DNA from: Bacteroidales bacterium
GTDB taxonomy: Bacteria; Bacteroidota; Bacteroidia; Bacteroidales; UBA932
Reading direction: 5' to 3'
DNA length: 64,000 bases
Assembly (NCBI GenBank): GCA_011620605.1
Contig: WOYW01000005.1
Span: 32,232-96,231 of the forward strand
Part shown: positions 1 through 64,000 of the stretch, piece after piece
Numbering within the stretch: position 1 is the stretch's first letter
Layout of the letters: each line of letters begins with the position of its first letter
Position numbers and translations under genes: made by a program
Notes under the pieces: model-generated
What the model saw: the letters and a program-made list of their open reading frames with translations, nothing else
The model's database searches: none
Told to the model about the DNA's origin: nothing

Positions 1-704
1 TTTAAATAATCACAAGGCTCGTATTCGTACGACATCGTTACCGGAACGATGTTCAGCGAAGCATAGTTTTCAACCGGATTTTTACGGGATCCGCTCATGG
101 CCATCATTTTCACCAACGCATGGGAGGTTTTGTCTATGCCGTCTTTCGTACGGCCGTTGCGCTGGGCTATCCAACAGGAAACACCTTCGCCGACGCAGCT
201 GCGAATGAATTCACTAAGGATGGTTGAATTCTTGAACAAAGTCCGCTTGTTTCCCTTACGAACGACCTTGAACATTTTGTTGGAACGGGCAATGTCTTCT
301 GCCAGTTGATTGATCAGCAGGTTGTCCCCATAGGTGATCATACTGGTGGGCAGGTTGTTGTATACAAAGACCATCTGCAGCAGGGAAGAATCCAGGATAA
401 TGTCACGATGGTTGGAAATATACAGGTAGCCCTTGTCCCGTTTGATCTCCGGACTGAAATCATAAGTAAACTGTTCCATGGTCGTTTGTATGACACACTC
501 ATTGAAAGCGTACATCCATTCCATCTGGAACTGAAAAACGGTTTTAATTTTAAGAACCTTACGAATGGCTTCTTCCGGAGTGATTCCTGGAAAAATGAGC
601 CCGGCTACCAAAGGAAAATACGTATGGGCTGCAATTCGCTGCATGGCCTCCGGTATTTCCTTATCTGTATAGGGCCTTAAATGTTCAGGAAAATCTTCAA
701 TCAC
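1..704 (-). CDS. Lysophospholipid (1-acyl-sn-glycerol-3-phosphate) acyltransferase family protein; 3' end lies beyond the window start
   Basis: Own minus-strand translation; the ORF is absent from the track because no stop lies in the window. It reads ...KGYLYISNHRDIILDSSLLQMV...IAQRNGRTKDGIDKT..., which contains acyltransferase-type HRD and RNGRT blocks. There is no ATG. A GTG at 704 after an in-frame TGA is the probable start. The gene is co-directional with the KS-like genes upstream. Confidence 0.55.
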   Translation of the reverse strand, partial: MIEDFPEHLRPYTDKEIPEAMQRIAAHTYFPLVAGLIFPGITPEEAIRKVLKIKTVFQFQMEWMYAFNECVIQTTMEQFTYDFSPEIKRDKGYLYISNHRDIILDSSLLQMVFVYNNLPTSMITYGDNLLINQLAEDIARSNKMFKVVRKGNKRTLFKNSTILSEFIRSCVGEGVSCWIAQRNGRTKDGIDKTSHALVKMMAMSGSRKNPVENYASLNIVPVTMSYEYEPCDYL

Positions 705-816
705 AATACTTCTTTTAATTCAACAATAACTGCCCCGCAACCACTTCACAACTCTTCAGCAACCACACCACTCTCACATTAAATCTGCCACAAATTCAAT
801 ACCAGATTGAACGTTA

Positions 817-1452
817 TCAATAAATCCGTAACATTTCAATGCAAAAACGTTCTTCCCGCAGATCGTAATCCATCTGGAAATTTGCGGGAGGTCTTTTAAG
901 TAAACACAATAATGAGGATACATACCCTCCATAACATTCCACATACCCGGCCAGCAAAGTATTCAAACCGGGTTCGGTCTCAAAAATACCGTGACAAGTC
1001 CGGAAATACTGTTCGTATATAAACCCGTCAGACAGATATATTCCCGTTTCCCCGGATATCTTATGACGGCATGCAATGCTGCTGCAAATAGCATTGGGGA
1101 TCACCCGCTCGTAAGCCCTCTCGTTAACAGTCAATCCTTCCATAACACGGACAAGCGTATAATCGGCACCCAGACAACCCGAACGCGAATAAATCAACAA
1201 CCCCATATCGGGCTTTTCCTGTTCCACATCGTACCCGTTGTGGCGCATCAGCAACTCGGCAGTTATGAAGCCAAGTTTGCTGTAATCATCCATATTATTG
1301 TAGTCGTGGTAATTGACGTTTAATTGCTCGTACACTTTATCCAGATCTTCTCCCACATTATTTCCCATCATGAATTTTTCAAGCTCCTGAAGCCGCACTC
1401 CGTCCACGATAATGGAATGGTTTGTGATCCTGCAATAAGACTTAATTATCAT
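817..1452 (-). CDS. Short KS-N-terminal-like protein, possibly a chain-length-factor-type partner of the adjacent ketosynthase
   Basis: A 211-aa ORF lies 3 nt downstream of the KS-like gene and upstream of the acyltransferase. The arrangement resembles the short CLF plus LPLAT pair of aryl-polyene/flexirubin clusters. The assignment rests on context only. Confidence 0.35.
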   Translation of the reverse strand: MIIKSYCRITNHSIIVDGVRLQELEKFMMGNNVGEDLDKVYEQLNVNYHDYNNMDDYSKLGFITAELLMRHNGYDVEQEKPDMGLLIYSRSGCLGADYTLVRVMEGLTVNERAYERVIPNAICSSIACRHKISGETGIYLSDGFIYEQYFRTCHGIFETEPGLNTLLAGYVECYGGYVSSLLCLLKRPPANFQMDYDLREERFCIEMLRIY

Positions 1453-1455
1453 AAC

Positions 1456-2646
1456 TTACCTTTCTTTGGTAAATAAAGCCACGGCATTCACGCCTCCGAA
1501 TCCCATGGAAACGTTCAGAAAACTGTTTTTTCGCGAAGACTGCACCTCGGTAACAACATTTACTTTACCCGGCATTTCTTTCTTATGAAACCCCAGGGTG
1601 GGCAATATTTCTTCATTCTCCAGGGACCTGGCACCCAACACACTGTTCATTAAGCTGGTAGAGCCGGAACTGTGTCCAAAGTTTCCTTCAAAACAATTCA
1701 TAGGCACTCTGCGTAACCCACTCTTTTCCAATACTGTAAGAACCATTTTGTCGTAACTTTTCAGCCCTACACCGTGAACGTTTATGAAGGACAGGTCCCG
1801 GACAGACTCCTCCTGCATTACGGTATGTAAAGCCCGTTGAAGCGCTTTTCCATCCGGATGAGGTTTTTGGGCATAACAGGGATCGTTGGTTACCACACCA
1901 CGTACAAATTTTATAACAGACTGTAAATGAAGGTCCTTCCTGTCTTTGAGGTATCTTTCTTCACTCATGTATATGGTGCAGGAAGCCGATTCTCCTGGAT
2001 TGGTCCCGTCGTAAGTATTATCGAACGGCCGTACAAAATGTTCCGATACAAGTCCTGCACTCCGTAACAAAGCTATAGTGAACATGCTGAGTAATTCCAC
2101 ACCTATAACAACCGCAAAATCGTAAGGACTTCCTTTACACAATAACCGGTTCGCGACGATCTGGGCCTGCAAACCGGACAAAGATGAATTCATGACTACA
2201 TAGGGTCTCCCCGGTAATTTCAATTCATCCATCATCCGTTGAGGGACGTGCCAGGGATAAAGCCGGGGCCTGGTAGTATGATCGCTCAGCTCCCTGTATG
2301 AATCCACATCGCCCTTGGTTGTACAGAATACTAATGCTACCTTACGACTGGATAAGATCTCGTTACGGTATTGGTCGGGAACGGTATTGGATACAGCCGA
2401 TTCAAAGACAGCAGACATTGCCTGGCGGTAACGGGACATGGCGTGTGTACGTGCTCCGCAATAGGGCGCCGCCAAAGCTTCCAGATCCCGCGGACTGATA
2501 AGAGCGGCCTTAATAGGATAGGGCATGTTCCGGAATCCGGCCTGAAACTGCCTGATCCCGGTATAACCAGCTTTAACGGCCTGATAATTTTCCTCGGTAG
2601 TGGCTCCCAAAGGTGATATTATACCGTCACCAATTTTATACATCAT
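1456..2646 (-). CDS. Beta-ketoacyl-ACP synthase family protein (KS-like, Ser at the nucleophile position)
   Basis: The 396-aa product has a thiolase/KAS I-II-like layout. The His motifs are present (INVHGVGL, GNFGHSSGSTS). The segment aligned to the ATACxSG nucleophile block reads MNSSLSG. Confidence 0.7.
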   Translation of the reverse strand: MMYKIGDGIISPLGATTEENYQAVKAGYTGIRQFQAGFRNMPYPIKAALISPRDLEALAAPYCGARTHAMSRYRQAMSAVFESAVSNTVPDQYRNEILSSRKVALVFCTTKGDVDSYRELSDHTTRPRLYPWHVPQRMMDELKLPGRPYVVMNSSLSGLQAQIVANRLLCKGSPYDFAVVIGVELLSMFTIALLRSAGLVSEHFVRPFDNTYDGTNPGESASCTIYMSEERYLKDRKDLHLQSVIKFVRGVVTNDPCYAQKPHPDGKALQRALHTVMQEESVRDLSFINVHGVGLKSYDKMVLTVLEKSGLRRVPMNCFEGNFGHSSGSTSLMNSVLGARSLENEEILPTLGFHKKEMPGKVNVVTEVQSSRKNSFLNVSMGFGGVNAVALFTKER

Positions 2647-2681
2647 ATTACTACAAATTTATGAAAATTTCCAGAATATGA

Positions 2682-2689
2682 TAAATTTG
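2682..2689 (+). promoter_or_regulatory. Bacteroidota -7 promoter box (TAAATTTG) for the patatin gene; mirrored copy at 2654-2661 serves the divergent KS-like gene
   Basis: The box matches TAnnTTTG and lies 14 nt before the ATG at 2704. It is part of a perfect 12-bp inverted repeat, ctacaaatttat (2651-2662) and ataaatttgtag (2681-2692). Confidence 0.45.
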
Positions 2690-2703
2690 TAGAAAAACCT
2701 GTA

Positions 2704-5037
2704 ATGAAGTCTGTAACCTTTCTGGGAATATTGTTTTTGAGCGTTTTTCCCTGCTCTGCCACATTGTTCGGAATCCCTAATGATATTTGCCGGGGCGGAG
2801 ACGTTGTGGCAGAAGCAGTGCCCGGAACGGACGGAAGTGTGCCCAGGCGGAAGAAGGTGGGTCTGGTGCTGAGCGGAGGAGGAGCCAAAGGGATCGCTCA
2901 CATTGGGGTTTTAAAAGTGCTTGAAGAAGCCGGCATCCCCATTGATTACATTGCCGGAACCAGCATGGGAGCCATCGTGGGCGGCATGTACGCCATAGGC
3001 TTCAGCCCGGCTGCCATGGACAGCATCATGCGCATCCAGAACTGGCTGAACTTATTGAGCGACAAGATCACCCGTGACAAACTCTTTTTCACTGAAAAGG
3101 AAATTTCTGATAAATCCCTGATCACCATTCCTTTTGATAAAGACCGCTTTTACATATCTACCGGGTTGCTCAGCGGCGGTACCGTTATGGATATGCTGAG
3201 CGAATATACCGTGGGATACCACCAGATGGAAACCTTTGACGATCTGCCCATTCCCTTTGCCTGTGTAGCTTACGACCTGCTTACGGGAGATGAAGTGGTC
3301 ATGCGGGAAGGAAGCCTTCCGCTGGCTATCCGTGCCAGTATGTCCATTCCAGGAGCTTTCACCACTGTGGAACGGGGGAACCGGGTCTTGATAGACGGCG
3401 GGGTGATCAACAATTTTCCGGCTGATGTTGTCAAAGAAATGGGAGCCGAGATCATCATTGGCGTGGACGTGAGCATGATGACACAGAACCGGGAAGATCT
3501 TAAAAGTGGAAAAATTACGGAAGCAGACCGGAACAGCCTCCTGTTCATTATAGATCACATGATGGAACGGATTGGACGGGAAAAGTTCGATAAAAATAAA
3601 AAGCTGACGAATCTGTACATCCACCCCGATACGCATCCATACACCACGGCCAGTTTTACAAAAACGGCCGTTGATTCCTTGTTGATCCGGGGTGAACGCA
3701 TTGCCCGCGAGAACTGGGATGCCATTATGGCCGTCAAGGAACTTATTGGGATCACCCCCCTGGATGATGTCAAACTGCCTCCAAACCGGCCTGAAAACAC
3801 CAATGACCCTACACGGGACAGCATCCGGGTGGGTAATATTTTCTTTTCCGGGATCAACACACTCAATGAAAACAACCTGCGGCGTATGCTTCGATTCAAG
3901 GAATTTTCCACCATAAGCCGTGAAACAATTTCCGAAGCGCTGGACCGTATGAACGGGACTGGCAGCTTTTCTTCACTGACTTATTCCCTGGTTCAGGAAG
4001 AAGATCATTTTAACCTGACTTTTGATTGCCGGGAACGATCGCGCAGTGCCATCAGCGTAGGCATCCGTTTTGACACCCGTGACATTGCAGTGGGGTATTT
4101 GAACGGTGTTTTTGCACCCCGCGATCTGAAAGGCGGGATGCTGGAGGTCACAGGAAGGCTTTCCACCAATCCCTACATAAATGCGGGCATTTTTTACCAG
4201 GATGCCTGGCTGGGAAGGTTTGGCCTTTCGTATACCTACCGGTATGGGAACGTAGATATGTACACCAACAGCGACACTACATCCTATAACATCCGTTTTC
4301 ACCAGAACCGCCTGAATTTTGACGTAGCCAACTTTTATTACAGGAATTTCAACATTTACCTGGGGGCGCGTTATGAAAATTACCGGTCTCCGCGCATGAT
4401 CACTGTGAATGAATCTGCCGCAAACCGGACAAGCATTAAAGAAAATCTTATAAGTTACAGGGCTGGAGTGCGCTACGACAGCTACGACAATGCCTATTAC
4501 CCTTCCAAAGGTGTCCAGTTTAACGCCGAATATGCCTTATATACAGATGACTTTTCACAATTCCGGGACGGAATGCCCTTTTCGGCATTTTCAGCTTCCC
4601 TCTACATAGCCGTTCCGGCAACAGAGCATTTGACCATTGTTCCGGCACTTTACGGGAGGTTTCTCTATGGTGAGGAATTTGCATTCTTTCAACAGAATTT
4701 TGCGGGTGGCACGTACGGCGGGCATTACATAGAGCATCAACTGCCGTTTTACGGCTTCCAGCCCACGGAAGTAGTGGAGAATAAATTCCTGGCAACGTGT
4801 GTGGAAGCACGTTACCGCCTGGGGCAGAATCATTACTTTTGGGTCAAGGGAAATGTTGCCAGGATAAGCCGTTCAACACTGGAACTGATAGAATGGGACA
4901 AAGGTATGTATATGGTTGGGGCCGCTGCCGGGTATTCCTTTGACAGTCCCCTGGGACCTATAGATTTTTTGGTAGAATACGGGTTGCACCCGGGTGCCAA
5001 ATTTGGCGTCTACATTAATCTGGGGAAGTATTTCTAA
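2704..5037 (+). CDS. Patatin-like phospholipase fused to a C-terminal Omp85/surface-antigen beta-barrel (PlpD-like)
   Basis: The 777-aa product has a signal peptide and the patatin motifs GLVLSGGGAKGIAHIGV and GTSMGA. The long C-terminal half is Tyr/Gly-rich with alternating beta strands and ends in ...INLGKYF. Confidence 0.85.
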   Translation: MKSVTFLGILFLSVFPCSATLFGIPNDICRGGDVVAEAVPGTDGSVPRRKKVGLVLSGGGAKGIAHIGVLKVLEEAGIPIDYIAGTSMGAIVGGMYAIGFSPAAMDSIMRIQNWLNLLSDKITRDKLFFTEKEISDKSLITIPFDKDRFYISTGLLSGGTVMDMLSEYTVGYHQMETFDDLPIPFACVAYDLLTGDEVVMREGSLPLAIRASMSIPGAFTTVERGNRVLIDGGVINNFPADVVKEMGAEIIIGVDVSMMTQNREDLKSGKITEADRNSLLFIIDHMMERIGREKFDKNKKLTNLYIHPDTHPYTTASFTKTAVDSLLIRGERIARENWDAIMAVKELIGITPLDDVKLPPNRPENTNDPTRDSIRVGNIFFSGINTLNENNLRRMLRFKEFSTISRETISEALDRMNGTGSFSSLTYSLVQEEDHFNLTFDCRERSRSAISVGIRFDTRDIAVGYLNGVFAPRDLKGGMLEVTGRLSTNPYINAGIFYQDAWLGRFGLSYTYRYGNVDMYTNSDTTSYNIRFHQNRLNFDVANFYYRNFNIYLGARYENYRSPRMITVNESAANRTSIKENLISYRAGVRYDSYDNAYYPSKGVQFNAEYALYTDDFSQFRDGMPFSAFSASLYIAVPATEHLTIVPALYGRFLYGEEFAFFQQNFAGGTYGGHYIEHQLPFYGFQPTEVVENKFLATCVEARYRLGQNHYFWVKGNVARISRSTLELIEWDKGMYMVGAAAGYSFDSPLGPIDFLVEYGLHPGAKFGVYINLGKYF

Positions 5038-6244
5038 CCTGTCTGACAAGTACTTTATCTATCCGGGCAATATCCATATCCACAATCTCTATGGACAATC
5101 CTTTCCAGAGAAACGTTTCTCCCGTTACCGGTACGTGTTCCAGAATATCCAGTATTAATCCGCTCAGGGTGTTGTAATCGTGTTCCGCGGCCAGGTCTTC
5201 CATATCAAAATGTTCCAGGAAGGCATAGAAGTCGCATTGCCCGTCAACCAGGAAAGAACCGTCGGCGCGTGCTATGATGTCATGATCCTCTTTGTTTTCG
5301 GGCAATTCTCCTATGATGGCTTCCATGATATCAGAATGGGTCACCATTCCCTGGATACTGCCGAATTCATCGGTAACCAGGGCGTATTTGCTGTAGGCAA
5401 TCCGGATCTGTTCCACGGCGGCATATACGCTTAAATTTTCCGGCAAAAAGAGGGGTTTGTGGATCACGGAACGCAAATCGAATCCTTCTTTGTCGATCTT
5501 TCCAAAAAGGTCTTTCATATAAACCACTCCCAATAGCTGGTCCAGGTCTTCATCGGCTACGGGATAGATCCCATGCAGGTTCTGCTTGACCATATCCATG
5601 ATCATTTCTATGGGATCGTTTATATCAAGCCATACCAGGTCACTACGGTGCGTCATAACGGTTTCAATGGTACGGTCACCCAGGTTGAACACGCGTTCAA
5701 CCAGTTCCTGTTCCACTTCCCGGATCTCGCCATCCTCTCGGCCTTCTTCTATCAGGGCTTTGATCTCGTCTTCGGTGACCTTGGCTTCTTTCATATCTGA
5801 AAGACCGAAAAGCATCATGATTCCCTTGGTGCTTTTGGAAAGGAGCCACACAAAAGGATAGGTCAACTGCCGCAACAGTTTCATCAGCCCGGACATGGCT
5901 TTGGCGATCTTGTCTGCGGCCATCATGCCCAACCGCTTGGGGACAAGTTCCCCTATGACCAGCGTCAGGTATGTTACAATGGTTACTATCAGCACGTTGG
6001 ATATCCACTGCGCATGCTTTTCCAGGGGCGCCCACCGGGCCAGAATTACTGCCAGGTCACCGGAAAGCCGGTTTCCTGAAAAAAGTCCTGTCAAAATGGC
6101 TATCAGGGTAATGCCTATCTGAATAGTGGATAAGAAACGGTCGTCTGCCTGCTGCTTATACTTACGGGATGATACGAAGGCCATTTCGGTCATAGACAGG
6201 ATCCCGTTTAAAAGAATAAGTGCCAGTATAATAATTATTTCCAT
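5015..6244 (-). CDS. CNNM/DUF21-CBS-CorC_HlyC family membrane protein (hemolysin-like, putative divalent-cation efflux)
   Basis: An N-terminal TM domain is followed by a CBS pair and a CorC/HlyC-type C-terminus. The start was moved to the ATG at 6244 (MEIIIILALILLNG...), because the 19 upstream track codons overlap the DedA gene. Confidence 0.85.
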   Translation of the reverse strand: MEIIIILALILLNGILSMTEMAFVSSRKYKQQADDRFLSTIQIGITLIAILTGLFSGNRLSGDLAVILARWAPLEKHAQWISNVLIVTIVTYLTLVIGELVPKRLGMMAADKIAKAMSGLMKLLRQLTYPFVWLLSKSTKGIMMLFGLSDMKEAKVTEDEIKALIEEGREDGEIREVEQELVERVFNLGDRTIETVMTHRSDLVWLDINDPIEMIMDMVKQNLHGIYPVADEDLDQLLGVVYMKDLFGKIDKEGFDLRSVIHKPLFLPENLSVYAAVEQIRIAYSKYALVTDEFGSIQGMVTHSDIMEAIIGELPENKEDHDIIARADGSFLVDGQCDFYAFLEHFDMEDLAAEHDYNTLSGLILDILEHVPVTGETFLWKGLSIEIVDMDIARIDKVLVRQVRNTSPD

Positions 6245-6858
6245 AGTATCCTCCAGATGATGTATCCCAGGGCCAGCACACCTATACCCAGCAATATCCA
6301 TGATATCTGGGCTGTATATTCATGTACCTTTTCCATGAGCTGGTCCTTTCCCACCACGCTGTGCAACGAATAACCTATGACGGCCAGGATAGTGTTCCAT
6401 GCACCGGCACCCAAAGACGTATACAGCACAAATCGTCCCAGCGGCATCCGGGCCAGTCCGGCCGGAATGGATATCAGCTGGCGAACGGCAGGCACCAGGC
6501 GGCCGATCAGGGTGGACAGGTTTCCGTAACGCACAAAATAAGACTCGGCTTTCATCATTTTCTCTTCGTTAAGAAGAAAGGCATGTCCCAAGTGCGAATT
6601 TACAAATTTATAGATAATTGCACGGCCGATCCAAATGGAAAGGCTATAATTGATCAGGGCTCCGACAAGGGCTCCGGCGGTGGCAGACAATACTACCAGT
6701 ACCACGTTCATATCTCCGGCGGCAGCCAGATACGCTGCGGGCGGCACTACGGTCTCGGAAGGGAAAGGGATGAACGAACTTTCAATGGTCATCAACAAGG
6801 CCACCGTCCAGTAATTGAGGTGTTCCAGCGCCCATTGAATGAAAGACAAAGATTCCAT
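6235..6858 (-). CDS. DedA family membrane protein
   Basis: The 207-aa product contains ...ESSFIPFPSETVVPPAAYLAA... and a typical DedA/SNARE-associated topology. Confidence 0.85.
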   Translation of the reverse strand: MESLSFIQWALEHLNYWTVALLMTIESSFIPFPSETVVPPAAYLAAAGDMNVVLVVLSATAGALVGALINYSLSIWIGRAIIYKFVNSHLGHAFLLNEEKMMKAESYFVRYGNLSTLIGRLVPAVRQLISIPAGLARMPLGRFVLYTSLGAGAWNTILAVIGYSLHSVVGKDQLMEKVHEYTAQISWILLGIGVLALGYIIWRILWK

Positions 6859-7976
6859 TATTGTGTTCCCATGATTTGTTGTATACGTGACGAGGCTTTG
6901 AGCCCGTGCCCGGTAAGGGGTACCACTACCCTGTCAACGGCCGACAGGCGGTTACCGTATTGCTTTAAGGCAGCAACGGCCGAAGCCGATGTGGGTTCCA
7001 TGAAAACTCCCTGATGTGCAGCCATTTGCAGTCCTTCCACAATATCCCGGTCTGTAACTGTTACCGTATCACCCCCTGTTTCCTTTACGGCCTGCAGGAT
7101 CTGTGACAAACGGGCGGGATGACGTATGGCAATGCCTTCTGCCAGAATGGGTGTTTTGGGGAGCTCAGGCGTTACTTTACCCAGGGCAAAATTTTTCACA
7201 GGCGTGCAATGTTCGCTTTGCACGGCCATCAGTCGCGGATATTTTGTTATCAGACCGGCACGTTTCATTTCCTGCAATCCCAGACAGATACCCAGAAGCT
7301 GGGTGCCGCTTCCCACCGGAATAAATATGTATCCCGGCGCATCCCAGTTCATTTGTTCCATGATCTCGTAGATCACGGTCTTGGTCCCGTGCAGGAAATA
7401 CGGGTTCCATATATGTGCCGCGTAATAACTGTCAGCAGCGGCTTCTTCCGCTGCCATGGCGCAATCGGTACGGTTTCCCGGTATTTTGTGGAGCGTTGCT
7501 CCGTAGGTGCTTACCTGGATGGTTTTTGCCGAGGAGTTTCCTTCGGGCATAAAGATGTGGGCGTCTATCCCGGTCAGTGCGCTGTAAGCGGCAACGGCCG
7601 ATGCCGAGTTTCCGGACGAGTCTTCCACAATATGGGAAATGCCCAGTTCGCGGCATTTGTTGATCATCACGGCGGCTCCGCGGTCTTTAAAAGAACCGGT
7701 GGCCAGCAGGTAATCCATTTTCACCTGTACGGGTATCCCGTAAAACACCATGGGATGCAGGGGTGTGGGATTCTCCCCGAACGAAGCGGCGTTTTTGGGA
7801 TTACGTAACGGGAGTACACTGCTGTACCTTTGCAGGAAATGGTTGCCTTGAAAATTAGTAGGATCGGGCCGGAACGTTTCTTTTAGGTCCAGGTAACTGC
7901 CGCAACGGCATCGCCAGACAACGTCGTCTTCCGGGTATTGGGCCCCGCAGGCAGGACATATGAGAGTTCCGTCCAT
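6858..7976 (-). CDS. Threonine synthase-like PLP-dependent enzyme with an N-terminal zinc ribbon
   Basis: The product has CPACG...CRCG at the N-terminus, the PLP lysine block SFKDRGA, and EDSSGNSASAVAAY. Confidence 0.7.
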   Translation of the reverse strand: MDGTLICPACGAQYPEDDVVWRCRCGSYLDLKETFRPDPTNFQGNHFLQRYSSVLPLRNPKNAASFGENPTPLHPMVFYGIPVQVKMDYLLATGSFKDRGAAVMINKCRELGISHIVEDSSGNSASAVAAYSALTGIDAHIFMPEGNSSAKTIQVSTYGATLHKIPGNRTDCAMAAEEAAADSYYAAHIWNPYFLHGTKTVIYEIMEQMNWDAPGYIFIPVGSGTQLLGICLGLQEMKRAGLITKYPRLMAVQSEHCTPVKNFALGKVTPELPKTPILAEGIAIRHPARLSQILQAVKETGGDTVTVTDRDIVEGLQMAAHQGVFMEPTSASAVAALKQYGNRLSAVDRVVVPLTGHGLKASSRIQQIMGTQ

Positions 7977-7979
7977 GGT

Positions 7980-9227
7980 TTATATGTTCAGCTTTTCGCC
8001 TTCCGTAAGAGCCACCAGTGTAGCTCCGCTGATGTCTCCCCACAAATTCACGGAAGTACGTATCATATCCAGCGGTTGTTGTACCACAAGTACCAGGCCT
8101 ATCCCTTCCAAAGGCAATCCTACGGCTTCCAGCACTACGGCCAGCATTACCAGGCCGGCCAGGGGAATACCTGCGGCTCCTACGGCAGCCATCAGGCTGG
8201 TCAGGATCACCACAATTTGTTGAACAATGGTCAGTTCAATGCCATAGGCCTGGGCAATGAATATGGCCGTAACACACTCAAAAAGCGCCGTACCGTCCAT
8301 ATTGACAGTGTTTCCCAGGGGAAGGCAAAAACTGGAAATTTTTCGGGACACCCCTACTTTTTCCTGGATATCGCGCAATGCGATGGGCAGTGAGGCTGCC
8401 GAAGAAGCCGTAGTAAAGGCTGTCAGCAAAGCCGTACCCATCATTTTCATGACTTTGTAGGGATTTTTGCGTGTATAAAGGGTAAACAACCCGGGAATTG
8501 TCAACAAACCGTGAATGATGCAACCGCCGGCGATGATGGCCGAGTAGATCCCCAGGCTCCCAAACATCACCCCGAGTGCTTTGGAATCCCCTGCCTGAGC
8601 GCCGACCATGTTGGATACCACGCCAAACAGGCCTATAGGTGCAAAACGGATGACCAAAAACGTTATCTTGATCATGACTTCGTAGATCCCGTTGAATACA
8701 TCTGTGAGCAATGTCCGTGTCTTATCTCCGGATTTGGTAATGAAGAATCCAAAGAGAATGGCAAAAAAGATCACCGGAAGCATCTGGCTTTCCGACATTG
8801 CCTGGACAATGTTTTCCGGAACTATGGATACGATCTGATCCAGGAATGAATTGCTGGTGGCTTCTATTTCAGTGACTGTTTTTTCCAGCTGTAAGTCGAC
8901 ATTTTCTCCCGGTTTGAAAAAATTCACCAGTAACAATCCCAGGGTACAGGCCATCAATGTGGTGGTCACGTACCATAAAAAAGATTTCCCGGCAATGCGT
9001 CCCAGGTCAACGGCTTTTCCCACACTAGAAACCCCCATTACCAAAGCGCTGAAAACCAATGGTATTACCACCATTTTCAGCGCTCTCAGGAAAATATCTC
9101 CCAACCATTTGGTGTAGTGAATGTATTGATGGGCAAAGAGCCCGAACAACACACCCAATCCTATGCCAATGAGGATCTGCCAGTGTAAAGCTATTTTGAT
9201 CTTACGCAATGAAGCCAATAATTTCAT
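7980..9227 (-). CDS. Dicarboxylate/amino acid:cation symporter (DAACS family)
   Basis: The 415-aa polytopic protein has GltP/SstT-like reentrant-loop segments (...SSAASLP..., ...NMDGTALFE...). Confidence 0.85.
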   Translation of the reverse strand: MKLLASLRKIKIALHWQILIGIGLGVLFGLFAHQYIHYTKWLGDIFLRALKMVVIPLVFSALVMGVSSVGKAVDLGRIAGKSFLWYVTTTLMACTLGLLLVNFFKPGENVDLQLEKTVTEIEATSNSFLDQIVSIVPENIVQAMSESQMLPVIFFAILFGFFITKSGDKTRTLLTDVFNGIYEVMIKITFLVIRFAPIGLFGVVSNMVGAQAGDSKALGVMFGSLGIYSAIIAGGCIIHGLLTIPGLFTLYTRKNPYKVMKMMGTALLTAFTTASSAASLPIALRDIQEKVGVSRKISSFCLPLGNTVNMDGTALFECVTAIFIAQAYGIELTIVQQIVVILTSLMAAVGAAGIPLAGLVMLAVVLEAVGLPLEGIGLVLVVQQPLDMIRTSVNLWGDISGATLVALTEGEKLNI

Positions 9228-10989
9228 TTTTTTCTACAAGGCTTCCATGGTTGGCAGATATCACGACCAGTTTCCCTGTTGCAAGTGCTTTTACTGGTTC
9301 CATGCCATAATAAGTCTGGATGTAACAAAGTATGTCGTCTTCCTTGACTTTAGTCCCCACGACAGGTTCTTTGGATTCCCCTTCCGGGGCAAATTCCCAG
9401 ATGATCTGGCCCTTGGCGGCTGCCTGTACGGGTTGAGCGTTGGGATGTTGTTGCTGTATCTTTTCTACATCAATTTTAGGCATTTCTACAACGGGACGTT
9501 CCACCAGTTTGGGAGCCTTGGCTTTTTCACGGGCAGCTTCCAGTTCTTTCTGGAAACGTTCCTTGGCTATACCGCTCTTGTAATCGCGGTATTGACGGTC
9601 GTGCATGGCCAATTCAAAGAGTTCTTCGTTATCCCTGCCGAAATCCCAGTTGTTTTCTTTCATCTCTTTCTTATACTCATCCAGGGCATTGGGGTACTGG
9701 CTTTGCGGATTTCCTGTAAAGAATTCCTTTTCCTGTTGTTTGGCCAGCTCCAGGATCTCGGGAGCAAGTTCTCCGGGAAGTTTCCCTGTATATCCCAGGA
9801 TCATGTCCCAGGCATTCTTGTCTATGGTTTTCCAGCGTTCCTCACCCTTGAGCATGTGCATCAGGTTCATCAGGGCTATGTTCTTGACATACTGACTGAA
9901 AGGAGTAACCAGCGGGGGATATCCCAGTTTGGGCCATACGTATTCCACTTCCTGGAACAGCATGGTCACCAGGTCGTCCAGTGTCAGTTCTTTTTTGCCT
10001 GCAGCCCTAAGGGACATATTGATGGCATTATGAAATCCTTTCAAGTCTGCCATCATGGACCCCATCATACCTCCGGGCAATCCGCAACCAACCAGAAGCG
10101 AGGTCATTACCTTGTTACCCGGATCTATGAACAGTCCCAAAAAGTCATCAATGAAGGACTGTGTCATGGAACGGGCTTCCATATAGGCTTTCATATTGAT
10201 GTCCTTAACCTTGAACCCGGCCTCTTTCAACATGGCCTGAACCGTAATTACGTCCGGGTGGACCATCCCCCAGCTTAAGGGTTCCATAGCCACATCCAAT
10301 ACATCTACACCGGCTTTGGCAACTTCCAGCATGGATGCCATGGAAAAACCGGGACCTGAGTGGCCGTGGTATTGCACTTTAATGTGAGGGTATTTGGTTT
10401 TTATCCCATAGGTGAGTTTTCCCAGCATGGTTGGACGACCCACACCGGCCATATCTTTTAGGGCGATCTCGTCTGTTCCGAATTTGACCAGTTCGTCTAC
10501 TACCGATAAATAATATTCTGCCGTGTGAATGGGAGAATGTGTGATACTTAAGGCGGCCTGGGAGATCATCCCGGCTTCCTTGGCATATTTAACTGAAAGT
10601 TCCAGGTTCCTGGGATCATTTAATCCGCAGAAAGAACGGGCTATGTCAACGCCCTGTGCTTTTTTCACTTTAAACATCAGTTGCCGCACATCGGCAGGTA
10701 CGGGATACATACGTATTCCATTCAGCCCCCTTTCCAGCATTTGTGTTTGTATTCCGGCAGCACGTAAAGGTTTTGTCCACTCCCGGACAGCCACGTTGGG
10801 ATTTTCACCAAAGAGCAGATTTACCTGTTCAAAGGCTCCTCCATTGGTCTCTACCCGGTCAAAACATCCCATTTCCACTACCAGCGGGGCAAATTGCTTT
10901 AATTGGTGAACCATGGGAACGTATTTGCCCGACGATTGCCACATATCCCTGTAAAGAAGACAAAACTTGATTTCCTTATTCTTTGACAT
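9202..10989 (-). CDS. Oxaloacetate decarboxylase alpha / pyruvate carboxylase subunit B-like carboxyltransferase with a C-terminal biotinyl/lipoyl-type domain
   Basis: The 595-aa product has HMGL-like TIM barrel blocks (LYRDMWQS, KDMAG, HGHSGPG). The C-terminal barrel-sandwich domain has no AMKM motif. The gene overlaps the transporter gene by 26 nt. Confidence 0.75.
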   Translation of the reverse strand: MSKNKEIKFCLLYRDMWQSSGKYVPMVHQLKQFAPLVVEMGCFDRVETNGGAFEQVNLLFGENPNVAVREWTKPLRAAGIQTQMLERGLNGIRMYPVPADVRQLMFKVKKAQGVDIARSFCGLNDPRNLELSVKYAKEAGMISQAALSITHSPIHTAEYYLSVVDELVKFGTDEIALKDMAGVGRPTMLGKLTYGIKTKYPHIKVQYHGHSGPGFSMASMLEVAKAGVDVLDVAMEPLSWGMVHPDVITVQAMLKEAGFKVKDINMKAYMEARSMTQSFIDDFLGLFIDPGNKVMTSLLVGCGLPGGMMGSMMADLKGFHNAINMSLRAAGKKELTLDDLVTMLFQEVEYVWPKLGYPPLVTPFSQYVKNIALMNLMHMLKGEERWKTIDKNAWDMILGYTGKLPGELAPEILELAKQQEKEFFTGNPQSQYPNALDEYKKEMKENNWDFGRDNEELFELAMHDRQYRDYKSGIAKERFQKELEAAREKAKAPKLVERPVVEMPKIDVEKIQQQHPNAQPVQAAAKGQIIWEFAPEGESKEPVVGTKVKEDDILCYIQTYYGMEPVKALATGKLVVISANHGSLVEKNEIIGFIA

Positions 10990-11086
10990 ATCTTATTCTT
11001 TATGTTGTTAAACCTACAAATTTAGGTTATTTCCGGCAGATTTACATATAAGTTCCGGAAAAAACCAATGAAAATATGATTCCGTG

Positions 11087-12027
11087 TTATTCTGGCCAGC
11101 CGGATAAAGTTGCCGTTATGGGAATGCCTGTGGCATTTCCCTTGAAGGTCAGGGTGATCTTGTGAATGTTGCCGGGTGCAGTATACCACAAATTGGTGGG
11201 TATTGTCAGTTCTTCGCTGGTAGAAGTTTTTATTTTAAGGATCAGTTGTGCATTGTGTGACGGGATCATCACATTCCCGGCAGAAGAAAAAGTAGTAGTG
11301 ATGGGAACGGCCGCATTGTTTCCCAAACTGGATGACAGATCCTGTTCCATAGGATCTGTATTGGTTGTCAGTATGTTGGAATTCAAATCAAGGTCCAGGG
11401 AGGTAGGTGCGGAAACTTTTATGTAAGTAATTGTTCCCCAAGTATCAGCGGCTGTTTGACTTTCAGCAACTACTTCATATTCCAATCGTGTTAGTAAATG
11501 GTTGAAATTAAACGTTACGGTCACAGGGCTTTGGGCATTGCCGGCATACCAACATGTCCCGGACATGATGTCTTCCTGCCCGGTAATGCGAAAATTCACG
11601 ATCCCGTTACTCAAAGAATAAGATTGCGGATGAAATGCTATGAAATTAGCCGGTGTTCCGTCGGTTTGCACTGTACCGTAAAACGTGGGTTTTTCCTGGC
11701 CGTGGAACATCCACCTGCACCTCCTGTGTAAAGATAACACCTTTTTCTTCAATCTCTACCTTTACCAGAAGATCTTCCTGAGGATATACCAGCACCTTTC
11801 TGACTTCCGTACCGGCTTGAAACTCGGCAAGGAGCATAATTTTTTCGGATGCAAGGTCGGGCTGCAGTGAACCGGCCTGTGATACGGTCTCCTTCCGGGG
11901 CAACTATGCCCATGAAATCATTTGCAGTGTGGAAAGAAAACTCGGAATGCAAGGCATCGTCGGGGGCACGGAGCACTTGAAAATCCACCGGGTATTTCAA
12001 TCCGATCAGGATAAATAATGATCGCAT
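11087..12027 (-). pseudogene. Fimbrillin (FimA/Mfa-like) family gene split over three reading frames
   Basis: Three consecutive minus-strand ORFs (12027-11749, 11903-11646, 11752-11087) read through as one protein if about two frameshifts are allowed. The C-terminal part carries the fimbrillin-type block TVTFNFNHLLTRLEYEV. No lipoprotein Cys is present in the first frame. Confidence 0.45.
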
Positions 12028-12101
12028 AAAAAGGATAAATAATGAATGTTTCTTAAACTAAAAACGTACTTCTCAAAAATAGTAAAAATATTTGAATAAT
12101 C

Positions 12102-12917
12102 CTACATATTGGCAATAATATCTGCAAATAAAAGCGCCATTTTATCGGCAGCTTTATCGGCGGTTACAATAACATCATCTCCGTCATTTTCAAAGTCTTC
12201 CCCAAAATCATGGGCTTCGTTCGTTATCACGGACATACCAAACACCCGCATCCCGCAGTGACGGGCCACGATCACCTCAGGAACGGTGGACATGCCGGTG
12301 GCATCGGCTCCTATGGTTTTGAAGAAATTGTACTCGGCAGGTGTTTCAAAGGTGGGACCGCTGCTCCCTATGTACGTTCCGTGCCGGATAGGAATGCCGT
12401 GTATCTCGGCCATATCGTCGCAGACCTTGCGCAGTTCTTTGTCATAAGTGCGTGTCATGTCCGGGAAACGCGCCCCAAAGTCGGGGTTGTTCTCCCCTAT
12501 CAGCGGATTGGGCAGCAAATTGATGTGGTCCTTTATGACCATTAGATCTCCTACTTTGTAACGGGGATTGATTCCGCCGGCCGCATTGGAGACGAACAAC
12601 GCTTCCACTCCCATTAACCTGAACACCCGAATGGGAAAGGTAACCTGTTCCATGCCGTATCCTTCGTAATAATGGAAACGGCCTTGCATACAGATCACGT
12701 TTTTGCCTCCCAGACGTCCCCAGATGAGGTTGCCCTGGTGTCCGGGAGCGGTTGACAAAAGAAAATTGGGGATGTCTTTATAGGGTATCACTACCCTGTC
12801 GGTTATGGCGTCGGACAGTTTTCCCAGGCCGCTGCCCAGGATGATCCCTACGCGTGGTTTTTCAGGGATCCTTTCCAGGATGAAATCGGTGGATTGTTGG
12901 TACACGGATGTCTTCAT
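12102..12917 (-). CDS. Purine nucleoside phosphorylase (trimeric PNP/PunA type)
   Basis: The 271-aa product contains ILGSGLG, QGRFHYYEGY, SNAAGG and ATGMSTVPE. Confidence 0.9.
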   Translation of the reverse strand: MKTSVYQQSTDFILERIPEKPRVGIILGSGLGKLSDAITDRVVIPYKDIPNFLLSTAPGHQGNLIWGRLGGKNVICMQGRFHYYEGYGMEQVTFPIRVFRLMGVEALFVSNAAGGINPRYKVGDLMVIKDHINLLPNPLIGENNPDFGARFPDMTRTYDKELRKVCDDMAEIHGIPIRHGTYIGSSGPTFETPAEYNFFKTIGADATGMSTVPEVIVARHCGMRVFGMSVITNEAHDFGEDFENDGDDVIVTADKAADKMALLFADIIANM

Positions 12918-14200
12918 TTCTTGTTCTTCTTTTTATAATCTACAACCCTGTCGGCTATTTCCTGTACTTTGAGGTAGATTTCCTCCTGACCGGGTATTTG
13001 TTGGTTTTCCATTATGATCTTTCCGTCGCATATTACGGTGTCTATACATTCCCCGTTGGCTGCATAGACCAGGTTTGCCAGAAAATAGTGGTTGGGAACG
13101 AACGAAGGTTTGGCCATGTCCACAAGGGCCACATCGGCAAGGTATCCGGGGGCGATCTTTCCGGCGTTTATGCGCAATGCTTTGGCCCCATTGAAAGAAG
13201 CTACGTCCATCAGTTCCTTCAGGGGAATGGCGCCCGGATCATTTCTCCATACCTTTTGGAGCAATGCGGCGGCTTTCATGCTGTCGATCATGTCCAGGTT
13301 GTTCGAAGATGCACACCCGTCCGTGCCCAGGCACACATTGGCTCCGGCATCCCGTAATTCGTTGTATTTGAATTTGTAACCCGAGGCGAGTTTGAGGTTG
13401 GAATTGGGGTTGTGGACGGTATTCACCCCGTTGTCGCCCAGCAGTTTGATATCGTCGCTGCTCAGCCAGAGGGAATGTGCGGCGATGAGCGAAGGACTCA
13501 GCATGCCCAATTTATTCAGGTATTCTGTGGGACTCATGCCAAAATCGCGCTCCGCCTGGTCCATCTCCGACCTTGTCTCGGCAAGGTGCGTATGCACCAA
13601 AATACCGTTGTGTTTGGCGTAACTGTTAATGTACCGGAATGATCTTTCAGCCACGGTATAGATGGCATGGGGACTTATGGCAAAAGTGGTCAGGGGGCTC
13701 CACCCTGCACTTGCCTTGTGTGCTTCCTGCATCATTTTTTTGTTCTGCTCTATGACGTCGTTGTCAAAATTATCGAGCCAGGTAAAAGATTGTACAGAGC
13801 GCATGCCCATTTCCTCGGCGGCGCGTTTTGTCCCGTTCAGATGCCAATACATATCGTTGAAAGTGGTGGTGCCGGTGCGGATCATTTCCACACAGGCCAG
13901 TTTGGCACCCCAGTAGATCATTTCCTCGTCCAGTTTCGCTTCGTAAGGCCAGATACGTTCCCTGAGCCACTGGTCCAGTGGTACATCTTCCCCTACTCCC
14001 CTGAATAAAGTCATGGCCGAGTGGGCATGCGCGTTGACAAAGCCCGGAATGATGGCTTTGTAGGATCCGTCAATGATCTTATCGTACCCCTGTTTTGGAA
14101 AAGTCCCCGCAGGTTCTACGCTCCTGATCCTGTTTCCTTCTATCAGAACATCTTTACGCTCCTTGAATAAAAGAACGTTTGAAATAAGTATCGTTTTCAT
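12914..14200 (-). CDS. Amidohydrolase, MTA/SAH/adenosine deaminase-like (MtaD family)
   Basis: The product has the metal-binding block FVNAHAHSAMTLFRG and later HLAE and GTDG blocks. The start was set at the ATG at 14200 (MKTILISNVLLF...). It overlaps the PNP gene by 4 nt. Confidence 0.75.
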   Translation of the reverse strand: MKTILISNVLLFKERKDVLIEGNRIRSVEPAGTFPKQGYDKIIDGSYKAIIPGFVNAHAHSAMTLFRGVGEDVPLDQWLRERIWPYEAKLDEEMIYWGAKLACVEMIRTGTTTFNDMYWHLNGTKRAAEEMGMRSVQSFTWLDNFDNDVIEQNKKMMQEAHKASAGWSPLTTFAISPHAIYTVAERSFRYINSYAKHNGILVHTHLAETRSEMDQAERDFGMSPTEYLNKLGMLSPSLIAAHSLWLSSDDIKLLGDNGVNTVHNPNSNLKLASGYKFKYNELRDAGANVCLGTDGCASSNNLDMIDSMKAAALLQKVWRNDPGAIPLKELMDVASFNGAKALRINAGKIAPGYLADVALVDMAKPSFVPNHYFLANLVYAANGECIDTVICDGKIIMENQQIPGQEEIYLKVQEIADRVVDYKKKNKK

Positions 14201-14223
14201 AACGGTATATTTTGATAAAGGTA

Positions 14224-14853
14224 CTAAATTTTTCTTCTCCAGTTTATATACCCTATGACAGATGCTACAAGATAGACCATATACAATCCGGTTGTGAACC
14301 ACAAACCGGTGTGTGCATATAGAATGATAGCCAGTATGTTAGCCACTACCAGGAGCAGCCATTGTTCCAAAATGCTTCGTGTCAGCAGCCAGGTAGCCAC
14401 CATGTTGAGTGTTGTTATGGCCGCATCCATAGCCGGGGCGGGATGATCCGTCAGGAACCTGAGAACGGCCCAGACCCCGCCAAAGACCACAATCAGTAGC
14501 CCTGCAGCCACCCACGCCGTGGAAGCGTCTATGTGCACGGGTTTGCGTTCCGGGTTGCGTTGCGGGTTGCGTTCCTGGTTGCGTTCCTGCATGTGGTCCG
14601 GCCTGAATCCCGGCATGGGGTCCTGCAGCTTTTTAGATAGCTGCGATCTTTTGCCCCATTTGAACCATCCGTAGAGGCTCATCCCAAGGTAATACACATA
14701 CAATCCCATGGAGGCATACAACGCTTCTACCCCAAAAACAACTATGTAGCACAAAGACATGACAATGCCCACGATCCACATGGACCGGCGGTGTTTGATC
14801 TCCAGCCAGACGTAAAGCAGACCTGTGATGGTCCCGAATATTTCCAGGATCAT
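14224..14853 (-). CDS. pnuC: PnuC-family vitamin transporter; context suggests the thiamine-type PnuT
   Basis: PnuC-like TM helices are present (LEIFGTITGLLYVWLEIK..., WFKWGK). The ATG at 14853 overlaps the receptor stop in an ATGA. The gene lies downstream of a TPP riboswitch. Confidence 0.8.
   Translation of the reverse strand: MILEIFGTITGLLYVWLEIKHRRSMWIVGIVMSLCYIVVFGVEALYASMGLYVYYLGMSLYGWFKWGKRSQLSKKLQDPMPGFRPDHMQERNQERNPQRNPERKPVHIDASTAWVAAGLLIVVFGGVWAVLRFLTDHPAPAMDAAITTLNMVATWLLTRSILEQWLLLVVANILAIILYAHTGLWFTTGLYMVYLVASVIGYINWRRKI
14539..14589 (-). repeat. Four tandem imperfect 12-nt units inside the PnuC central loop (protein QERN QERN PQRN PERK)
   Basis: The plus strand reads gggtttgcgttcc gggttgcgttgc gggttgcgttcc tggttgcgttcc. 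Confidence 0.8.
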
Positions 14854-17084
14854 TTCGCCCATTCCCACGCAATTTTGATCATGGCATTGAAACCGGCCTG
14901 GGGATAGAAGCCTTCCATGACTTCTACGGTTCCGGTTTCACGAAAGGCGGCCCGGTAAGCCCAGGCGCTGGCACAGTATTTTTGGTTCAGCAGGTTTTCG
15001 GCAAAAAGACTGACGGTAAAGGTGCCTGCCCTGCGGGTGGTAAAGGGTTGTGAGAGGGTGAATCCCAGGTGTTGGTAAGCCGGCAGCATGCGGTCGGGAC
15101 TGGAAGTGTTGTCGTAATATTGCTTTCCTACAAAACGTGCAGTCAATGCAGCTTCCAGGTCCCGGAAAAGGGAACGTCCTGCCAAAAACGGTTTTACGGC
15201 AACAAGCACTGCAGCTGTAAAGGATGGAGAATAAACCAGGTCGGTCAGGTCGTAATGTTCGGTCACCTGAAGTGTTGCCGGGTTCCAAAAGTCCGTGTTA
15301 TCGTAAGTGTCCAGGTATATGGTCAGGTCTTTGATCTTGTTGCGGCTCAGGCAGGTATTTCCTTCCAGGCGCAATTGAGGGAACGGCTGCCAGCCGGATT
15401 CCAGTTCCACACCGCGGCGGTATGAAACAGGAACATTTTCCTTGATCTCGTATCCGGTATCACTTTTCTTACCCGTAGGGACCAGCTGGTTGCGATATTC
15501 CATGGCATAGAAATTCACTCCCAGCATGAAAGACCGTGTTGTTAGCCGGTAGCCTCCTTCATAATCACACATCCGCTCGGATTTCAGTTCTTCCGTTTTC
15601 CCGGCTTTGATGGATTCCTTGATATCGCTCCGGGAAGGCTCCCGGCTTCCGGTATAAACGGACACATACAACTGGTGATCCTTTTTGATCACGGCCGTCA
15701 TCCCGGCCTTGGGATTGAAAAAGTTATAGGATGTTGTATGATCCAGCAGCGCACCATCGTTATCCGGTCCTTCCATCATCATGTTTACGTGCCGGTACTG
15801 CATGTCCCCGAAGAATTTTAAATAATTGTCAGGATCTGCTCCCAGGGGCAGATCAAAGGTGCCTTTCAGGAAAGCACTGAAATCGTTTTTGTTTCCCAGG
15901 TTCCGGTAATATTCCTGTGCATCGGAAAAATCGGGATGTTCCAAATGATATGTCATCAACCCGAAATGATACCCGCTGTAGTATGCGTAATTGAGACCAA
16001 GGAGGATCTCGGAGTTCCTGTGCGATGCATTGCGTGGAACTTTCGGAATTTCCAGGCGGGCTACTGAACTAAGAGCCGCGTAAATGTTGTCCATGGAACG
16101 GCGGACGATGTAGTCCCCGGCGCTATTTTCTTTGTAGTTTTCATAATACCCGTCTCCTTTGGTCATGTGAAAGGTATTGCTTATTGAAAAGAGTTGCGTG
16201 ATGTTGTGGGAATAATTCAGTTGGACGTGGTGTTCCGTGTAATTATCGGTTTCGTTGGGGTAATAATGGATGTTTCCCTGTTCGTCTGTATATTCTCCTG
16301 CAGGGTTGTAGGTTCTGTCGGTTTCCAGCATTTCACGGGATATGCCTTCCCAGGTGATGCCGGTGTGCTGTTCGCCATATATATAATAGGCTTTTATGGA
16401 ATAGTCCGGACGTATAAAGGCAAGTCTTGTGAACAGCGATTGCAGGTTGCCTTTCCCGTTGCGGATATAACCGTCCGTTAAATTATGTGCGTAGCGGATA
16501 TCCATACCCAGACCGTTGGGCAAAAAGGACTCTTTGGTCCCGATACCGGTCCCGGCACCTATGGCCATATTCCATGTGTTGAAGGATCCGTATGCCATTT
16601 CCGCACCGGCATATGGATTTGGACGTGAATACAGGGTGCGCATGTTAACGGTGGCTCCGAAAGCGCCGCTCCCGTTTACGGAAGTTCCCACCCCGCGTTG
16701 TACCTGCACGTTTTCCAAAAAACCGCTCAATGAGGGCAGATTGACCCAGAAGACTTCCTGGGATTCGGAATTGTTTAGTGTAATCCCGTTCAGATTGACC
16801 TGGATGCGAGATCCTTCAGAACCGCGAATGCGTAAATAGGCGTAGCCGCTTCCCGTTCCGTTTTCACCTACCACTACGGCTCCGGGGGTCATGGCCAGGG
16901 CAAAGGGCAGGTTTTGTGCGGGAGCGGTACGCACCAGGTCCTCTTTGGTGACTTCCCAGTGTGCCACGGGCGAATCCTTGGCCGCCTGTGTAGCCACGAT
17001 GACAATTGAATCCAGATTTCTTACTTCTTGTGCTGTTGTAAAGACAGGGGCCAGCAGCAAACCCGCAATAATGATCTTTTTCAT
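14850..17084 (-). CDS. TonB-dependent outer-membrane receptor
   Basis: The 744-aa product has a signal peptide, a plug region (DSIVIVAT...) and a beta-barrel ending in an aromatic-rich C-terminus. It is directly preceded by a TPP riboswitch. Confidence 0.9.
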   Translation of the reverse strand: MKKIIIAGLLLAPVFTTAQEVRNLDSIVIVATQAAKDSPVAHWEVTKEDLVRTAPAQNLPFALAMTPGAVVVGENGTGSGYAYLRIRGSEGSRIQVNLNGITLNNSESQEVFWVNLPSLSGFLENVQVQRGVGTSVNGSGAFGATVNMRTLYSRPNPYAGAEMAYGSFNTWNMAIGAGTGIGTKESFLPNGLGMDIRYAHNLTDGYIRNGKGNLQSLFTRLAFIRPDYSIKAYYIYGEQHTGITWEGISREMLETDRTYNPAGEYTDEQGNIHYYPNETDNYTEHHVQLNYSHNITQLFSISNTFHMTKGDGYYENYKENSAGDYIVRRSMDNIYAALSSVARLEIPKVPRNASHRNSEILLGLNYAYYSGYHFGLMTYHLEHPDFSDAQEYYRNLGNKNDFSAFLKGTFDLPLGADPDNYLKFFGDMQYRHVNMMMEGPDNDGALLDHTTSYNFFNPKAGMTAVIKKDHQLYVSVYTGSREPSRSDIKESIKAGKTEELKSERMCDYEGGYRLTTRSFMLGVNFYAMEYRNQLVPTGKKSDTGYEIKENVPVSYRRGVELESGWQPFPQLRLEGNTCLSRNKIKDLTIYLDTYDNTDFWNPATLQVTEHYDLTDLVYSPSFTAAVLVAVKPFLAGRSLFRDLEAALTARFVGKQYYDNTSSPDRMLPAYQHLGFTLSQPFTTRRAGTFTVSLFAENLLNQKYCASAWAYRAAFRETGTVEVMEGFYPQAGFNAMIKIAWEWAK

Positions 17085-17087
17085 AGT

Positions 17088-17165
17088 TTTTCCTCCGCCG
17101 GTATTATCCGGATCAGGTTCAAAGGGTTATTCTCTCAGCCTGGAATCAGGCACCCCTGAAACTTT
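17088..17165 (-). promoter_or_regulatory. TPP (THI-box) riboswitch
   Basis: The minus strand reads caggggtgcctgattccaggctgagagaataaccctttgaacctgatccggataataccggcggagg. This matches the conserved THI-element blocks GGGGUGC, CUGAGA, ACCCUUUGAACCUGAUC and GGAUAAUACC-GCG-AGG. It ends just before the receptor ATG. Confidence 0.9.
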
Positions 17166-17166
17166 G

Positions 17167-17925
17167 TTATTTCAATGAAATTTTATATATCCGGGGCCAG
17201 TACTTCCCCGTTATCCATATGCTTTTTGTCCGGGCATCGTAAGCGATTCCGTTTAGTACGTCTGTAGACGGTTTGCGCAGTGATGCCGGCAATATGCCTT
17301 TGAGGTTGATAACCCCTGTCACTCTGCCGGCAGCGGGATCTATCCGTATGATCTCATCACTCAGGTAGATGTTTGCCCAAATTTCTCCGTCAATATACTC
17401 CAATTCATTCAGATTTTCAACTTCCCTGCCTTCCAGCGTCACTTTTACCGTACGTTTGTCCATCAGGGAGTTCGGATCCAGGTAATAAAGGGTAGAACTT
17501 CCGTCGCTCATTATAAGATCCGTTCCGTCAGTGGTCAGTCCCCATCCCTGGCGGTTGTAGCGACGTGTACCCATCAGGCTGAAAGTTTCCGCATCGTAAA
17601 TAAAACATGTGCCTTCTGTCCAGGTAAGCTGATATATCAGTCCGTTTAGCAAACAGGCTCCTTCTCCAAAATAGTTCCTGTCCAGGGCATGGGATTTCAA
17701 AACACGACCAGTGTTGACCTCTACCTGGGCGATCATGGAACTTCCGTATTGCCCGGTACTTTCGTAGAAAAAACCATTGTGATAAAAGAATCCCTGAGTA
17801 TATGCACTGATATTGTGAGGTAAAACTTCCTCAATACGGTAGCCGTAGCGTGGCACTGCAGAAGAAGCCGAACCAAATACAATTGCGGACAGCAACAGGA
17901 TCTTTATATGTAGGTTCTTTATCAT
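17167..17925 (-). CDS. Glutaminyl-peptide cyclotransferase (beta-propeller, plant/bacterial type)
   Basis: The 252-aa product has a signal peptide and the blocks AYTQGFFYHNGFFYESTGQYG, YFGEG and LTWTEG. Confidence 0.8.
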   Translation of the reverse strand: MIKNLHIKILLLSAIVFGSASSAVPRYGYRIEEVLPHNISAYTQGFFYHNGFFYESTGQYGSSMIAQVEVNTGRVLKSHALDRNYFGEGACLLNGLIYQLTWTEGTCFIYDAETFSLMGTRRYNRQGWGLTTDGTDLIMSDGSSTLYYLDPNSLMDKRTVKVTLEGREVENLNELEYIDGEIWANIYLSDEIIRIDPAAGRVTGVINLKGILPASLRKPSTDVLNGIAYDARTKSIWITGKYWPRIYKISLK

Positions 17926-19541
17926 TTATTTTCTTTTTCCTGGTAAAGGAGTGCAGCAGCAACAAAAGAGCGGAACAGCGGAGCCGGATTTTCCGGAGTG
18001 CTTTTTAATTCCGGATGGAACTGGACCCCAATGTAAAACGGATGATCCTTTATTTCAACAATCTCTACCAGCCCGGTTTCCGGGTTCCTCCCGGTTGCTT
18101 TCATGCCCGCTTTTTGCAGTGTATCTACGTAACAATCATTCAATTCATAACGGTGTCGGTGCCTTTCCCGGATCACTTGCTTCCCGTAAATTTTATAGGC
18201 CAGGGAACTCCTTTCAATCCTGCATTCGTAAGCACCCAACCGCATAGTGCCTCCTTTGCTGGTCAGGCGTTTTTGATCTTCCATCAGGTCAATGACCGGG
18301 AACTCGGTTTTGGGGACAATTTCCACACTGGCGGCCCCTGGTATACCGGCAACGTTGCGGGCAAATTCCAGCACGGCCATTTGCATACCCAGGCAAATAC
18401 CCAGGAACGGGATCTTATGCTCCCTGGCATATTTACAAGCAAATAGTTTGCCATCCGTACCACGGGACCCGAAACCGGGTGCCACCAGGATTCCTTTCAT
18501 CCCTGCAAGTTTCTCATTTACATTCTGTTCAGTAATGTTCTCACTTTGTATGGGATGAACTTTTACTTTGGTGTCGTTGGCTGCTCCGGCATGAATGAAT
18601 GATTCCAGTATGGATTTGTATGCGTCTTGCAATTCGACGTATTTTCCCACCAGTGCTATATCCACTTTGTTGTGCGGGTGATATACCCGGTCTATAAACT
18701 GTCTCCAGGCTTCCAGCCGGGGTTCCGCTTTGTTTTCTATCTTCAAAAGATCCAGCAGGATCCCGTCTAGGTTCTGGCGCTGCAGATTCAGGGGAACCTC
18801 GTATATGCTTTTCTGGTCTACGGATTCAATGACTGCGTAAGGGCGTACGTTACAGAAAAGAGCCACTTTTTTGCGCATGGCCAGCGGCAGTGGTCTTTCG
18901 GAGCGGCATACGATCACATCGGGGTTCACTCCTTCCTGTTGTAACTGCCTAACCGAGTGCTGGGTTGGCTTTGTCTTCAGTTCCTTTGCCGCTGCCAGGT
19001 ACGGAACTAGGGTCAGGTGGATGACAGCACATTTTTCTTCCGGCAATTCCCATTGTAACTGCCTTACTGCTTCCACAAACGGAAGGGATTCAATGTCTCC
19101 TACCGTTCCCCCGATCTCGGTGATCACTATGTCGTATTTTCCGGTTTTTCCCAACAGGAGCATCCGGCGTTTGATCTCGTCGGTGATGTGAGGAATGACC
19201 TGAACGGTTTTGCCCAGGTAAGCGCCTTCGCGTTCCTTATCGATGACAGTCTGGTAAATCTTGCCGGTTGTCACGTTGCTGGCCTTGGTGGTATAGACGC
19301 CCAGAAAACGTTCGTAGTGGCCCAGGTCAAGATCAGTCTCGGCTCCGTCTTCGGTCACATAACATTCTCCGTGTTCATAAGGGTTCAGGGTTCCGGGGTC
19401 GACGTTTATGTAGGGATCAAATTTTTGTATAGTTACTTTTAACCCCCTGGCTTGAATCAGTTTAGCAAGGGATGCCGCGATAGTGCCTTTTCCCAAAGAA
19501 GAAGTCACACCTCCAGTTATGAAGACATATTTTGTGGCCAT
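17922..19541 (-). CDS. pyrG: CTP synthase
   Basis: The 539-aa product contains KYVFITGGVTSSLGKG, GICLGMQ and QFHPE. Confidence 0.97.
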   Translation of the reverse strand: MATKYVFITGGVTSSLGKGTIAASLAKLIQARGLKVTIQKFDPYINVDPGTLNPYEHGECYVTEDGAETDLDLGHYERFLGVYTTKASNVTTGKIYQTVIDKEREGAYLGKTVQVIPHITDEIKRRMLLLGKTGKYDIVITEIGGTVGDIESLPFVEAVRQLQWELPEEKCAVIHLTLVPYLAAAKELKTKPTQHSVRQLQQEGVNPDVIVCRSERPLPLAMRKKVALFCNVRPYAVIESVDQKSIYEVPLNLQRQNLDGILLDLLKIENKAEPRLEAWRQFIDRVYHPHNKVDIALVGKYVELQDAYKSILESFIHAGAANDTKVKVHPIQSENITEQNVNEKLAGMKGILVAPGFGSRGTDGKLFACKYAREHKIPFLGICLGMQMAVLEFARNVAGIPGAASVEIVPKTEFPVIDLMEDQKRLTSKGGTMRLGAYECRIERSSLAYKIYGKQVIRERHRHRYELNDCYVDTLQKAGMKATGRNPETGLVEIVEIKDHPFYIGVQFHPELKSTPENPAPLFRSFVAAALLYQEKENK

Positions 19542-19584
19542 AAGACAGTTTTTTTCAAACTGCTAATGTAAGGACTTTTTTTTT

Positions 19585-19592
19585 AACTTTGC
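19585..19592 (+). promoter_or_regulatory. Bacteroidota -7 box (TAACTTTG) for rnpB
   Basis: The box matches TAnnTTTG and lies about 7 nt upstream of the first P1 nucleotide of the RNase P RNA. Confidence 0.5.
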
Positions 19593-19597
19593 GACCG

Positions 19598-19923
19598 CGG
19601 AGGGCTGTCCCATCGCTCTTTTCCGTTAGGTAAAGGGAGGAAAGTCCGGGCAGGAAAGGGCGGGATCCTGTGGAAATCACAGCTGGTCGTAAGGTCAGGG
19701 ATCGCTTGACAGAAAAAAACCGCCGGGGTCCTTGGACCCGGGTAAGGGTGAAAAGGCGGGGTAAGAGCCCACCGTGACGGTCGGCGACGGCCGTTGACGT
19801 AGGCACCGGTCTCCTGCAAGGCCAAGTATACCGGTAATATTAGGGCTGCCCGTCCTATGCCGGGGGGTAGGCTGCTCAGATAAATGATGGGAGTTCGACA
19901 GAACCCGGCTTACAGGCCCTCCG
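19598..19923 (+). ncRNA. rnpB: RNase P RNA, bacterial type A
   Basis: The conserved blocks GGAGGAAAGTCCGGGC, GGGTAAGGGTGAAA and ACAGAACCCGGCTTAC are present. P1 pairing is ggagggctgt with acaggccctcc. A T-run follows. Confidence 0.9.
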
Positions 19924-19966
19924 TTTTTTTTTCTTCCGGATTTTTGCCCCTGGTGAGGCTTAAAAT

Positions 19967-22921
19967 CTATTTTCCCGGCATCACGATCCCCTTGCGCAAC
20001 CGGCCGTCGGCATTAATGATCAGTTCCTTCGGGAACCTTACTGCCCTTATGGCATCGCTGTCGTACCATGCATCCATCTTATTGAGTACGGATTCATTGA
20101 AAACACCTTCTTCACGGAAGGGTTTGACATTCATATAGCCGACTCCCAGAGATGTGAGGTTATGAAAGAAGTGTGTTCCTTCGCTGGGATCAACCTGGAA
20201 GTTTTCCAGGCTGCATTCCACGATAACACGGGCTTCGGAAATGTTGTTCCAGTTTATGGGGATCCCCAGCCAGGGATCTGATGATCCCCAACGTCCAGGC
20301 CCTATCAGGACGTATGTACGGTGTTCTTCCTTCATTTTGCGGTTCAGTTCTTCCAAATCCTGTGCATACCCAATGGTGTTGCGGCTGTCAAACACATCGG
20401 TGCGTAAGTAAACCACATCAGTCACTCCTTCTATATCACCGGGTCCCAGCACGTTTTCCGAGTAGATCAGTGCTTTTTGCGGATCGGCTTCTTCCCAGTT
20501 GAATTCGGTGTTTTCACCGTAATCGGTTATTGGGCGGACCTGCAATAAATTAAATACGGCATCGTGACCGGCAGGCACGTCCATGTCAACGGCAAATTCA
20601 ATTTCCACGTGACAACGCATCTCGTTGCGGCAGATCTCCAGCAGATCTGTCAGGATGGTGGCCAGCGGTATGGTATCGTTCTGGAGTATGTTGTCAAAGG
20701 TGATCACCCTGCGGCCTTTCAGATGCGTTCCGGGCACCAGGATGTCGTTGTCCATGTCCCAGGTGGAAGCTACATGGCTGATGTTGCGAAAGGCCGAGGC
20801 CTCGGCAACAGTAAATTTACGGATGTTTACCCCGTCATCAATGGAAGTCTTGAATTGCTCGGGACTAAGGTTCAGGGCATACATCACGTTTTGAGTCTCG
20901 TTCAGGGCACTTTTGGGGTTCATGGTCTGCATTACGTGGCGGGGATAACGCGGCGAAAAACGCAATGCGCGACCTCCTTCCACAACCAGTTTTCCGAGGC
21001 CGTAAGCCATATTGACGATCCCGTCTTCAGACTTTTCGTGTCCAACCGGATAATAATTCACGGAACGGGCCAGTCCCGACAAGGTGGGAAAAAAATATCC
21101 GTTTTCTTCGGTTCCGCAAAGTGTTTGAATGACTAGTGCCATTTTTTCTTCACTCAACAAGTTTGCCGTTGTCTGTATGTAATTTCGACTGGCGGCAAAA
21201 AAGACTGAAGCATAGACGCTCTTGATGGCTTTGCTCAGGAGCCTCAACATCTGGTCCTTGTTTTCCGTCAAAGGTAACATATAAGTGGAATAAATACCGG
21301 CAAAAGGCTGGAAAAGTGAATCTTCCAGTTTAGAGCTGGATCTGACGGCCAGGGGTTTGTTTACTTTGTCCAGGAATATCCTCAATTGATTCTGCATTTC
21401 AATGGGAAGGCGGGAACTGATAAATTCAGAAAGGATTTCTTCATCTGTAATGCCTTCTGTGTTTACCACATAGCGCAACCCGTTGTCGACCATGAAAGTG
21501 TCAAAATAATCGGCTGCTATGACTACGGTCTGGGGAATGGTCACAAAGACCCCTTTGTATTTGTGACTGAGGTTGTATTTTACCAATAACCTGTTAAGAA
21601 AGGCCAGTCCACGCGCTTTGCCTCCCAGGGAACCTTCCCCGATGCGAGCAAAGGTGATGTAACGGCTGTACGTCTCCTTGTCAAAACGGGCAATTACTCC
21701 CTGCCCGTTAACAAAACGGTATTCCTTGATCAGGGCAATGATGAATTCTCGTAATTCGGTAACGTTTTCAAAATCATTCGGAGAGGCATCCCTGATGGGT
21801 CTTGCCAAATTGAATAAACCCCTGGCAAACAGCCATTTGGAAAGTCTATTGCGGGAGGTATGGTAAAGCAACTCCTTGTCCGGGATCTGATTGATGAGTG
21901 ATTGCAATTCGCGCAGGTTTTTGGCCCGTGCAATTTCTTCTCCGGTAGCAATGTTCCTTACTACAAAATCCCCGAATGCGAATTCTTCTCCAATGTATTC
22001 GCTCAGCTCCATTAAAAGGGCCTTGGAATCTTTCATCAAGAAACCTACACCCAGTTCGCAGGCTACCTTTCGCATGCTTTGCTGGGAAGATTGCAGCAGG
22101 ATGGGCATCTGGGGATCATCTTCCCGGATCATGCGGCACAGATCTATACCGGCATCCAGTTTTTCGGTATCGGAAGGATCGTTCTTATGCATGATGAAAC
22201 CTACATCGGAGATGACACCTAGCAGGTTGTTCTTGTATTTTTCGTAATGGGCCACAGCATCTTCATAATTGGTAGCCAGAAAGATCTTTGGACGAGCTCT
22301 TTTCCGCGTTTTTTGTTGCTGATCGTTGAGCGTTTCTTTCAAGAACTCGGCACTCTGCTTCAAAACAAGTTTGTATATGGCAGGCAGGTAGGTGGAATAA
22401 TAACGCACCGAGTCTTCCACCAGCAGGATGCACTGAACGCCCGAATACAGGATGTCTTTCCTGGCATTCATGGTGTCTTCCAACAGCTTGACAATGGCCA
22501 AAATGAGGTCTGCGTTTCCGTGCCAGCTGAATATGTAATTGATGGCCGAGCAGTCCTCTTGTTCTATACGATTTTTGAATTCCCTGGAATAATTGGACAA
22601 CAGGACTATGGGAGTTTCTGAACCTTCTTCACGCAAATTGCGCGCAAAACTGAACACATCCATATCGCCTATGTTGAACATACAGATTATCAGATCAAAA
22701 TCTTCTCCGCTATGAAGCAACGTATGGGCTTCTTCAGATGTGGTTACCCAGGAAAATGAAGGCGGGTTGCTGATATTCAGGTCACTGTATTCTTTTTGGA
22801 TCTGAACGTCAATCTGTCCGTCCTCTTCCAGGATGTAAGCGTCATAACTGCTGCATATCATAAGGATACGCCGTATACGCTTTTCCATCAGCTGTGTGTA
22901 ATCCGGGCTGTAAAATTGCAT
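19967..22921 (-). CDS. PEP/pyruvate-binding (PPDK_N) domain protein with two N-terminal receiver-like domains
   Basis: The 984-aa product contains GGKARGLAFLN and later PEP-synthase-like ATP-grasp blocks. Its N-terminal ~300 aa are CheY-like folds. Confidence 0.7.
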   Translation of the reverse strand: MQFYSPDYTQLMEKRIRRILMICSSYDAYILEEDGQIDVQIQKEYSDLNISNPPSFSWVTTSEEAHTLLHSGEDFDLIICMFNIGDMDVFSFARNLREEGSETPIVLLSNYSREFKNRIEQEDCSAINYIFSWHGNADLILAIVKLLEDTMNARKDILYSGVQCILLVEDSVRYYSTYLPAIYKLVLKQSAEFLKETLNDQQQKTRKRARPKIFLATNYEDAVAHYEKYKNNLLGVISDVGFIMHKNDPSDTEKLDAGIDLCRMIREDDPQMPILLQSSQQSMRKVACELGVGFLMKDSKALLMELSEYIGEEFAFGDFVVRNIATGEEIARAKNLRELQSLINQIPDKELLYHTSRNRLSKWLFARGLFNLARPIRDASPNDFENVTELREFIIALIKEYRFVNGQGVIARFDKETYSRYITFARIGEGSLGGKARGLAFLNRLLVKYNLSHKYKGVFVTIPQTVVIAADYFDTFMVDNGLRYVVNTEGITDEEILSEFISSRLPIEMQNQLRIFLDKVNKPLAVRSSSKLEDSLFQPFAGIYSTYMLPLTENKDQMLRLLSKAIKSVYASVFFAASRNYIQTTANLLSEEKMALVIQTLCGTEENGYFFPTLSGLARSVNYYPVGHEKSEDGIVNMAYGLGKLVVEGGRALRFSPRYPRHVMQTMNPKSALNETQNVMYALNLSPEQFKTSIDDGVNIRKFTVAEASAFRNISHVASTWDMDNDILVPGTHLKGRRVITFDNILQNDTIPLATILTDLLEICRNEMRCHVEIEFAVDMDVPAGHDAVFNLLQVRPITDYGENTEFNWEEADPQKALIYSENVLGPGDIEGVTDVVYLRTDVFDSRNTIGYAQDLEELNRKMKEEHRTYVLIGPGRWGSSDPWLGIPINWNNISEARVIVECSLENFQVDPSEGTHFFHNLTSLGVGYMNVKPFREEGVFNESVLNKMDAWYDSDAIRAVRFPKELIINADGRLRKGIVMPGK

Positions 22922-22988
22922 AGGCTAAAAATTTCGCGGTCGTTAAAGCTTAACACTGTTTTGTGGATACGAGGGGGTGTCTTTTCTT

Positions 22989-23936
22989 TCAAAACAGCAG
23001 CTTTTGTTTTTTCTGTTCTTGCAAAAGTTCTCTGTAATACCTGGCTTCCGGTAGATCAAATGTTTTTTGTGACAGGTCCAGCCATTTCCCGGCCAATTCA
23101 AAATTTCCCTGCATTTCACAAGCAAGGGCCATATTGAAAGCGGCGCAGGCAACTTCTTTGGCGTTGGTGCCTTTTACCAGCTCCATCCAGATCTTCATGG
23201 CTTCGTCCCATGCAAACGCCAGGGCATGATCATAAGCCAGGTTCCATTCTCTTTTTTCGTAAACGAAAATGACCCTGTCCTGAGTTTCCCACTGGTCCAG
23301 GAAGGTCCCGGCAAGTTCTTTGGCAAAGTATTCCGAGGCGCGCTGCAGGTCCTGTAAGGCCGAAGAAGGTATGGAAACGGTTTCATTTTCGGCGGGGATC
23401 CAGACTTCCCATGCTACGGTATCGCGTAGCGGAATATATTTTACAAACTGTACTTTCTCTGCGTCGTAGACCCTTACCACAGCTGTGAAAGGAGCCATTA
23501 AATACTGCATTTTATAATCGTCTGCCACCATGGATACGTTTTTTGTAAAAAAACCTCCAATCTTTACACTGTCCACCATGAAAACCAGGTTTGTCCCGGT
23601 CTCCAGGGCCAGCCGATGTACATAATCGGGTTGTTCCAGTGTTCCCAAAGCTTCCGATCCGGTATAATGTGCATAAACAGGTACGGATCCCGGGGAGAGA
23701 TAAGCCTCCGCGGAAAGAGCGTCTGCAAGCGATTGGGAAAATTTTTGCAACAGGACCGAGTCAGATACAGATACAGAATCGTATTGTGGCGTGAAGACGG
23801 CCATTTCCCTGCCTAGAATATTGATTGGCCTGGTAGCCGGGAGTTTCACGTCTACTTCCATTATGTTGATCAATGGGCCGCATGAGCTCAATAGGAGCAA
23901 TACAGCAAGGAATCCGGTGATACGTATGGCTTTCAT
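22989..23936 (-). CDS. Hypothetical lipoprotein with a TPR-like C-terminus
   Basis: A lipobox is present (LLLLSSCGP). The 315-aa ORF has coding-like composition. No catalytic motif was recognised. Confidence 0.5.
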   Translation of the reverse strand: MKAIRITGFLAVLLLLSSCGPLINIMEVDVKLPATRPINILGREMAVFTPQYDSVSVSDSVLLQKFSQSLADALSAEAYLSPGSVPVYAHYTGSEALGTLEQPDYVHRLALETGTNLVFMVDSVKIGGFFTKNVSMVADDYKMQYLMAPFTAVVRVYDAEKVQFVKYIPLRDTVAWEVWIPAENETVSIPSSALQDLQRASEYFAKELAGTFLDQWETQDRVIFVYEKREWNLAYDHALAFAWDEAMKIWMELVKGTNAKEVACAAFNMALACEMQGNFELAGKWLDLSQKTFDLPEARYYRELLQEQKKQKLLF

Positions 23937-23948
23937 ATTTTTTTGTTT

Positions 23949-24695
23949 TTATGTGTGCATTCCTCCGCAAACAGGAATAACCTGTCCGCTGACGTAAGAA
24001 GCCAGTTCCGATCCCAGGAAGACACATACATTGGCAACGTCCTGAGGTGTTCCTCCCCTTCTCAAGGGTATGGTATCTGTCCAGGATTTACGTACGGCTT
24101 CAGAAAGCTGGTCAGTCATATCGCTGATAATGAATCCGGGAGCCACGGCATTGGCCCGTATGCCCCTGGGGCCAAGTTCTTTGGCGACAGACTTGGTCAG
24201 GGCTATGAGTCCGGCTTTGGAAGCCGAGTAATTGGTTTGTCCTGCATTACCTGACAAACCTACTACAGAACTCATGTTAATTATACAGCCCCCTTTTTGT
24301 TTGACCATTATCGGTGCCATGGCATGAATAAAATTAAAGGCGGATTTTAAGTTCACGTCCAGGACCGAGTCCCATTGTTGTTCGGACATACGTAATACCA
24401 AATTGTCACGTGTTATACCGGCGTTGTTCACCAATATATCAATACGTCCGAATTCCTGCAGTACCTGTTCCACTACCTGGTGTGTTTCTTCAAAGGATGC
24501 AGCATTGGAAGCAAATGCGATGGCTTTTACTCCCAGTGAGCGGATTTCTTGCAGTGTTTCTTTGGCCTGATCGTCAATTTTGAGATCGGTAAAGGCGACA
24601 TCGGCTCCGTGCCGGGCCATTTCTACGGCAACGGCTTTCCCGATCCCGCGGGCAGCCCCTGTGATTAGCACTTTTTTGTCTTTAAGTAATTGCAT
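23949..24695 (-). CDS. fabG: 3-oxoacyl-ACP reductase
   Basis: SDR motifs TGAARGIG, NNAG and YSASK are present. The start was set at the ATG at 24695, because the track start at 24710 is a TTG. Confidence 0.9.
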   Translation of the reverse strand: MQLLKDKKVLITGAARGIGKAVAVEMARHGADVAFTDLKIDDQAKETLQEIRSLGVKAIAFASNAASFEETHQVVEQVLQEFGRIDILVNNAGITRDNLVLRMSEQQWDSVLDVNLKSAFNFIHAMAPIMVKQKGGCIINMSSVVGLSGNAGQTNYSASKAGLIALTKSVAKELGPRGIRANAVAPGFIISDMTDQLSEAVRKSWTDTIPLRRGGTPQDVANVCVFLGSELASYVSGQVIPVCGGMHT

Positions 24696-24712
24696 ATCAA
24701 TGATCTTCAATA

Positions 24713-26035
24713 TTATTCAGTTATCAGTTCCGCATACAGATCGTAATCATCTGCTTTCGTTATCCGGGCAGTCACAAAAGACCCCGGTGCTACTTCCGGT
24801 ACATTTTCCAGGATGATCTGTCCGTCAACTTCAGGCGCTTCGTATTGTGTTCTGCCTAACACCGTTACACGGTTATCCGTATCTTCCGTGATGAGGTAAT
24901 CGGCCAATACGCTGCAGCGGGTTCCCACCCTGGATTGATTGTAGGCAAAGGATATGCCTTTTTGCAGCTCCATCAGACGGGCATACCTTTCCCGTTTTAC
25001 TTTCTGAGGCACCGTGTCTTTCAAGTGCTTTGCCCCATAGGTCCCTTCTTCGCGGGAATACATAAAAGCTCCCATTCTTTCAAAACGGGCTTCTTCTATA
25101 AAGTCCGTCAACTCCCGGAATTCTTTTTCACCCTCTCCCGGATGACCTACCATCAGTGTAGTGCGAATACAAATATCCGGCACGAATTTACGAAAATCTT
25201 CCAGCAACTGAAGTGTTTGGGCTTTTGTTGTATTGCGACGCATGGCTGAAAGGACTTTATCTGATATGTGTTGCAAGGGAATATCCATGTATTGACATAT
25301 CTTCTTTTCGGTTCCCATAAGTCTGAGAACATCCCGTGGAAATCCCTGCGGATAGGTATATAAAAGGCGTATCCAATCTATGGAATTTATCCGGCACAGT
25401 TCTTCCATAAGGTCTGCCAGTTGTCGCTTTCCATAGAGATCCAGTCCGTAAAAACTGGTGTCCTGGGCTACAAGCACCAATTCCTTAACCCCTTGTTCAG
25501 CCAGCAAACGAGCTTCCCTTAACAGGTCCTCTTTGGGACGGGAGATGTGTTTGCCCCGTATAAGCGGAATGGCACAATAGGCACAGCTTCGGTCACAGCC
25601 TTCGCTAAGTTTCAGGTACGCGTAATGCGCCGGGGTAGACAGTACCCGTTGGGTTGCCAGCCCGGGATCGTACTGAACTCCCAGCGATGCGGTGATCAGC
25701 GGGAGGTCTTCCACCCCAAACACGGCATCGGTTTCCGGTATTTCCCTTTCCAGTTCCTTTTTGTATCGTTGCGACAAACAACCCATTACCATTACTTTTC
25801 CTATCCTTCCCTGTTTTTTCTCCTGCAAGGATTCCAGAATGTAATCAATGGATTCTTCCCTGGCATCGTGAATGAACCCGCAGGTATTAATGATCAACAC
25901 ATCCAGGGGATAATCTTCTTCCACGGCATCAGGAATGACATCCCATCCTCCTGCTTCAAGCTGTTGCATAAGGTGTTCACTGTCCACGCGATTTTTGGAA
26001 CAGCCCAATGTATAGACAGAGACTTTTCCTGTCAT
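24713..26035 (-). CDS. rimO: Ribosomal protein S12 methylthiotransferase
   Basis: The product has LGCSKNRVDSE at the N-terminus, the radical SAM triad CDRSCAYC, and a C-terminal TRAM domain. The ATG at 26035 was used; the track start is a TTG. Confidence 0.9.
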   Translation of the reverse strand: MTGKVSVYTLGCSKNRVDSEHLMQQLEAGGWDVIPDAVEEDYPLDVLIINTCGFIHDAREESIDYILESLQEKKQGRIGKVMVMGCLSQRYKKELEREIPETDAVFGVEDLPLITASLGVQYDPGLATQRVLSTPAHYAYLKLSEGCDRSCAYCAIPLIRGKHISRPKEDLLREARLLAEQGVKELVLVAQDTSFYGLDLYGKRQLADLMEELCRINSIDWIRLLYTYPQGFPRDVLRLMGTEKKICQYMDIPLQHISDKVLSAMRRNTTKAQTLQLLEDFRKFVPDICIRTTLMVGHPGEGEKEFRELTDFIEEARFERMGAFMYSREEGTYGAKHLKDTVPQKVKRERYARLMELQKGISFAYNQSRVGTRCSVLADYLITEDTDNRVTVLGRTQYEAPEVDGQIILENVPEVAPGSFVTARITKADDYDLYAELITE

Positions 26036-26048
26036 TCCCAACGGGATG

Positions 26049-26606
26049 TTATTTTTGTGTAGTATGTTTCATTACAGGTTTGGGCGCTTTTGCACCGGTG
26101 GTTTTAGGTGCTTTGCTTCCTGCAGGTTTTGGTGATTTAGCGGATTTTGCCGTGTGTTTTTCGTGGCTTTCCTGAACAGGACTGCTTTCCTCTTTTTCTT
26201 CTTCTTCCGGCTTTTCAAAGTCCAGGGCGTTGGCTGCTTTCATAATATTATACCAATCCAGCACTTTCTTCATGTGAGAAGAGTAAAAGCGGTCTTTGTC
26301 ATACTGGGGGATCACCTTGTCAAAGAATCCAGCCATTTCTTCAGCCGTTGATTTGGGATCCGGGGCGGGATCGTCTTTCAGAAAATCCTTCATTTTGGTG
26401 AAGACATCCTGTAATTTCAGCTCGTCTTCCATTGTGGTATAAACTGAAATATCTGATAATGAGGTCATACGGGCACTCGGACCCATCCATTTCCTTGTTT
26501 TGTCCGTCATGGATTCTACGACCACACCCCCGTTGCTTTGTGCCAGGTAACGGTAAAGTCCGGGGTGCCCTCCAACGGAGAGAATTTTTGTAAGATCAGT
26601 TTTCAT
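26049..26606 (-). CDS. DUF5606-like protein with a Lys/Pro/Ala-rich tail
   Basis: The 185-aa product starts MKTDLTKILSVGGHPGLYRY... and has a histone-H1-like C-terminal tail (KSAKSPKPAGSKAPKTTGAKAPKP). Confidence 0.6.
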   Translation of the reverse strand: MKTDLTKILSVGGHPGLYRYLAQSNGGVVVESMTDKTRKWMGPSARMTSLSDISVYTTMEDELKLQDVFTKMKDFLKDDPAPDPKSTAEEMAGFFDKVIPQYDKDRFYSSHMKKVLDWYNIMKAANALDFEKPEEEEKEESSPVQESHEKHTAKSAKSPKPAGSKAPKTTGAKAPKPVMKHTTQK

Positions 26607-27207
26607 GGTTATGTTTGGTTAATGTTAGCATTTCATCGTGTACTGCCAGAACACGGGGCAATAATGGTTGTATTTCATCAGATACAATTATAAAATCGGC
26701 TCCGGATTCCCTTTGACCGTCAGTCCATTGTTTGTCCATCCGGTTCAGCACCGATTGCCTGTGGGTATTGTCACGGCCGGAAGCTCTTTGCAGACGCAGT
26801 TCTTTATCGGCAGATACAGTCAGTACTTTTGTGGTATGAAAAGGCGGGTCCATTTCCAATAAAATGGCGCTTTCAAATATTACATAGGGGGCATTGGTGT
26901 TGGCAGCCCACTTAAGAAAATCACGTACCACGTAGGGGTGTACCAGCGTGTTTACTTTTTTTAGAAGACTGTGATCATTGAAGATCAGGGAAGCCATGAC
27001 TTTTGTATCGGGTTCTCCGTCGCGGTAAATGCCGGGTCCCAGCAAATTGGTCAACGCTTCTTTCAGTTCTTCATTTTCCCGGTACATAAGTTTTGTACGG
27101 GCATCCGAATCGTAACAGGGGATCCCCAGGGCAGTGAAAATGCGGGTAACGTAACTTTTTCCACTGCCTATTCCTCCCGTAATTCCGAGTGTTATCAGAG
27201 TTTCCAT
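26596..27207 (-). CDS. coaE: Dephospho-CoA kinase
   Basis: The P-loop GITGGIGSGKS is present. The start was set at the ATG at 27207 (METLITLGITGG...). Confidence 0.9.
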   Translation of the reverse strand: METLITLGITGGIGSGKSYVTRIFTALGIPCYDSDARTKLMYRENEELKEALTNLLGPGIYRDGEPDTKVMASLIFNDHSLLKKVNTLVHPYVVRDFLKWAANTNAPYVIFESAILLEMDPPFHTTKVLTVSADKELRLQRASGRDNTHRQSVLNRMDKQWTDGQRESGADFIIVSDEIQPLLPRVLAVHDEMLTLTKHNHEN

Positions 27208-27211
27208 GGTA

Positions 27212-28156
27212 TTAATAACGATTCTGGATAATGCCGTCCACAAATTGGGGAGACATGATCATATGGCTTATGGTGCCGGGAGATGCTTCTAGAACAGGAA
27301 TGATCTTACCGCTTTCTTTCTTTATGAAGTCATTATAGTCAACCACAAGAAGAAAGTCATCGGGTGATATACCGGCGGCATCCTGGAAAGGACACCGAAA
27401 CTGGATGGTTACCAGATCGGGCAGAATAAAAAGTTCCCTGCGGTAAGGGACGTTCCGCGTTGTGACGGGAACCTCAAAAGACAGTTCTACATACCGCCGT
27501 ACCGGGATCCTGTATTCTACCTGGGTATGTGAAAGCCTGGTGTTTTCAGGAATTTCCAAACGGGCGATCCCTTCTACTGTCTGTGACAGGTTTCCCTGTG
27601 TTATCTTTCGTGTTTTTACTTCTTCAATGATCTCAAGGTAAGGTTCCTGAGCATATACCAGAACGCTGTCCGGAGTGAGCCTGACAGGTTCAAAAGACAT
27701 ATACTGAGGTCTATACGAGACATCCGAGACAAAACGTACGGGTACTTTCCTGTAGTGCTCACGCGGATATGTCAGGCGAATGGTGTCGCTTAAAATGGTT
27801 TCAAGTTCCAGGTTTGTTCCAAGGGCGTCGTTCACCAGGTTGTCAATATTATCCGAAAGCAGGTAAAATTCATCTTCACTACCCGGGATCTCGTGCACAA
27901 GTTTCCGGTCAGCAAAGAACCTTACCGGCGGGATTTTTTTACGCCAGGTATTGCGGATTATGTAAAAGCCCCTGGCCGTACCTCTTACAAAAAGAGTATT
28001 TTCGGGACGGGAAACATTGGTGCGACCTTCCAGGTTGGTTTCCACTTCCAGCGGGAACCGGAAGTAGGCAGTATACTCATTAGATAATGTGTAGACCACC
28101 CACAGGAAAAAAGCTGTGAGTATACACAGGATAAGTACCAATCTGGGACGTTTCAT
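27212..28156 (-). CDS. YbbR-like domain membrane-anchored protein
   Basis: The 314-aa product has an N-terminal TM anchor followed by repeated beta-rich modules. It sits in the conserved Bacteroidales nusB-yajC-ybbR-coaE context. Confidence 0.5.
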   Translation of the reverse strand: MKRPRLVLILCILTAFFLWVVYTLSNEYTAYFRFPLEVETNLEGRTNVSRPENTLFVRGTARGFYIIRNTWRKKIPPVRFFADRKLVHEIPGSEDEFYLLSDNIDNLVNDALGTNLELETILSDTIRLTYPREHYRKVPVRFVSDVSYRPQYMSFEPVRLTPDSVLVYAQEPYLEIIEEVKTRKITQGNLSQTVEGIARLEIPENTRLSHTQVEYRIPVRRYVELSFEVPVTTRNVPYRRELFILPDLVTIQFRCPFQDAAGISPDDFLLVVDYNDFIKKESGKIIPVLEASPGTISHMIMSPQFVDGIIQNRY

Positions 28157-28228
28157 AAGCCATACCCTTGCAAGGCATTTTGGTTTGTCGTACCGGCCCT
28201 TCCTGACGGGGAAGGGCGCAGGTCCGTC

Positions 28229-28558
28229 TTAGCTCTGTTGCTGAAGGTCAGTGGAGTCCTTTACAAGACTTGATTTGTCCACCCTGATCTTCACGTTGTT
28301 GTCCACTTCCAACAATACTGTAGTATCTTTAACTTCAGCTACGATCCCGTATATGCCGCCAGCAGTAATGACTTTTTCTCCTTTTTTGAGGTTTTCGCGA
28401 TATGCCTTCAATTCTTTCTGACGTTTTTTCTGGGGACGGATCATCAAAAAGTACATTACCACGAAAATGGCAAGCATCATTATAAGAAAAGACCAGTTCC
28501 CTCCTTTTGCGGCAGCTGCAGTTGTTTGTCCCTGTAAAATAAAAAATAATGTGTTCAT
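28229..28558 (-). CDS. yajC: Preprotein translocase subunit YajC
   Basis: The product contains ...FVVMYFLMIRPQKKRQKE...GGIYGIV.... Confidence 0.9.
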   Translation of the reverse strand: MNTLFFILQGQTTAAAAKGGNWSFLIMMLAIFVVMYFLMIRPQKKRQKELKAYRENLKKGEKVITAGGIYGIVAEVKDTTVLLEVDNNVKIRVDKSSLVKDSTDLQQQS

Positions 28559-28590
28559 GTTAAAATATTGGTTAAAAATATATTGCTGTC

Positions 28591-29535
28591 TTACTTCTCT
28601 ACAAGTCCCCTGCCACGTTTTTCAATTTCGCCTTCTGCTGTCAAAAATTTAATGATCCGGTCCAGAATCCCGTTCACAAACATTTTGGAATTACCTGTAC
28701 TGTAGAATTTGGATATTTCTACCATTTCGTTGAGCGTTACCTTAATGGGGATCTGCGGAAATGCCACTGCTTCAGCTACTCCCATGACAATGAGAATGGT
28801 ATCTGTGGCAGCGATCCGCTCCAGGTCCCAGTTCTGTGCAAACTTCTCTATGTAATTCACATATTCTCCGTAATGCTGCAAAGAATGTGCAAATAATTGT
28901 GTTGCAAAGTTTCTGTCGTCGTCGTTATAAAACAAAGGCGGATGCTTTAGTTTGTCATGTTCAGTCTGTAAACCTGACAATTGTGTCAGGATTATATTAC
29001 AGACGTAGGCTACGTCGTCGTTCCAGTGAAGGCTGCGGTCTTCCAGTAAACTGTATAGTTCCGGATCATCATCCAGCTGACTTCCGTAAAAATCCATTAA
29101 AAATTTCAAATCCTCCTGAAAGCCTGGTGCTTCAACGGCATTCATGTACTCCAGAAAATACGGTTCTTCTTTTAGTGAATCGTATAATTGTTTGATATAG
29201 CCTCTGTTAGCGTTCCAATTGAGCCCATGTATCCGTGAATCGGTCAGTTCTTTGTCACTGTCCAGGACCCCGATGGCTTTGTTATTGACAAACCTCAGGT
29301 TGGGATTTGTTTCTTCTTGCGTGGGATGGTATTTCTGCATGCCTATGTCAATCCGTTCCCGGGCATAGCGAACCAGCGTTCCCGGGAGAGAGAGCAACAG
29401 AAAATACAATTGTCTTGTTTTTTCCATGCTCTTAATGAGTTCATTTTCTGCCGATGCAAGATCAAAATTCTGAGAATGAACACTGCTGAATAAAACCTTA
29501 AAAATCTTAATCCGGATAAAACGCCTGCTGAGCAT
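28591..29535 (-). CDS. nusB: Transcription antitermination factor NusB (long Bacteroidota form)
   Basis: The C-terminal NusB fold is present: ERIAATDTILIVMGVAE...NEMVEISKFYS...FVNGILDRI. Confidence 0.85.
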   Translation of the reverse strand: MLSRRFIRIKIFKVLFSSVHSQNFDLASAENELIKSMEKTRQLYFLLLSLPGTLVRYARERIDIGMQKYHPTQEETNPNLRFVNNKAIGVLDSDKELTDSRIHGLNWNANRGYIKQLYDSLKEEPYFLEYMNAVEAPGFQEDLKFLMDFYGSQLDDDPELYSLLEDRSLHWNDDVAYVCNIILTQLSGLQTEHDKLKHPPLFYNDDDRNFATQLFAHSLQHYGEYVNYIEKFAQNWDLERIAATDTILIVMGVAEAVAFPQIPIKVTLNEMVEISKFYSTGNSKMFVNGILDRIIKFLTAEGEIEKRGRGLVEK

Positions 29536-29623
29536 ACCTTTTTAAATCAAAAAGAATCTCTGCAAATATACAGTTTTAAAGCAAATATTTTATATTTGTG
29601 AATATTATAAATAAAACAGACTT

Positions 29624-29968
29624 ATGTATTTTGAAGATTTCGACCGTTCCACCAAGGCGGAACATAGTGGAGAAGATGTTTTTTCCAAACCCGTACGTGC
29701 CGGAAAAAGAACTTATTTCTTTGATGTTAAGGCTACTAAAGGAAATGATTATTACCTGACCATTACGGAAAGCAAACGTCGTGTAGACAAAGACGGACGG
29801 TTTTCATATGAAAAGCATAAAGTTTTCCTGTACAAGGAAGATTTCGAAAAATTTACGGAAGGACTGGAAGAAGTCATAAAATTCATCAAGGAAAGGATCC
29901 CTGTAACGGAAGCCCGTCCCAATGAATTTACCAACGTAAAATTTGAAGATCTGTCAGGGGATGAATAA
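29624..29968 (+). CDS. DUF3276 / PUR-alpha-like nucleic-acid-binding protein
   Basis: The 114-aa product contains FSKPVRAGKRTYFFDVKATKGNDYYLTITESKR. Confidence 0.75.
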   Translation: MYFEDFDRSTKAEHSGEDVFSKPVRAGKRTYFFDVKATKGNDYYLTITESKRRVDKDGRFSYEKHKVFLYKEDFEKFTEGLEEVIKFIKERIPVTEARPNEFTNVKFEDLSGDE

Positions 29969-30113
29969 AAAAATTTTATTCACCTATTGCATTCTTGAAA
30001 AATACTTTTACCTTTGCCGCGCTTTTTGTAACCCATTGAAGTTAAATATGGTGTTAGAAGGCCAGAAGCGAAAGCACCATAATGTGTACAATAGTTCATC
30101 ACTATATTAACCC

Positions 30114-30139
30114 AAACCGCTTGAAAAAGCGGTTTTTTT
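30114..30139 (+). terminator. Rho-independent terminator
   Basis: The stem is aaaccgc / gcggttt with an 8-nt loop and a T7 run. It abuts the stop codon of the convergent aminotransferase gene. Confidence 0.6.
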
Positions 30140-31334
30140 ATTTGCGTCCGGGGTATTGTTTCAAAGCTTCTTCCAGACAGTCCATGGCATTGCCGATGTC
30201 TTCCTTTTTCAAAACATAGGCAATGCGGACTTCGTCTGTGCCTTTGCCAGGAGTGGCGTAGAAGCCTGCGGCAGGGGCTACCATAACGGTCTGGCCTTTG
30301 TAGCTGAAACTTTCCAGCAACCACTGCGCAAATATGTCCGAATCGTCAACCGGCAGACGGGCAGTGGTGTAGAAAGCTCCCATGGGCATGGGGGAATATA
30401 CGCCTTCCATTTTATTCAAACGGTCAATCATCAGGTTGCGCCTGTCTATATATTCTTCTTTAACGGCGCGGAAGTATTCATCCGGAGTGGCCAGCGCTCC
30501 TTCTGCTGCCATTTGTCCCAGGGCGGGAGCAGAAAGACGGGCCTGGGCAAAACGCAAAACGGCACTCATGACTTCTTTGTTGTGTGAGGCTATACATCCT
30601 ATACGGACTCCGCAGAGGCTGTAACGTTTTGACACCGAGTCTATCAGTATGACATTTTGTTCGGCGCCGGGGATCTGCATACAGGAAAAATGGGGGTCGT
30701 CAGAATAGCAGAATTCACGGTAAACTTCGTCGGATAGCAGGAATAAATTGTGCTTTTTCACGATCTCTCCCAATTGCAGGATGTCCTCTTTGGTATAAAG
30801 GGTTCCGGTGGGATTTCCGGGACTGTTGATGAGAATGGCTTTTGTCTTGGAGGTGATGTATTTTTCCACCTCTGACATGGACGGTAATGCAAAGCCGTTC
30901 TCAATGGTTGTTGTAACGGGGACAAATTTTACCCCGGCCATAAGGGCAAACGTGTTGTAATTGGTGTAGAAGGGTTCGAATACGATCACTTCGTCCCCGG
31001 GGTTGCAGCAAACCTTCAAACCTATCTGCAAAGCTTCGGAACCTCCGACGGTAACGATGATCTCTTCGTAGGAAAGGTCGATGTTCACATCCCGGTAATA
31101 TTTTGCCAATCCCCTGCGATAGGATTCAATTCCGGCCGAGTGCGGATACGATACCAGTTTCAGGTCCGTATTACGAATAGCATCTATGGCTTCCCTGGGA
31201 GAAGCAATATCGGGCTGCCCGATGTTCAAATGATACACTTTTACCCCGCGTTTTTTTGCAGCTTCGGCATAGGGGACCAGCTTACGGATGGGAGAAGCCG
31301 GCATTTTCCTTGATAATTCAGAGATACCTAACAT
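30138..31334 (-). CDS. Class I/II PLP-dependent aminotransferase (aspartate aminotransferase-like)
   Basis: The 398-aa product contains NPGNPTG and SVSKRYSLCGVRIG (PLP lysine). Confidence 0.9.
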   Translation of the reverse strand: MLGISELSRKMPASPIRKLVPYAEAAKKRGVKVYHLNIGQPDIASPREAIDAIRNTDLKLVSYPHSAGIESYRRGLAKYYRDVNIDLSYEEIIVTVGGSEALQIGLKVCCNPGDEVIVFEPFYTNYNTFALMAGVKFVPVTTTIENGFALPSMSEVEKYITSKTKAILINSPGNPTGTLYTKEDILQLGEIVKKHNLFLLSDEVYREFCYSDDPHFSCMQIPGAEQNVILIDSVSKRYSLCGVRIGCIASHNKEVMSAVLRFAQARLSAPALGQMAAEGALATPDEYFRAVKEEYIDRRNLMIDRLNKMEGVYSPMPMGAFYTTARLPVDDSDIFAQWLLESFSYKGQTVMVAPAAGFYATPGKGTDEVRIAYVLKKEDIGNAMDCLEEALKQYPGRK

Positions 31335-31482
31335 AACGACTTAAAATTTGTAAATTTAATCTGCAAATATAGACCTTTCTTTAAACAAAAAACAACAATT
31401 TAATATAATTTATGAAGACGCATCCCGAACTCCCGTAAGCCCGGATTTTTTTCTATTTTTGTTAGATTTAAATCCTTAACAA

Positions 31483-33666
31483 ATGTCGACTTTCAGACAC
31501 AAAGCATTATCCGAATTTTCCTCGCACAAAATGGAACGTTTCTCGGTGGAAACGAAACCTATCTCTGCTTTTTTCGGTCAAAATGTTTTTGACCTCAAAA
31601 AAATGCGCAACTACCTGCCTGAAACTGCTTACGATGCAGTGGTACAGGCTATTGAAAAGAAAACAAGGATCGACAGAAGTGTGGCTGCCTTTGTGGCGGA
31701 AGGAATGCGTACCTGGGCTATGGAGCGCGGTGCCACCCACTATACGCACTGGTTCCATCCTCTAAGTGAGACAACGGCAGAAAAACACGAAGCATTCATC
31801 AAACCTTATTCAAACGGCTGTGCCATTGAGCAATTCATGGGAGATTCCCTGATCCAGCAGGAACCCGATGCATCCAGCTTCCCAAGCGGTGGTCTGCGCA
31901 ACACTTTTGAAGCACGGGGCTATACCGCCTGGGACCCCAGCTCACCTGCTTTCGTCATGGACCAGACACTTTGTATCCCCACCATCTTTGTGTCATACAC
32001 CGGAGATGCCCTGGATATAAAAACACCGCACCTGAAATCCCTCAGAGCCCTTAATAGTGCGGCAACAGATGTTGCGCGCTATTTTGATCCTGATACAGAA
32101 AGCGTAAATGTGATCTACGGCATTGAACAGGAGTATTTTGTGGTGGATCTTTCCCTGTACCGTGCCCGTCCGGACCTTATGTTGTGTGACCGCACCTTGC
32201 AGGGACATACTGCTGCTAAAGATCAACAGCTTGAAGATCACTACTTTGGCAATATTCCATCCCGGGTTATGGCTTTTATGAAAGATTTTGAAACAGAAGC
32301 CTATAAATTGGGTGTCTATATAAAAACACGTCATAACGAGGTAGCTCCCAACCAGTTTGAATTTGCCCCCTACCACGAGGAAGCAAACCTGGCCATAGAT
32401 CACAACCAGATGATCATGATGGTCATGCGTAAGCTGGCCAAAAAACACAACCTGAAAGTCATTTTTCACGAAAAACCGTATGAAGGGATAAACGGATCCG
32501 GAAAACATTGCAACTGGAGTCTGTGCACCAACAAAGGCATCAATGTCTTTTCTCCCGGCAAAACGCCGCAGGACAACCTTCAGTTCCTGAGCTTTATTGC
32601 ATGTACCCTGAAAGCCGTCTACGAACACCATTTTCTGATCATGTCCACAGTGGCATCCCTGAGCAATTCTTACCGCCTGGGCGGCTCCGAAGCGCCCCCT
32701 GCAGTGCTTTCCATGTTTATGGGAAGCACACTTGCCGAGTTGTTGGATTTGATAGAAAAAGGCGGTCCGAAGAGTAAAAAGGACGTCGAGCAGGCACGGA
32801 TGGAAATCGTGGGCATGGTTCCCGAGATCTTCCCGGACAATACCGACCGGAACCGCACCTCTCCGTTCGCCTTTACCGGGAACCGGTTTGAATTCAGGGC
32901 CATAGGCTCCTCGGCAAACTGTGCCTCGTCCATGCTGTTTCTGAACACCGCCGTGGCCCAACAGCTGAAAAATTTCAAAACACAGGTGGACAATGAACTG
33001 AATTCAGGATTAAAACAGGAAGATGCACTGATTAAGGTGATCAGGAAGTTTGTCAAAGAATCCCGTGATATTCGCTTTGAGGGGAACGGCTACGGTGCCC
33101 AATGGCAGGCAGAAGCAGCCCGGCGCGGATTGCGCGGGATAAAGGATGTCCCTGCCTCCTACAAATCATTGCTGGAATCCAAGACCGTTAAACTGATGGA
33201 AGAAACAGAGGTGATGAGCCGAAGGGAACTGGAAGCCCGGTTTGAGGTCAAAAATGAAATGTTCGTAAAGAAACTTCAGATAGAAGCGCGCGTTCTGGGA
33301 GATCTCGCGATCAACCATTTTGTGCCCACCGCCATCCGTCACGAAAATCTGTTGCTGAACAATGTACGGGGTATGAAAGAAGTTTTCCCGGCCGATGAAT
33401 ACGAAGAGCTGGCATCCACCCAATTGAAAGCCATAAGAAAAACAGCAGGTTATGTGAACGACCTCCGCAATCTGGTACATGTGCTTATAGAAGCGCGTAA
33501 AAAAGCCAACAAGCTGGAATCCTTGCAGAAAAAGGCCGCTGCATACGCAAAAGATGTATTGCCCCTAATGGATCAGATCCGGCATTGTGCCGATCACCTG
33601 GAGATGATCGTGGACGATGAATTGTGGCCGCTGCCCAAATACAGGGAACTGTTATTCCTTCGGTAA
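31483..33666 (+). CDS. glnN: Glutamine synthetase type III
   Basis: The 727-aa product has the GSIII-specific length and blocks (HYTHWFHPL, EQEYF, NGSGKHCNWS). Confidence 0.93.
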   Translation: MSTFRHKALSEFSSHKMERFSVETKPISAFFGQNVFDLKKMRNYLPETAYDAVVQAIEKKTRIDRSVAAFVAEGMRTWAMERGATHYTHWFHPLSETTAEKHEAFIKPYSNGCAIEQFMGDSLIQQEPDASSFPSGGLRNTFEARGYTAWDPSSPAFVMDQTLCIPTIFVSYTGDALDIKTPHLKSLRALNSAATDVARYFDPDTESVNVIYGIEQEYFVVDLSLYRARPDLMLCDRTLQGHTAAKDQQLEDHYFGNIPSRVMAFMKDFETEAYKLGVYIKTRHNEVAPNQFEFAPYHEEANLAIDHNQMIMMVMRKLAKKHNLKVIFHEKPYEGINGSGKHCNWSLCTNKGINVFSPGKTPQDNLQFLSFIACTLKAVYEHHFLIMSTVASLSNSYRLGGSEAPPAVLSMFMGSTLAELLDLIEKGGPKSKKDVEQARMEIVGMVPEIFPDNTDRNRTSPFAFTGNRFEFRAIGSSANCASSMLFLNTAVAQQLKNFKTQVDNELNSGLKQEDALIKVIRKFVKESRDIRFEGNGYGAQWQAEAARRGLRGIKDVPASYKSLLESKTVKLMEETEVMSRRELEARFEVKNEMFVKKLQIEARVLGDLAINHFVPTAIRHENLLLNNVRGMKEVFPADEYEELASTQLKAIRKTAGYVNDLRNLVHVLIEARKKANKLESLQKKAAAYAKDVLPLMDQIRHCADHLEMIVDDELWPLPKYRELLFLR

Positions 33667-33708
33667 CCGTTTTTTTACGATCTTTGTTGGAACTAATCAT
33701 TTTGTATC

Positions 33709-34890
33709 ATGAATGACCTGGAAGCCGGGAAGTACAGCAAACGGGGAGTATCCTCTTCAAAAAAAGAGGTACACAGTGCCCTGGAAGGGACCGACAAGGG
33801 CCTGTTTCCGGGAGCTTTCTGCAAAATAATCCCCGACATCCTTACCGGTGATCAGGATTACTGCCTGGTGATGCATGCCGACGGTGCCGGGACCAAATCC
33901 TCCCTGGCTTATTGCTATTGGAAAGAGACCGGAGATCTGAATGTGTGGGAAGGGATCGCACAGGATGCCATTGTAATGAACATGGACGATCTGTTGTGTG
34001 TGGGAGTGACCTCGGACATTCTTTTAAGTTCTACCATAGGTCGCAATAAAAGACTGATCCCCGTAGAGGTGATCAAGGCTTTGATACAGGGAAGCCGTCA
34101 GTTTTGTAGGCATATGACAAATTTGGGGATCCGCATGGAGCTTACCGGCGGTGAAACGGCAGATGTAGGTGACCTGGTCAGGACCGTGATCGTGGACAGT
34201 ACCGTTTGTGCCCGGATCCGGCGGGATCTTGTTATAGATAACAGCCGGATACAGCCGGGAGATGTTATCGTGGGACTGGCTTCATTCGGACAAACCACTT
34301 ACGAAGACAGTTACAACGGGGGTATGGGCAGTAACGGGCTGACCAGCGCCCGGCACGATGTGTTCGATAAAACGGTTGCCGCTGCTTTCCCGGAAAGTTA
34401 TGACAACGGCATCCCTTCTGAATACGTTTATTCCGGGACACGGAAATTGACGGATGTTGAACCGGAGACCGGTTTTACTTACGGACAACTGGTTCTGTCC
34501 CCTACCCGCACGTACGCACCGGTAATCAAAGGTATTCTGGATACACACCGGAGTTCTGTGCACGGCATGATCCATTGTTCCGGAGGAGGACAGACTAAAA
34601 TACTTCATTTTATTGACGGGCTTCATGTATTCAAGGATAACCTTTTTCCTGTTCCACCTCTTTTCAGGGAAATCCAAAGGATAAGCGGAACTTCATGGAA
34701 AGAGATGTTCACTGTGTTCAATATGGGACACCGCATGGAATTGTATGTGCCCGGCGATGCAGCTCCCTTAATACTGGAAAAAGCGGCTGCATATGGTCTG
34801 GAAGCACGTGTTGTCGGCAAAGTGAAACCAATGAAAGGGCGCAGGGTAACCATAAAAAATGAATATGGAACGTTCATTTACGATAAATAA
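33709..34890 (+). CDS. purM: AIR synthase-related protein (phosphoribosylformylglycinamidine cyclo-ligase, long Bacteroidota form)
   Basis: The product contains GVSSSKKEVH...FCKIIPD...MHADGAGTKSSLAY, typical of Bacteroidales PurM. Confidence 0.8.
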   Translation: MNDLEAGKYSKRGVSSSKKEVHSALEGTDKGLFPGAFCKIIPDILTGDQDYCLVMHADGAGTKSSLAYCYWKETGDLNVWEGIAQDAIVMNMDDLLCVGVTSDILLSSTIGRNKRLIPVEVIKALIQGSRQFCRHMTNLGIRMELTGGETADVGDLVRTVIVDSTVCARIRRDLVIDNSRIQPGDVIVGLASFGQTTYEDSYNGGMGSNGLTSARHDVFDKTVAAAFPESYDNGIPSEYVYSGTRKLTDVEPETGFTYGQLVLSPTRTYAPVIKGILDTHRSSVHGMIHCSGGGQTKILHFIDGLHVFKDNLFPVPPLFREIQRISGTSWKEMFTVFNMGHRMELYVPGDAAPLILEKAAAYGLEARVVGKVKPMKGRRVTIKNEYGTFIYDK

Positions 34891-36091
34891 GAGGTTCAGA
34901 GCCGTAAGAACGCTAGTGCTGATCTTTCTTGGCGGCCTGCTGTGGTTGACGGGAGGGTGCGGGAACGCGCGGGAGGAAGAGCCGGAACGGTTGCCGGTTA
35001 TTAATGAAATTCTAAATGACACCAATTCTGTCTGGTACCTGGACCCGGCCTCTTATCCGGATCGCAGGGAAGTATTGCCGCTTGGGGTATTTGGCACTGA
35101 AAAAGATGATATTGCTACGGTCGAAGTCCTACTCGGCTTTGATCAGTTTGATAACATTACGGGCAAGCCGGGAAGTGACGGGATCAGTGATTTTGCAGGC
35201 GAATATTTCGATTTTGTTTGCCGGCCTCCGGCAAACGACTCGGCAAGTGACTCGGCCCGTATTGAAACAATAAAGAATATGGCGGTGATGTTCCGCCAGG
35301 AAGGAGACAGGCCACCGGTCAAGGCACTGGTGGTAGCCGGGGATCCCGCCTCGGTGATGGCTTATGAAGATATTCAGGATCTGATCCGTACCGGTGATCT
35401 GGGTGTCGTTGCCATTAGCGTTTTACAGGCCGGGGTTGACAAGACGCTGGATTATGTGCGGCAGTTCCATTCGGGAAGAAACAAACGCATTACAGTAGGT
35501 GTAATCGCTTCTGAAAGCAGCCTGGCGCTTAAAGCGTATGAAAGCCTGCGGGAAGAGGTGGAAGTGGTTTACCAGGGTTTTACTCCTGACAGCCTTCCTT
35601 CTTTAAACAATCCGCTTTATCCTTTGGACAGGAACCTGATAAAGGATTACCATTTTGATTATTCCCGATCCGGTATGAATTACAGGGGTTCCCGGTACAA
35701 TCCCGGTGTAATGGAAGTCAATTCTACGGAAAATGCTGTCCGTTACGCGGTTACATCTTTAGTAAGCCAACTGTTATTGGGCAGCCATTCTCCTTTGAAA
35801 TGTATTCTGACCGGGGAGAATACGTTTTCACGTTATCCCGGGATCATTATGGAGCAGCTCACGTTTTTGAGGAACTTCAGGCAAAACAACCGTTACATAT
35901 ACAGACATCTTATAGATCCGGAAGTGGTTCTGATCAATCCGCGTGAAGAAGCTGCGGGAATACTGTACAAGGCATTGAGAGAGGATCGCCTGGCAGCTTT
36001 CCGCACCACCCCTTCGTTTGTCCGGATACATTCGCCAGAACCGTTGGATCTTTCTAAATACCCTTTACTAAATGTTTGCATCAACCATTGA
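34859..36091 (+). CDS. Hypothetical lipoprotein
   Basis: The 410-aa ORF has a signal peptide with the lipobox LTGGCG. No recognisable motif was found. Confidence 0.5.
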   Translation: MNMERSFTINKRFRAVRTLVLIFLGGLLWLTGGCGNAREEEPERLPVINEILNDTNSVWYLDPASYPDRREVLPLGVFGTEKDDIATVEVLLGFDQFDNITGKPGSDGISDFAGEYFDFVCRPPANDSASDSARIETIKNMAVMFRQEGDRPPVKALVVAGDPASVMAYEDIQDLIRTGDLGVVAISVLQAGVDKTLDYVRQFHSGRNKRITVGVIASESSLALKAYESLREEVEVVYQGFTPDSLPSLNNPLYPLDRNLIKDYHFDYSRSGMNYRGSRYNPGVMEVNSTENAVRYAVTSLVSQLLLGSHSPLKCILTGENTFSRYPGIIMEQLTFLRNFRQNNRYIYRHLIDPEVVLINPREEAAGILYKALREDRLAAFRTTPSFVRIHSPEPLDLSKYPLLNVCINH

Positions 36092-37118
36092 GAACAGTGT
36101 CCTGGATATGTTTCCCCAGGTGGAATTGAAGGGACACATTACCCTTGTTACCACTCGTTCGCAGGTGCAGAAAGCGTCGGAGTACTTGTCCCGGCAACCG
36201 GTTTTGGGATTCGATACGGAAACCAAGCCCCGTTTTTCTTCGGGGAAAATGTACCGGCCTGCCCTTTTGCAATTGTCTACCGACAGCCGTTTTTTTCTGA
36301 TCCACCTGAAAAAGACAGGCCTGCCTCCTGAACTTGTTGCCGTATTGAGTAATCCCCGTATTGTGAAAGTGGGTGCTGCCGTCAGGGACGATATTATTGG
36401 ACTGCAGCGCTACGTTGAATTTAACGCAGAAGGATTTGTGGACCTGCAGGAAATGGCCCAGGAATACGGCATTATGGAGAAAAGCGTAAAGAAGCTGGCG
36501 GCTATTGTTCTGGGCAAACGAGTGAGCAAATCGCAGCAGACTACCAATTGGGAGGCTTATCCCCTGTCGGAATCCCAGGCCCGCTATGCAGCTACCGATG
36601 CGTATGTCTGTTACCGTATATACCGGGAACTGATGGGTCACCAGGAAGAAAAGAAATCCCCCCGTCAGCGGATGTACGAAGAAGTCCTGGAACGGGCAGC
36701 TTCTCTGGTGAAAGACGAACCGGATCTTGTTGCCAATATGGCCAATATCAGTGCATTGATCAAGGAGACCTTTAAATTTTGGTGGGTGGGTTTTTACCTT
36801 GTGGATGATGCAGCAGGGCAACTGGTTCTGGGCCCGTTCCAGGGACCTGTGGCCTGTACTCGGATTCCATACGGCCGGGGCGTTTGCGGTTCCTCATGGA
36901 AACAGCGTAAAACGTTGATCGTTCCCGATGTGGAAAAGTTTCCCGGTCATATAGCCTGCAGCTCCCTCTCCCGCTCGGAGATCGTGGTCCCATTGACAGA
37001 TAAAGAAGGAAACATCACGGCCGTGCTGGATATTGATTCTGAAAAGCTCAATACGTTTGACAAAACAGATAAGAAGTATCTGGAGAAACTGGCTGAGCTT
37101 TTTAAAAATATTTACTAA
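36072..37118 (+). CDS. Fusion protein: 3'-5' exonuclease (DEDDy, RNase D/WRN-like) plus GAF-type free methionine-(R)-sulfoxide reductase domain
   Basis: The N-terminal half has VLGFDTETKP and YAATDAY. The C-terminal half has FWWVGFYL, ACTRIPYGRGVCG and FPGHIACSSLSRSEIVVP, resembling YebR/fRMsr. A single uninterrupted frame covers both halves. Confidence 0.8.
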   Translation: MFASTIENSVLDMFPQVELKGHITLVTTRSQVQKASEYLSRQPVLGFDTETKPRFSSGKMYRPALLQLSTDSRFFLIHLKKTGLPPELVAVLSNPRIVKVGAAVRDDIIGLQRYVEFNAEGFVDLQEMAQEYGIMEKSVKKLAAIVLGKRVSKSQQTTNWEAYPLSESQARYAATDAYVCYRIYRELMGHQEEKKSPRQRMYEEVLERAASLVKDEPDLVANMANISALIKETFKFWWVGFYLVDDAAGQLVLGPFQGPVACTRIPYGRGVCGSSWKQRKTLIVPDVEKFPGHIACSSLSRSEIVVPLTDKEGNITAVLDIDSEKLNTFDKTDKKYLEKLAELFKNIY

Positions 37119-37123
37119 CTTTG
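37116..37123 (+). promoter_or_regulatory. Bacteroidota -7 box (TAACTTTG) for tRNA-Cys
   Basis: The box matches TAnnTTTG, lies 13 nt before the tRNA 5' end, and overlaps the stop codon of the upstream gene. Confidence 0.45.
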
Positions 37124-37136
37124 CAGTCCTTTTAAC

Positions 37137-37207
37137 GGTACCCTGGCCGAGTGGTTAGGCATCGGTCTGCAAAACCGAGTACAGCGGTTCGATTCCGCTG
37201 GGTACCT
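37137..37207 (+). tRNA. tRNA-Cys (GCA)
   Basis: The cloverleaf was folded by hand. The acceptor is ggtaccc/gggtacc, the anticodon stem-loop is tcggt-ctGCAaa-accga, and the T arm is agcgg-ttcgatt-ccgct. Confidence 0.95.
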
Positions 37208-37209
37208 CT

Positions 37210-37241
37210 AAAAAAGCTGGCTTTTGGTCAGCTTTTTTTTT
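37210..37241 (+). terminator. Rho-independent terminator after tRNA-Cys
   Basis: The stem is aaaaagctg / cagcttttt and a T-run follows. Confidence 0.7.
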
Positions 37242-37263
37242 GAGGGAGAGAGGCATGGGCGCG

Positions 37264-37397
37264 GAAAGGGGTGCAACGCACACTTGATTCTTTTGCCTAA
37301 GAACCAGGCATTTACAAAAATCAACCCCCAGGGGGGTTGATTTTTGTAAGTCGCTAAGAACCAGCGAAAAGAATCAAGTGTGCGTTGCACCCCTTTC
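37264..37397. repeat. Nested palindromic element: 31-bp perfect inverted repeats flanking an 18-bp-stem hairpin and two direct ctaagaaccag copies
   Basis: The left arm gaaaggggtgcaacgcacacttgattctttt (37264-37294) is the reverse complement of 37367-37397. The inner hairpin is ttacaaaaatcaaccccc (37312-37329) pairing with 37332-37349. Confidence 0.8.
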
Positions 37398-38579
37398 TCT
37401 TGCGCTGGCATAGAGCACGGCATCAATGGCCATGGGTTTGTGAACCCGAAAATAGAACCTGTATTCAGGGACCAGGGTTTTCAGGTAATTGACCAGCACG
37501 GGAAGATCTTCTTTTTTATGGTAGGCAGCCAGGGCCAGAAGCGGTTTATGCTTGAGAATGGTTAGCCGGGCTCCCTGCAGGGCTTTCAGCTCGTTACCTT
37601 CCACATCCATAACGATCATAGTTACCGGTAATGAATCCGGAAGATCGTCTATTGTTGTGGATTCGACGGATACTGCTCCCGGTACGGGGGTTTCCACTTT
37701 TCGGGATAGCATGGTCCCTTCATTCAGAAAGTACACGGTTTCTGACTTATCCGATATACATTTGGGAACTATGGTAACCCTGTCTTCAAGGGCTGCAGAA
37801 CGAATAAACCCTTTCAATTGTTGCACATTCACACTGTCGGGTTCACAGGCAAACACTTTCCTGAATTTGTTATCCGTAACACTCACAAAATCTTTAATGG
37901 TATCCCCGGTAAAGGCACCACAATTGATCAGTATCTCTTCCGTTGTAAGTGTCAGATCATTAATAACCTTATGATCTGAAAAATACTGAGGCCTCCTGAC
38001 GTAAGGAAACAGGTGTGAAGCATCTTTGGTGACCTTGGCATTAATATAAGCCTCCAGGCTGTCTTTTGAGAGCGTGTCTTCCAGCAGGTCATAGATTCGG
38101 TTGAAAGACGCGATGCTGGATGTAATGTAGTCTCTGTCCATAGGTTCCAGGACCCCCCTGTCATATATGGAAGATAAAAAGTTGATTGTATTTGCCCCGG
38201 GAAACAGTGTGTGGTATTTACTCAGGTCGTTGCGGTACCCTCCAAAAAAGCACAGTAATAAGTTGAAAGCGGAATATTGGCGGTTCAATTGCGATATGGA
38301 TAATAAGGGACAGTCAGCTCGGAATCGCATATCATTAATGAATTTATCGTCTATGACCCGACCAGCTGTCTGCAGGCCATTTTCATCTAAATAGATCTGT
38401 GCCGTATCCGCGATCAATCCTATACCATACAAAAATACAGGCAGTCCGGATCGTTTCAACTCTTTAAGCAGCAAATCATCGCGGTTGTACTCCCGGGTTA
38501 TTTGAATATTTTCCACAGTGTGGCAAAGATACGTAATTCTCCGGCAGATTTTTTTTATCTTTGTTACCAACCAAACCAT
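37374..38579 (-). CDS. FkbM-family methyltransferase
   Basis: The C-terminal half has FkbM blocks (INCGAFTGDT, FACEPD, VMDVEGNELKAL). The last ~8 codons are encoded by the right arm of the palindromic element. Confidence 0.8.
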   Translation of the reverse strand: MVWLVTKIKKICRRITYLCHTVENIQITREYNRDDLLLKELKRSGLPVFLYGIGLIADTAQIYLDENGLQTAGRVIDDKFINDMRFRADCPLLSISQLNRQYSAFNLLLCFFGGYRNDLSKYHTLFPGANTINFLSSIYDRGVLEPMDRDYITSSIASFNRIYDLLEDTLSKDSLEAYINAKVTKDASHLFPYVRRPQYFSDHKVINDLTLTTEEILINCGAFTGDTIKDFVSVTDNKFRKVFACEPDSVNVQQLKGFIRSAALEDRVTIVPKCISDKSETVYFLNEGTMLSRKVETPVPGAVSVESTTIDDLPDSLPVTMIVMDVEGNELKALQGARLTILKHKPLLALAAYHKKEDLPVLVNYLKTLVPEYRFYFRVHKPMAIDAVLYASARERGATHT

Positions 38580-38585
38580 TCACTT

Positions 38586-39299
38586 ATGACCGTCAGCCTG
38601 CATCTTTTTGCTTTTCCCGTAAATTTGATAGTAGGATTGTTTATTGTTTCCCTGGGATGGAAATTCCGGAAACTATACCGTGATAAACATATGACCATAG
38701 CATTGCTTTTGTTGATAGCCGTTGCGCTGGTACAGGGTTTTATGCCTGCACATATAGCTTTTACACGAATGTGGCCTTTTGTGGTGGTGCTTACAGTTTT
38801 TTTGATCGTATTGGCCTCGCGCCTGTTTCTGAAGTTCTCCCTGGCAGGATTCGGACTGTGGCTGGCCTTGTGGGCCGGTATGCTGGGAACTGCAGATGCT
38901 TCCGTTACACACATAATGGTTCCCCGCCATGAGTACGCCCGTACCTCGCTGCCTTTCACCTTACGCCTGGAAGATTTCCGGGTAACCAGGTATCAAACAG
39001 GAGAACCGTTGGAATACAGGGCACAGGTTTCACTTCAGGATATCAACCGCAGGGAAAATCCCCCGCATCGCAGGGATGATCTCTCGGACCTCCAGGAATA
39101 TTCAGTGCTCAGGACACTGCGGGTAAACCACCCCGTGAATTATAAAGGGCACCAGGTATATTTGATGGATTACGACTCGGCAAAGGGAGATCTGACAGAG
39201 TATTGTATTGTTATGGTAACACGCCAGCCGTGGCGATGGCTGATCTTTGCGGGAATATTGTTGCTGCTGGGCGGGGCTTTAAAAACATTTGTTTCATGA
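38586..39299 (+). CDS. Compact ResB/CcsB-like cytochrome c biogenesis protein
   Basis: TM helices are followed by a periplasmic block FTLRLEDFRV...LRVNHPVNYKGHQVYLMDYD and a final TM helix. The ATG at 38586 is preferred over the TTG at 38502. An ATGA overlap joins it to ccsA. Confidence 0.6.
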   Translation: MTVSLHLFAFPVNLIVGLFIVSLGWKFRKLYRDKHMTIALLLLIAVALVQGFMPAHIAFTRMWPFVVVLTVFLIVLASRLFLKFSLAGFGLWLALWAGMLGTADASVTHIMVPRHEYARTSLPFTLRLEDFRVTRYQTGEPLEYRAQVSLQDINRRENPPHRRDDLSDLQEYSVLRTLRVNHPVNYKGHQVYLMDYDSAKGDLTEYCIVMVTRQPWRWLIFAGILLLLGGALKTFVS

Positions 39300-40087
39300 C
39301 CTGGGAGCATTTCATATATTTTGCCATTGCGACAGCCTGTTGTTGGATTGCCGGGTCGGTTACGGCTTTCCTGAACCACAGGAATACCTTTCTTTGGTCT
39401 GCTGTGGTATATGCTACCGGAATAGTCGTTTATGCTTCTTTTATTGTGGCTTTTTGGATTTTCCTGCAACGGCCGCCTTTGGTCACTATGGGAGAAACCC
39501 GTTTGTGGTATTCCCTGTTCCTGGCAATGGCCGGGCTGATCACCTACATACGATGGAGATACAAATGGATCCTTTCCCTGACAACCGTTATGGCGCTGGT
39601 CTTTCTTTTGATCAATATTTTACGACCCGAGATCCACAACCAAGTCTTGATGCCTGCCCTGCAAAGCGTCTGGTTCATTCCCCACGTTACTGTATACATG
39701 TTTTCCTACGCATTGCTGGCATGCACCTTTTTGCTGGCCCTGGCAGGTCTGATCCGCCCCTCACTTAATGTGCTTCCGGCCATAGACAAGTTGTGCCGCG
39801 CCGGACTCTCTTTTTTTACCGTAGGCATGTTGCTGGGAGCCCTGTGGGCTAAACAGGCCTGGGGAAACTACTGGAACTGGGACCCGAAAGAAACCTGGGC
39901 TGCCATAACGTGGCTGTTGTATGTTTTTTATTTTCATCTGAAAAGCATACGGCCAAAAGCCTATAAATACATTTATGTTTCTTTGATAGTTGCTTTTTTG
40001 GCGTTGCAGATCTGCTGGTACGGATTGCAATACCTGCCTTCGGCACGGGGCAGCATGCATAATTACGCCCTCAATATAAAACGGTGA
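39296..40087 (+). CDS. ccsA: Cytochrome c assembly protein CcsA (System II)
   Basis: The WWD-type heme-handling motif WGNYWNWDPKETWA is present in a polytopic protein. Confidence 0.85.
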   Translation: MTWEHFIYFAIATACCWIAGSVTAFLNHRNTFLWSAVVYATGIVVYASFIVAFWIFLQRPPLVTMGETRLWYSLFLAMAGLITYIRWRYKWILSLTTVMALVFLLINILRPEIHNQVLMPALQSVWFIPHVTVYMFSYALLACTFLLALAGLIRPSLNVLPAIDKLCRAGLSFFTVGMLLGALWAKQAWGNYWNWDPKETWAAITWLLYVFYFHLKSIRPKAYKYIYVSLIVAFLALQICWYGLQYLPSARGSMHNYALNIKR

Positions 40088-41514
40088 TGAAACGGTTTCT
40101 TAACATAATCTGGAAAATCACAGGATCCGTTATTATTTTGATAGGAACGGGAATCTTCTTCTCGCGAATTGTCAACCAGGTACCTCCTGACGATATGGCC
40201 CTTATGGACCGTGTCAATGTCATAATAGACCAGGGAGGCTGTTTCATTTGTCACGGCGGGCCCCAAGAATTTTGCCAACATATTAACTGGCCGGTTTTCG
40301 GACCTGCCATTCGCAGGGATGCTGAAAAAGGCATCCGTTACGCAGATGCTTCCTATGCCCTGGCATATGTTATTGAAGATTTGCCGTATGATGAAACATC
40401 TTTGGTAAAATTGCAAAAAGCAGTTTCCCAACAAAGTATGCCTCCTCTGAGTTTTTATGTAATACACTGGAGATCTTACCTCACCCAGGATAAAAAGGAA
40501 ATTTTCCTGGACTGGATATACAATCAGCTCTCCACCTATTATGCCCATCCGCGACCTTCTGAAGAACATCCCTTTGAACCGGTAAATCCCGTTCCCGGGT
40601 TCGTTCCTTACGATACTGATAAGGCAGCACTGGGTGAACTGCTTTTTCACGACTCACGACTGTCCGTTGACAATACAGTGACTTGTGCCACCTGTCACAA
40701 CCTCTATACAGCCGGTGTAGATAACCTGGATTTTTCGGTGGGTGTATACAATCAACCTGGGACCTCCACATCCCTGTCTGTTTTCAACGCCATCTTTCAC
40801 TCTTTCTATTTCTGGAACGGGAATGCCTTCACACTGCAGGAGCAAACGTACCAGGCGTTGCTGGATCCGGTAAAAATGGGCAACGACAGCCTGGACCGCA
40901 TCTTTGACATTTTATCTGAAGATTCATCGTTGACTGATCGTTTCCTGGCCTCGTACCCTAAGGGTTACTCAGACTCGACCATTACCGATGCCCTTGCCGA
41001 GTTTCACAAAACCCTGATCACTCCGAATGCGCCTTTTGACAGGTACCTGAAAGGGGATGCCGAAGCCATAGATCAACAGGCGCAAGAGGGATACCGTTTA
41101 TTTAAAAAATTCGGTTGTGCTACCTGTCATAACGGTACGGCCATGGGTGGTACGTCTTTCCAATTTATGGGAGTAGCCAACGATTACTTCCCCAACACCC
41201 GGAAAATAGCACTGGTAGATTTGGGTCGTTATTCGGTCACTTCACTACCTTCTGACATGTACCGTTTTAAAGTTCCGGGACTGAGGAACATTGCCCTGAC
41301 TTACCCCTATTTTCACGATGCCTCTGCCAAAACACTGCAAGAAGCCGTCACAAAAATGGCTTACTTTCAAAGGGATAAGAAATTATCAAAGAGGCAGGTT
41401 CGTGCCATTGTATCTTTCTTCAACACACTGACTGGAGAATTCAAGGGCACTCCGTTAAACAATGTCAACGGGGAAGAACACAAAGATATAGTGGCCCAAT
41501 CCGGCCAAAAGTAA
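40087..41514 (+). CDS. Membrane-anchored triheme cytochrome c peroxidase (YhjA/quinol-peroxidase-like)
   Basis: An N-terminal TM helix is followed by three CxxCH motifs (CFICH, CATCH, CATCH). Di-heme CCP/MauG blocks are present (FHDSRLS, FKVPGLRNIALTYPYFHD). The ATG overlaps the ccsA TGA by 1 nt. Confidence 0.85.
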   Translation: MKRFLNIIWKITGSVIILIGTGIFFSRIVNQVPPDDMALMDRVNVIIDQGGCFICHGGPQEFCQHINWPVFGPAIRRDAEKGIRYADASYALAYVIEDLPYDETSLVKLQKAVSQQSMPPLSFYVIHWRSYLTQDKKEIFLDWIYNQLSTYYAHPRPSEEHPFEPVNPVPGFVPYDTDKAALGELLFHDSRLSVDNTVTCATCHNLYTAGVDNLDFSVGVYNQPGTSTSLSVFNAIFHSFYFWNGNAFTLQEQTYQALLDPVKMGNDSLDRIFDILSEDSSLTDRFLASYPKGYSDSTITDALAEFHKTLITPNAPFDRYLKGDAEAIDQQAQEGYRLFKKFGCATCHNGTAMGGTSFQFMGVANDYFPNTRKIALVDLGRYSVTSLPSDMYRFKVPGLRNIALTYPYFHDASAKTLQEAVTKMAYFQRDKKLSKRQVRAIVSFFNTLTGEFKGTPLNNVNGEEHKDIVAQSGQK

Positions 41515-42405
41515 TAACGCCAGCCAAATCCTTGAAGCGAATAGACGTCTTTCCGAAAACAGGGAAGTGATCAGCAGTGAAGCCGGGATCATCACTAAAG
41601 GCACCATTCCTTGTGCAAAAGCGGGATAAAACACCATCACCAAAGCCGTGAAAACTATGATCCAGAACATGGACCCGTAAAAACGGGATATTGTAACAGT
41701 AGTCGTGGTATCACGATGTACCAGCCGGATAAACAGGGACAGTATGACCAACAGGGAAACCAGGGACACCAGTACTATCCGGGTAATGGTAAAGGAAGCG
41801 AAGGCCCTTGAAGGATCCGGGCCCCTGAAAAATGAGACGGTGTGCATCCAGTATTCGGGTATATCTTTATGGATAAACCACAGAACGGCGGTAATTAAAA
41901 ATACCGGAACTATTATTCCGCCCAAAAAAGCCAACACATCTTTTCCGGACAGTTTTACCATCCGTATAAAACTGATAATAAATGGTATTAGAAGAAACAA
42001 CGCGGGAGTATACATCATCCCCGCAGAGGCGATGAAAAAAGAACACAGGAAAGGACCGGATCTTGTTCCTGAAATAAAGGCAGTATATACCAATGCATAA
42101 ACAGCAGCTGCCGTTAACAGTGAAGCTGCGAACAGGCGTGGGTTTTCATATGTTTGAGGAAAACATGAAACCAGCCAAACGTAACAAACCAGGATCCATT
42201 GTGTTCTTTCCGGTAACAGACCGTAACGGTCGTTTAGAAATGACAGCAGCATTCCCGTTCCCAATAAGAGAAAAACTTCGGGCAAATGAAGATACCAATT
42301 GCAGAAGCTGTTGGTTATAACACAAAATAATACGCGAAATACCGCTGTGATCAAAAAGGAAAACAGGAGTGAGCCCCAGAAACTGCGTTTTATGAATTGG
42401 ATCAT
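41455..42405 (-). CDS. Hypothetical polytopic membrane protein
   Basis: The 316-aa product has about 9 hydrophobic segments. Its 3' end overlaps the convergent peroxidase gene by 60 nt. Confidence 0.5.
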   Translation of the reverse strand: MIQFIKRSFWGSLLFSFLITAVFRVLFCVITNSFCNWYLHLPEVFLLLGTGMLLSFLNDRYGLLPERTQWILVCYVWLVSCFPQTYENPRLFAASLLTAAAVYALVYTAFISGTRSGPFLCSFFIASAGMMYTPALFLLIPFIISFIRMVKLSGKDVLAFLGGIIVPVFLITAVLWFIHKDIPEYWMHTVSFFRGPDPSRAFASFTITRIVLVSLVSLLVILSLFIRLVHRDTTTTVTISRFYGSMFWIIVFTALVMVFYPAFAQGMVPLVMIPASLLITSLFSERRLFASRIWLALLLLAGLGHYIFVFFPVDIV

Positions 42406-42415
42406 AAAAAAGTCT

Positions 42416-43711
42416 TTACATATTCATTAAGTCTTCCCCAATATCTTTACGGTAGTACATATCCCTGAAACTCAGACGGGACAGTTCCCTGTAGGCTTTT
42501 TCCCTGGCCTGTTCCGAAGTAGAAGCCAGTGCCGATACGGCCAGTACCCGCCCTCCTGCTGTTTTTATCTTTTGCTCCCCTGCAGTCCCCATGTGAAAGA
42601 CCGTTGCATCCCGTACCCGGTCCAGTCCCTCAATATCATATCCTTTTTCATAAGAGCCCGGATATCCTCCCGAAACTGTCACCACGGTTACACTATGGTC
42701 ACTGTTCACGGTAAGATCCGTTTTGTCCAGAGAGCGGTTTTTCAATGCGGTGCATGCAGCCGCCAGATCACCTTGCAGGCGCATTACAATAGATTCTGTC
42801 TCGGGATCACCCATCCTGACGTTGTATTCTATAAGATAAGGATCGCCTGCGCAATTCATCAGACCAAAAAATATGAACCCGCGGTAATCGCACCCTACTT
42901 TTTGCAACCCGGATAACGTAGGCCGTATGATCCGCTCCTCCACTTTTTTCATAAATTGATTCCCGGCAAAGGGCACGGGAGAGACAGCTCCCATTCCTCC
43001 GGTATTCAGGCCGCTGTCGTGCTCCCCAATTTTTTTGTAATCCTTTGCCTCGGGAAGGATCTTATAATGTATCCCGTCGGTAATGATAAAAACGGACACC
43101 TCAATTCCGTCCAGGAATTCTTCCACGACCACTTTATTGCCGGCAGCCCCAAATTTTCCGTCCAGGATCTCTTTCAGATGTTCCCGTGCTTGTGGCAGAT
43201 CCGTCTCTATCAATACGCCTTTGCCTGCAGCCAGTCCGTCGGCTTTCAGAACGTAAGGGGAATGCATGGTTTCCAAAAATCGGCACGCTTCCCGGTAATG
43301 GTCCGCGTCAAAGGTTTGATAAAGGGCTGTGGGAATGTTGTAGGAAGACATAAATCCTTTGGCGTAATCCTTACTGCCTTCCAGCCTGGCTCCGTCGCTC
43401 CCTGGACCTACTACCAAAATATTTGAAAGGGCAGGATCATGCAGACAAAAATCTTTTATCCCTTTAACCAGGGGTTCTTCCGGTCCCACTACAAGCATAT
43501 CTATATGGTATTGCAACAGGGCAGACCTTACAGCAGGAAAATATGTGGGCGATAATGCAACATTAGCGACATGCTTTCCGTTTGTTAAAGTGAGAGCAGC
43601 AGTTCCCGGATTGCCCGGTGCCACAAAAAGATCCTCAACCGAAGGTGACTGAACCAATTTCCAGGCAAGCGCATGTTCCCTTCCTCCGGAACCCAAAACA
43701 AGAATTTTCAT
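42416..43711 (-). CDS. purD: Phosphoribosylamine-glycine ligase
   Basis: The 431-aa product contains MKILVLGSGGREHALAWKL and ATP-grasp blocks. Confidence 0.95.
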   Translation of the reverse strand: MKILVLGSGGREHALAWKLVQSPSVEDLFVAPGNPGTAALTLTNGKHVANVALSPTYFPAVRSALLQYHIDMLVVGPEEPLVKGIKDFCLHDPALSNILVVGPGSDGARLEGSKDYAKGFMSSYNIPTALYQTFDADHYREACRFLETMHSPYVLKADGLAAGKGVLIETDLPQAREHLKEILDGKFGAAGNKVVVEEFLDGIEVSVFIITDGIHYKILPEAKDYKKIGEHDSGLNTGGMGAVSPVPFAGNQFMKKVEERIIRPTLSGLQKVGCDYRGFIFFGLMNCAGDPYLIEYNVRMGDPETESIVMRLQGDLAAACTALKNRSLDKTDLTVNSDHSVTVVTVSGGYPGSYEKGYDIEGLDRVRDATVFHMGTAGEQKIKTAGGRVLAVSALASTSEQAREKAYRELSRLSFRDMYYRKDIGEDLMNM

Positions 43712-43810
43712 AACACAAAGTTAAATATTCTAATGAGAGGTGTAACATTATTTCAGGTAATACGTCAATATAACAGAACCGCAAACACAAACTATTAATA
43801 ATTAACAACC

Positions 43811-44290
43811 ATGAAAAAAACACTTTTTACATTACTACTTCTAGCTGGAACCCTAACAGTGTCTTATGCTCAGAACCAACTGAAGGACATCGTCCTGCAA
43901 TTTGCTTCCCAGCCTAAAGCAGAACACATCCGCGTGGGAGGTCTGATGATGCAAACTGCACAAATGTTTGCAGACGATGACGAGTCTGAATTCATTCGCG
44001 GGATCAGGTCCGTATCCGTTCTGTCCCTCGAAAATTGTGATCAGGAAATTAAAGACGCCTTCAGCAAACAGGTGGAAAAATTCAACGATGAAAATCTGGA
44101 GCTGTTGGCCGAAGTAACTGAACAATCGGAAAATGTCCGGGTCCTGGCTCAGATCAACGATGAAACCATTGAACGGTTTGTAGTGATCATAACCGGTAAT
44201 GATGCATCGCTTATCCAAATCAACGGAAAGATTGATCTGGTACATATGGAAGAACTTATTGCCCAGAACACAAACAACACTATTAAATAA
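43811..44290 (+). CDS. DUF4252-like secreted protein
   Basis: A signal peptide is present. The size and ECF-sigma neighbourhood are typical of DUF4252. It is a paralog-like partner of 45397-45867. Confidence 0.6.
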   Translation: MKKTLFTLLLLAGTLTVSYAQNQLKDIVLQFASQPKAEHIRVGGLMMQTAQMFADDDESEFIRGIRSVSVLSLENCDQEIKDAFSKQVEKFNDENLELLAEVTEQSENVRVLAQINDETIERFVVIITGNDASLIQINGKIDLVHMEELIAQNTNNTIK

Positions 44291-44291
44291 A

Positions 44292-44477
44292 ATGAAAACA
44301 ATTCACTGTATTAAAAGAGGTATTTATCCGGTGATAGTCGTAGTAGGAATAACGATAGCCCTTTTGGTTATGGCCTTTACAAAAGACTTCAGTACGGCAA
44401 ATAGTACTAAATTTGCCAATGAAAAATTATCACCCGAAACATTCCAGGAATTAGTTGCAGAAGATAAAAATGTTTGA
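44292..44477 (+). CDS. Small single-TM protein (61 aa)
   Basis: The ATG at 44292 lies 1 nt after the preceding stop. One TM helix is present (IYPVIVVVGITIALLVMAF). Its stop overlaps the sigma factor ATG (ATGTTTGA). Confidence 0.35.
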   Translation: MKTIHCIKRGIYPVIVVVGITIALLVMAFTKDFSTANSTKFANEKLSPETFQELVAEDKNV

Positions 44478-44985
44478 TGCCCAGTCTTTCAAGGATACTT
44501 TCCTGCCATGTCACAAGCAGCTTTACATCACAGCTTACAGATTGCTCAACAACCGGGCTGAAGCCGAAGATACCGTTCAGGATGTATACGTGAAACTGTG
44601 GAATATCCGGGAAAAATTAACAGGAATAGATAATCCGCAGGCCTATGCCACCACAATGATCCGAAATCTTTGCCTGGACAGGCTCCGCTCCCCGGCAAGA
44701 AGAACGGCCCAAAAGGATGCTGCGGAAACCCTAAAATCAGAATTGGTTGACACAGAAATCCAAATGGATCAGAAGGATGAAATTAAGATGGTGATCCGCC
44801 TGGTGGACAGACTCCCGGAAAGACAACGTGAAATTTTCAGACTGAGACACTTTAGCGAATTTACCCTGAAAGAGATTGAACAAATAACCGGCTTAAACCC
44901 GGTAAATATCAGGGTGCATTTAACAAGAGCACAAAAAAATTTAAGGCAGCAATACGAAAAAATGAACCGCCATGGATATCAATAA
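44470..44985 (+). CDS. ECF-type RNA polymerase sigma-70 factor
   Basis: Region 2 (AEDTVQDVYVKLW) and region 4 (RQREIFRLRHFSEFTLKEIEQITGLNPVNIRVHLTRA) are present. Confidence 0.9.
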   Translation: MFDAQSFKDTFLPCHKQLYITAYRLLNNRAEAEDTVQDVYVKLWNIREKLTGIDNPQAYATTMIRNLCLDRLRSPARRTAQKDAAETLKSELVDTEIQMDQKDEIKMVIRLVDRLPERQREIFRLRHFSEFTLKEIEQITGLNPVNIRVHLTRAQKNLRQQYEKMNRHGYQ

Positions 44986-45400
44986 GATTAAAAAGATCAT
45001 GGATCAACATTACGAACAGGTGGAAGTACCTAAAGATCTGGAAGCTAAAATATCAGCTACCATCGACAGGCTGGCTGCAGAGGAAGATGCCGGCAGGAAG
45101 GAGCAGAAAGAACCTGTTCTGATTAAACTGAAACCCCGTTATGCGATCTGGAAAACAATAGCCGTTGCTGCCTCTGTCGTGTTGTTGATAACCCTGGCTG
45201 TTTTTGTACCTGTCCGGGAACCTGCCGTACAATTGGCAGACACCTACACCAACGTGGAAGAGGCGTACGACGAGACTGAAAAAGTACTGCAATACGTTTC
45301 GTCTTTAATGAATAAGGGCATAGATAAAGTGGAACAGACGCATTCCGAGATATCTACTATTAATACTTTGAATAAATTTATAGAAATCAATAAAAAATGA
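44972..45400 (+). CDS. Putative anti-sigma factor (single-pass membrane protein)
   Basis: The 142-aa product overlaps the sigma gene by 14 nt and has one TM helix (IAVAASVVLLITLAVFV). Confidence 0.5.
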   Translation: MDINKIKKIMDQHYEQVEVPKDLEAKISATIDRLAAEEDAGRKEQKEPVLIKLKPRYAIWKTIAVAASVVLLITLAVFVPVREPAVQLADTYTNVEEAYDETEKVLQYVSSLMNKGIDKVEQTHSEISTINTLNKFIEINKK

Positions 45401-45867
45401 AAAAGACATTACTTATTATCCTAGCTGCATTATTTGTAGCCCCGGTTTTTGGTCAAAGCAAGTTTTATAACAAATATGCCGCATACGAAGGCATGACCAA
45501 AGTCTACATATCACCTTCCATGTTCTCCCTGATGGGGGATGATGTTGAGTTGAATGTGTCGGAAGATGTGGATATATCCGGCATCATAAAGAATTTAAAA
45601 GGACTCTATATACTGTCTACCGACAATCCGAAATACATTTCAGAAATGGAAAAAGATTTCAATGATCTGATCAGGAACGGACAATTTGAAGTTCTGATGG
45701 AGGTGGAAGAAACTACTGAAAAAGTGGTTATATATCTACAGAAAAAGGATACCCTCATTTCTGACATTTATATCTGTGCGCGAGAAGACGATGAATTCAA
45801 TATCATCTGCCTTACCGGGGAAATGACGAAGGAAGATCTGAAGAGATTGATGAAAGACGTGAATTGA
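45397..45867 (+). CDS. DUF4252-like secreted protein
   Basis: A signal peptide is present. A 4-nt overlap joins it to the anti-sigma gene. Its length and composition resemble those of 43811-44290. Confidence 0.6.
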   Translation: MKKTLLIILAALFVAPVFGQSKFYNKYAAYEGMTKVYISPSMFSLMGDDVELNVSEDVDISGIIKNLKGLYILSTDNPKYISEMEKDFNDLIRNGQFEVLMEVEETTEKVVIYLQKKDTLISDIYICAREDDEFNIICLTGEMTKEDLKRLMKDVN

Positions 45868-45875
45868 TCACCGGA

Positions 45876-46298
45876 TCATTCATACATCAGCATAACCGAG
45901 TAAGATCCTTTATATACACCGTTTTTCTGTTCTCTGAGATTTTTGGCGCTGGCTGAAAATTTCAGAATTTTTTTATGTTCGGCTTCTTCATCTGAAATGT
46001 ATCCGGAAGCTGTATATGAAGGATTAAAGGCGTCAACTATACCTCCAGTATTTTCCAGATCACCTGAATTCAGGATCACGTTACAGGCAATATCCTGGTC
46101 CGATGCCAGGCTGATTTCACCCAGATTGAAAGTGGTACTCTGGTCATCCATTTGTATCCCCTTTGCCATATTAGAGGTAATGGCAACACCTTCAATGATT
46201 TCGGCCGTAATATGACCCGTACAGGTAATTTTCTTCTGACCATAGAGAACTGTCGCAGACAGAAACAGAAGCAGGATAACAATAAATCTACGTACCAT
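45876..46298 (-). CDS. Small secreted beta-rich protein (DUF4402-like)
   Basis: The product has a signal peptide (ILLLFLSATVLYGQ), the block NLGEISL, and a C-terminal GVYKGSYSVMLMYE. It overlaps the radical SAM gene by 11 nt. Confidence 0.5.
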   Translation of the reverse strand: MVRRFIVILLLFLSATVLYGQKKITCTGHITAEIIEGVAITSNMAKGIQMDDQSTTFNLGEISLASDQDIACNVILNSGDLENTGGIVDAFNPSYTASGYISDEEAEHKKILKFSASAKNLREQKNGVYKGSYSVMLMYE

Positions 46299-47493
46299 GA
46301 TTTTCGACTTTTAATTCAAAAAAAAGCTCCGAAAAATCGTAACGGGATAGTAATGGACAAATATAATGAAAAATACAATTAGAACAAATACCGTTGTCCC
46401 TTGATTTGTCCCATAGCGAAGCATGATAATCATTGATGGAATCCTTGACAAACGTCATAGGATTCCTGTACATATTGGCTACAGAAGCGTCATCGGCGGA
46501 TCCGCAAACATCTCCGTTTGGAAGCAAAAAAGTACGATAGAAGTAATGGTTGTTTACTATCCGTATACGTTCTTCATAAGGGATGGAAGCCGCTCCGCAA
46601 GCCAGTCCTTCCTGTAATAGAAACACGTTTTCTTTAAAAAAACCCGTATGATCGCCGGTATCAACTACCGATATGTAAAAAGACTCAACACTTAACTTTT
46701 TTACAAATTGGTGACAGGCTTCCAACTCTTCCCGATTTTTGATCACAAAATTGAACGTATAGCCGTCGCGTGGATCTATATGCATTTTCCTATCCAGGGG
46801 AAAGTCAACGATCACAACGGTATCTTTTGGATCCAGCATTTTTTTTGTATCACTGTCACAATTTTTGTAATAGATGTGATACCGGGATTTCACCGGTGAG
46901 GCATTCAGCAAGGAAACAATATCTTCAATATCCGGATGGAGTGTAATATCACCCCCGCAGACATTGATGATAAAGGAGTCGTATTTTGAAACATCATCCA
47001 AAATATCCTGGATCAGCTGAGGATCCATAAAACTTGTATCGCCCTGCTTGTGACAACACTTGAATTGCCTGAAATATACCGGGCACAGTGTGCAATCACG
47101 GGAACATTCGTTATCAATGAACAGAGTAATGTTGTTGCTGGATTTTCGGATCTCTCCTTTTGTGACCGAATGCATCCGGAAATGGTACGGTGTAAGGACA
47201 AGCGGCCTTTGCATCCCTTTATCAATCCGGGTCATTGTTCCCATTTGATGGTCGCAGACTTTATCAATAAATGCTTTCTCCTTTTGGTAATTTTCCGACT
47301 CCTCCGAAAGTTCCACTACCCCGAAAGCGGCAGGAACAAGCAATTCACTTATAAGCCGGGCTATAATCGGATCGCTGTTGGATATGATCGCATTCATATC
47401 CAGGGTATTGAGCAACAACACATTGGTATCCTTGACAACGGGATAAACATAGGGTTTTAAAGAGAACCAGTATATATCGGGAACATTTTTCAT
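46288..47493 (-). CDS. Radical SAM protein with an N-terminal extension and a C-terminal SPASM/twitch-like Cys cluster
   Basis: The CxxxCxxC triad is ECSRDCTLC, about 130 aa from the N-terminus. Further Cys residues are in FKCCH, and the C-terminal block is GICSNCIFHYICP. Confidence 0.7.
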   Translation of the reverse strand: MKNVPDIYWFSLKPYVYPVVKDTNVLLLNTLDMNAIISNSDPIIARLISELLVPAAFGVVELSEESENYQKEKAFIDKVCDHQMGTMTRIDKGMQRPLVLTPYHFRMHSVTKGEIRKSSNNITLFIDNECSRDCTLCPVYFRQFKCCHKQGDTSFMDPQLIQDILDDVSKYDSFIINVCGGDITLHPDIEDIVSLLNASPVKSRYHIYYKNCDSDTKKMLDPKDTVVIVDFPLDRKMHIDPRDGYTFNFVIKNREELEACHQFVKKLSVESFYISVVDTGDHTGFFKENVFLLQEGLACGAASIPYEERIRIVNNHYFYRTFLLPNGDVCGSADDASVANMYRNPMTFVKDSINDYHASLWDKSRDNGICSNCIFHYICPLLSRYDFSELFFELKVENHGT

Positions 47494-47571
47494 GGGATCG
47501 GTTACTGCATAGTTATAACTCTTCGGTATAATTTTATGCCGGACTGCAAAATCAAAAGGTACTAAAATGGA

Positions 47572-48018
47572 TTAAAGCGTATCCTCGGTTGGTTTCTTGT
47601 AAATAAAGGATCCCTGGTAAGACTTTTCGGGAGTTTCCACAATAACCGTATAGAGGCCCGGTTTTTCCATATCGGTTAACCGGTACACATTTACCACACC
47701 GTCTGTAGCAACAGCTTCTGTGATCTGGAATGATCCGTTGTCATTGATCACAATCAACTGGCACCTTACATCCGGAATGAAATAGCGCACACACATTTCT
47801 TTCTTTTCCAGATCTATCCAGACACCGGGTGCATCCTTATCACTTACTCCCTTGAAAAAATAAGCCGATGTGGAAAAGCGGGCAATACTTCTGGGCTTGG
47901 GTGTAGTGGGACCCTTTTCATTCATATCTACAATGATGCTGTGATTCTGGGCCATCATAGTCAAAGGAAAACTAAAAAAAAGTACTAATGTAAAAATAAA
48001 GATGTGTTGAGTCCTCAT
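47572..48018 (-). CDS. Small secreted protein (DUF3244-like)
   Basis: The start was set at the ATG at 48018 (MRTQHIFIFTLVLFFSFPLTMMAQ). A TATCTTTG -7 box lies at 48042-48049. The C-terminus GLYTVIVETPEKSYQGSFIYK resembles DUF3244. Confidence 0.5.
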   Translation of the reverse strand: MRTQHIFIFTLVLFFSFPLTMMAQNHSIIVDMNEKGPTTPKPRSIARFSTSAYFFKGVSDKDAPGVWIDLEKKEMCVRYFIPDVRCQLIVINDNGSFQITEAVATDGVVNVYRLTDMEKPGLYTVIVETPEKSYQGSFIYKKPTEDTL

Positions 48019-48198
48019 AGCTGCATATTTTGAATCATTACAAAGATAACGGTTTCTCAAGAAAACAACTACTAAAACAAATCAAAATATGGTCAGCATT
48101 GGTCTTTCAACTCCTTGATAATCAACATATAAAAAAAATAAAAAGTCAGCAAACGAAATAAATCTGTAATAGGCTGATTATTAAGTATTTATATTATG

Positions 48199-49929
48199 TT
48201 ATTGACTTTCAGCCATATACGTCTCATTTTGCATATGGCAATAATGTAAGCTTTCAGCTACATATTCATCCAGCGATACGTCCAGGCCTAGCTTTAAAGC
48301 CAGGCGTCTTTTGCGGGAATAGATGGATTTCCCGTTCCCGTGATTGTAGAAGACGCTCATTTCCGTGGCGGAAAAACCGCAACACAGCAATCCAATCAAA
48401 TTGATATCATCGTTATTCAGGTCCGGATGTTTTTCCATCAGATAATCAATAACCCCGTCGTATTTTGCGTTCACGACCTCGCTCAGATCGTCCAGAGCGC
48501 CTTCGCTCAGCCGGTTGATGTTCATGGTCTTGTTGAATTGCTTGACAAAGGCATCGGGCACTCCCCCGTAACGGTAAGATAGATCTATGAGTTCCCGGAT
48601 GGTCTGGATCCTTTTCTCCAGAACTTCTTTCAGTTGCGTTTCCACCATGTTCTGTTTGTCCAGTTTCTCCAACAGGGTATTATTGTACAGCGCCGATTCC
48701 GTTTTCAACTGTTCTATAAAGGAGATCTTCTCGTTGATGTCCTGGTGTTTACGGTCTATGATCACGCAAAATACAATGGTTACAATAACGGCTATCAGGC
48801 TTATGAGCACTATCATGTAATGGTTCATCCGGGAACGGTACTCCAGGCGCTGGTTTATGTTTTCCAGGCGCTGGTTGTTGTAACGTTGTTCGATCTCGTA
48901 CAGGTCCATTCGGCGGGATTCGTCTATGATGGAATCGGCCAGGCTACGGGACAATTCTGCATACTTAAGGGCTTCCTTGTAATTTTTTTCTGCCTTTAAA
49001 ATATCAACCAATGTCAACAGGTTCCTGTGATCGGAGCTGGATGTTTGATCCCGGTTGACCATATCATAATATATCCGGGCAGAATCTGCTTTTCCCATGC
49101 GTGAATAAGCGCGGCTAAGGCAATGATACGTTTCATCCGAAATAATGATGCTTCCATGGTTCTCAATTACATACAATGCGACATCCCGGGCATGTGGATA
49201 ATCTTCATCTATCAGGTATGTACTGGCCAATAGCGAATAATTGTGGAAAAGTGCCACGCTGTCTTCCATTTCACGGGCCAGGTTCAGGGCCATGTGCAAA
49301 TAGTGGTAGGCACTGTCCAATAGCGCTGTAGAACGGTAAGTTTGACCTAAAAGACTGGCAACAGAATATTCATTGTTCTTATGTCCAGCCAGACGAAAGT
49401 ATTCCATAGCCCGCTTGTACCGGTCAATATCTACCTCGTTTTCAATATACATATCTTGGTAAAGCCAGGCCATCTGGGAATTGATCAGTCCGGTAGTCAG
49501 GTAATCTTTGGTTTGCAAGGCAATTTTTTCCGCCTCGGCATAGATCTCCATGGCCTTTTGCGGGTCTTTCATTTCTTCCACACAAATCCCCTGATACAAT
49601 AATGATTTGGCGTATTTTTCATGGTCACGGCTTCCTCTATAATAATTAACGGCAATATTTATAAGGGAATCGTTGCGCAAGGGAATGTAATTTTTATGAC
49701 GTGCCTGGGTCAGTAATAAAGCGTAATAGGCCTTGTCACGGCGGGTACGGATGGCTCCTTCAGGTATGGATGTCAATACATTATATGCACTATCGGGCCG
49801 GAAATTCATCAAACTGTCCACCGAGGGAAGCAGGGTTGGATGTACGGAAGGAGCATTATGACATCCGGTCATGGTGAATAGGCCGGCCATAATGAACAGA
49901 AATATCAGTGGAATGAAGAGTTTTTTCAT
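48199..49929 (-). CDS. Membrane-spanning TPR-repeat regulator with a C-terminal LuxR-like HTH
   Basis: The lipobox is LFTMTGCHN. About 300 aa of TPR-like repeats are followed by one TM helix (MIVLISLIAVIVTIVFCVII), a coiled coil, and the HTH-like segment INLIGLLCCGFSATEMSVF...RKRRLALKLG. The ATG at 49929 was used. Confidence 0.6.
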   Translation of the reverse strand: MKKLFIPLIFLFIMAGLFTMTGCHNAPSVHPTLLPSVDSLMNFRPDSAYNVLTSIPEGAIRTRRDKAYYALLLTQARHKNYIPLRNDSLINIAVNYYRGSRDHEKYAKSLLYQGICVEEMKDPQKAMEIYAEAEKIALQTKDYLTTGLINSQMAWLYQDMYIENEVDIDRYKRAMEYFRLAGHKNNEYSVASLLGQTYRSTALLDSAYHYLHMALNLAREMEDSVALFHNYSLLASTYLIDEDYPHARDVALYVIENHGSIIISDETYHCLSRAYSRMGKADSARIYYDMVNRDQTSSSDHRNLLTLVDILKAEKNYKEALKYAELSRSLADSIIDESRRMDLYEIEQRYNNQRLENINQRLEYRSRMNHYMIVLISLIAVIVTIVFCVIIDRKHQDINEKISFIEQLKTESALYNNTLLEKLDKQNMVETQLKEVLEKRIQTIRELIDLSYRYGGVPDAFVKQFNKTMNINRLSEGALDDLSEVVNAKYDGVIDYLMEKHPDLNNDDINLIGLLCCGFSATEMSVFYNHGNGKSIYSRKRRLALKLGLDVSLDEYVAESLHYCHMQNETYMAESQ

Positions 49930-49977
49930 TGTCGCTTTTGAAGCCAATACTTTTGAAGCCAAATTGACAAATATAGA

Positions 49978-50015
49978 GCAAAAAAATAACGCAGGAAATT
50001 AATTTCTGCGTTATT
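49978..50015 (-). terminator. Rho-independent terminator, probably the original tRNA-Leu terminator before the island inserted
   Basis: A 10-bp stem (aataacgcag / ctgcgttatt) is followed by a T-run on the minus strand. It lies immediately outside the left direct repeat. Confidence 0.55.
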
Positions 50016-50030
50016 GTGCCCGGAACAGGA
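50016..50030. repeat. att direct repeat (left): duplicated 3' end of tRNA-Leu
   Basis: gtgcccggaacagga is identical to 57608-57622. Confidence 0.85.
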
Positions 50031-50262
50031 GTTCATTATGCAATATTAAGCACTTACGTAAATGCCTGATTACCAGTCCACCTCAACTTGTAACATGTTA
50101 TTTAGCAATGATTTGCCTTTGATATAAATTCCCCAAATTTTTTCAAATTTTTTACAACAAATTATATTAAGTCGGGGAAAAAAATTATAAATCCCCGACC
50201 AAATATTGTGAAATCCCCAACCTGTTTTATAACTTTGTATAGCACACAAAAACAATCTCATT

Positions 50263-51624
50263 ATGGCTACATTTACTTTAATACTTTCAAGTAAAGTAGA
50301 TTATCTAACAAGAAAAACGGAAATTTCCATTAGACTCCGACACGGAAAACACATTGACCAACAAGCCGGAACATTTATTTATGTACTCCCAGAATTCTTC
50401 TCAAAGGGTCATATTGTAACTAACCAAAGATTCATAACAAAAAAGGTAAAAGAAGCCCAGCACGCCAGATGGAATCTGGAGAACCTTATCAATCACATCA
50501 CTTCGAGATTTCAGGAGGAGGTTGTTAATGGCAAACTGCCCAGAAAATGGCTGTTTGATACCATAGACAAATACACTTTCCCGGAACAGTATGAAGTAAA
50601 AGAAGAAAAACTGAAAACTCCTTTTTTTGATCTGTTTTATGAATACATACATTCACAGAAATTCAGTCAGAGCCGAATCAATCATTATATGGTTCTTTAT
50701 CGTTGTCTAAAACGTTTTGAGCTATATAACTACCTCGACTTGGACATTGATACTTTTTCAAGTGAAAACCTCGAAAAGTTCAATTCCTTTTTGGCTAACG
50801 AATACGAAATGTTTGCTCCTGATAAAGATGGAATAATGCAGCCAAAACAGTCATACAAAAAGATCTACGAAACGTTCCGGGAACGAAGGATCCCCAAGAA
50901 AAGAGGCGATCACTATATTTCCGGTCTTGAAACCCTACTTAAGACTTTCTTCAACTGGTGTATCAAAAAAAATAAAACCACCAATAATCCATTCCATACT
51001 TATTCAATTAAATCCGTTGAATATGGAACGCCCTATTACTTGACACAGGAAGAACGGGACCAAATATACCACACTGATTTTACCGCAAATCCCAAAATGG
51101 AAATCCAACGGGATATTTTCATTTTCCAATGTTTAATCGGATGTCGTGTAAGTGACCTTCTGAGATTGATACCTGAGAATATTATAGTCAACGAATACGG
51201 AACAGCGATTGAGTATATGCCCCAAAAAACCAGGGAACAAAACGCGAAAGTGGTGAAAGTCTATTTAAATGAAACAGCCCTTCAAATAATCAATAAGTAC
51301 AAAACGCCTGAAAGAAAGAGTCTCCTTCCTTTCATATCCTCACAGAAATATAATGACAACATTAAGAAAATTTTGCACGACTGCGGGATCAATCGATTGG
51401 TAACAGTTCTTAATCCCACCACCGGAGAACCCGAACAGCGCTATATAGCAGACATAGCATCATCTCACATAGCACGACGTACATTTATTGGAAATCTTTA
51501 CAAAAAAGTCAAAGATCCAAACCTCGTCGGAAAGTTGTCCGGACATAAAGAAGGGAGCAAAGCATTTGTACGGTACAGGGATATCGATGATGAAATACTA
51601 AGCGACCTCACGAATCTAATATAA
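50263..51624 (+). CDS. Tyrosine-type site-specific integrase (Bacteroidota phage-integrase family)
   Basis: The 453-aa product has an arm-binding N-terminus. The catalytic blocks are GCRVSDLLRL, HIARRTFIGNLY and GHKEGSKAFVRY. Confidence 0.9.
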   Translation: MATFTLILSSKVDYLTRKTEISIRLRHGKHIDQQAGTFIYVLPEFFSKGHIVTNQRFITKKVKEAQHARWNLENLINHITSRFQEEVVNGKLPRKWLFDTIDKYTFPEQYEVKEEKLKTPFFDLFYEYIHSQKFSQSRINHYMVLYRCLKRFELYNYLDLDIDTFSSENLEKFNSFLANEYEMFAPDKDGIMQPKQSYKKIYETFRERRIPKKRGDHYISGLETLLKTFFNWCIKKNKTTNNPFHTYSIKSVEYGTPYYLTQEERDQIYHTDFTANPKMEIQRDIFIFQCLIGCRVSDLLRLIPENIIVNEYGTAIEYMPQKTREQNAKVVKVYLNETALQIINKYKTPERKSLLPFISSQKYNDNIKKILHDCGINRLVTVLNPTTGEPEQRYIADIASSHIARRTFIGNLYKKVKDPNLVGKLSGHKEGSKAFVRYRDIDDEILSDLTNLI

Positions 51625-52126
51625 TTTGCTGAAACACTAAAAGAAGAGAATGGTATAACTCAAACCTACCCCTATGTATGGGACCGGCTTGGATACCTAT
51701 CCCCCACCGTTGAGGTTTGTTGGGTTTCTGGTGGATGGTTGTTGAGGTGATGACTTGATGGGTGTTCCGGAATATGTGGATGCTGTCCAGTGCGGGACGA
51801 TAGCCGGAGATCCAGGCCCGGAAGTTTTCTTCCCGGTAGATCTTTTGTTCCCTGGGAAGGTTGAGGTAAACGGTGTCTTTTACCCGGATGGTGTCTGTTA
51901 CCGCAACCAGGAACGTGTCGATACTCCTGATGATTTTCGGGACCGGTTTCACGATGCGGATGGTATCATGAAGGTATAAGGTGTCCACCTGGACTATGAT
52001 CTCTGTACCCGTGTCATTTTTTTTATTGCACCGGTCAATGGTGATCAGGCCGATGACAGCCAACAGGAATACAATGAAAATGCCTCCGATACGGGCGTAT
52101 AATTTTATGTATTCTGCCGGGATCAT
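51608..52126 (-). CDS. Phage lysis-cassette membrane protein (spanin-like), possibly frameshifted near the 3' end
   Basis: The ATG at 52126 overlaps the endolysin stop in an ATGA. An N-terminal TM helix is present (IGGIFIVFLLAVIGLITI). An alternative frame after about 51690 reads ...PYIGVGLSYTILFF*, which looks like a more natural C-terminus. Confidence 0.45.
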   Translation of the reverse strand: MIPAEYIKLYARIGGIFIVFLLAVIGLITIDRCNKKNDTGTEIIVQVDTLYLHDTIRIVKPVPKIIRSIDTFLVAVTDTIRVKDTVYLNLPREQKIYREENFRAWISGYRPALDSIHIFRNTHQVITSTTIHQKPNKPQRWGIGIQAGPIHRGRFELYHSLLLVFQQIILDS

Positions 52127-52560
52127 AGGATTGCCTTCTTGTAGGATGGGTCGTACAAGACCTGGTGACGTTGGGGACCATGTGCCTTGAACGAAAGATG
52201 CAAATGCGACCGGTAAAGGATCATCTGATCGAAAGGCAGGCAGTGTCTGAGGACCACCTGTGCCAGGAACAAGGCTTCCAGGGCATCCTTGCAAAACAAA
52301 TCGGCGGCTTCTCCTTTCATGTGCTGGGAGCTGATGGATCCACCCACTGCCCTGTTTAATGCCGGGCACCGGTACCCGCTTGCCACCACCAGAGGCCGGT
52401 GCAGCTGATTCCTCAACGGTTGGAGCAGGTTCATGACCAGGATCCGCAGTGCAAAACGGATCTTGTCGGACGGGATCCGGTTGTCTATGCCGAGTTCTTT
52501 GGCTTTGCTGCTGCGCTCAAATTCCTCGTATTTAAAGTGATTGGATATGGGTGTGCTCAT
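52123..52560 (-). CDS. Peptidase M15 (D-Ala-D-Ala carboxypeptidase-like) endolysin
   Basis: The product contains FKYEEFERS and VVASGYRCPALNRAVGGSISSQHMKGEAADL. The ATG at 52560 overlaps the upstream stop in an ATGA. Confidence 0.8.
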   Translation of the reverse strand: MSTPISNHFKYEEFERSSKAKELGIDNRIPSDKIRFALRILVMNLLQPLRNQLHRPLVVASGYRCPALNRAVGGSISSQHMKGEAADLFCKDALEALFLAQVVLRHCLPFDQMILYRSHLHLSFKAHGPQRHQVLYDPSYKKAIL

Positions 52561-52937
52561 TGTTTTTCCTTTTTGTCCATAAACTGTTTTACCTCTTCCG
52601 TACTGCCGAACGGCGGCACCCGTCTGGTGCATTTGGTGACATAACAGCGCATCAGTTGGGATACGGCAAAATTGGTATTCACCCTATCGAGTTGGGTCCG
52701 CAAGTCCGTGTTTATATCATAGAGCTTGTCAATCTTGACGGTAGCCGCTTCATACTTTTTATTAAGCGCCAGGAAATCACGCTCCTTCTGTGCAACAATC
52801 AATTGCCATTGCTCGTTGACCTTTTCGGTGTTGGCCAGTTGGGCTGCCGCTTTCTTTTCCGTGATCAGAAACAAGGCAACAAACCCTCCGGTGCCAATCA
52901 ATGTGGCAATCAGTTGTATGATTAATTCAGGAGTCAT
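52557..52937 (-). CDS. Phage membrane/coiled-coil protein (possible holin or lysis regulator)
   Basis: The 126-aa product has an N-terminal TM helix (LIATLIGTGGFVALFLI) and is the first gene of the ATGA-coupled triplet. Confidence 0.4.
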   Translation of the reverse strand: MTPELIIQLIATLIGTGGFVALFLITEKKAAAQLANTEKVNEQWQLIVAQKERDFLALNKKYEAATVKIDKLYDINTDLRTQLDRVNTNFAVSQLMRCYVTKCTRRVPPFGSTEEVKQFMDKKEKQ

Positions 52938-53034
52938 ACCATGCAGCTTAAAAAGAAATCCCTGCTTTGTATCACTACAAGGCAGGGAGTGGTCAGATAA
53001 AGGCTAGGAGAAGAAAAAGAGTGGAAATTTCATG

Positions 53035-53292
53035 TTATACGCTAAGTGTAGCCAGGGCCATCATCTCGCCTGATTTCTCGCCGGTAGCGGTGTTGACATA
53101 AAACCATTTCACAAATACTTTCGGATTGGCTGCGTTCGGTGCCTCATACTTGGCATCGTAACCGGTTTTGAGATCAATGGCGGTTTCAACAGGAGTCAGC
53201 GGATCACCAATGACGGTTGCCTTGGCGTAGGCATCGCTGATCCCGTTGGACTGGGGCATGGATGCCTTGACAACCAGTTTGAGGTTGGTCAC
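53035..53292 (-). CDS. Hypothetical protein, probably the 3' fragment of a truncated phage gene
   Basis: The track start is a GTG. The open frame continues upstream to about 53376 without any ATG and ends at the junction with the RT remnant. A terminator-like hairpin follows at about 52957-52990. Confidence 0.3.
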   Translation of the reverse strand: MTNLKLVVKASMPQSNGISDAYAKATVIGDPLTPVETAIDLKTGYDAKYEAPNAANPKVFVKWFYVNTATGEKSGEMMALATLSV

Positions 53293-53392
53293 GTCAACGG
53301 GGATGCTGTCCAGGGTGATGGTGAAAGCACTGGCACTGAGGGACAGTGTATTTTCCTGATTTAGGTTGACTATTTTTAGCCTTTATCCCTAT

Positions 53393-53693
53393 GGAGCGAA
53401 TGAAGTGGTCAGTACGCTTAATGCCATAATGTGTTCCTTTTCCTATACGGCAACTGTAACTGTCATTGATAAAAGTCTTTTCAAGAAAGGGCGATATGTA
53501 GTTGTATATAAAATGGTGAATCACCCTGTCCCTGAAATCGGCAAGAGTAAACAGGATTGGTTTCCAGGTGCTTTTCAAAGGCAAGCGCATTTATGGTGTT
53601 GCGTTTGTTTTTTCGAGCTTCAAAATATGCCTGAAACAAATCCAGTGTGATTTTCTTTTTATTTACAGAGGGGAACAATTCCGGTTGTAACAT
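53393..53693 (-). pseudogene. DGR-type reverse transcriptase, 5' remnant only (internal deletion/frameshift and 3' truncation)
   Basis: Frame 1 from the ATG at 53693 reads MLQPELFP...LFQAYFEARKNKRNTINALAFEKHLETN. A second frame continues ILFTLADFRDRVIHHFIYNYISPFLEKTFINDSYSCRIGKGTHYGIKRTDHFIRS, comparable to the Bordetella Brt block ALEFKDRLVQHAL...YACRPDKGTHAG. The RT motifs beyond that point (including YxDD) are missing. Confidence 0.75.
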
Positions 53694-53758
53694 ATGTATT
53701 TCTATAAAAAAACAACCACGGAGATTGCTTTTCCGTGGTTGTAAAGTTTTCTTTTCAA

Positions 53759-53947
53759 ATCCCGTACACAACGAACAGAAAACCCGTTTCCCTTGTTGTT
53801 GTTGTTCCTGTTTACGTTGCTGTTACTGTTGTTCAGGTTCCGGTTCCAGGCGTTATTTGTATTGTTCTCAGTAGAACTCCACCAGTTGCCTTTGTTACCA
53901 ATGTTGTTGAATGTTCCATTGTTGTTACGGTAGCCACCCGGAATGGC
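53759..53947 (-). repeat. DGR template repeat (TR)
   Basis: A gap-free 189-nt match exists to 54503-54691. The coding strand is rich in AAC/AAT; the track ORF 53702-54001 reads NNNGTFNNIGNKGNWWSSTENNTNNAWNRNLNNSNSNVNRNNNNKGNG. Confidence 0.9.
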
Positions 53948-54119
53948 AGTAAAATTAACCACTTGCTTTGTTGACGCGGCATTTTCAGCCACTTCAATCA
54001 CTTATAGCTAACATTAACCTGCTTTGGGTATGACAGGAATTTATAATGCCAGCGGGTTACCGGATTTAAAATGCTCGCTCGGGCTAGCCCTGGCGTGCCC
54101 GACTCCGGCAGAAAACTTA

Positions 54120-54461
54120 TTATTCTTGACTTTTTTGCCACCCTGTTAATTGTTTTGACACATTCTCGACCACCTGGTTTATTTTAACAAACTTCTCAAG
54201 GCTTATTTGTTTCATGTCTTTCATAAGACGGATAAACAAACGAATAACTTCTATCTGCTCACGTGCCGTTTGTAATATTTCTGTCTTTTAGTATTTTGAA
54301 TTCGCACGGTAAATCAGCGTAAGTAATTCAATCGTCTCCTTTTTCAGGCTTTCACCCACTGTATATTTATACTCCCTGCTAAAGTCCCTGGTGAACTGAA
54401 AAATGGACAAAAGCAAATCGTACGTCGCCTTATAAACCGGAAGTTCATTATACTGACCCAA
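54120..54461 (-). pseudogene. avd: Avd (DGR accessory variability determinant, four-helix-bundle protein) with an in-frame TAA
   Basis: Own translation from the TTG at 54461 gives GQYNELPVYKATYDLLLSIFQFTRDFSREYKYTVGESLKKETIELLTLIYRANSKY*KTEILQTAREQIEVIRLFIRLMKDMKQISLEKFVKINQVVENVSKQLTGWQKSQE*. The premature stop is at 54288-54290. Confidence 0.75.
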
Positions 54462-54496
54462 AATTCACAATATCAAATAGACAAATAGTCTAATAG

Positions 54497-56584
54497 TCAA
54501 TTATCCCGGACACAACGAACAGAAAACCCGCGTTCCTTGCTGTAGCTGCCCCTGTAGACGCCGCTGTGACTGTAGTACAGGCACCGGGACCAGGCGCCAC
54601 TTGTAGTGTACTCAGTAGAACTCCACCAGTCGCCGTCGTTACCAATGTCGTAGAATGCCCCATCGGTGCTACGGTAGCCACCCGGAAGGGCTGAAAAACC
54701 CGATTTATATCTATATTCAGGATAATCGGTGTTCCCTGCTGCACCTTCGCTGGTTGAACTTTTCCAACAAATATTAGCAACCAAAGCTACAGCAAGTTTT
54801 TCTCTTACATCTGTGCCTCCTATTGAAGCATCGTATTTGTAGCCATTATTAGCTAAGTAAGTTTCAAGTTGTGTCCACTCATTATCACTTGGCAAATGCC
54901 AGCCCGGAGGACAGGCCGCCAGTGCAGCTGGCCAGTTATATAACACCCCATAGGTTTGGTAATTGGTTGTTGTTTTTGCCTCTGTATAGCTTGTGCCATT
55001 ATAATCGTATACATAATAATAAGCTGAGTTGGCTGATCCTGAAGTTGGCAGACTTACTGATGGCAGATATGCTAGATTTTCTGCCATCCACACTTGTTCG
55101 CCAAGGGTTACCATTTTGTAAACATGGCCATCACGGGAATCGACAAACGTAGCTCCCCCTTCTCCCTGGTTTGTTGTGAATGCTCTCTGCTCCCCATATG
55201 CAGTCCCCTCTGAGTTCGTCGCATATGCCCTGACATAATAGGTTGTATTAGGCGACAGGCCGGTGATATTGCCAGTATAAGTGCCCAGGCCACTGCCGTT
55301 AGTTGTCTTGGAACTTGAAGTTGTGGGATTTTCAGAGGTGTTCCAGCAGACGCCACGGGCAGTAACCCTTCGCCACCCTTCATAAGTTACTTCACTGTCA
55401 CAATCTGCAGTTGATCCCGTAATATTATTGATGGAGGAAAGATTCACAGTTGGTAATACCTGGTAGCCATCAGGAGGAACAATATAAAATGGAGTAGAAG
55501 CGTGTTTTTGAAGACCATCAAAGGTGTGAACGACAGTAAATCCGTTATCATATAATCTAACATTTGTCTCGCTAAAAAACCCGTTAACTGTAAACTCATA
55601 TGCATCCAGAAAACCAAGGCCAGAACAGAAGTTTTGAATCATTGATAATGATGCTCTGTGTATCTCAGGTATATACATCACTCTTTCATATCCATTATAA
55701 GCCTCAGCCCCAAGATCAAAAAAAGCTTTAGACAACGATCCTTCTACATTATCCCAAACTGATGTTTGACACCCATTAACAAACACCCATGTATTGCTAA
55801 AAAATTTATCACTAGGCGTTGTTTCAAATAACCACTCTGGAGTTATTCCATACCAGGTTCCACTAACACCCCCTGCCCCTGATTTTTCCCACCCCTTTTG
55901 ACCGTTTGACTTTAGCTGTTTAGTTCTTTCTCGCGATACTTTTTCACCGGTACAAATCATGGTATTTTTTTCACCATCAAATAAAAAACTGCCCCCATGT
56001 GTATATATAATTACTATATCATATAAACTCATAAATGAACCTCGAAATTTATCAATATCTGCATCTTCATTAATGAATTGATGCGTTATATATCCAGAAT
56101 TCTGCAATTTGTTGCAAATCGCTTCCAAATCTGTATGCAGTTGAAATTGAAAAGGTGCCAGAATTAAAGCTTCTCCATCACCACTTGGTTTTATTATGTC
56201 CGAAGTCTGTGTTTGTGTTATTGTCTTTGTTTTTAAAGGCTCCGACTTCGTTGCTTTTGTTTCATTCGTGGTAAACCATTTGTCATCTGTTATATCCACA
56301 AAAAAATAGTATAACTCGGTGCCATCGGTAAAATTCATAAGTATTGTACTGCTAGAAGCTTTTGCCGATACCACGTCTTCTAACAATTCAATTTTTTCCG
56401 CAATTGCATTAGGATCTACCAGCTCATCTGTTTCGATAGCATTAGCAAGTGTACTTTCTACAATTGTTTCGGCTTGAGCAACAATTACTTCGATTTCTTC
56501 TGGGGTCATACCTTCTTCGATGGCATCCTGGCCACAACCGAACAGAGAAATGCTCATAATTAGTAGTAAGATAGTCTTTTTCAT
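54497..56584 (-). CDS. DGR target lipoprotein with a C-terminal FISUMP (Fibrobacter succinogenes major paralogous) / C-type-lectin-fold domain
   Basis: The lipobox is ISLFGCG. The FISUMP signature FVDSRDGHVYKMVTLGEQVWMAENL is present, and the VR-encoded C-terminus is ...GFSVRCVRDN. Confidence 0.9.
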   Translation of the reverse strand: MKKTILLLIMSISLFGCGQDAIEEGMTPEEIEVIVAQAETIVESTLANAIETDELVDPNAIAEKIELLEDVVSAKASSSTILMNFTDGTELYYFFVDITDDKWFTTNETKATKSEPLKTKTITQTQTSDIIKPSGDGEALILAPFQFQLHTDLEAICNKLQNSGYITHQFINEDADIDKFRGSFMSLYDIVIIYTHGGSFLFDGEKNTMICTGEKVSRERTKQLKSNGQKGWEKSGAGGVSGTWYGITPEWLFETTPSDKFFSNTWVFVNGCQTSVWDNVEGSLSKAFFDLGAEAYNGYERVMYIPEIHRASLSMIQNFCSGLGFLDAYEFTVNGFFSETNVRLYDNGFTVVHTFDGLQKHASTPFYIVPPDGYQVLPTVNLSSINNITGSTADCDSEVTYEGWRRVTARGVCWNTSENPTTSSSKTTNGSGLGTYTGNITGLSPNTTYYVRAYATNSEGTAYGEQRAFTTNQGEGGATFVDSRDGHVYKMVTLGEQVWMAENLAYLPSVSLPTSGSANSAYYYVYDYNGTSYTEAKTTTNYQTYGVLYNWPAALAACPPGWHLPSDNEWTQLETYLANNGYKYDASIGGTDVREKLAVALVANICWKSSTSEGAAGNTDYPEYRYKSGFSALPGGYRSTDGAFYDIGNDGDWWSSTEYTTSGAWSRCLYYSHSGVYRGSYSKERGFSVRCVRDN
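54503..54691 (-). repeat. DGR variable repeat (VR) at the 3' end of the target gene
   Basis: Hand alignment to the TR shows about 35 mismatches. All but one or two fall where the TR coding strand has A. Confidence 0.9.
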
Positions 56585-56596
56585 TATTGTAAGGTT

Positions 56597-56899
56597 TTAA
56601 TTAAAATCCGTTTTATAGTTAAGTAAACTGCAAGCAAAGCTATAGCTCACATTCATGTATTCTAACTGTGTATCATTACATGGAGCCGGCTGTTTTTCAA
56701 TAACGGATTGCCAATTTATAAGATGGTCCATGGAGTTGGTACTAATTGACACCAGCACTCTACTCCCTTTCCAACCACTAAGAGAAAAAGTATAGACGTA
56801 TCTTAGGTTTTGATGAAACCGTAAGGCAAAATGAGTAGAAAGGAAAATCAGATCCTTTACCTGTTGCCTGAATACTCCGGTAATTAAAGCCGTAGACAT
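56597..56899 (-). CDS. Hypothetical protein (island-borne)
   Basis: The 100-aa ORF ends 12 nt upstream of the DGR target start. No motif was recognised. Confidence 0.35.
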   Translation of the reverse strand: MSTALITGVFRQQVKDLIFLSTHFALRFHQNLRYVYTFSLSGWKGSRVLVSISTNSMDHLINWQSVIEKQPAPCNDTQLEYMNVSYSFACSLLNYKTDFN

Positions 56900-56921
56900 T
56901 ATATGTTAAGATTTTATAAAT

Positions 56922-57305
56922 TTAGCCACAATATTTGACAACTTCAAGAAATAGCTGATTTAGTATATATAACTTTGATTCCGGTTGGTTTGAGTTTGAG
57001 TTTGAGTTTGGTAACATTGGCGCTTTGGCTTGGTGTAACTGGCTGAATATGACAGAAAACACTTCGCAATAATCATCGAAACTCCTAACTTTACGCATTG
57101 CTGCACCAGTAACATCTTTTGAGAATGAATAATGAGGTCCCCAACTATCGTCAAAGTGCCATCCCAGGTTTTGAAGATATGTAATAACCGCAATCTCATT
57201 TGCAAATGCCTTGCGTAGCCCTACACCGTCGTCAATGTACCCGGTACCGAAGCTAATCTGAACCTTTGCATACCTGACCTTTAATGTAATCTGAAAGATA
57301 ATCAT
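56922..57305 (-). CDS. Hypothetical protein (island-borne) containing an NSNSNS repeat
   Basis: The 127-aa ORF is co-directional with the DGR target. No motif was recognised. Confidence 0.4.
   Translation of the reverse strand: MIIFQITLKVRYAKVQISFGTGYIDDGVGLRKAFANEIAVITYLQNLGWHFDDSWGPHYSFSKDVTGAAMRKVRSFDDYCEVFSVIFSQLHQAKAPMLPNSNSNSNQPESKLYILNQLFLEVVKYCG
56988..57010. repeat. Hexanucleotide tandem repeat (gtttga x3.8)
   Basis: gtttgagtttgagtttgagtttg was read directly. It is in-frame within 56922-57305. Confidence 0.7.
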
Positions 57306-57608
57306 TTATTTATAGATCAGAATATCAATACATTGAAAAAAGCGTCAATATTATTGACAAAGCATTAAGTATAAACCACACAAGACATTATCATTAGCAA
57401 ATAAAGGCACCTAAAAAAGGCATCAAAGTATTAATTGTTTATCTTTGTTTCGCAAAGCAGACAAATGAGGTCTGTTTTTGTGTGCATGAAGCATCCTGGA
57501 ATAAATTTCTTGGGATGCTTTTTTATTAAGTCGGGGATATCATTGTGGATTTTTAAAAGCAAAAAAACCACAAATAGTTGATAATAACCAATTTGTGGTT
57601 TTAAGGGG

Positions 57609-57692
<84 letters not shown>

Positions 57693-57730
57693 GGGAATTT
57701 TAACAAAGGGATTGCAAAGATATACAAAAA

Positions 57731-58504
57731 CTAAAAATACGCAACGTCCTGCGACAATATATCTTTTAACAAATTGTTGGCAAGACGGCTTGCACCTATG
57801 CGAAACAGGGAAGGCTTCAACCAGTCTTTTCCCAGGATCTCATTCACAATAGAATGATATTCAAGAGCCTCCGTTGAAGTAACTATGCCGCCGGCAGGCT
57901 TGAACCCTACCCTTCTTCCGGTCTGCTGAAAATATTCAGCTATGCATTTACACATTACGGTTGCCGCAAACGGTGTGGCTGCAGGTTCCATTTTCCCGGT
58001 CGAGGTTTTAATAAAATCGGCCCCGTTCTCCATAGCCAGGAAAGATGCTTTCCGGATATTTTCCTCTGTCTTCAGGGCCCCCGTTTCCAGGATGACTTTC
58101 AAATGGGCATCAGGTCCCATGGCTTTTCGGATCCCGCGAAGCTCTGCTGCAACACGGTCGTATTTTCCTGCAAAGAAAAAATTCAGGGACAGGACCACAT
58201 CTACTTCATCAGCTCCCTGCTCCACACAAAGGGAACATTCCTGTTCTTTGATCTGCGTGAATGTCTGGGATGCCGGAAAACCTGCCCCCACGGCAGCGAT
58301 CTTCACACCCTTAACATGTAAGGTTTCCCTTACAGCACTTATCAAAGCGGGATATACGCAAATGGCTGCTACGTTAGGCATTTCGGGATAGTCTTCCGCA
58401 AAACGGTTTACGTTTTGGGCAAATAACCTGCCCCTGGCTTCCGTATCGGACGCATTGAGCGTAGTCAGATCTATAAAACTGAAACATTGTTGTAAAGCAT
58501 CCAT
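57731..58504 (-). CDS. deoC: Deoxyribose-phosphate aldolase
   Basis: The product contains IDLTTLN, ICVYP and FIKTSTGK (Schiff-base lysine). The ATG at 58504 lies directly after the dtd stop. Confidence 0.9.
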   Translation of the reverse strand: MDALQQCFSFIDLTTLNASDTEARGRLFAQNVNRFAEDYPEMPNVAAICVYPALISAVRETLHVKGVKIAAVGAGFPASQTFTQIKEQECSLCVEQGADEVDVVLSLNFFFAGKYDRVAAELRGIRKAMGPDAHLKVILETGALKTEENIRKASFLAMENGADFIKTSTGKMEPAATPFAATVMCKCIAEYFQQTGRRVGFKPAGGIVTSTEALEYHSIVNEILGKDWLKPSLFRIGASRLANNLLKDILSQDVAYF

Positions 58505-58505
58505 A

Positions 58506-58958
58506 TTATTCTCTTTTTTTACTGTCAATGATTATGGTTACCGGACCATCGTTTACCAGTTGCACTTCCATATGAGCCCCAAACTCTCCGGTTTCTACTT
58601 CTATTCCCGTATACGTCTGCAACAGCATACAGAAAGATTCGTACAGGGGAATCGCTACGTCCGGTACAGCTGCCTTTACATACGAGGGACGGTTCCCTTT
58701 ACGGGTAGATGCATGGAGTGTAAACTGGCTTACAACCAGCAACTGTCCCGACACCTGTGAAACGGAAAGGTTCATAACTCCCTGAACATCATCAAAGATC
58801 CTCAGATTGGCTATCTTACGCACCATCCATTCCAGATCCTCCCTGCTGTCTTCTTCTTCAAAGCCGGCCAGGATCAGCATTCCCGGACCGATGCGTCCTT
58901 TCAGAGACCCTTCGATGTTTACCGAGGCTTCAGTGACCCTTTGAATTACCGTTCTCAT
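58506..58958 (-). CDS. dtd: D-aminoacyl-tRNA deacylase
   Basis: The 150-aa product contains MRTVIQRV, SQFTL and GxFGAxM (GEFGAHM). Confidence 0.95.
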   Translation of the reverse strand: MRTVIQRVTEASVNIEGSLKGRIGPGMLILAGFEEEDSREDLEWMVRKIANLRIFDDVQGVMNLSVSQVSGQLLVVSQFTLHASTRKGNRPSYVKAAVPDVAIPLYESFCMLLQTYTGIEVETGEFGAHMEVQLVNDGPVTIIIDSKKRE

Positions 58959-58962
58959 AACA

Positions 58963-59754
58963 TTATGCGGCTACCACCGTTTTGATTCCTTTCTTTTCCA
59001 CTTCCCGCGCAATGTCCAGCAGTTTCTCCAGGGGACATTTCTTCAATCCTTCCAGGGGAGTGGGTCTGTCCAGGGTGTAAACCATGACTTCCCGCGGGCC
59101 CGTTTCATCCAAAAGCGTATACCAGGCGTTCAATTCCTTTTCCGTGGTGTTGTCCACCTCCGAGCCATCGATCATCCCGCTGAAAAACAAGGTCTGGAGC
59201 GTAAAATCACCTTTAAAGCGTTTCAATGCATCCACAGTCCTTTGCAGCGAATACCCCTTTCCCGGCCGGTTGATCTTTTGTAGCTTTTTTCCAATTGCCG
59301 AGTCGATCTTCATGATCCTTTGATCTGCCATCAACAACCCTTCGAAGACTCCAGGGATCTGAAGTGTCCCTGAGTTGGATAGGACGCAGACTTGTGAACC
59401 CGGACTTAGGATATTGCGAATTGCCACGGTATCCTGCATGATCTTCAGAAAATTCCTGTGTAGTGTAGGTTCTCCGTTCCCGGAAAAAGTAATGACATCG
59501 GGCAATTTATCTTCCTTTCCCAGCTTTTTCAGTTTTTCCTCCAATGCAACGAAAATCTCCTTTGGAGAAGGTATCAGTTCATTCAGATCCTCCTGACCGG
59601 CAAGAGGTTGGGGATTCCACCCACATTCGCAATATACGCAATCGAAATTACATACTTTCCGGGTTGGCGGCATCAGGTTGATACCCAGGCTGGAACCCAG
59701 ACGCCTGCTGTGGATCGGTCCGAAAACCGGACTGTGAAACGCCATGTTTTCCAT
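58963..59754 (-). CDS. Radical SAM protein of unknown specificity
   Basis: The product has the triad CNFDCVYC and the block FSGNGEPTL. It is 263 aa long. Confidence 0.8.
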   Translation of the reverse strand: MENMAFHSPVFGPIHSRRLGSSLGINLMPPTRKVCNFDCVYCECGWNPQPLAGQEDLNELIPSPKEIFVALEEKLKKLGKEDKLPDVITFSGNGEPTLHRNFLKIMQDTVAIRNILSPGSQVCVLSNSGTLQIPGVFEGLLMADQRIMKIDSAIGKKLQKINRPGKGYSLQRTVDALKRFKGDFTLQTLFFSGMIDGSEVDNTTEKELNAWYTLLDETGPREVMVYTLDRPTPLEGLKKCPLEKLLDIAREVEKKGIKTVVAA

Positions 59755-59755
59755 A

Positions 59756-60376
59756 TCAATCCAGATTAATGCTAACTCTTATACGCGGTATTACGGTTTT
59801 GGGGCGGGCCAGGTACAACGGTACTGAATCCCTGTAGGTCAGGGTGTCAATGACAGGCAACAGTCGCAATGCAGGATCCTTGTACAAAGAATCCCGGTCC
59901 ATGCGCCAGGGTTGTAACTGTGAGGAATCAGGCGGCAGGATCCTGAGCAACGATTGCTTGAATATCATGTCGTGGATACCGGGTACGGAATCCTTTAACC
60001 AGGCATTAAAACGCGCTACAAGTTCTTTTTGCCTGTTAATGTATGAAAGTTGTTCGTTATACGCCGTCCTTTCTGCGTTGATATTCCTTCTCAATTGGGT
60101 CAGCAACGATTTAAAACGGGCCGGCCGGCTTGCGTAATGATCCAGTGTAGCCAGGAACTCTTCCGTAGTATAACCGTATTTTTCCAGTATGGGAGGATAA
60201 ACCAGCGTGGAATCGGCCAATCGACCCAGTGTCCCGTCAAGTTCCAGTATAAGGTCCGTCAGGAACATTTCCCGTAAAACCAATTGGAAATCTTCCTTAG
60301 GTATCCTTCCGGTTGAAGGTCCGGTGCACCCGGTTAAGAATAATAGGATACAGACAAAGGTCAGCGCAATTCTCAT
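59756..60376 (-). CDS. DUF4296-like lipoprotein
   Basis: The lipobox is LFLTGCTG, followed by IPKEDFQLVLREMFLTD. Confidence 0.55.
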   Translation of the reverse strand: MRIALTFVCILLFLTGCTGPSTGRIPKEDFQLVLREMFLTDLILELDGTLGRLADSTLVYPPILEKYGYTTEEFLATLDHYASRPARFKSLLTQLRRNINAERTAYNEQLSYINRQKELVARFNAWLKDSVPGIHDMIFKQSLLRILPPDSSQLQPWRMDRDSLYKDPALRLLPVIDTLTYRDSVPLYLARPKTVIPRIRVSINLD

Positions 60377-62211
60377 ATACCCGCAAAGGTAAAGAAAATT
60401 GCGGTTTGTGCAGGTACCTTTAGCGGTTGACCGACCGTAATTTCAGTTCCGCTTAATACTTCTATTCCTTTAACGGCATTACCCAGACCCTGGGTGTAAC
60501 GTTCCCACTCCACCGAAACCGGTTCGGTCCCGTTGTTGATCAGAACCATGATGCATTCGTTATCCAGTATCCTGAAATATACGTACATGTTTTCCCCATA
60601 CCGCGGGAGGTAGTGAAGCAGCCTCCCGTACTGAACGGTTTTTGAAGATTTTTTCCAGGTCAGTAAACGGGAAATGTAATCGTATACGTTTTCTTCCAGC
60701 GGATCCCTTCCTTTGGGGTCAAGGACGCGTGCCGGCATAGGCACCCTTTCTTCTCCGTGTCCCAGGCGTTTGGGGTCTTTGGCCACCATCAAAACCTCTG
60801 TACCATAATAAATTTGTAGGATACCACGAGTAGTTGCCAGGAAAGTATATGCCATTTTCAGTTTTTCGGGATTACGGCCCAACATCTCGTACATACGGTT
60901 GGTGTCGTGATTCTCGGCAAAAATCAACAATTCGTTGGGGTTTTTGTAGACAAAGTCATTGGAGATCACATTGTACAGACGGACCATTCCTTCTCCCCAC
61001 TGCGGGTCGGTATCTTCCATGAATGCCCTGCAAATCTCTCCCTGCAAAGGAAAGTCCATGACAGTAGGACCACCCGGCAGGGGACCGCGTTCCCAGTATG
61101 CCACTTGCTGGGGATGGTTGTACCAGCATTCTGCCAGGACCGTTGCATTCGGGTATTCGTTCCGCATGGCAGCCGAATAAGCAGAAATGGCCGTTTCATC
61201 TGAATAGGGGTACGTATCGATCCGTACACCGGCCAGTCCGGCATATTCCATCCACCATATGGTGACCTGTATGAAATAGTGTAAAACAAAGGGATTGGTC
61301 AAGTTCATATCGGCCATGGAAGTATCGAACCAGCCCTGAACGCAAAGATCATTGTCTGCTTGTGCGGCATGGGGATCCATATGCGTTATCATAGCATAGT
61401 TGGAACGGGTATAGGTGTCAAAGACATTGATCCAGTCTTTGAAGGGCAGGTCTTCCATCCACCAGTGAGCCGTTCCGCAATGATTGGGAACGATATCCTG
61501 GATAAAGGAAATTCCTTTTTTGGAAGCTTCCCGTACTACTTCCCTGTACATTTCATTGGTGCCAAAACGGGGATCTACCCGGTAATAATCGGCACAGGCA
61601 TAACCGTGATAAGAGGCACGCGGTTCGTTATCGAAAGTTACCGGTGTGGGCCAAACGGCCGTAACACCTAGTTTCTGGAGGTAATCCAGGCTCATTCGCA
61701 TCCCTTCCAGGTCTCCGCCTTTTCGGCCGTAATCTTGTTGGTAACCTGCTTTTTCGACCGCTTCATCTACGGAATCATTGTGGGGATCCCCGTTCACAAA
61801 ACGGTCCGGCATCAAAAGGTACAGGACATCTGAAGGGTTCAGGCCCCGGCGTGCGGACGATCCGGGTTTCCTTTCGTTCAACGTGTAATTGAAACGTATC
61901 TTCTCTTTACCGTCTGCCCATTCCAGGGTATATTCTCCGGCCTGTGTGCCTGCAGGAATCATTACGTCAAGAAACAGGTAATTGGGACTGTCTGTTTTGT
62001 GTACCTGAGTGATCTGCGGACCCGGAGTAACCATGCTTACCGTGCCTTTTCCCAGTCCGGGACCGTATATCATCAATTGCAGCTGTGTTTCCATACCGGT
62101 CCACCAGCAAGGAGGTTCTATTCTTTCTACCGATGGTTTTTCATGTTTCATGGCACTTGCTGTGGTTATCATTGCCGGTATTAAAAGGCATAACAGGAAT
62201 AATCGTTTCAT
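60373..62211 (-). CDS. GH13 alpha-amylase family enzyme with a cyclomaltodextrinase-type N-terminal domain (SusA/neopullulanase-like)
   Basis: The product has a signal peptide and the N-domain block EPPCWWTGM. GH13 regions are present (DIVPNHCG, GVRIDT, AENHD). Confidence 0.85.
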   Translation of the reverse strand: MKRLFLLCLLIPAMITTASAMKHEKPSVERIEPPCWWTGMETQLQLMIYGPGLGKGTVSMVTPGPQITQVHKTDSPNYLFLDVMIPAGTQAGEYTLEWADGKEKIRFNYTLNERKPGSSARRGLNPSDVLYLLMPDRFVNGDPHNDSVDEAVEKAGYQQDYGRKGGDLEGMRMSLDYLQKLGVTAVWPTPVTFDNEPRASYHGYACADYYRVDPRFGTNEMYREVVREASKKGISFIQDIVPNHCGTAHWWMEDLPFKDWINVFDTYTRSNYAMITHMDPHAAQADNDLCVQGWFDTSMADMNLTNPFVLHYFIQVTIWWMEYAGLAGVRIDTYPYSDETAISAYSAAMRNEYPNATVLAECWYNHPQQVAYWERGPLPGGPTVMDFPLQGEICRAFMEDTDPQWGEGMVRLYNVISNDFVYKNPNELLIFAENHDTNRMYEMLGRNPEKLKMAYTFLATTRGILQIYYGTEVLMVAKDPKRLGHGEERVPMPARVLDPKGRDPLEENVYDYISRLLTWKKSSKTVQYGRLLHYLPRYGENMYVYFRILDNECIMVLINNGTEPVSVEWERYTQGLGNAVKGIEVLSGTEITVGQPLKVPAQTAIFFTFAGI

Positions 62212-62215
62212 AATA

Positions 62216-63556
62216 CTATTCTAAGGTAAGGATCCGGTACCCGTGAGGTTCCATTTCACATGTGAGGTTGTTACTGATTTCATATTCATTGCGGGAGAAC
62301 CAGTCCAGGTACATCCCGTCGGTCTGTGATCCGGTAAGCCTGAAAGATACCTGACTGTCGGAAAAATTGAACAGCGACAGTACCCTGTTCCCTTCGGCTT
62401 CCCTTACAAATGCAAGTATATTGGAGGGACCTTCGTGAGGCACTTCCTTCAAGGTTCCGCCATAGGGCGGTACCTGCAGAGCAGGAGATCCTTTCCTGAG
62501 TGCAGTGAGGTTTTTGTAAAATTCGGTGTATTCTGCACTTTTATGCGGCTGCAAAGTGTCTTTTTCAAAAAATTCCAGACGTTTTGTGTTGCCTTTTTCC
62601 TGTCCGGTGTATATCAGCGGGATACCGGGTAAAACAAAAGTCAGGGCAGCCATTTGGTGAACGGCCTCTCCCATGCGTTCAAACTCGGTACCACTCCATG
62701 AATTTTCATCGTGGTTGGATGTAAAGAGGAGCGGAATGGCATTGGGACCAAAGTCGCGATGCATGTCGTTAAGGCACTTACGTATGCTGTCGGCGGTCTT
62801 TTCGCCCAGGGCCACACTGTTCATGGTGTGATGCAGTTTCCAGGCATAATACGCATTGAAGGCCTTCTCTGTGTTCACGGGGTTCTCCGACTCGGCAAGC
62901 ATAAAAATGCCTGGACGGTGGCGGCGCAGCTCGGGAACGACGTGGTTCCAGAAATCTACCGGGGTCAGATCGGCCATGTCGCAGCGAAATCCGTCAACCC
63001 CAACATCCTCGGTCCAGAAACGCATTTTTTCCAGCATGGCTTCCCTCATTTCTGTGTTTTCGTAATTCAGCCGAGCTACGTCGGACCAATCATACAGGAA
63101 TTCGGGTTCGCCGTCCGGTCTGCGGATGTACCAGTCTTGCTTATCCAGCCATACGGCATCGCGTGAAGTGTGCGCAGCCACCCAGTCCAGAATGACTTTC
63201 ATATCCAGCTCATGGGCCCGGTCAACCAAGTTGCGAAAATCTTCCATGGTCCCGAATTCCGGATTTACGGCACCGTAATCACGTATAGAATAATACGAAC
63301 CCAGCGTACCTTTCCGGCCTTCCTTTCCTATGGGATATATGGGCATAAACCATAACACGTCTACTCCCATCTCCTGTAATTCCGGCAACATCCCGGCAAA
63401 GGCTGTGAAAGTCCCTTCCGGGGTGATCTGTCTTGTGTTCACTTCGTATATTACGGCATTTCGGATCCATCCGGGGTGGATCTCCTTTTCTTTCTGTTGC
63501 GAGCAACCTCCTGCGATAACTGTCATAAAGATTATTGTTAATAGAATATGTTTCAT
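62216..63556 (-). CDS. GH13 alpha-amylase lipoprotein
   Basis: The lipobox is VIAGGCS. GH13 regions are present (DWVAAHTS, GFRCDMA, MLAESE, TSNHDE). The ATG at 63556 was used. Confidence 0.85.
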   Translation of the reverse strand: MKHILLTIIFMTVIAGGCSQQKEKEIHPGWIRNAVIYEVNTRQITPEGTFTAFAGMLPELQEMGVDVLWFMPIYPIGKEGRKGTLGSYYSIRDYGAVNPEFGTMEDFRNLVDRAHELDMKVILDWVAAHTSRDAVWLDKQDWYIRRPDGEPEFLYDWSDVARLNYENTEMREAMLEKMRFWTEDVGVDGFRCDMADLTPVDFWNHVVPELRRHRPGIFMLAESENPVNTEKAFNAYYAWKLHHTMNSVALGEKTADSIRKCLNDMHRDFGPNAIPLLFTSNHDENSWSGTEFERMGEAVHQMAALTFVLPGIPLIYTGQEKGNTKRLEFFEKDTLQPHKSAEYTEFYKNLTALRKGSPALQVPPYGGTLKEVPHEGPSNILAFVREAEGNRVLSLFNFSDSQVSFRLTGSQTDGMYLDWFSRNEYEISNNLTCEMEPHGYRILTLE

Positions 63557-63569
63557 AGTTCCGGTTTTA

Positions 63570-64000
63570 TCATTCATTCTTCATTATGGTAAATCCTTTT
63601 GGAGCGACCATGGTTTCTCCCATGTACGGTACCAGGTCATCTGGTTTCAGACCGAAAGGCAGCTCCAGAGAACGAAAGTCAAAGAAATCGTCTCCCTTAT
63701 TGATACATACAGCGACCACCTGATCCATATAGATGCGTACATAAGCCAGTACATCAGGGCAGACATACAAGGGAAAAAGGTCTCCGTAAAGAAGTGCCAT
63801 GTTGCTGTTTCTCAACGAAGTAAGCCTTTTAACACGCTCTTTCAGACGAATCTGCATGGATGTATAGCCGTCAAATAACATCATCCTGCGGTTGTCGGGA
63901 TCGTTGGCACCCGGCATGCCTATCTCATCGCCGTAATAAATACAGGGAATGCCCGGCAAAGTCATGTTGAAGGCGTGGAGCATGGCCAGGTATTCGTACC
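63570..64000 (-). CDS. GH13 alpha-amylase family protein; 5' end lies beyond the window end
   Basis: The frame stays open to position 64000 (...EYLAMLHAFNMTLPGIPCIYYGDEIGMPG...), which is the conserved region after GH13 region IV. Confidence 0.7.
   Translation of the reverse strand, partial: YEYLAMLHAFNMTLPGIPCIYYGDEIGMPGANDPDNRRMMLFDGYTSMQIRLKERVKRLTSLRNSNMALLYGDLFPLYVCPDVLAYVRIYMDQVVAVCINKGDDFFDFRSLELPFGLKPDDLVPYMGETMVAPKGFTIMKNE

Follow-up and report, generated by a model that had tools for sequence, protein, structure and literature searches.

The stretch of DNA analyzed here, 64 kb in length and referred to as the window, carries a diversity-generating retroelement (DGR) cassette whose parts all lie on the minus strand. 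The target gene (54497..56584) is an open reading frame (ORF) for a predicted lipoprotein of 695 aa (MKKTILLLIMSISLFGC...), and its last 63 codons form the variable repeat (VR, 54503..54691). It is followed by an avd pseudogene (54120..54461), a structured RNA resembling the Rfam motif RT-7 (53948..54109), a non-coding, adenine-rich template repeat (TR, 53759..53947), a TR-to-RT spacer (53694..53758) and a reverse-transcriptase (RT) remnant (53393..53693). A sequence-only reading of this DNA had placed the VR at the 3' end of the 695-aa lipoprotein gene, compared the order target-avd-TR-RT to that of the Bordetella phage BPP-1 and begun the element at 53393; our annotation agrees with each of these points, 53393 being the end of the RT-like stretch.

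A repeat search revealed an ungapped direct repeat of 196 nt (53759-53954 versus 54503-54698, offset 744) with 81% identity, so that the homology reaches 54698, beyond the VR itself. Over these 196 nt, 36 of the 38 mismatches were at TR adenines (A>G 18, A>T 9, A>C 9), and the two others were T>A at 53948, at the repeat edge, and G>A at TR 53790 / VR 54534. In the 189-nt core, where TR and VR align without gaps on the minus strand, 36 positions differed, 35 of them at TR adenines, although adenine makes up 69 of the 189 TR bases (hypergeometric P about 1e-17). Mismatches at the first, second and third codon positions numbered 19, 13 and 4, respectively. When the TR was read in the VR frame, 20 AAC and 3 AAT codons were found among the 63, and 22 of these 23 were altered in the VR; the final 27 nt of the two repeats showed a single difference, A>C. 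The earlier count by hand (about 35 differences in a gap-free alignment to a copy 744 nt away, all but one or two at A) was thus reproduced by computation, as were both quoted TR- and VR-encoded peptide strings, to the letter, and the mismatches were concentrated on one TR base instead of being spread evenly over the four. The last mutagenesis event is recorded in these 35 adenine-specific differences.

The TR also aligned with the TRs of ten relatives. The lone non-adenine mismatch of the core, at TR 53790, seems to reflect subsequent drift of the TR, given that A is present at this site in all ten relatives' TRs and in the window's own VR. The window TR departs from all ten at 53790, 53891 and 53944, and at these positions the window VR keeps the relatives' base. 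No GC-rich hairpin was evident directly after the VR, and a GC-rich IMH with a downstream cruciform in the style of BPP-1 was not recognized; homing signals have no functional definition for this lineage.

In the target, a caspase/CHAT-like domain was assigned to the N-terminal part (about aa 138-336) and a FISUMP domain to the C-terminal part (aa 479-694); an Fn3-like segment is also present. Residues 492-693 matched Pfam Fib_succ_major (FISUMP, PF09603; E 1e-35), and TIGR02145 matched the target with E 2e-36. Of the FISUMP/C-type-lectin scaffold that the sequence-only reading had proposed, the FISUMP assignment therefore holds, whereas the lectin fold was not directly confirmed, as most of aa 369-635 was modeled with low confidence (369-486, 490-515 and 579-635 below pLDDT 50). 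FISUMP-type domains have been placed in the CLec2 class by Wu et al. 2018 (PMC5758913). The N-terminal domain had no match in a Pfam search; its predicted structure reached pLDDT 80-93 over most of aa 138-336, and the best Foldseek matches were SAVED-CHAT 8tl0 (E 3.6e-4), Csx29, DdvA and separase, with TM-scores of only 0.15-0.26. H196 and C272, examined as a His/Cys dyad, were invariant across 14 orthologues, as was the lipobox residue C17. As modeled, the domain appears caspase/CHAT-like, with a resemblance to clan CD cysteine peptidases.

The best match of the target in the genome collection was 73% identical, and the exact protein was a singleton in the protein collection. In the orthologue cluster P0094 (38 members), the ten full-length members showed only two VR alleles, which is uninformative for the window. 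The lipoprotein gene is still open, and the last-written variant is presumably expressed. Upstream of it, two small ORFs (127 aa and 100 aa; 56597..57305, minus strand) gave blastn matches to five related loci (L001, L018, L020, L022 and L035) and are conserved beside related targets; neither had a Pfam or PHROG match.

The avd gene encodes an Avd homologue interrupted by an in-frame TAA at 54288-54290, which ends the protein after 57 of 113 residues. With the stop bridged, Pfam bAvd matched with E 5e-15, and NCBIfam DivGenRetAVD gave 63 bits, under its cutoff of 80, so the predicted presence of an Avd gene between VR and TR was borne out. The gene shares 93% identity with the intact avd of the related locus L013, and at the stop site relatives carry AAG or CAG (Lys or Gln).

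The RT remnant matched aa 1-46 and 80-129 of an approximately 400-aa DGR RT (tblastn; DNA alignment with L097, L098 and L101). Only about 96 of roughly 400 codons are retained, and none of the catalytic motifs. Three lesions were mapped. An extra C at 53554/53555, in a CC dinucleotide, shifts the frame by +1; 87 nt are deleted at 53543|53542, between GCCGAT repeats; and the gene is truncated, RT homology stopping at 53393 and all that lay beyond 'DHFIRS' being gone. A Pfam search gave no RT match in the remnant. The sole significant PDB match was the RT of Bordetella phage BPP-1 (8ub7, E 6e-7), and the stub was 86-97% identical to the DGR RTs of relatives; judged by these matches, it descends from a DGR RT, as the sequence-only reading had proposed. 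Against viral contigs the stub matched one distant locus only (L081, 40% identity). A protein search with the stub gave only fragments of ≤180 aa, and full-length RTs were taken from metagenome loci found via avd.

The cassette sits in a 7.6-kb island bounded by a 15-bp repeat of the 3' end of a tRNA-Leu. The exact 15-mer (GTGCCCGGAACAGGA) has only two copies in the 64-kb window, one being the distal, att-like repeat at 50016..50030 and the other the 3' end (57608-57622) of the tRNA-Leu (CAG) detected by ARAGORN on the minus strand (57607..57692). At the island end far from the tRNA lies a tyrosine integrase of 453 aa on the plus strand (50263..51624; Pfam Phage_integrase; PHROG 1 integrase, E 1e-17). 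On the minus strand, a lysis-module remnant (51608..52937) consists, according to Pfam, of a 126-aa protein (52557-52937), a Peptidase_M15 endolysin (52123-52560) and a DUF6808 protein (51608-52126), and its PHROG matches were PHROG 894 endolysin (E 6e-29) and phrog_26448. At 53035..53349 on the same strand, a phage-island gene survives as a 3' fragment comprising its last ~105 codons; the intact form has 228 aa in the relative L004, with 85% identity between the fragment and L004 4288-4596 (tblastn), and window 51684-53349 was 78% identical to L004 5950-4288 (blastn). Thus, the island combines a tyrosine integrase, tRNA 3'-end repeats and internal phage genes, as expected of a tRNA-integrated element, and it is a remnant because structural and replication genes are absent from it. 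A blastn search of 53000-54500 against 50,697 phage records and a search of viral contigs with the avd query gave no match. The DGR identification made by the sequence-only reading was correct, although the broken state of the locus went unmentioned: the RT is a stub, avd carries a TAA, and the cassette belongs to a degraded prophage-type island and is not a free-standing chromosomal cassette.

The truncated phage gene is fused to the RT stub across a junction segment (53350..53392, minus strand) that was delimited by DNA alignment, blastn and Logan comparison. Two independent Logan assemblies (SRR10568511 and SRR10568503) break at 53366-53395, at the RT junction; the sample's assembly graph thus has a branch at this point, and a different join may exist in some cells or related elements. 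The junction sequence, scanned as an exact pattern against viral contigs, gave no match, and a look-up of the 126-aa protein for a second context below 53395 returned only the same two contigs. Insertion of an integrase-bearing segment into the RT was considered and rejected, since the far side of that segment holds no 3' portion of the RT and the island ends at a copy of the tRNA 3' end.

The structured RNA lies between avd and TR, and at its 3' end it directly adjoins the start of the TR. Rfam RF03028 (RT-7) scored 66.1 bits on it (E 1e-14), below the gathering score of 116.8; the match was full-length (model positions 1-191), and scores for relatives and window ranged from 57 to 91 bits. 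An RT-7-like element occupied the same place in 11 relatives. In this RNA, 96% of model-pair cells were paired and 12 pairs covaried, which none of 500 shuffles reached. Weaker Rfam matches nearby (His_leader, CrcZ, snoU54 and RT-15) were taken as chance. RT-7 is one of the motifs RT-1 to RT-19 found near RT genes by Weinberg et al. 2017 (PMC5737381), who gave it no function; RT-10 was the only motif that they connected with a DGR. RT-7 and the element here share one architecture, a 5' hairpin followed by a long-range stem enclosing two further hairpins; the lineage differs from RT-7 in scoring below the gathering score and in that its element always lies between the avd and TR of a DGR. From these comparisons, the element is best regarded as a related structured RNA, a divergent subgroup of RT-7. 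A window-unique C>A change at 53955 breaks one pair of its stem, and together with the window-unique substitutions in the TR it may be read as a sign of relaxed constraint.

On the other side of the TR, the spacer begins with a conserved A-rich linker (GGGATTTGAAAAGAAAAC), followed by a hairpin (53712-53742) and a T-run, and contains a terminator-like site with a 13-pair stem. RNAalifold on 19 relatives predicted 9 pairs of the hairpin, 6 of them with compensatory changes. Matches to sigma-70-type promoters in the region were set aside because the promoters of Bacteroidota depart from that consensus.

Related metagenome loci show the system in intact form. Among the 39 with enough sequence, 35 had a full-length DGR RT (~400 aa) and the same layout. 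Five full-length RTs sampled from these relatives were 401-423 aa long and contained the IGNLTSQ (IGNLTSQLFGN) and YVDD motifs (e.g., L097 and L089); that of L097 matched PHROG 1423 with E 4e-101. The TR/VR pairs of the relatives were about 197 nt long and had 24-35 mismatches at A, other bases being affected rarely or not at all. Avd cassettes without an adjacent RT recur in the lineage (L082, L083, L087, L130, L012 and L013).

Taken together, the locus is a fossil DGR, a decayed ordinary member of a well-known system. The RT stub, with its frameshift, deletion and truncation, and the stop in avd mean that the element is unable to work alone. We are confident that it was a genuine DGR, since inactivated, within a tRNA-Leu prophage-like remnant, and that its VR, as a consequence, is most likely frozen. 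In the intact stage, by analogy with established DGR biology, the TR would have been transcribed within an RNA bearing the RT-7-like domain on its 5' side and the hairpin on its 3' side. Following the Bordetella phage paradigm, an RT-Avd complex would have copied the TR RNA into cDNA with misincorporation opposite adenines, and the cDNA would have replaced the VR, re-randomizing about 23 Asn-coded positions of a ligand-binding surface. Later inactivation removed about three quarters of the RT, all catalytic motifs included; a single rearrangement joined the stub to the truncated phage gene, the RT also acquired the 87-nt deletion and the +1 frameshift, and avd its nonsense codon. The near-intact TR, RT-7-like RNA, spacer hairpin and target ORF fit a very recent inactivation; they also fit continued use in trans.

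Such use in trans would mean that the TR-VR pair is active but non-autonomous, its TR RNA being recognized through the RT-7-like domain and the spacer hairpin by the RT and Avd of a same-lineage DGR located at another genomic site or carried by a co-resident phage. We consider this unlikely. The nearly undamaged state of these four components speaks for it, as does the single non-adenine mismatch between TR and VR in the 189-nt core, and the recurrent RT-less Avd cassettes could reflect RT supplied in trans. Genomes with several DGRs and VRs remote from their RT are also documented. However, the 64-kb window, which is part of a 119-kb contig, contains no second RT, avd or VR, and the avd of this cassette is disrupted too, which would be expected of a cassette drifting as a whole. 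The window-unique substitutions in the TR and in the RT-7-like stem, one of them pair-breaking, likewise argue against maintenance. A Logan contig crosses VR and TR unbroken, which hints only weakly at a single VR allele in the sample; the contig of a second sample spans just the first 196 target codons, and a look-up of the TR ORF returned one sample. There is thus a small chance that the locus is a satellite DGR, consisting of a TR with an RT-7-like 5' domain and a 3' hairpin and of a VR, which lost its own enzyme genes and continues to be rewritten by RT-Avd from a related DGR elsewhere in the cell. If so, the RT-less avd/TR cassettes of the lineage would be a trans-serviced class and not debris, and the RT-7-like RNA would be the recognition handle enabling that service.

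It is still less probable that the damage is an artefact and that the real genome has an intact RT and avd, the lesions having arisen by misassembly or sequencing errors. The source is a metagenome-type contig, the breaks of both Logan assemblies at 53366-53395 indicate a graph branch at the RT junction, and the extra C lies in a CC dinucleotide, a context in which indel errors can occur. On the other hand, the four independent lesion types (nonsense, 1-nt insertion, 87-nt deletion and truncation) were all matched by a different assembler, the Logan assembly of SRR10568511 showing 0 mismatches over 5219 nt, though the same reads may underlie both. This Logan contig crosses the RT break and runs 27 nt further, so the junction k-mers exist in the reads; moreover, the window holds no remaining RT sequence elsewhere. 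Finally, a plain duplication of the gene's 3' end, with ordinary mutation or gene conversion behind the divergence and no retroelement involved, has nothing in its favor beyond the existence of the repeat and can practically be dismissed, being refuted by a mismatch spectrum in which 35 of 36 differences fall at adenines of one copy only and lead to all three other bases (P about 1e-17), as well as by the AAC-codon design of the template, the adjoining avd and DGR-RT remnants, and the dozens of relatives that share the layout with an intact RT.

As an inactivated DGR, the locus can be compared with three known systems. It shares with the BPP-1 DGR (mtd-avd-TR-brt) the order target (with C-terminal VR)-avd-TR-RT, the adenine-specific differences, an Avd homologue and a setting in phage-derived DNA. 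The target here is a FISUMP bacterial-type lipoprotein, in contrast to the tail-fibre protein Mtd, and RT and avd are inactivated; in addition, the large RT-7-like RNA lies between avd and TR, whereas RT-10, the structured RNA motif of BPP-1 in Rfam, lies between TR and RT (PMC5737381). The locus belongs to the category 'd' DGRs, which have DUF1566/DUF823/Fib_succ_major targets and CLec2 VRs (Wu et al. 2018, PMC5758913). As in an example of this category, the LdtA DGR of Legionella pneumophila, a lipoprotein with signal peptide and lipobox carries the VR in its C-terminal domain, which is of the FISUMP/DUF1566 type, and avd is part of the architecture; the present locus differs in its Bacteroidales lineage, the added caspase/CHAT-like N-terminal domain and Fn3-like segment, and the decayed enzyme genes. 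Isolates of Treponema denticola that keep DGR targets but lack RT and TR (PMC4891356) are a precedent for loss of the DGR core while diversified targets persist. Their target is of the FGE-sulfatase type, unlike the FISUMP target here, and the TR is fully kept in our locus; because the TR is retained and RT and avd stubs remain, decay has been caught at an earlier stage than in T. denticola.

DGRs have been catalogued in the tens of thousands. As one more of them, the locus adds little, as the FISUMP/DUF1566 lipoprotein-target class with avd has already been described (PMC5758913). Its value is that of a cleanly dated case of DGR decay, in which the last mutagenesis is legible while RT and avd are already broken, and it cautions against taking a perfect A-biased TR/VR pair as a sign of a working system. 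In the frozen target, a caspase/CHAT-like domain is combined with a hypervariable binding domain, which makes its architecture of interest for the study of DGR targets. Moreover, an orphan Rfam motif, RT-7, has been placed consistently at the 5' edge of the TR across a DGR lineage, with strong covariation support, and this placement offers a testable hypothesis for what may bound or scaffold cDNA synthesis in DGRs unrelated to that of BPP-1.

A repeat search of the region revealed one long direct repeat, 53759-53954 and 54503-54698, which aligned without gaps at an offset of 744 nt with 81% identity. The two copies contain the template repeat (TR, 53759-53947) and the variable repeat (VR, 54503-54691) and, like all the DGR features of the window, lie on the minus strand. 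Tabulated by TR base, the 38 mismatches over 196 nt were not spread evenly: 36 were at TR adenines (A>G 18, A>T 9, A>C 9), and the other two were a T>A change at the repeat edge (53948) and a G>A change (TR 53790, VR 54534). About 35 differences, nearly all at TR adenines, had been counted by hand in the sequence-only reading; computation gave 36 in the 189-nt core, 35 of them at A, and the TR- and VR-encoded peptides reported there were reproduced exactly. Adenine makes up 69 of the 189 TR bases, and the mismatch bias is far above chance expectation (hypergeometric P ~1e-17). In the target's reading frame, the TR contained 20 AAC and 3 AAT codons among 63, and 22 of these 23 were altered in the VR. 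Codon positions 1, 2, and 3 carried 19, 13, and 4 mismatches, respectively.

An Avd homologue (54120-54461, minus strand) was found between the VR and the TR (Pfam bAvd, E 5e-15; NCBIfam DivGenRetAVD, 63 bits, under the cutoff of 80). This avd was 93% identical to that of an intact relative and contained an in-frame TAA at 54288-54290, a codon that is AAG (Lys) or CAG (Gln) in two close relatives. Downstream of the TR, an RT-like stretch (53693-53393, minus strand) matched residues 1-46 and 80-129 of DGR-type RTs, and its sole significant match in the PDB was the Bordetella phage RT 8ub7 (E 6e-7). The A-specific pair and the Avd and RT homologies bear out the earlier identification of a DGR with an RT of DGR-clade ancestry. 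The proposed order target-avd-TR-RT was also found, and both this layout and the mismatch signature match the BPP-1 paradigm.

RT damage was mapped by alignment against three related loci. An additional C at 53554/53555 shifts the frame, 87 nt are deleted between 53543 and 53542 at a site flanked by the direct repeat GCCGAT, and homology is lost entirely past 53393 ('DHFIRS'), so that RT motifs 3-7 are missing. Beyond this point an intact RT coding sequence would read CSRNYTKDCYILKLD..., whereas the window continues past 53393 into ATAGGGATAAAGG. The remaining RT sequence was not found elsewhere in the 64-kb window, and neither was any other RT, avd, FISUMP gene, or TR-like sequence. These results suggest that the DGR is now inactive and is a fossil, no longer a working diversifier. 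We infer that the DGR mechanism operated here in the past, and likewise the order of the decay events.

Two RNA elements flank the TR. An RT-7-like RNA at 53948-54109 (minus strand) matched the whole Rfam model RF03028 with 66 bits (E 1e-14; gathering score, 116.8). The element was found in the same place in 11 relatives with 57-91 bits, also below the gathering score (for example, L097 1687-1848, L101 2343-2503, and L012 2270-2431); its location in this DGR lineage is invariably after the avd stop codon and before the TR. The 3' end of the element reaches into the first TR bases in the window and in all five relatives checked. The structure tested followed the RNAalifold consensus, except that the Rfam long-range stem (GGUAACC/GGUUACU) took the place of one short hairpin. 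Across 27 distinct sequences, 96% of cells were paired and both partners had changed in 12 pairs; these pairing and covariation values were not reached by any of 500 shuffles, and slid controls paired at no more than 44%. In the window alone, one pair of the long-range stem is broken: GGTTACT, the sequence of 22 relatives, is replaced by GGTTAAT, with the new A at 53955. [quoted passage not shown] The hairpin with its T-run resembles a terminator, and may be a terminator, an attenuator, or a counterpart of the BPP-1 priming spacer.

The DGR RNA of this lineage would therefore be ordered as RT-7-like domain, TR, and linker with hairpin. In the BPP-1 paradigm, cDNA synthesis proceeds from the 3' end of the TR to its 5' end; by analogy, the upstream RT-7-like domain could set a limit to the cDNA or act as a scaffold for the RT-Avd complex. 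Weinberg et al. described RT-1 to RT-19 near RT genes, with only RT-10 tied to a DGR and RT-7 without an assigned function (PMC5737381). No paper in the searched literature mentioned RT-7 by name. Our results suggest that, in some DGRs, the template RNA has an RT-7-type RNA as its 5' domain.

Drift is also suggested by the TR itself. At 53944, 53891, and 53790, the window TR carried a base found in none of the ten relatives' TRs in the comparison, and the window VR had the relatives' base. The G at 53790 is explained as a TR change that postdates the last homing event, which accounts for the single non-A mismatch of the core. The changes at 53944 and 53891 may have arisen in the same way, although A>C mutagenesis could mimic them. 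These TR changes, the avd stop, and the pair-breaking change in the RNA fit a cassette under relaxed constraint. The main alternative to an inactive element, that an RT elsewhere in the genome services the TR/VR pair in trans, is in our estimate improbable.

The RT break was further examined at its junction with phage sequence. From 53349 down to 51684, the window was 78% identical to the related locus L004, where the matching genes encode a complete 228-aa protein, a 126-aa protein, a Peptidase_M15 endolysin, and a DUF6808 protein; only the final ~105 codons of the 228-aa gene are retained in the window. Two truncated genes, the RT and the 228-aa phage gene, are joined within 53350-53392, which suggests that the 3' three quarters of the RT and the 5' half of the phage gene were lost through a deletion or an illegitimate recombination event. 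For run SRR10568511, an independently assembled Logan contig matched window 58584-53366 with no mismatches over 5219 nt; it contains the avd stop as well as the RT frameshift and 87-nt deletion, and it reaches 27 nt past the RT break. This contig terminates at 53366, and the adjacent contig of the run, as well as one SRR10568503 contig, terminates at ~53395. The adjoining contigs of one run thus overlap by 30 nt (53366-53395), which, with k presumably 31 in Logan assemblies, implies a branch of the assembly graph at the junction. Because the overlap fits such a branch node, the sequence below 53395 is probably also present in a second context in these samples; an exact scan of viral contigs for the junction sequence and a look-up of the 126-aa protein did not find one. 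There is a small chance that other alleles coexist at the RT junction, which stands despite the branch because a Logan contig spans it.

The target gene (54497-56584, minus strand) encodes a 695-aa protein with an N-terminal signal and lipobox (..LFGC), and the VR forms its last 63 codons. Its C-terminus is the FISUMP domain that had been named as the diversified scaffold (Pfam PF09603, E 1e-35; TIGR02145, E 2e-36). The lipobox Cys is common to 14 full-length or near-full-length orthologues, which are 45-73% identical to the window's protein. These also conserve an N-terminal domain (residues ~138-336; window 55577-56173, minus strand), in which H196 (THGG) and C272 are invariant. An AlphaFold2 model was confident only for residues ~138-336 (mostly pLDDT 80-93; overall mean, 57). 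The nearest Foldseek matches to this region were SAVED-CHAT (8tl0, E 3.6e-4), Csx29 TPR-CHAT, DdvA, and separase, all of which are caspase-like. Because TM-scores were low (0.15-0.26), a CHAT/caspase-like fold is suggestive, not proven. On this model, the target appears to fuse a hypervariable binding domain to a putative cysteine protease; other classes of DGR target have also been reported to contain protease-related domains (PMC5758913). Two small ORFs of 127 and 100 aa (56597-57305, minus strand) lie between the target and tRNA-Leu and had no matches in Pfam or PHROG. They are kept upstream of related FISUMP targets in five other loci (L001, L018, L020, L022, and L035).

A tRNA-Leu(CAG) gene lies at 57607-57692. 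Fifteen bases of the tRNA 3' end (57608-57622, GTGCCCGGAACAGGA) have one further exact copy in the window, at 50016-50030, and a tyrosine integrase gene (50263-51624) is located 230 nt downstream of that copy. The 7.6 kb between the repeats contains the integrase, a lysis-module remnant, a truncated phage gene, the DGR remnant, the target, and the two small ORFs; GC falls to 35% at each end of the interval, compared to 47-50% beyond the tRNA. We read the interval as a heavily deleted prophage-like island at tRNA-Leu, and the 15-bp repeats look like att sites. An integrase is likewise found together with FISUMP targets, avd, and phage or primase genes in the related loci L002, L004, and L013. 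In L002, an integrase-bearing element related to this island encodes a 1550-aa protein with five tandem FISUMP domains (2461-7113), each terminating in a VR-like ...GFSVRC(L/V)(R/K) motif; a truncated avd comes next, with no RT after it.

Eighty metagenome loci were gathered through closely related avd genes (77-97% identity). Among the 39 with at least 1.7 kb past avd, 35 had a full-length RT, and five sampled RTs were 401-423 aa long with the DGR-typical IGNLTSQLFGN and YVDD. Related loci shared the window's layout and had TR/VR pairs of ~197 nt with 24-35 A mismatches and few or none at other bases. The RT was missing or interrupted in seven other cassettes of the lineage (L098, L012, L013, L082, L083, L087, and L130), and about one in ten related cassettes with sufficient sequence had avd with no RT in the 2.5-6 kb available downstream (L082, L083, L087, L130, and the genome locus L013). 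In L098 (1170-1292), the closest relative of the window, RT homology stops at another position than in the window, and the ORF that comes next begins MTKERRTF... and is taken for a transposase by resemblance only. In L012 (2430-2700; Bacteroidales MAG STF1_27), the expected TR site is occupied by a VR-like copy with in-frame stops and no adenine enrichment; the order is avd, RT-7-like RNA, VR-like copy, and directly another FISUMP gene, without an RT. The TR has been overwritten or lost there, unless the assembly is chimeric. The target type of the window corresponds to category 'd'/CLec2 of Wu et al., a class typified by Legionella LdtA that accounts for 14% of the DGRs in their set (PMC5758913). 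Treponema denticola isolates have lost RT and TR and retained their targets (PMC4891356). The locus is a decayed DGR of an already known kind, and RT loss appears to be recurrent in this DGR lineage.
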